From: Eledone cirrhosa
Lineage: Eukaryota
Assembly (NCBI GenBank): GCA_964016885.1
Contig: OZ024757.1
Location: 32,054,001 to 32,118,000 of the forward strand
Length of the DNA: 64,000 nucleotides
Reading direction: 5' to 3'
Positions 1 to 64,000 of the stretch are shown in pieces. The position numbers and the translations under genes are program-made. The notes beneath the pieces were generated by a model, which did not search any database, was not told the DNA's origin, and saw nothing but the letters and a program-made list of their open reading frames with translations. Each line of letters opens with the position of its first letter. Positions within the stretch are counted from its first letter, which is position 1.

Positions 1-14359: not shown

Positions 14360-14772
14360 GTGTGTGTTTGTGATAATACGTGTGCCATTATGAATGTTAA
14401 TTTTCTGTCCGCTTAGCAATCATTTTCACACTTAGAAATTGAACTCTTTCCAATTTCCGAAGCATTTAACATTCGAAAGGTTCGTTACAATTGGATAAAC
14501 TTCAAGCCCTACTCTCCCTCCCCCTCTCTCGCTCTCAATCTCTCTCTCTCTTTCACTCTCTCTTTCTCTCTTTCGTTTTCTCTTCTATGCCGTCCTTTTT
14601 CCTCTGTCTTTCTTTCTCTTTTTCACTCTCTCGTTTCTCTTTCTTGATATCTTTCTTTCGCCCTCTATTTCTATATCTATCTACCTGTCTATCTATTTAT
14701 CCATTGACCTATCTTACACAGTCCTCCTTGTCTTTCAATATATATACACACACACACACACATATATATATA

Positions 14773-14830
14773 TATTGAGTACTTTGGTGCGTTATGGTCC
14801 ATCTGGTTCCTTACCACATTTCCTTCGTTA
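14773..14830 (+). mobile_element. Short element terminus inserted in (TA)n; matches 50036-50093 in reverse complement
   Basis: TATTGAGTACTTTGGTGCGTTATGGTCCATCTGGTTCCTTACCACATTTCCTTCGTTA. Confidence 0.8.
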
Positions 14831-15158
14831 TATATATATCAACCAATATATACATTCAAACGCACCCACCATCGCACATGGACACACACACACACATACA
14901 CACACACACACACACACATACACACACACACACACACACAGACACACAGACACATAGACACATAGACACATAGACACAGACACAGACACACAGACACGTG
15001 TGTGTGTGTGCCTATATATATATATTTTTTGTCACTGATTGCTTTCTCCGCCACTGAATTTAATGGAATGGTTCAATAGAGTTGAACAAGGCAGGAATAT
15101 TGATACACAATATATAATGTAATGAACCGAAATATAGTACATATGATTTTCGTGTGTG

Positions 15159-15191
<33 letters not shown>

Positions 15192-15198
<7 letters not shown>

Positions 15199-15245
15199 GT
15201 CCCCTAAAAAAAAATGTATACATACTTTGATTAGAATGGTGTAGT
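15192..15245 (+). mobile_element. Solo Tc1/mariner-type TIR fragment
   Basis: TA-TAGGGTGTCCCCTAAAAAAAAATGTATACATACTTTGA resembles CAGGGTG-type TIRs. Confidence 0.45.
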
Positions 15246-15433
15246 GTGTTTATATATATATATATATCAACCAATATATACATGCAAACGCGCGCGTGCG
15301 CGCATATATCTTTAGCTGTTCAAACGAAAGGAAGAAATCTGACACTCAACTATCTCTTGAAAATATTCCTATGAATTCAGTTGACTTCCACTGAAGTAGA
15401 TTTTAACAATTTCCCCGTGTATTCAATATTTCT

Positions 15434-15618
15434 GGTGGATTAGCAGTATCAGTAGAGAGTCGGACGCCATGCTTTCCAGCATAGTTATGTCCCTTTACGG
15501 TCTGAGTTCAAATCACGCCGAGGTTAACTTTGTCTTTCATCCTTACGGGATCGATAAAATAAAGTACCAGTAATGTACCGAGTAATTGCTGGCCTTGTGC
15601 CAAAAGTAGAAACAATTA
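15434..15618 (+). mobile_element. SINE family A copy
   Basis: Full head-to-tail match to 1870-2052. Confidence 0.85.
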
Positions 15619-15677
15619 TTTCTGTAAGTTAAATCTACAGGTAGAAATTTATTCTTCAGTTAACGGCAAAGTGTTGG

Positions 15678-15984
15678 ACCTCCGTCGGTTCCGACGATGA
15701 GTGTTCTAGTTGTTCGAAGACCGGAAAACAACCTCCTCGTGGAATTAACATGCAAATGGCTGAACATTCCACACAAACACGTGCACTCTATATGAAGTTC
15801 TCTGGGAGATTCTTTGTGACAGAATTCGTGACATTACAGCTGTAATTCATGATTTTACTGGCTCAGGGGATTGGAGAAACGTGAAATAACTTATCTTGCT
15901 CAAGAACACATCGCACCGCCGGGAATCGAACTCACAATCTTACGATTGTGAACCGAACGCCCTAAACACTACGCCAGGCACCTT
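15678..15984 (-). mobile_element. tRNA-derived SINE, family C
   Basis: Minus strand: TGGCGTAGTGTTTAGG (A box) ... GAGTTCGATTCC (B box) ... GTGTTCTTGAGCAAG. Confidence 0.75.
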
Positions 15985-16459
15985 CAAAAACAAATTACAC
16001 GAGGCTTGTGTACAATCTGAGCTTGAAACACTTTAGTTCTATGCAAGAATCGAAATGCATTAAACTGGAGACAAATACACAGCTACACACACTCACACAC
16101 ACACACACACACACACGCTCACACTCACTCACTCACTCACTCACTCACTCACTCACTCACTCACTCACTCACTAATAAACACACACACACGCGTATATGT
16201 ATACCCCCCCCCCCGCACATACGTATACACACGCATGTATACGCACACGCACACGCACACGCACACGCACACGCACACGCGCGCGCGCGCGCGCGACTTT
16301 ACGACGGTGGGGCGAACACATTAACCACTAAGCCACCCGCTTTCACATGTCAGTAAAGCAGACATTTAGTAAATGTCGGTTTATGGAATAGCGATTGCTA
16401 AGGACAGATTTGTTAAGATTTCCGGATTTTACTGAAAACACATGTAATACATGACACGT

Positions 16460-17460
16460 ACATTCATATAGTCATTGTAGAGCATGTATATACACACACA
16501 CACATATATATATATACACACATATATATATATATGTACACGTGTCATATACATATACACACATATATATATACACTTATACATATACACATGTCTTATA
16601 TACACTCATATAGTCATTGTAGGGCATGTATACACATATATACACACACATATATATATACACACACATATATATATACACATATGTTATATACACACAT
16701 ATATATATACACATATACATATACACATGTCTTATATACACTCATATAGTCGTTGTAGGGCATGTATACACATATATATACACACATATATATATATACA
16801 CACACACATATATATACACGTCATATATATACACATATACATATACACATATACATATTCACATGTGTCTTATATACATTCATATAGTCGTTGTAGGGCA
16901 TGTATACACATATATAATCATTGTAGGGCATGTATACACATATACATATACACAGGGGTCTTATACAACCATATAGTCGTTGTAGGGCATGTATACACAC
17001 ATATATACCTATACACATATACGCATGGTTCACATACATATATATGATCGTTGTATGCATGTATGCACACATATATACACATATACATATACACATATAC
17101 ATATACGCACATGACACATGCACATATGTAGTCGTTGTATGCATATATGTACACATATATACACATATACATATACTCATGTAGTCGTTGTAGGGCATAT
17201 ATGCACACATATATACACATATACATACACACGTTTCACATACACTCATGTAGTCGTTGTATGCATATATACACACCTATATATACATATACATATACAT
17301 ATGGTTCACATACGTATATGTGATCATTGTATGCATGTATGCACACATATACACATACACATATGTAGTCGTTGTAAGGCATGTATACACACATATATAC
17401 ACATATACATATACATGGTTCACATACACACATCTAATCGTTGTATGCACGTCCACACAC
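16460..17460. repeat. Complex minisatellite with recurring CTCATATAGTCGTTGTAGGGCATGTATACAC motif in a CA/TA matrix
   Basis: Motif recurs more than 10 times with variable spacing. Confidence 0.85.
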
Positions 17461-17910
17461 ATATATACTCACATACACATATATATACTCATATATACAT
17501 ATATATACGCATATACACATATATATACTCATATACACACATATATAATCATATACACATATATATACTCATATAGACATGCATATATCTACATACATAC
17601 ATTCATACAGATACAGACACATATACACACTCATGAAACAGACACATAGATATAGATGGAAATACATACTTATATACACTGCCATACATACATACTCATG
17701 TAAATACACATATATGTTCATACATACATATGCGGACACATGCACCCTAACGCATACACTCACTTCCACGGAGCTTAGATCATTGTGTGACATATTTCAA
17801 TAGAACACGTGACTTACTTTCACTTTAGAATATATATTGGCTACCTTTCGGAACTTTTTCCGGTTCTTTCCGAGAAGATATGGCTTACAATGGATCTAAC
17901 ACACATACAC

Positions 17911-18688
17911 ATACATACATACATACATACATACATACATACATACATACATACATACATACATACATACATACATACATACATACATACATACATACAT
18001 ACATACATACATACATACATACATACATACATACATACATACATACATACATACATACATACATACATACATACATACATGGTGGCTGCCAACTCGTTTT
18101 CGAGTACGGCCACTACTTTATATCCATCTAGGAGAACCCCTACCGATGCGCTGAACGAGTGTGACTTTTTAGTCTAGCCAGTGACTTGAAAACTCTGGTA
18201 CAAACACTACACCTGTGACAATTACTGACACATAGTGCTGGGCCCATGGTACCATGTGACGACAATGGCAGAGAGATCTCCAGATATAAAGCAATACCTG
18301 TGCCGTGAAGCTTTTATAGTGAGCAAAGGCACTGCACAAAGCCAGTCCCACTCTCTTAACCAAGATGATATTTACCAAAAAGAAGAACAAGTCAACATCA
18401 TTGGATACCATCAGGGTTGCAGGTGTTATATCAGAGTTTTCCTTCTCCTAGAATTCGGCCTTGACAAAGGCTAAGGGGTCATCTCTCGGTGATTTTGGAT
18501 GGCCATTGACTCTTAAGAGCTCCTTTGCCCTTTGACAGGTTTTGTTTTTAGTCCTGCAGGATGTTCAAAGTCACCCTCCTCACCAAGAAACCTTGGTGGG
18601 GTTGCCAGTTTAGTCGCCAACGACCCGACCATGGGACAGGTTGTACTGGGATACATGTTACCAGTAGCACCAACTGGTGACCTGACAT
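17911..18688 (-). mobile_element. Internally deleted non-autonomous RTE LINE derivative with (TATG)n tail, copy 1
   Basis: RTE-like 5'UTR (GCGACTAAACTGGCAACCCC; CTAGGAGAAGGAAAACTCTGA) fused to a C-terminal CxxC..H zinc-finger relic; paralog at 41172-41788. Confidence 0.75.
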
Positions 18689-19206
18689 TAATATATATAT
18701 ATATATATACGTACATACATGCATACATGCATACATACATATATATACACAAACATACATATATACATATACGTACACATACATACATACATACATACAT
18801 ACATACATACATAGTACTGACGGAGAGACACACATATATAAATATTTATATACATACATGTATATACACATATATATATGCATATATGTATGTGTATATA
18901 TACATGTGTGTGTGTGTGTGTATGTGTGTGTGTGTATGTATATAATGTGTGTGTGTATATATATATGTATGTATATGTATATATATATATACATGCACAC
19001 GCCCATACATAAATATATACATACATATACATACACACATTGATTCATATGTATAGAAGGTTCCTTCACACTTTTTTCTGCCAGATTTCACACGTATAAA
19101 AATGCAGAAATGCATCTTTTATGTTACATTTTATCATAAAGAAATCTTCAACCTCTAATGTGTTCATTTGCATACATATATAAACATACATAAGTTCATA
19201 CATACA

Positions 19207-20019
19207 TCAGTGCTCCTTCCAAAATATCCTTCATATAAAGTTCTTTGTTAATTTTAACTCCTTGAGGCACAAAAATAGAGGAGACTTCCCTCTTTCAGAA
19301 ATGGCTGCCCAAACCATCACTGATACTGGTTTCTGTGTTCTTAACACTTTTCCTACACTTGAAGGAATTGATTTGAGACTTTTTGCAAGTACTCCATCAT
19401 TTTGATGATTGTGAGACTGCTGCACAGTGAATAACTTCTCATCTGTAAAGATGATGTTTTGCAGCGTACTATCCTTGATACGGTTCAATAACAGTTTACT
19501 TATGGAGAGCCTCTTTTCAATTGTGGCTGCAGAAAGAAGCTGCATCTTTTGGAACTTATAGGGTGACATCCCCAGACCATCTCGACATATCCTCCGCATA
19601 GTTCTCGGCGAGGTTTCTGCTTCTTCTGCCATTTTTCTTGGATTACGCCTTATTTTTTCCCTCACACTTTTAACGAGTTTTGGTGTTCTTGAGGTGCGAG
19701 GGCGTCCGGATCGAGGTCTGTCTTTGGTCGAGGAAGTTTCCTTAAATCGATTGTCCTTTTGATCAACATTCTATTGATCTTAAGAGTTTTCCTCAGTTTA
19801 AATATCTCGGGTGGAGTCAGGCCTTTTTCATCCTTCTCTATTATGAACTTTCTTTTCAAATCTATGGACATTGTAAATTGTTAATGGCGTAATGTTCTGA
19901 AAAATAGTTAATATGGTTATAGTGCATGGATTTGATACAAATATATTAGTTATATTAGCAACATAATGTATTTTAAAAATTGATTTAAAACTTTGTAACA
20001 GGAATTATGCCCCACCCTC
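19207..20019 (-). mobile_element. Truncated, frameshifted Tc1/mariner transposon (maT/DD37D-like)
   Basis: HTH region, then (frameshift) DRPRSGRPRT, IIFTDEKLFTV..HN.QND, VMVWAAIS..GKSPL, VPQGVKIN..Y..DILE; 5' TIR TA-GAGGGTGGGGCATAATTCC ending at 20019; 3' part of the catalytic domain missing. Confidence 0.9.
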
Positions 20020-20029
20020 TATAAACTGC

Positions 20030-20664
20030 ATTAGGAGAAAATTAGTGACGGAAATATATGAATTTTTATTTAAGCGATCGCTAACCGGAAGTGTCGACAT
20101 TTGAACATTTTTACGTTACTGATTACATAAGACAGTGTAACGCAGTCTTCGTTCAATTTCTGTGTATATTGTCAATTACAATTTTATTTGATGTATCGTA
20201 TCTACATACATATATACTTGCGTATAATATCAATATGCACACTACACATGCTGACAGAAAACCACCCGAAGGGTGGTTTTTCTGCTAGTGATATTAATGG
20301 AGTATTTGAAACAATGTGTATTCTTAATTTAGGGAGAAAGTTTGCTGATCTGCGTGGAAAACGTGATTTCGAGACATGTGATATTTGCCTGCACGCATGT
20401 GAGTGCTAAGAAACCTGCTGACATACGAGAGTATGCACGCTTTCTGTCTGCATATCTAGCCACAATGTGTGACCTTGACCGTAACGTCGGGAACATTTTC
20501 GGCCAATATGTAATGTCAACCTATGGCTGCAGCGCATGAATATCGACTGGCCTGGCCTGCTTAGACGACTGCTATTGTAGGAGCGCGGGGGAGTGAAGAA
20601 GTGGGGCATTTGAAAAATCAGGACGTTTTGGGGAGCAATGGAGCAAAAAAGGTTGAGAACCTAG
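20030..20664. mobile_element. Probable hAT non-autonomous element (one terminus recognisable)
   Basis: Ends in AAAAAAGGTTGAGAACC, typical of hAT termini; other end not identified. Confidence 0.4.
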
Positions 20665-21039
20665 GGTTTATAATATCTTTACTAATAGACACACCATTGT
20701 GAGGATTTGTAATGTTCGAGTAAAGACATTGAATTTTAATGTGACTCATTCATAGTCATTTTCTATTTTCCGAGAATGTCTCGTTAATATAGTTTCATGT
20801 GCTCTGTATATATGCAAATATATATATATACTGTTTTTACTATCTGATAGATCAATGTTAAAATTTGCTATACTAGTGAAAAGACATTAATTTTCAATGT
20901 GATGCAGTTATGATGGCGTTTTGTATTTTCCTATAATAAATTGTCAATGTGGTTTCATATAGTTTATTAACCCAAATGCTTATAATATCTGTACTGTCAA
21001 ACAGATTATAGTTAAAATTTGCAATACAGACATTAATTT

Positions 21040-21220
21040 GGTGGTTTGGCAGTATCGGTAGAGGGTTGGACGCCATGCTTTGCTGCAAAGAGTTACGGCC
21101 CTTTATGGTCTCAGTTCAAATCCCGCCGAGATTAACTTTGCCTTTCATCCTTACGGGGTCGATAAAATAAAGTACCAGTAATGGCCTAGGTAATTGCTGC
21201 TCCAAAAGTAGAAACAATTA
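21040..21220 (+). mobile_element. SINE family A copy
   Basis: Match to 1870-2052. Confidence 0.85.
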
Positions 21221-21586
21221 ATTTTTAATGTAATCCAGTCATAATGCCGTTTAATATTATTTTGGTAATGTGGTTTCATGTACAGTATCTTACATGTTAA
21301 AAGGAATATTAAAAACAGCAGTAAAACTCTATCGCCCTGCATGGCGCATTGAACACGAAAATATATTTCTTGGTGTAACCTTACTTGAGAAAAATAAGAT
21401 GGTCCACCATATCTAGGTTAGGTTTTACAATAACAGATATTAACAAATGATGCTCTTTGATTAAGTGTAAAGCTTTGATAACCCACCTGTGTTACATACC
21501 ATCTATTGTTATAAACACTCTGTCCTCACATACCTGGGCTTTTTATATATGTACACTTGTCTGTGTGTATGTACGTGTGTGTTTAC

Positions 21587-21631
<45 letters not shown>

Positions 21632-21691
21632 TACACACACATATATATAAGTATATATATATATATATGTGTGTGTGTATATAAATATATA

Positions 21692-21722
<31 letters not shown>

Positions 21723-22037
21723 GTGTATGTGTGTGTGTGTATATATGTGTATGTGTGTGTATATATATGTGTATGTGTGTGTGTATATATATGTGTATGT
21801 GTGTGTGTGTATATATATGTGTATGTGTGTGTGTATATATATGTGTGTGTGTGTGTATATATGTGTATGTGTGTGTGTGTGTATATATAAATGTGTGTAT
21901 GCGTGTGTATATATATATATGTGTGTGTGCGTGTGTATATATGTATATATATATTTGAATATATATATATATTTGAATATATATATATATATATATATAT
22001 AAATATATATATCTATTTGAATATATATATATATCTA

Positions 22038-22152
<115 letters not shown>

Positions 22153-22276
22153 ATATGTGTATAGTGTGTCAGTCATTATCCAGACCAACAGAGATGGTAA
22201 TTAAAAGTATCGACCGTTTGTTAACACCGCCGTGATCACTGCAATAGACGGTGATGTGCCTTTGATAATGAAGCTA

Positions 22277-22349
<73 letters not shown>

Positions 22350-22504
22350 CACACGCACACACTTTTATACATGCTTTTATACACATGTACGCACACATAC
22401 TTACATATATAAAAACAGACGCACTCACACACCCACACATGTATATATATATATATATACACATGTACACACACATATATATATATTCATATATATATTC
22501 ATTC

Positions 22505-22541
<37 letters not shown>

Positions 22542-22604
22542 TATATATATATATGAATATGTATATATATATATACAGTATATATATATATGAATATCTC
22601 TCTC

Positions 22605-22658
<54 letters not shown>

Positions 22659-23027
22659 TTATACATTATACATACACACACATCCTTACATACATACCTA
22701 ATATATACTATATAGATTTATATGTATATATATAAATATATATTAGTTATGTATACACACGTACTGCCTAATTAGATGCCTTTCTTAGAAGTCTTTCACC
22801 CTCCCCTCGCCACCGCCACCCTATCCCACCAGCTCCCACCACCACCTCCCACCACCACCATCACCAGTTCTACCCCCCCCCCCCCCCACCACCCCACCAC
22901 CATTATCATCAACGAGGACAACAAAAAATGACAAAATAACACAACTAAAGTTAATGCTTGGCAAAAAGAAAACATAGAATGGTGATTGTTATGTGTGTAT
23001 ATGTACATATATATATATATATATGTG

Positions 23028-23062
<35 letters not shown>

Positions 23063-23373
23063 GTGTGTATGTGTGTGTGTATGTATATATGTGTGTATGT
23101 GTGTGTGTATGTATATATGTGTGTGTGTGTGTATGTATATATGTGTGTATATGTGTGTGTGTGTATGTATATATGTGTGTGTGTGTATATGTATATATAT
23201 ATATATGTGTGTGTGTATGTATGTATATATATATATATATATATGTGTGTATATGTATGTATGTATATATATATATGTGTGTGTATATATTGAGACATTT
23301 ACTTATGTATGTATATGTGTGCATCTATATAGGTTTTTATATGTGAACGTTGATATATATGTATGGTTAAAAG

Positions 23374-23425
<52 letters not shown>

Positions 23426-23669
23426 TATATATATATATGTTTATACACAGATGATATATTTCTTTAGTTATAACTCCTACTTTGTCTATCTTACACTCTA
23501 GCTCACACTCTCTCTCACATTATAACAACCACTCTAGCCCACACTCTATCTCACACTCTAACAACCATTTTAGCCCACACTCTATCTTGCATTCTAACAT
23601 ACACTCTATCTAAACTTTAACTCACACTCTAACTTACAATCACCCCCACACTTACTCTCCCAACACACC

Positions 23670-24299
23670 ACCTTACACTGCACCCTACTCACTCTTTTAC
23701 CTGACACTGCACCCCCCCACTCTTTTACCTGACACTATACCTCACACCATCACTTACCTGACACTGCACGCCCCCCCCAACTCTCTTACCTGGCACTGCA
23801 CCCAACACTGCACCCCCCACACTCTCTTACCTTACACTGCGCACCCCCACATTCCCTTACCTTACACTACACCCCACACCCTCTCTTACCTGAAACTACA
23901 CCCCACACACTATCTTACCTGACACTACACCCCACACACTCTCTTACCTGACACTGCACCCAACACTGCACCCCCCACACTCTCTTACCTTACACTGCGC
24001 ACCCCCACATTCCCTTACCTTACACTACACCCCACACCCTCTCTTACCTGAAACTACACCCCACACACTATCTTACCTGACACTACACCCCACACACTCT
24101 CTTACCTGACACTGCACCCAACACTGCACCCCCCACACTCTCTTACCTTACACTGCGCACCCCCACATTCCCTTACCTTACACTACACCCCACACCCTCT
24201 CTTACCTGAAACTACACCCCACACACTATCTTACCTGACACTACACCCCACACACTATCTTACCTGACACTACACCCCACACACTCTCTTACCTGACAG
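23670..24299. repeat. ~29-bp minisatellite with 158-bp higher-order repeat (3 copies)
   Basis: CTCTTACCTG(A/G)CACTGCACCCAACAC at 23783, 23941, 24099; each subunit contains CTTACCT. Confidence 0.9.
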
Positions 24300-24466
24300 T
24301 ATTCTCGTCTGTCTTCTCGTCCTTTACTACTTCATCTCATCGCTGATTCGTTTTGTTAATATCTTCCACATGAGATTTTAATGATTTCACACATTGTATC
24401 CCAGTTTACTAGTGAATAATATATAGACACTGAGGAACGTAATCTGCGCGTACCTATGTATGTCAG

Positions 24467-24503
<37 letters not shown>

Positions 24504-24738
24504 TGATGTGTGTGTATATATGTATATATATATACATGTGTATATATATATATATATATATATTGATGTGTGTGTATATATGTATATACATATATGTATA
24601 TATACATATAGATACATATATATATACATATATATATATACATATATATATGTATATATATATAGATGCATATGTATATGGATATATACATATATATCTG
24701 TATATATATAATGTATATATACATATATATACATATAT

Positions 24739-25444
24739 ATATGAAAGACGGAAAATAAGAAAATTTTAAAAATTAAAAATCAACTTACTAAAATTTTTTC
24801 ACTCAAACTAATTAGTTTCTGTAATGGGATAAATATAGTTACATAATATAACCATAGAGAATTCATTACGTCATCAGGAAGTCTATTCTCAGCTAAGTTC
24901 CCAGGCAATGCGCGGACACTAGGAACCCATATAAAAATAATTCAGTGGATGGAATGAAGCTAGCGAGGACTAAATTCCGGAGCACTGAAAAAATTTCACT
25001 GCCTCTGGTCAGTGGCAGATTCTAAAGAATCAATCACGTGACACCGAGGTTAATCAGTTAGGAGCGGGGTGGTATTATGACAAGAGCCTACTACTACCAT
25101 GAAACAGCAGTAAATTTTTGGCAAGTTTTGCTCAACAAATAATTTGGAGATAAATATAGAGAATTAGTACATCTACCAACATATGTGTACAGATGTACAC
25201 TCATGCTAGCAAATATATAAGTTATGTCTTAGTACCTATGTGGTTCTATGCAGGGGGATGCAGAACAATTATATGAAAGACGTAAAGTAAGAAAATTTAA
25301 AAAATTAAAAATCAACTTACTAAAATTTTCACTCCATTTGCATCCCCCTGCATAGAACCACACAGGTACTAAGACATAACTTATATATTTGCTAGCATGA
25401 GTGTACATCTGTACACATATGTTGGTAGATGTACTAATTCTCTA
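24739..25444 (-). mobile_element. Ribozyme-containing retroelement with terminal direct repeat and inverted 5' segment
   Basis: Direct repeat 24739-24805 / 25271-25335; inverted repeat 25157-25262 / 25339-25444 (one mismatch seen); TA tracts on both sides. Confidence 0.8.
24801..24882 (-). ncRNA. Type I hammerhead ribozyme with long helix II
   Basis: ACTTC-CTGATGA-cGTAATG..CATTACa-GAA-ACTAATTAGT-T/TGAGT; palindromic helix III. Confidence 0.7.
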
Positions 25445-25551
25445 CATATATATATGTATATGTATATATATATATGTATATAAATGTATATATGTATATA
25501 TATATGTATATAAATGTATATATATATGTATATAAATGTATATATGTATAT

Positions 25552-25600
<49 letters not shown>

Positions 25601-25610
25601 AAATATATAT

Positions 25611-26160
25611 ATATGAAGTAAAAATTAGAAAGAGAAGCCAGGACTATCCATCATCAGTGATCTACTCGCCATCATCCCCTACTGCTATCCTCTTTCTCTC
25701 TCCCCCTTCTCTCTCCTCCCTCTTACTTTCATTCTCCCCCTCTGTTAATCACCCTCTCTCGGCTAGCCTCTTCCTCATACTCACCCTCTCTCTCACTTCC
25801 TCAATCGTCCGGCACCGTGCGAAATTCTTTTCTCGCTCACTTTTCGCATGGTACGGATGTGTCTTTCGTCTTCTCGTCAATGTTCGCAAGTTCTTATGTT
25901 CAAATGAATCACTGACTGGATTTTCTCATTTTTTCCCTCTCTTTACGTTGCCTCACCATTCTTGTTTGTTCACCTGTCTCTCTTCTTTTTATCCCAATAA
26001 CTTATTTTAGTTATTGTTCACGCTAGCCTGAGGTATCTGATCTTTAATGCGAAGAAATACCTATGATGGCGAGTAGATCACTGATGATGGATAGTCTGGC
26101 TTCTCTTTCTAAGTTTTACTTCATATGTATCACATTCGCAACAACACAGCACACCATTTT
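25611..26160 (+). mobile_element. Element with 65-bp inverted repeat (25611-25675 / 26063-26126), Penelope-like architecture
   Basis: ATATGAAGTAAAA.TTAGAAAGAGAAGCCAG.ACTATCCATCATCAGTGATCTACTCGCCATCAT and its reverse complement; inserted in (TA)n. Confidence 0.65.
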
Positions 26161-26192
26161 TAATTTATATATATGTGTGTGTGTATACATAC

Positions 26193-26254
<62 letters not shown>

Positions 26255-26257
26255 GTG

Positions 26258-26290
<33 letters not shown>

Positions 26291-26300
26291 GTATATATAC

Positions 26301-26338
<38 letters not shown>

Positions 26339-26529
26339 GTGTGTTTATATACATATATATATATATATGTGTGTGTGTATATATACATATATATATATAT
26401 GTATATATATATATGAGTGTGTCAAACAATATTCGGTTTACCAGTCAATAATAGATAGATAACGTAACCCATCTAATTCTCATCAAAGATGCTCTTCTTT
26501 GTCTGTGTTTCAGTCTTTGAGTGTGTATA

Positions 26530-26560
<31 letters not shown>

Positions 26561-26619
26561 GCGTGTGTGTGTGTGTGTATATATACATATGTATATATAC
26601 ATATGTATATATACATATG

Positions 26620-26652
<33 letters not shown>

Positions 26653-26883
26653 GTATGTATATATATATATGTATATATATATATATGTGTGTGTGTGTAT
26701 ACAAATGTATATATACATATGTATGTATGTATATATATATATGTATATATATATAATTAGTGTTGGATGCTTAAAGCGTCCGTTTACGGTAGGCTGTTTG
26801 AGCACTCGATGCTCTCATAGAGCAGAGTATGATATCATATATATACACATATATATTAGGTATGATATAACTTGATATAACAT

Positions 26884-26917
<34 letters not shown>

Positions 26918-26957
26918 ACACACACACACATATATATATATACACACACACGCACAT

Positions 26958-26998
<41 letters not shown>

Positions 26999-27193
26999 CA
27001 TATATACATAAACACACTTACATATATATATACACTCACACACATACACATACACACACACATACACATATATATATATATATATATATATATCTATATA
27101 TACATACACACACTTACATATATATATATATATATATATACATATACATACACACATATATATACACGCACATATACACATACACACACTTAC

Positions 27194-27244
<51 letters not shown>

Positions 27245-27599
27245 AATACATATACATACACACATATACACACACATATATATATATACACGCACATATA
27301 CACATACACATACACGCACATATACACATACACACACACATACATATTATATATATATATATATATAAATGTATATGTACAAAGAGTGAGGGAGACGTAG
27401 ACACTCATAAATACCGATATTTCTGAGTTGTAAATGGTAGAGGAGTCAGGATTTCAGAGTTTTATCATACTATCTGTGTAACTGTGATTTGCCTCTCCCC
27501 CTCTCTCCCCCCTCTCTCCTTTCTCCCCCCCTCTACCACCCATGTCTCTATATATATGTATGTGTGTGTATATATATATATATATGTGTGTGTGTGTGC

Positions 27600-27644
<45 letters not shown>

Positions 27645-27645
<1 letters not shown>

Positions 27646-27667
27646 TATGTATAAACCGAAATTATAG

Positions 27668-27710
<43 letters not shown>

Positions 27711-27729
27711 GTATAAACCGAAATTATAG

Positions 27730-27761
<32 letters not shown>

Positions 27762-27803
27762 ATGTATATATATATATATATTATGTATAAACCAAAATTA
27801 TAG

Positions 27804-27846
<43 letters not shown>

Positions 27847-27865
27847 GTATAAACCGAAATTATAG

Positions 27866-27897
<32 letters not shown>

Positions 27898-27919
27898 TAT
27901 GTATAAACCGAAATTATAG

Positions 27920-27951
<32 letters not shown>

Positions 27952-27993
27952 ATGTATATATATATATATATTATGTATAAACCAAAATTATAG

Positions 27994-28000
<7 letters not shown>
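27645..28000. repeat. Six copies of TATTATGTATAAACC(G)AAATTATAGATGTG separated by variable (TA)n
   Basis: Direct reading; pattern of three units duplicated. Confidence 0.9.
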
Positions 28001-28057
<57 letters not shown>

Positions 28058-28319
28058 ATATACAATAAAGAGTGACAACACACAGATATATACATATATA
28101 CGTTCAAATCACATCAAATGAATATAAAACTTATATCCTCTCTATATCTCTCAATATACCCCCCTATCCCGCCATGCACCACCTAACTATTTCCGCTATC
28201 TTTCTGTCTTTTTTGCTTTTATTAGTTTTCTGTAATAAATATACATAATGGTATTACCTGTCTCTGTAAAGGTAACATTATTTAGCAATCTAAGTGTATA
28301 TATATCTATATGTATGTGT

Positions 28320-28702
28320 TGGTACGTATGTATGTAAGTATATATGTATGTACGTGCGTATGTACGTATGTATGTACGTATGTATGTACGTATGTACGTA
28401 TGTATGTATGTATGTACGTACGTATGTATGTACGTATGTATGTACGTATGTATGTATGTACGTATGTATGTACGTACGTATGTATGTACGTATGTATGTA
28501 CGTATGTACGTACGTATGTATGTATGTACGTATGTACGTATGTATGTATGTATGTATGTATGTACGTATGTACGTATGTATGTATGTATGTATGTATGTA
28601 CGTATGTATGTACGTATGTATGTACGTATGTATGTACGTATGTATGTACGTACGTATGTATGTATGTACGTATGTATGTATGTACGTATGTATGTACGTA
28701 TG
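28320..28702. repeat. (TATG/TACG)n tetranucleotide repeat
   Basis: Direct reading. Confidence 0.95.
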
Positions 28703-28854
28703 AATATATACATGTGAGTGTGTCTATATATATATATTTCCATACGTATATATTTATACATGTACATATACACACACTTATATATACAAATACATACACA
28801 TTCATACATTTTCTCTGCGATTAAACTTAACCATAGGGCAGAATACGCTTACAG

Positions 28855-36440
<7,586 letters not shown>

Positions 36441-36478
36441 ACATATCTGCACTACGGTTAAGTTTAAACATATATATT

Positions 36479-36575
36479 CAGACTCTTTTCCTACTATATC
36501 AAGCGTTAAATTAAGATATCACTCCATTTTACCGTATCGTCTGGTCTATTGGTTTTCGTTTCTGTTTCGCTTTTT
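36479..36575 (+). mobile_element. Post-cleavage-site fragment related to the 11443 ribozyme element
   Basis: CAGACTCTTTTCCTACTATATCAAGCGTTAA resembles AAGACCCTCTTCCTGCTATATCAAGCGTTAA starting at 11475. Confidence 0.55.
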
Positions 36576-36621
36576 ATATATACATACATATATATATTTA
36601 TATATATATATATATACATCT

Positions 36622-36662
<41 letters not shown>

Positions 36663-36682
36663 GTGTAATGTAGGAAAGTATA

Positions 36683-37378
36683 TGGGAACTTCTCTATGCT
36701 GATGATCTGGTTCTTATAGCAGAATCAGTAGAGGAGCTAGAGAATATATTCTGGCTATGAAAACAGAATCAAGAGGACTGAGAGTGAACAAAGCTAAGAC
36801 AAAAGTGTTGATAAGTAGAAGAGAGGACAATACTCTGATTCCATAGGGAAATGGCCATGTTCGATATGTAGGAAAGGAACTGGCATAAATTCCATAAAAT
36901 GTACACAATGCAGATCTTGGGTACACAAGAGATGTAGTGGGATAGCAGGCAAACAGGTAGGGAAAACTACGTATGCAGAAGATAAAAAAAAATGGCAGTA
37001 GTAATCACATTTTTCCAATGCAGGTGGGTGCTATAGAAGTGGTTGATAGCTTCCAGTACCTAGGTGACCAGATTAGCATGGGCGGGAGGGGGAGTGGGTT
37101 CCGAGGCCATAGTATCTAGAATAAGGACGGGTTGGAAGAAGTTTAGGGAGCTGCTTCCTCTGTTGACAAAGTGCCAAGAAATCCCAGTAGAAGGAAGACG
37201 CAGTAGAAGTAGACCACGAAAAACATGGGCGGAGGTGGTGAGAGCAGACTTCAGATCGCTGAAACTCACCGAGGAGATGGCGAAGGACCGTGACAAGTGG
37301 AGAGATGCTGTGCTGAATAGGACCCGTCCAACCTTTGCAACCGGGGAAAAGCGAACTTAAAATGATGATGATGATGAT
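36683..37378 (+). mobile_element. Degenerate RTE-clade LINE 3' fragment with (ATG)n tail
   Basis: WELLYADDLVLIAES (RT motif), GLRVNKAKTKVL, Cys-rich KWPCSICRKG..SIKCTQCRSWVHKRCSG, FQYLGD, RIRTGWKKFRELLPLLT, RPRKTW; stops and deletions. Confidence 0.92.
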
Positions 37379-37504
37379 ATATATATGAGAGAGAGGGGGG
37401 GGGGTAACACGCACATATATGAACATATATGCTTAGTTGTTTGACATTTGAACTAACCATTCTTCCATTTATTCATTCTTTCTATGTTCTCATTCTCTTT
37501 GCAG

Positions 37505-37923
37505 TGCTTCAGGTGTCATTGAAGAACACTCTAGACGTTGCCGAACACCAAGAAATAGGAGAAGCCCTGTCGGAACTTAGCAAAGAAGGGGTACTTATCA
37601 TAGGATCAGGTTTTATGACCCACTCTTTCGAAAAAATGGGACAGTCACATAAATGTAACATATTCCAATGGGCCTCCGATTTACAGAAATGGGTCAGGGA
37701 TGTTTTCTGTAACCCTCGTCTAACCCCCATGGAACGGAAAGGACGCATGGTTGAATGTGAGAGCCTGCCGTTCTTCAAGAAAGCTCACCCACGCCTTGAA
37801 CATTTCCTACCGCTGGTCCTCGCTTCAGCTGTAGCTGGCTATCCACCGGGTCAACCAATATTCTCGTTCTTCGTCTCACCTAGTCTACTGATGGAACACA
37901 TTATTTTTAAGCCAATAGTGTAG
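37505..37923 (+). CDS. Terminal coding exon of a LigB-family / 4,5-DOPA extradiol dioxygenase-like (DODA/YgiD-like) gene
   Basis: Polypyrimidine tract plus TTTGCAG acceptor (phase 1); (V)LQVSL...H.EIGEALS.L..EGVLIIGSGFMTH...AHPRLEHFLPL, the C-terminal motifs of the DODA family; TAG at 37921-37923. Confidence 0.88.
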
Positions 37924-38102
37924 AACAGTCGCAGTAGCGACAGCAGCACCACCACCGACACCAAAATAACAACAATAACAACAGTAACAACACAAATAAC
38001 AGCAATAGAAGCAATGACAAAACAGCAAAAACAACGACAAGGATGACGATGGTAACGGCAACAACAACAACAATAGCAACAACGATAATAGCAATGACAC
38101 TG

Positions 38103-38876
38103 GTTTCTGATTTAGGCACAAGGACAACAAATTTTAGGGGAAGCGGAAAGTCGATTAAATCGATCCCAGTGCATTACTGGTGCTTTATTTTATCGACCCC
38201 GTACGGATGAAAGGCAAGGTTAACCTCGGCAGGCTTTGAACTCAGACCGTAAAGGTCCATAACTCTATGCTGCAAAGCATGGTGTCTGACGATCTACCGA
38301 TTCCGCCAACTCACCGCCTTTATAATAGCAATGATAATAACACTAATAAATTAGAACAATAACAATAACAATAACAACAATAACAGCAACATTAACGACA
38401 ATAACCACAACAATATGAATAGCAATATTAACAACAGCAATTACCCAGTACATCACTGGTACTTTATTTTATTGACCTCGTAAGGATGAAAGGCAAAGTT
38501 AACCTCGGCGGGATTTGAACTCAGAACGTAAAGGGCCATAACTCTATACCTCAAAGCATGTTGTCCCACGCTCTACCAATACTGCCAATCCGCCACCCTT
38601 ACAATAGCTATAATAATTGTTTCTACTGTTGGCACAAGGCCAGCAATTACCCAGTGCATTACTGGTACTTTATTTTATCGACCCGTAAGGATGAAAGGCA
38701 AAGTTAACCTCGGACTATAATAATTATTTCTACGTTAGGCACAAGGCCAGCAATTACCCAGTACATCACTGGTACTTTATTTTATCGACCCGGTAAGGAT
38801 GAAAGGCAAAGTTAACCTCGGCGGGATTTGAACTCAGACTGTAAAGGGACGTAACTATGCTAGAAAGCATGGCGTC
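38103..38876 (-). mobile_element. Cluster of four SINE family A copies downstream of the dioxygenase stop codon
   Basis: About 38103-38322, 38437-38602, 38615-38714, 38725-38876. Confidence 0.85.
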
Positions 38877-39029
38877 ATAACTTCAATCATAAGGATAGGA
38901 CCTAACTAGTGAACCTCTACATGGTAGCTCGCCCTGCGAGAAATGACACCCTCAAATCTTCATCAAACCACACCATACCTTCTTCTAAACTTCTTCTTCG
39001 CCCACTTATTCCTGAGAGGGTCGTGTAAT

Positions 39030-39062
39030 TATGACAATGATAATGATGATGATGAGGGCAAA

Positions 39063-39094
<32 letters not shown>

Positions 39095-39655
39095 CGATGA
39101 CGATATGTAAAGATGCTGATAATGATGATGATTGTGTGTAAGTATGATGATAAATATGATAATGATGATGATGATGATGATGTTTCTTTCTTAGTATTGT
39201 GATGCTGATGACTGACGATAATAATGAGGGTGATAAATACGATGATGCTGAGGGTGATGGTGAAGATGCTGCTGCTGATGATGATGATGATGATGACTAT
39301 GACGATAATAATGAGGGTGATAAATACGATGATGCTGAGGGTGATGGTGAAGATGCTGCTGCTGATGATGATGATGATGATGACTATGACGAACGATGGT
39401 GACGACGATGAGGGTGATAAGTGTGATGATGATGATGATGACGGCGTTAATGATGAGGATTGTGTGTGTTTATGATGATGATGACGATAACGACTACGAT
39501 AATGATGATGATGATGATGGTTATGACGACGACCATGACGACGACCATGACGATGACGATGATGACGATGACGACGACGACGACCATGACTATGACCATG
39601 ATGATGACCACGATGACCATGATGATGATGATGATGATCATCATCATCATCATGG
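39030..39655. repeat. (GAT/GAC)n repeats including an 87-bp tandem duplication (39214/39301)
   Basis: Direct reading. Confidence 0.9.
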
Positions 39656-39773
39656 TGGGTAATTAAGATGTCTATTACGGGGACAACGATGGCGGGCAGT
39701 CATATTGATTTTTTTTTTTGCTGTTGTTGATTTTTTTTTTAATTTTATTTTCTAATGAATTTTCTTTCTGATC

Positions 39774-39779
39774 AATAAA
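39774..39779 (+). promoter_or_regulatory. Candidate poly(A) signal of the dioxygenase gene
   Basis: AATAAA in unique sequence between T-rich flanks, ~1.85 kb after the stop. Confidence 0.3.
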
Positions 39780-39892
39780 GCTATAACTCACAATTTATCT
39801 TGAAGACTTTTTTTAAAAAATTTTTCTTTCTCTCTTCGTTGTTAGAACATCGTCTTGATGGTATGTCTGTTGGGAGAGGAGTTTACTTAGAA

Positions 39893-40750
39893 CTACAACA
39901 ACGACAACGACAACGACTGTGTCAATAACATCACCAGTAATAAGGACAACGTCGACAGCAACAACAACAACAACAGTGACAGTGACAACAACAAAGACAA
40001 CATTGTCAACAAAATCACTAGTAATAATGACAACGTTGATAGCAACAACAGTGACAGCAACAACATTGTCAAGAACATCACCAGTAATAATGACAACGTC
40101 GACAGCAACAACAACAGTGACAGTGACAACAACAACGACAACATTGTCAACAAAATCACTAGTAATAATGACAACGTTGACAACAACAACAGTGACAGCA
40201 ACAACATTGTCAAGAACATCACCAGTAATAATGACAACGTCGACAGCAACAACAACAGTGACAGTGACAACAACGACAACATTGTCAACAAAATCACCAG
40301 TAATAATGACAATGTTGACAACAACAACAGTGACAGCAACAACATTGTCAAGATCACCAGTAATAATGACAACGTTGACAACAACAACAGTGACAGCAAC
40401 AACGTTGTCAAGAACATCACCAGTAATAATGACAATGTCGACAACAACAACAGTGACAGCAACAACGTTGTCAAGAACATCACCAGTAATAATGACAATG
40501 TTGACAACAACAATAACAACAACAAGAGGACTAGCAATCACGCCAACAATAACAACTACAGCAATAACGACAACAACAACTGCAATAACGACAACAACAG
40601 CAAAAATGACAACAACAGCAATAACGACGACAACAACAGCAATAACAACAACAATAGAAACAGCAACAATAGCAACAACAACATCAACAACAGCAATAAC
40701 AACAGCAATAATATTAGCAATAACGACAACAACAGCAACAATAATAATAA
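39893..40750. repeat. (ACA)-derived ~57-63-bp minisatellite
   Basis: AACATCACCAGTAATAATGACAACGT..ACAACAACAGTGACAG repeated about 10 times. Confidence 0.9.
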
Positions 40751-40962
40751 GTTTCTGATTTAAGCATAAGACCAACAATTTGAAAGGAGAGGAAAGTCGA
40801 TTAAATCGACCCCAGTGCGTTACTGGTACCCTATTTTATCAACCCACGTAAGGACGAAAGGCAAAGCTAACCTCGGCGGCATTTTAACTCAGAACGCAAA
40901 GGGTCGTAACTCTATGCCGCTTAGCATGGTGTCCGACACTCTACCGATTCTGCTAGTCCACC
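40750..40962 (-). mobile_element. SINE family A copy
   Basis: Same core motif. Confidence 0.8.
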
Positions 40963-41171
40963 GGTTTCTTTTATTGGCCACAAGGGCACAAGATTTTGGA
41001 GAAAATAGAAGGGCAAGACCAACATTGACAAGGGTTTATATTAAGTAAAGAAAAGGGGAAAACAGGGGCCAAATATTACCCAGCTGTGCCCATCCCTCTA
41101 TCTTGCACATATACACATATACATTCACATGTACACACATACACGCATATACACATATTCATACACACACA

Positions 41172-41788
41172 TATGGTGGCTGCCAACTCGTTTTCGAGTA
41201 CGGCCACTACTTTATATCCATGTAGGAGAACCCCTACTTGATGCGCTGAACGTGTGTGACTTTTTAGTCCAACCAGCGACTTGAAAACTCTGGTACAAAC
41301 ATTACACTTGTGACAATTACTGACACATAGTGCTGGGCCCATGGTACCATGTGACGACAAGTGCAGAGAGATCTCCAGATATAAAGCAATGCCTGTGCCG
41401 TGAAGCTTTTATAGTGAGCAAAGGCATTGCACAAAGCCAGTCCCACTCTCTTAACCAAGATGATATTTACCAAAAAGAAGAACAAGTCAACATCATATGA
41501 ATACCATCACGGTTGCAGGTGTTATATCAGAGTTTTCTTTCTCCTAGAATTCTGGCTTGACAAAGGCTAAGGGGTCATCTCTCCCGGTGATTTTAGATGG
41601 CCATTGACTCTTAAGAGCTCCTTTGCCGTTTGACAGGTTTTGTTTTTTAGTCCTGCAGGATGTCCAAAGTCACCCTCCTCACCAAGAAACCTTGGTGGGG
41701 TTGCCAGTTTAGTCGCCAGTGACCATACCATGAGACAGGTTGTACTGGGATACATGTACCAGTAGCACCAACTGGTGACTTGACATAT
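41172..41788 (-). mobile_element. Internally deleted RTE derivative, copy 2
   Basis: Collinear with 18078-18688; translates CNVCTRVFKSLVGLKSHTRSAH (C2H2-type finger). Confidence 0.8.
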
Positions 41789-41954
41789 AAGCACACACAC
41801 AAACATCTTTATACATATATGCATATGTAAGTATTTTAGTGTATTAGTGTATATGTATGAATATGTGCATTTGTATATATACAAATGTATATATATGTAC
41901 ATATGTGTGTGTGTGTGTATTACATGTTTACATATATGTGTGTATATATGTGTA

Positions 41955-41999
<45 letters not shown>

Positions 42000-42014
42000 G
42001 TATATATATGTGTA

Positions 42015-42061
<47 letters not shown>

Positions 42062-42545
42062 GTGTATATATATGTGTGTATGTATCTATATATAAATATA
42101 CATTCTAAAATGCTCGGTTAGCATATAAAAAAATATATATATACATGTATATACAGATATATATGTGTGTATATATATATATATATATACACACTCATAT
42201 ATATGTCTATATATATCTATATATCTATCTATCTATATATATGTACATATAAATGTACATATATGTACGTACATATATATGAGTGTATATATATATATAT
42301 ATATATATGTCTGTCTGTGTCTGTGTGTGTGTATGTCTGTGTGTGTGTGTGTGTCTGTGTATATGCAAGATAGACTAAAATAGTGGTAAATCTAATTACA
42401 GATCACATGGTATCTTCCTCTAATTATTTGTTTTATTTAATAATATTCTTATCTGTGTCCCACTTAATGGATATAAATTTGATATAGTCTCCATTGTCAA
42501 ATCTTGTACATATAGACATATATACACTCACACACATATACACTG

Positions 42546-42577
<32 letters not shown>

Positions 42578-42594
42578 TTATACTTACACATATG

Positions 42595-42627
<33 letters not shown>

Positions 42628-42664
42628 ATATACATATATATATATATTTATACTTACACATATG

Positions 42665-42724
<60 letters not shown>

Positions 42725-42909
42725 TATACATATATATATATATATATACATATATATACACATATATATATATATATATACATATATTTACACATATATA
42801 TATATACATATATATACATATATATACATATATATATACATATATATACATATATATATACATATATATATACATATATATATACATATATATATACATA
42901 TATATATAC

Positions 42910-42960
<51 letters not shown>

Positions 42961-42961
42961 C

Positions 42962-43104
<143 letters not shown>

Positions 43105-43223
43105 CATTATATATATATATATATTTATATATGTATGTATATATGTACACGCACCTATATACATATATACATGAGGAATTTATCGATGTCACATTTGCAC
43201 GAAAGAAACACGAGTTGATTTAT

Positions 43224-43274
<51 letters not shown>

Positions 43275-43411
43275 TTATATATATTCACACATATACGCAC
43301 ACACATGCAGATACATATATATATATATATACACATATATATATACTTATATACATTAACATATATTTAGATATTTAGATATATACATTTATATATGCAT
43401 ACATACATTCG

Positions 43412-43444
<33 letters not shown>

Positions 43445-43637
43445 GTATGTATAGTATATCTGGCAATATACTGTATGTTTAAATATGTTATACATACAAT
43501 CTGTATACATCGCTATTTCAGAGCACCAATACTAATATATATATATGTAAATATGAGCGTATGTATATATATATATATGTAAATATGATCGTATGTATGT
43601 ATGTATATATATATATATATGTAAATATGAGCGTATG

Positions 43638-43675
<38 letters not shown>

Positions 43676-44275
43676 AGCTCACACGCACATAGAGATAGAT
43701 ATATTATTGGCATAAATATTTATGTTTACAAAGGAAAGAGAACAAGAACTTAATGTATGACGTAAAATTTATGTTTTTTCATGTGGGAGAGGTAATACAT
43801 AGTTGTTTATTCATTCTGTTGTTGTAAGATGTTTCTTACATATAAACTATCTTTGCGATTGTTCAGACAATATATCGAGTGAATACATAGAGCTTTAGGA
43901 AGTTGCTGGCTTTAGAAGTTTCTATTCGTAATCTCTTTAATCTCATAAAAACAGAATCTGAAAGGAAAAAAAATATTGAATGAATAAATCTATGTCCAAC
44001 AAACGCTTGGCAGGACGACTCTCATTGGTCGAAGGTCACGTGATCGAATGTACCTCCAGGTAGAAGGTGACTGAACTACTACGGTGTCAAAGAAGAGTAT
44101 ACCCAGTTTATCGCTTAGTGGTCATGAAAACTGAAAACAACTAAGAGACATGTTTAATCCCATTGCCATGAATTTATGACGGTAAGTCTGACCTACAGTT
44201 AATTTCTTTGATATGTTGGTGAGATGGGAAGGTGTTTTAGGGGAACAAACAAACTAGAAGTTTACACTGCGTTAA

Positions 44276-44496
44276 CGCTTTACCATTTACAATACTCTAT
44301 ATTTACTATTGTATTTTCATAGTAAAGGCTTTATCTCACATAATTATTTCACATAATATTGAATCTATGAGATTTTGATATTATTTATTTTGAGAACAAT
44401 ACCTTAATATCGATATGAGTGGCCAGTTACGGCCAGTTTGAACAGAAAGAGGTGAGAGAATTATGGCCGGATACAGCCGCTTTAAATGCTAAAGGG
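44276..44496. mobile_element. piggyBac-type MITE
   Basis: TTAA at 44272-44275 and 44497-44500; ends CGCTTTACCATTTA / TAAATGCTAAAGGG. Confidence 0.65.
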
Positions 44497-44504
44497 TTAA
44501 CGGT

Positions 44505-44760
44505 TCAGCTATCAGAAAATAGCTGATACTTCAGCAACGTTCGATGTTGAACTTGTCGGGCAATGAAGCCTGGATCTATTGCCAATTTCACCAGCCTGCC
44601 GCTGGGAAAAGCGTTGTTGCATGTCGCATCCCATATGAGGGGTCTTCCAACATGGAACAGGAAGATTGTGATGCCATCTGGCCTTTTACCACTCACTCGG
44701 TCTAACCCCACCACAAACCTGTCAATTCTCACCGTCCGACGGGGAGATCTCCGACCCACT
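44505..44760 (-). mobile_element. Relic restriction-like endonuclease domain of an RLE non-LTR retrotransposon (CRE-like)
   Basis: GLDRVSGKRPDGITIF.F..GRPLIWDATC matches the KRPDG..G..L.WD.T motif. Confidence 0.7.
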
Positions 44761-44929
44761 TGGAGTGGCTGAGAAATGTCTTTCACAAGAAAATGGGTAT
44801 CTCCATTTAGCCTCATTTCTCCCATTTTGGAGCCCCTTTTTTTCATGGTGCTCTCCCTTTGGGTTTTCAGAAGTTGGCAGGTCTGGTACCGATTCCAATT
44901 CGTCTGATAATTCACAAACATTTCAATAA

Positions 44930-45735
44930 TGGTTTATGATTTAGGCACAAGGCCAATAATTTTTGGGGAGGGGAAAGTCGATTAAGTCGACCCAGTGCGT
45001 GAATGGTACTTTATTTTATCGACCCCGTAAGGATGGAAGGCAAAAGTTAACGTCGGCAGGATTTGAAATCAGATCACAAAGGGTCGTAACTCTATGCTGC
45101 AAAGGATGGAAGGCAAACCTGCTACCGCCACTGCCAGTCCACCGCTCTTTATCCACCTGAATAATAATAATAATAGTAATTTCTACTTTAGGCACAAGGA
45201 CACCAATGTGGGGGAGGGAAAAGTCGATTAAATCAGCCCTAGTACTTACTGGTACTTCAATCGAACAAGGATTAAAGACAAAGCTAACCTCAGCAGTGTG
45301 ATACATCTAACGATGTGTATTGGATGTTATTCATTTTGTTGTGTTATTATTATTTGGCTGTATCGGTAGAGGTTCGGACGCCATGCTTTGCAACATAGCG
45401 TTACGGCCCTTTAGGATCTGAATTCAAATCCCGCCGAGGTTAACTTTGCCTTTCATCCTTACGGAGTCGATAACATACAGTACCAGTAATGAACTGGGGG
45501 TAATTACTGGCCTTGTGCCAAAAGTAGAAACCATTATATTATTATTACTCTGGGGTAGATTTAATCAAGTCCCCCCCCCCTCCCCCCCTCCAAAAAAAAA
45601 ATTATGCCTACATTAGAAATCATTATTATTATCATTATTATTAATCCCGCCGAGGTTAACTTACGGGGTCGAAAAATAAAGTACCAGTAATACACTGGGA
45701 TAATTGCTGGCCTAGTGCCAAAAGTAGAAACAATT
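44930..45735. mobile_element. SINE family A cluster in both orientations
   Basis: Minus copies about 44930-45148 and 45178-45295; plus copies about 45353-45532 and 45643-45735. Confidence 0.8.
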
Positions 45736-45914
45736 ATTATTATTATTATTGTTGTTGCTGTTGTTGACGTTGATAATGACGTAACTGCTGATGTTGATGT
45801 TTTTGCGGGAGTTCCAAGAGTTAATTTCACGGTAGTTGGATTTCAAGTCAAATTACTCTTCTCTCTCTACCTCTCTCTCTCTTTCTCTCTCCCCCTCTCT
45901 CCCTCTCTCTCTCT

Positions 45915-49350
<3,436 letters not shown>

Positions 49351-49531
49351 TTATGTATGTATAATGCATACAAAAAATATGGGACATTTCCTCTCGTACG
49401 TGAATATTCGATATAATCAATAGGACAATTATTGCTAATTAATAATCTTCATTCCGCACAGAATTAACTTAACGCCAACATATATACATATGTAAATATA
49501 TATATACATATACACTGATATATATATATAC

Positions 49532-49586
<55 letters not shown>

Positions 49587-49692
49587 TTTATATATATGTG
49601 TATGTGCATATATATATATATATATATATATTAGGAAAATAAATCGAAAATGCAACTGATATATATGTATGTATGTACGATGATATATTTGC

Positions 49693-49739
<47 letters not shown>

Positions 49740-50035
49740 CACTCACATATATAGAATGATTATAAAACATTTCTTTTGATATCTGAATACCCAATCTAAT
49801 CAATAATAATTTTATTGTTAATTATTAATCCCCCAATCTTCACTTCACACGAGTTTTACTCCTTCCTAGACCGGAACCCATCATTCGTATTTTACCTTCT
49901 TAAAGATTTATTCTATTCATACCTTCATTTATTTCCTTCATCCCTGGCTTTTTATACTTTTTGCGGTGACAATGAATGTGTGTATATATACATGAATATA
50001 TGGATTATGTACACGTATATATATATATATATATA

Positions 50036-50358
<323 letters not shown>

Positions 50359-50439
50359 ATATATATATATATATATAAACTATATATATATATATATATA
50401 TAAACTATATATATATCTATATATATATATATATATATA

Positions 50440-50484
<45 letters not shown>

Positions 50485-50519
50485 ATATATATATATATAG
50501 TTATATATATATATATATA

Positions 50520-50586
<67 letters not shown>

Positions 50587-50634
50587 AAACTATATATATA
50601 TATATATAGTTATATATATATATAGTTATATATA

Positions 50635-50670
<36 letters not shown>

Positions 50671-50751
50671 TATATATATATATATATAAACTATATATAT
50701 ATATATATAGTTATATATATATATATATATAGTTATATATATATATATATA

Positions 50752-50814
<63 letters not shown>

Positions 50815-50920
50815 GTCGTATGGTTGCAATAAATGTGTCCGTAGGCCGTATGCCGTTTGGGCACTCGATGCTCGCGCAGAGCAGAGTATATTATTTGATG
50901 CATCACTGATTCCTCGTTAT

Positions 50921-50952
<32 letters not shown>

Positions 50953-51039
50953 GATATAGATATATATGAGCCGGATGCCTGGAAAACATTTGTAACCGGG
51001 TTGAGCATTAAATCTCATATGTAACACCGCCACTGTGTT

Positions 51040-51087
<48 letters not shown>

Positions 51088-51211
51088 ACGACGTAGACCA
51101 ATGCTTCTGAGCATTATATATATATTCATATATATATTCATATATTTATTCAGATATATATATATTCATATATAATATAAGATCAAAAGATGGTTAAAAG
51201 AGTTCCATGTA

Positions 51212-51278
51212 TTTTATTATGCGCATTTCAAAAACAAACATCATCATGCAATAATATTTGTGTTTTCATCAGATAAAA
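51212..51278 (-). ncRNA. Type I hammerhead ribozyme (mirror copy)
   Basis: Reverse complement of 51348-51414. Confidence 0.8.
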
Positions 51279-51347
51279 CAGGAGAAATGTTGATTTAAAA
51301 CTGCACTATCCACAAGTGTTTTTTAGCCTTCATATCATGTTCTCCTC

Positions 51348-51414
51348 TTTTATCTGATGAAAACACAAATATTATTGCATGATGATGTTTGTTTTTGAAA
51401 TGCGCATAATAAAA
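51348..51414 (+). ncRNA. Type I hammerhead ribozyme
   Basis: TTTTAT-CTGATGA-AAACACAAATATTATT..ATGATGTTTGTTTTT-GAA-ATGCGCAT-A/ATAAAA. Confidence 0.8.
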
Positions 51415-51611
51415 TACATGGAACTCCTTTAACCATCTTTTGATCTTATATTATGTATACTCCAATCCTACAAACTGTAGAGTGCTTCTTATCCGATATC
51501 TGCATTGCTTTATTGTACTACAATAAAACTCACCTCCTACATTATATTCATATATATATATATATATCAATGAAATTAATAAATGGAAACTATATTTATA
51601 AAAACATATTT

Positions 51612-51672
51612 ATTCTATTATATATATATTTCAAGGCTACCAAAACTTTGGTACGCGGTCATCAGATAAAAT
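51612..51672 (-). ncRNA. Type I hammerhead ribozyme (helix II base degenerate)
   Basis: ATTTTAT-CTGATGA-ccGCgTACCAA(AGTT)TTGGTAGCctt-GAA-ATATATATAT-A/ATAGAAT. Confidence 0.7.
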
Positions 51673-51965
51673 GCAAAGTTTGTTTTATAAATATTGACAT
51701 AGCCAGGAAGGAGATCTTAGCTGTTCAAGTTAATCTTGTCGAGTGCTTTGAATCAGTTATAAATATATATATTTGTTGAATTACCAACAATTTAAATATC
51801 ACTTTTGCTTATATATATATATATATATATATATACATACATATATACATACATACAGGCATATATTTTTTATATAAACACATATATATATAAATACACT
51901 CATCCACACGCACGAACATACACACACACACGCACTCACACTCGCACTCGCACACGCACACACGC

Positions 51966-52001
<36 letters not shown>

Positions 52002-52588
52002 GTATATATTATTTCCATTTATTCTTTACAAGTTATAAGTTTAAATGTGTAGTTTAATGGATATTTGAAGAAGTTGCACGTATTGTTTTCTTGGTGGCAA
52101 ATAAAATGGTGCCAGAGGTGAAATTTTCAACGGAAACAAATGATGCAGATAGCAAAATAAATCTAATTTGCTAGACGAGCTGTGTTTAAAGAAATTGCTC
52201 TTCGAATATCGACAAATGGCTCGCTTAGCAATGTGAGCTGTTAGTGTTAGTCTTGTGTTCTGTGTGCTACAGAGATGTAATTGATGTCTTACCTTAGCCA
52301 GTGTGTGTTAGGCGATCTCTCTCTGTCTCTTTCTCTCTCTGCTGTGTGTGTGTGTGTGTATTAGGCTGTCTCTGTGTCTCTATCTCTTTCTCTCTCTCTT
52401 TCTCTCTTCTTCTCTCTCTCTCTCACTCATTCTTTCTCTCTCTCTCTCACTCTTTCTCTCTCTATCTCTACCCCCCTCTCTCTCTGTATGCGTGAGTTTG
52501 TGTGTGTGTGGATATATCTCTGTTTCCCCCTATCATTGTATTGTCTATCGGTCTTTCTGTCTTTCAAATCAATCACTACGTCATGTGA

Positions 52589-52631
<43 letters not shown>

Positions 52632-52903
52632 CATTTATATATATATATATATATATATATACATTTATATATTATATATATATATATATATACATTTATA
52701 TATTATATATATATATATATATACATTTATATATTATATATATATATACATTTATATATAATATATATATATATATATACATTTATATATAATATATATA
52801 TATATATATACATTTATATATAATATATATATATATATATACATTTATATATAATATATATATATATATATACATTTATATATAATATATATATATATAC
52901 ATT

Positions 52904-52934
<31 letters not shown>

Positions 52935-53267
52935 CATTTATATATAACATATATATATCTCTCTATTTATCTATCCGTCTATCTATTTATCTGTCTACCC
53001 CCTCTCTCTCACACACTCTTCCTCTGTCTACCTAACTATCGATCTAACTATCAATCAGTCTGCCTGTCAGTCTGTCTGTCAAATAAGAAACTATAAACAT
53101 CATTTACCCCAAAATCTTTGACACTAATGTCTGGCCAATTTGCCTTAATTATCGTTATTTTATTAACATCAATTAGTTGTTTGTGTTCATCGATTTCATT
53201 GATTGTTCCTTCTCTCCTTGAACTTTGTGTCGGTTTCAGAAATTATTATTATTATAGGGTCAGGAAC

Positions 53268-64000: not shown

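What the first reader, a model, noticed from the sequence alone, without database searches (positions are those of the whole stretch)
24739..25444. 530-nt unit whose terminal redundancy starts at the predicted ribozyme cleavage site (retrozyme or circular-RNA signature)
Seen on the minus strand: the element starts at 25335 with GGAGTGAAAATTTTAGTAAG, runs 530 nt to the hammerhead (predicted cut between 24806 and 24805), then repeats the same ~65 nt before merging into (TA)n through CATAT. Similarity of the upstream copy ends within a base of the cut site. Its GGAGT pairs fully with helix I strand ACTTC, whereas the downstream copy TGAGT has one mismatch. A 106-bp inverted copy of an internal segment (25339-25444) caps the 5' end. 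I recognised no coding remnant. Inference: this is a cDNA of a self-cleaved RNA copied slightly more than once around (circular monomer or tandem pLTR), primed at a TA microhomology.
Basis: partly seen in the sequence, partly recalled or inferred. Interest (0 to 1): 0.8.

Follow-up and report, generated by a model that had tools for sequence, protein, structure and literature searches.

The report
Hammerhead retrozyme starting at ribozyme cut
A 530-base non-coding repeat that occurs in many copies in this genome carries a predicted self-cutting hammerhead RNA, and this copy starts at the predicted cut site, so it was likely pasted into a TA microsatellite from a ribozyme-cut RNA by Penelope-type retrotransposon enzymes; elements of this kind (retrozymes) are already known from many animals.

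Summary
In detail: a 530-nt unit (25335-24806, minus strand), a type I hammerhead with predicted cut 24806/24805, a 66-nt terminal repeat starting at the cut, and a 106-bp inverted arm, all inside (TA)n.

Read laying shows a high-copy family (2,462 contigs in run X1) with relatives under two other species labels. Other copies have a perfect helix I. One contig shows the head-to-tail junction at the cut site, and many reads run from about +66 into (TA)n.

It is most likely a new non-LTR retrozyme family moved by Penelope-like (PLE) enzymes. The two arms cover adjacent, non-overlapping stretches downstream of the second cut site (+1..+66 and +74..+179). That is twin-priming geometry on one linear RNA whose 5' end was made by the ribozyme. 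A closed circle has no evident reason to stop at the junction on its second pass.

Not shown: cleavage, expression, circles, the partner PLE, and any pile-up of 5' ends across the family. The cut-site boundary rests on this one copy. It is a known kind, but a useful test case for what the hammerhead does in PLE/retrozyme insertion.

The parts
24462..24737 (.). Left (TA)n-rich flank (target microsatellite; left bound approximate). ATATA microhomology with the element's +62..+66 end
   Evidence: sequence
24738..24805 (-). Downstream copy of the terminal repeat (+1'..+66' of a second unit, the PLE-type 'tail'). Begins with T where the family has G; supplies the 3' strand of helix I
   Evidence: family allele (24805)
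24782..24899 (-). Type I hammerhead: extended helix I (24899-24878 with 24805-24782, internal loop), core CTGATGA 24877-24871, helix II 24869-24821 with a long inner hairpin, GAAA 24819-24816, 2-bp palindromic helix III, predicted cut 24806/24805
   Evidence: constrained fold -18.1 versus MFE -21.2 kcal/mol; cleavage not tested
24806..25335 (-). 530-nt non-coding repeat unit, from the predicted cut (+1 = 25335) to the next cut
   Evidence: (fold z about -5.2 on this strand; opposite strand -105.2 versus shuffle mean -100.5, sd 5.5)
25013..25058 (.). Block shared with relatives in all four runs laid; role unknown
   Evidence: tables 2, 7, 8
25157..25262 (-). Unit positions +74..+179, the segment that is also present as the inverted arm; holds a long hairpin (+114..+168)
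25270..25335 (-). Upstream copy of the terminal repeat (+1..+66), starting at the predicted cut with the family G
25336..25338 (+). 3-nt junction (ATT): untemplated, or +67..+69 with a 4-nt gap before +74
   Evidence: reading is inference
25339..25444 (+). Inverted arm, sense +74..+179 on the plus strand, 3' end outward, 105 of 106 identical to the body
25445..25612 (.). Right (TA)n-rich flank; imperfect AT-rich microhomology with +180..+186

Best explanation
This is one insertion of a high-copy, 530-nt, non-coding repeat with a predicted type I hammerhead (a likely non-LTR retrozyme), likely copied into a (TA)n microsatellite by a Penelope-like reverse transcriptase/endonuclease from a linear RNA whose 5' end was likely made by hammerhead cleavage. 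Proposed steps: (1, inferred) a head-to-tail locus is transcribed. (2, inferred from the boundary) one hammerhead cuts, giving a 5' end at +1, while the next stays uncut, so the RNA runs +1..530 and on to at least +179'. (3, inferred from the junctions) both strands of the nicked (TA)n target prime inside the RNA at AU-rich points, one at about +66' and one at about +179'. (4, inferred) the first cDNA runs about 596 nt back through the uncut hammerhead and falls off at the cut site; the second stops at +74', just short of the first priming site. (5, inferred) the two cDNA ends are joined, which leaves a 66-nt direct repeat starting at the cut and a 106-bp inverted arm. Shown directly: the anatomy, the multi-copy family, one head-to-tail junction, and recurrent joins to (TA)n near +66.
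For: Family (4 of the 10 runs listed): 2,462 contigs laid in X1 (339/706/1,098/319 at 99+, 95-99, 90-95 and under 90% identity), 8,367 reads in X8, 52 contigs in X5 (organism B), 3 in X6 (organism C). Ribozyme under selection: at 24805 other copies carry the pairing G (X1 depth 201,089 of 201,719; X8 20 of 24 reads; X5 151 of 151). At 24879 most carry the base that makes helix I ACUCC/GGAGU, all Watson-Crick (X1 90%; X8 1,213 of 1,650 reads). A loose-end consensus of 9 X1 contigs (agreement 0.83) shows a shorter helix II with two compensated pairs and one mismatch (read by eye). Unit: X6 record 17 joins 25335 to 24806 ('goes back 530', 136 letters on the shorter side), i.e. hammerhead, cut, +1, then at least 209 nt of the unit. 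Defined 3' end: 222 of 227 X8 reads and 56 X1 contigs covering 24732 read TA repeat there; X8 depth there (227) nearly equals depth at 24751 (238). Structure on the hammerhead strand only. Geometry: arms +1'..+66' and +74..+179 are adjacent and do not overlap, as in twin priming (Kojima 2010, PMC2912911, passages). An X8 joint 24848/25262 on opposite strands (3 reads, 2 starts) may be a second copy whose arm begins at +74. PLE context: tail, inverted 5'-truncated copy and (TA)n bias (Craig 2021, PMC8557442, passages); internal priming downstream of the hammerhead cut, both strands cut and extended, AT-rich targets, uncut RNA as the main substrate (Frangieh 2024, PMC11167929, main text). Three other head-to-head insertions in (TA)n lie in this window (two with full hammerhead-type arms, one with a half core), and in those two the arms end at different distances from the cut.
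Against: The cut-site boundary rests on one copy. No 5'-end pile-up was visible (20 of 348 loose-end rows and 21 of 2,536 pieces shown). No tandem array is shown in organism A: the only head-to-tail joint is one contig at depth 2.4 in organism C. No autonomous PLE with a matching pLTR was found (no genome). Frangieh 2024 found no RNA ends at the hammerhead cut of the anole PLE and no need for cleavage in vitro. Under twin priming both duplicated segments come from a second unit, yet one pair differs at 5 of 66 and the other at 1 of 106 (p 0.03-0.16), which the model does not explain. The direction of the 24848/25262 joint is not given; the other two opposite-strand joints (25080/25321, 24898/25049) do not show adjacent arms. 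No Rfam hammerhead match. The hammerhead is not in the MFE of the circular unit (-134.6 versus -122.2 kcal/mol constrained). The extended helix I is only modestly better than shuffles (p 0.02 upstream copy, 0.09 downstream copy). 530 nt is above the 170-400 nt given for invertebrate retrozyme RNAs, though within the 51-972 bp range of Li et al..
Confidence: 0.55

Rival explanations
1. Rolling copy of a closed 530-nt circular RNA: priming at +66, one full round plus 66 nt, stopping at the ligation junction on the second pass.
For: Circles are shown for coral, mussel and axolotl retrozymes (PMC7229834) and proposed as templates for more-than-unit cDNA. The unit folds stably as a circle (z -5.2). 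Both repeats share minor alleles (C at 24781 and its partner base; lack of a 4-nt ACTT seen in other copies), and body and arm share the 25170/25431 allele, as a single template would give.
Against: It needs a pass and then a stop at the same bond (p about 0.006 if random), unless the junction stalls the enzyme. The repeats should start identical but differ by 5 events, with private changes on both copies (24751, 24805, 25287). It also needs displacement of the second cDNA.
Confidence: 0.12
2. Same ribozyme-cut linear RNA, but the inverted arm arose by fold-back: the cDNA ran off the RNA 5' end, snapped back on itself near +67..+74, copied 106 nt of its own strand and was then joined to the target.
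For: The arm is 105 of 106 identical to the body while the direct repeats differ more, as expected if only the arm was made at insertion. The junction ATT could pair with AAT at 25267-25269. Other head-to-head pairs here differ at 2 of 115 and 17 of 185, so close arms are not always homogenised.
Against: It does not explain why the arm starts just past the other arm's end, nor the AT-rich microhomology at +180..+186. Both-strand priming is shown for a PLE in vitro.
Confidence: 0.12
3. A doubly cut linear monomer was the template: the enzyme copied +66 to +1, jumped end-to-end to the monomer's 3' end (held close by helix I), copied the whole unit and ran off at +1 again.
For: It predicts exactly one unit plus 66 nt starting at the cut. 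The private T at 24805 sits at the jump point. End-to-end jumping is known for R2 (cited in PMC2912911; titles seen only).
Against: 99.7% of X1 depth has a perfect junction base, so jumps would have to be nearly error-free. Four other differences between the repeats remain. No such jump is described for a PLE in the papers I read.
Confidence: 0.1
4. It is the pLTR of a full-length autonomous Penelope-like element, inserted as an ordinary 5'-truncated partial tandem with an inverted copy; the match to the cut site is coincidence.
For: Tail, inversion and (TA)n target are standard PLE features. The C before helix II and the palindromic helix III are PLE-hammerhead traits (PMC4209133). Retrozymes are homologous to pLTRs.
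Against: After the cut the sequence continues into the same 530-nt unit, here and in X6 record 17, not into an ORF. No Pfam hit in 6 of 6 frames. Coincidence p about 0.006.
Confidence: 0.07
5. Local DNA duplication or an assembly fold-back next to microsatellites, unrelated to the ribozyme.
For: 47% of the window is dinucleotide repeat. No displayed contig or read is shown to span the 25335/25339 junction.
Against: The same junction phase (25335 to 24806) occurs under another species label. The upstream copy carries the family G. Similar head-to-head pairs with 2-9% divergent arms occur in the window.
Confidence: 0.04

Closest known systems
Metazoan non-LTR retrozymes (Cervera and de la Pena 2020, PMC7229834, parts 2-4 of 6 read; Li, Clavereau and Pollet 2026, bioRxiv 10.64898/2026.07.22.740005, parts 1-3 of 5 read)
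   Same: Non-coding, low-GC, well-folding repeat unit with one type I hammerhead per unit, a short helix III with a tetraloop, high copy number, a head-to-tail junction, dispersed near-monomers, and PLE-type hammerheads in the same genome.
   Different: 530 nt versus 170-400 nt for the invertebrate RNAs tested. Long helix II insert in this copy. Tandem arrays, expression and circles are not shown. The text I read describes no insertion whose 5' end lies at the cut or that shows twin-priming geometry; its model is multimeric cDNA from circles. The supplements of both papers could not be seen and may bear on this.
Penelope-like elements, EN+ clades (Craig 2021, PMC8557442, passages; Frangieh 2024, PMC11167929, main text; Cervera 2014, PMC4209133, passages and part 2 of 4)
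   Same: 3' end some tens of bases downstream of the hammerhead cut, partial tandem, inverted 5'-truncated copy with its 3' end outward, (TA)n target, no visible TSD; non-autonomous head-to-tail forms exist (MRC1).
   Different: No RT/GIY-YIG ORF. The hammerhead has an extended helix I rather than the minimal form. The arms are adjacent rather than overlapping. The 5' end lies at the cut, which Frangieh did not see in RNA-seq of the anole element.
Non-LTR retrotransposons with a 5' ribozyme: R2 with an HDV-like ribozyme (PMC3774820, search listing only) and Perere-3 with twister variants (PMC8501958, passages)
   Same: A genomic 5' boundary at the ribozyme cut is used as evidence that cleaved RNA was the template.
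   Different: They are autonomous, use other ribozymes that lie 3' of the cut and prime at the RNA 3' end. Here most of the hammerhead lies 5' of the cut, so the boundary appears as a terminal repeat.
L1 twin priming (Kojima 2010, PMC2912911, passages)
   Same: Both target ends prime one RNA, giving adjacent segments in opposite orientation with microhomologies at the target junctions.
   Different: L1 primes first at a poly(A) 3' end; here both primings would be internal. My search for twin priming with Penelope listed 3 papers, none on PLEs by title or abstract start.

Membership tests
Type I hammerhead ribozyme | CUGANGA / GAAA / NUH core with helices I-III | tested here: met
   family alleles restore helix I and helix II shows compensation. 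This copy has U1.1 and an extra A at the base of helix II; no Rfam model hit
Type I hammerhead ribozyme | Self-cleavage at the predicted site | not testable with these tools
   needs in vitro transcription
Non-LTR retrozyme | Non-coding unit of a few hundred nt, GC below 50%, with no LTR/PBS/PPT layout | tested here: met
   530 nt, GC 0.355; 0 Pfam hits in 6 of 6 frames; PBS/PPT not searched for specifically
Non-LTR retrozyme | Many genomic copies | tested here: met
   2,462 contigs in X1 and 8,367 reads in X8, mostly 90-99% and 80-95% alike respectively; depth is not a copy number
Non-LTR retrozyme | Head-to-tail repeats with a hammerhead in at least two consecutive units | tested here: inconclusive
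   One head-to-tail junction (X6 record 17) and about 1,166 X8 reads at 25287 that lie on the +66-to-body side; no piece holds two hammerheads, and this locus has one
Non-LTR retrozyme | Highly self-paired unit | tested here: met
   z -5.56 linear, -5.2 circular, 61% paired, strand-specific
Non-LTR retrozyme | Expressed as linear and circular monomer RNA | not testable with these tools
   needs RNA reads or a northern blot
Penelope-like element (autonomous) | RT plus GIY-YIG ORF | tested here: not met
PLE-mobilised element | Tail downstream of the hammerhead cut, partial tandem, inverted 5'-truncated copy, microsatellite target | tested here: met
   against passages
PLE-mobilised element | Sequence similarity to the pLTR of an autonomous PLE in the same genome | not testable with these tools
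   no genome held
Plant LTR retrozyme | Type III hammerhead inside long terminal repeats | tested here: not met
   type I topology; the repeat is 66 nt and holds only the 3' strand of helix I

The most novel reading that the evidence does not exclude
Across this family, insertions are made from ribozyme-cut linear RNAs by PLE-type priming of both target strands at two fixed internal AU-rich sites (about +66 and +179). The genome would then hold many fossils with 5' ends at the hammerhead cut and inverted arms starting near +74. That would be in vivo evidence that hammerhead-cut RNA is a real template for PLE/retrozyme insertion, and that rolling copying of circles is not needed to explain more-than-unit copies.
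Probability: 0.3. Interest if true: 0.65.

Novelty: new member of a known kind. Interest (0 to 1): 0.42.

Why it matters
The role of the hammerhead in Penelope-like elements is described as still unclear (Craig 2021). The one in vitro system found cleavage dispensable and saw no cut ends in RNA-seq (Frangieh 2024). The circle-template model for retrozymes is a proposal. A high-copy family with a fixed cut site lets the models be told apart by counting junctions in one assembly: linear cut RNA predicts 5' ends at +1, circles predict scattered ends. One copy does not settle it, and the element type itself is known.

Tried and rejected
Own genome: none held, so no genome-wide BLAST.

Rfam: no hit at the gathering score in the window. 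At E<=10, 55 matches, all below gathering and mostly miRNA-hairpin models matching the inverted repeat and TA runs; rejected. ARAGORN found 0 genes.

Coding remnant: the plus-strand peptide at 25270-25335 looked PLE-like by eye, but 0 Pfam hits in 6 frames; not pursued with a homolog search.

Pattern scans gave 0 matches: metagenome contigs twice (the second pattern carried this copy's minor allele at 24879 and would have missed most of the family), genome contigs, viral contigs.

Expression: no RNA holder listed.

Read-end pile-ups in X8 (24860, 24942, 25162, 25270, 25297) fall on AATT in the window and were rejected as restriction ends of the RAD library; the one at 25019 was not explained. 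Summed contig depths were not used as copy numbers.

My first argument, that the direct repeats are older than the inverted arm and so exclude a circle, was downgraded: p is 0.03-0.16, and under twin priming both pairs compare unit 1 with unit 2.

Earlier findings: none by place, by sequence or by the long word list.

Literature: searches with octopus or cephalopod terms listed 4, 2 and 2 papers, none describing such a family by title or abstract start. Searches for cut-site boundaries or twin priming in PLEs/retrozymes listed none on that point. Two relevant papers (PMC5785218, PMC5850863) were not held, and the supplement of PMC7229834 was unreadable.

Full report
OBSERVATION. Numbering from +1 = 25335 on the minus strand, the unit runs 530 nt to 24806 (GC 0.355). 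It is followed by a second copy of its first 66 nt (24805-24738; 3 substitutions, one 2-nt gap and G/T at the first base) and then by (TA)n. On the other side, three bases (ATT) and a 106-bp inverted copy of +74..+179 (25339-25444, 1 mismatch) lead into (TA)n. The hammerhead is type I with the predicted cut at 24806/24805. My descriptor found 5 such motifs in the window and none in 30 shuffles. Rfam does not detect it. Six reading frames give no Pfam hit. The unit folds far better than shuffles on the hammerhead strand (z -5.56 linear; -5.2 circular) and not on the other strand.

THE FAMILY. No genome is held, so the test of copy number came from one read-laying run on 4 of the 10 runs listed. 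It is a high-copy, diverged family: 2,462 contigs in X1 and 8,367 reads in X8 (organism A), 52 contigs in X5 (organism B) and 3 in X6 (organism C). The tables showed 40 of 229 variant rows, 20 of 348 loose ends and 21 of 2,536 pieces, so absence from them means little.

Four results matter. First, the T at 24805 is nearly private to this copy: 99.7% of X1 depth, 20 of 24 X8 reads and all X5 depth carry the pairing G. Most copies also carry the base at 24879 that makes helix I fully Watson-Crick, and a loose-end consensus from 9 contigs shows a shorter helix II with two compensated pairs. The ribozyme fold is therefore conserved in the family and decayed here. Whether the extra A at the base of helix II is private was not displayed. 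Second, X6 record 17 joins the end of the hammerhead directly to +1 and continues at least 209 nt into the unit, so 530 nt in this phase is a real repeat unit; this is one contig at depth 2.4. Third, 222 of 227 X8 reads and 56 X1 contigs that cover 24732 read TA repeat there, so a 3' end near +66 in (TA)n recurs. About five times as many X8 reads (1,166 at 25287) lie on the side that continues into the unit, in a biased RAD sample. Fourth, three opposite-strand joints show that other copies are also inverted.

CONTEXT. The window holds three other head-to-head insertions in (TA)n: 51172-51454 and 63229-63651 with hammerhead-type arms, and 25613-26124 with only a half core. It also holds single hammerhead-type motifs at 11447, 33578 and 51665. 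In the first two pairs the arms end at different distances from the cut (about +47 and +142; about +125 and +172). None of the five other hammerhead loci tested has a terminal repeat starting at its cut. The host is probably an octopus; this rests on my recall of the window's ~190-bp SINE-like repeat and was not tested.

MECHANISM. Tail, partial tandem, inverted 5'-truncated copy and (TA)n bias are the published marks of PLE insertion (Craig 2021, PMC8557442, passages). A PLE protein cuts and extends both strands of AT-rich DNA and starts reverse transcription inside the RNA, 111-118 nt into the ORF with the hammerhead cut at 26 nt, using mainly uncut RNA (Frangieh 2024, PMC11167929, parts 1-2 of 4). 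Animal retrozymes are proposed to be non-autonomous PLE derivatives (Li 2026; Cervera 2020).

What this locus adds is two coincidences. The long arm ends within a base of the cut (p about 0.006 if random). The two arms cover adjacent, non-overlapping parts downstream of the second cut (+1'..+66' and +74..+179, or +67 with a 4-nt gap), and both join the target at AU-rich points. One linear RNA, cut at the first hammerhead, uncut at the second and primed from both target strands, explains both; this is the twin-priming geometry known from L1. All of these steps are inferred. An X8 joint between 24848 and 25262 (3 reads, 2 starts) may be a second copy with an arm starting at +74, but its direction is not given.

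AGAINST. The cut-site boundary is one copy. Tandem arrays, expression, circles, cleavage and the partner PLE were not shown. The direct repeats differ more than the inverted pair (5 of 66 against 1 of 106; p 0.03, or 0.07 and 0.16 when one or two events are dropped). This fits a fold-back origin of the arm better than twin priming and is unexplained in my preferred model. The hammerhead is 12 kcal/mol above the MFE of the circular unit. A circle with a stalling junction, or an end-to-end jump on a doubly cut monomer, would give the same outline; I rate them 0.12 and 0.10. My estimates for the parts: retrozyme-type family about 0.85, ribozyme-made 5' end about 0.8, the whole chain 0.55.

COMPARISON AND NOVELTY. 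It works like, and most likely is, a metazoan non-LTR retrozyme: no defining feature that I tested failed, the tandem criterion is inconclusive, and the RNA criteria could not be tested. It is not an autonomous PLE (no ORF) and not a plant LTR retrozyme (type I topology). A 5' boundary at a ribozyme cut is known for R2 (listing only) and Perere-3 (passages). I did not find it reported for hammerhead retrozymes or PLEs in the papers read or in searches, but two key papers were not held and the supplements of Cervera 2020 and Li 2026 could not be seen. Verdict: real, a new member of a known kind, interest 0.42. It would rise to about 0.65 if a genome-wide count shows 5' ends piling up at the cut.

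Noticed in passing
window 51172-51454 and 51665 (-): Head-to-head pair of hammerhead-bearing arms in (TA)n, 113 of 115 alike, arms ending about +47 and +142 after the cut; a third hammerhead-like motif faces it at 51665.
   Followed up: partly
window 63229-63651: Older head-to-head pair with a minimal hammerhead (63497 +), arms 168 of 185 alike; the left arm's core is broken.
   Followed up: partly
window 25613-26124: Neighbouring insertion in the same (TA)n tract with 62-63-bp inverted ends (61 identical) holding CTGATGA but no GAAA; it ends in CTTCATAT like the focal element; no Pfam hit in 3 plus-strand frames.
   Followed up: partly
window 11447 (+) and 33578 (-): Single minimal hammerhead-type motifs followed by short U-rich tails and microsatellite; 8160-8227 matches the tail at 11496-11563.
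   Followed up: no
window 25013-25058: Block shared with relatives in all four runs laid, containing a CACGTG palindrome; it could be a promoter or protein-binding element.
   Followed up: no
window 37423-37920 (+): Open frame with a LigB ring-opening dioxygenase match (PF02900, E 3.4e-6), probably an exon.
   Followed up: partly
window 19234-19770 (-): 179-aa frame with weak HTH matches below cut-off; it looks like a Tc1/mariner transposase remnant (recalled resemblance).
   Followed up: no
window 15433-15620 and 10 or more other places: Dispersed ~190-bp SINE-like repeat at 74-94% identity, some copies with inversions (38608-38821).
   Followed up: no
window 18081-18688 / 41175-41786; 9127-10097; 50115-50231; 6177-6296: A 607-bp direct repeat (95%), a ~95-bp tandem array, and two short palindromic insertions next to (TA)n.
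   Followed up: no
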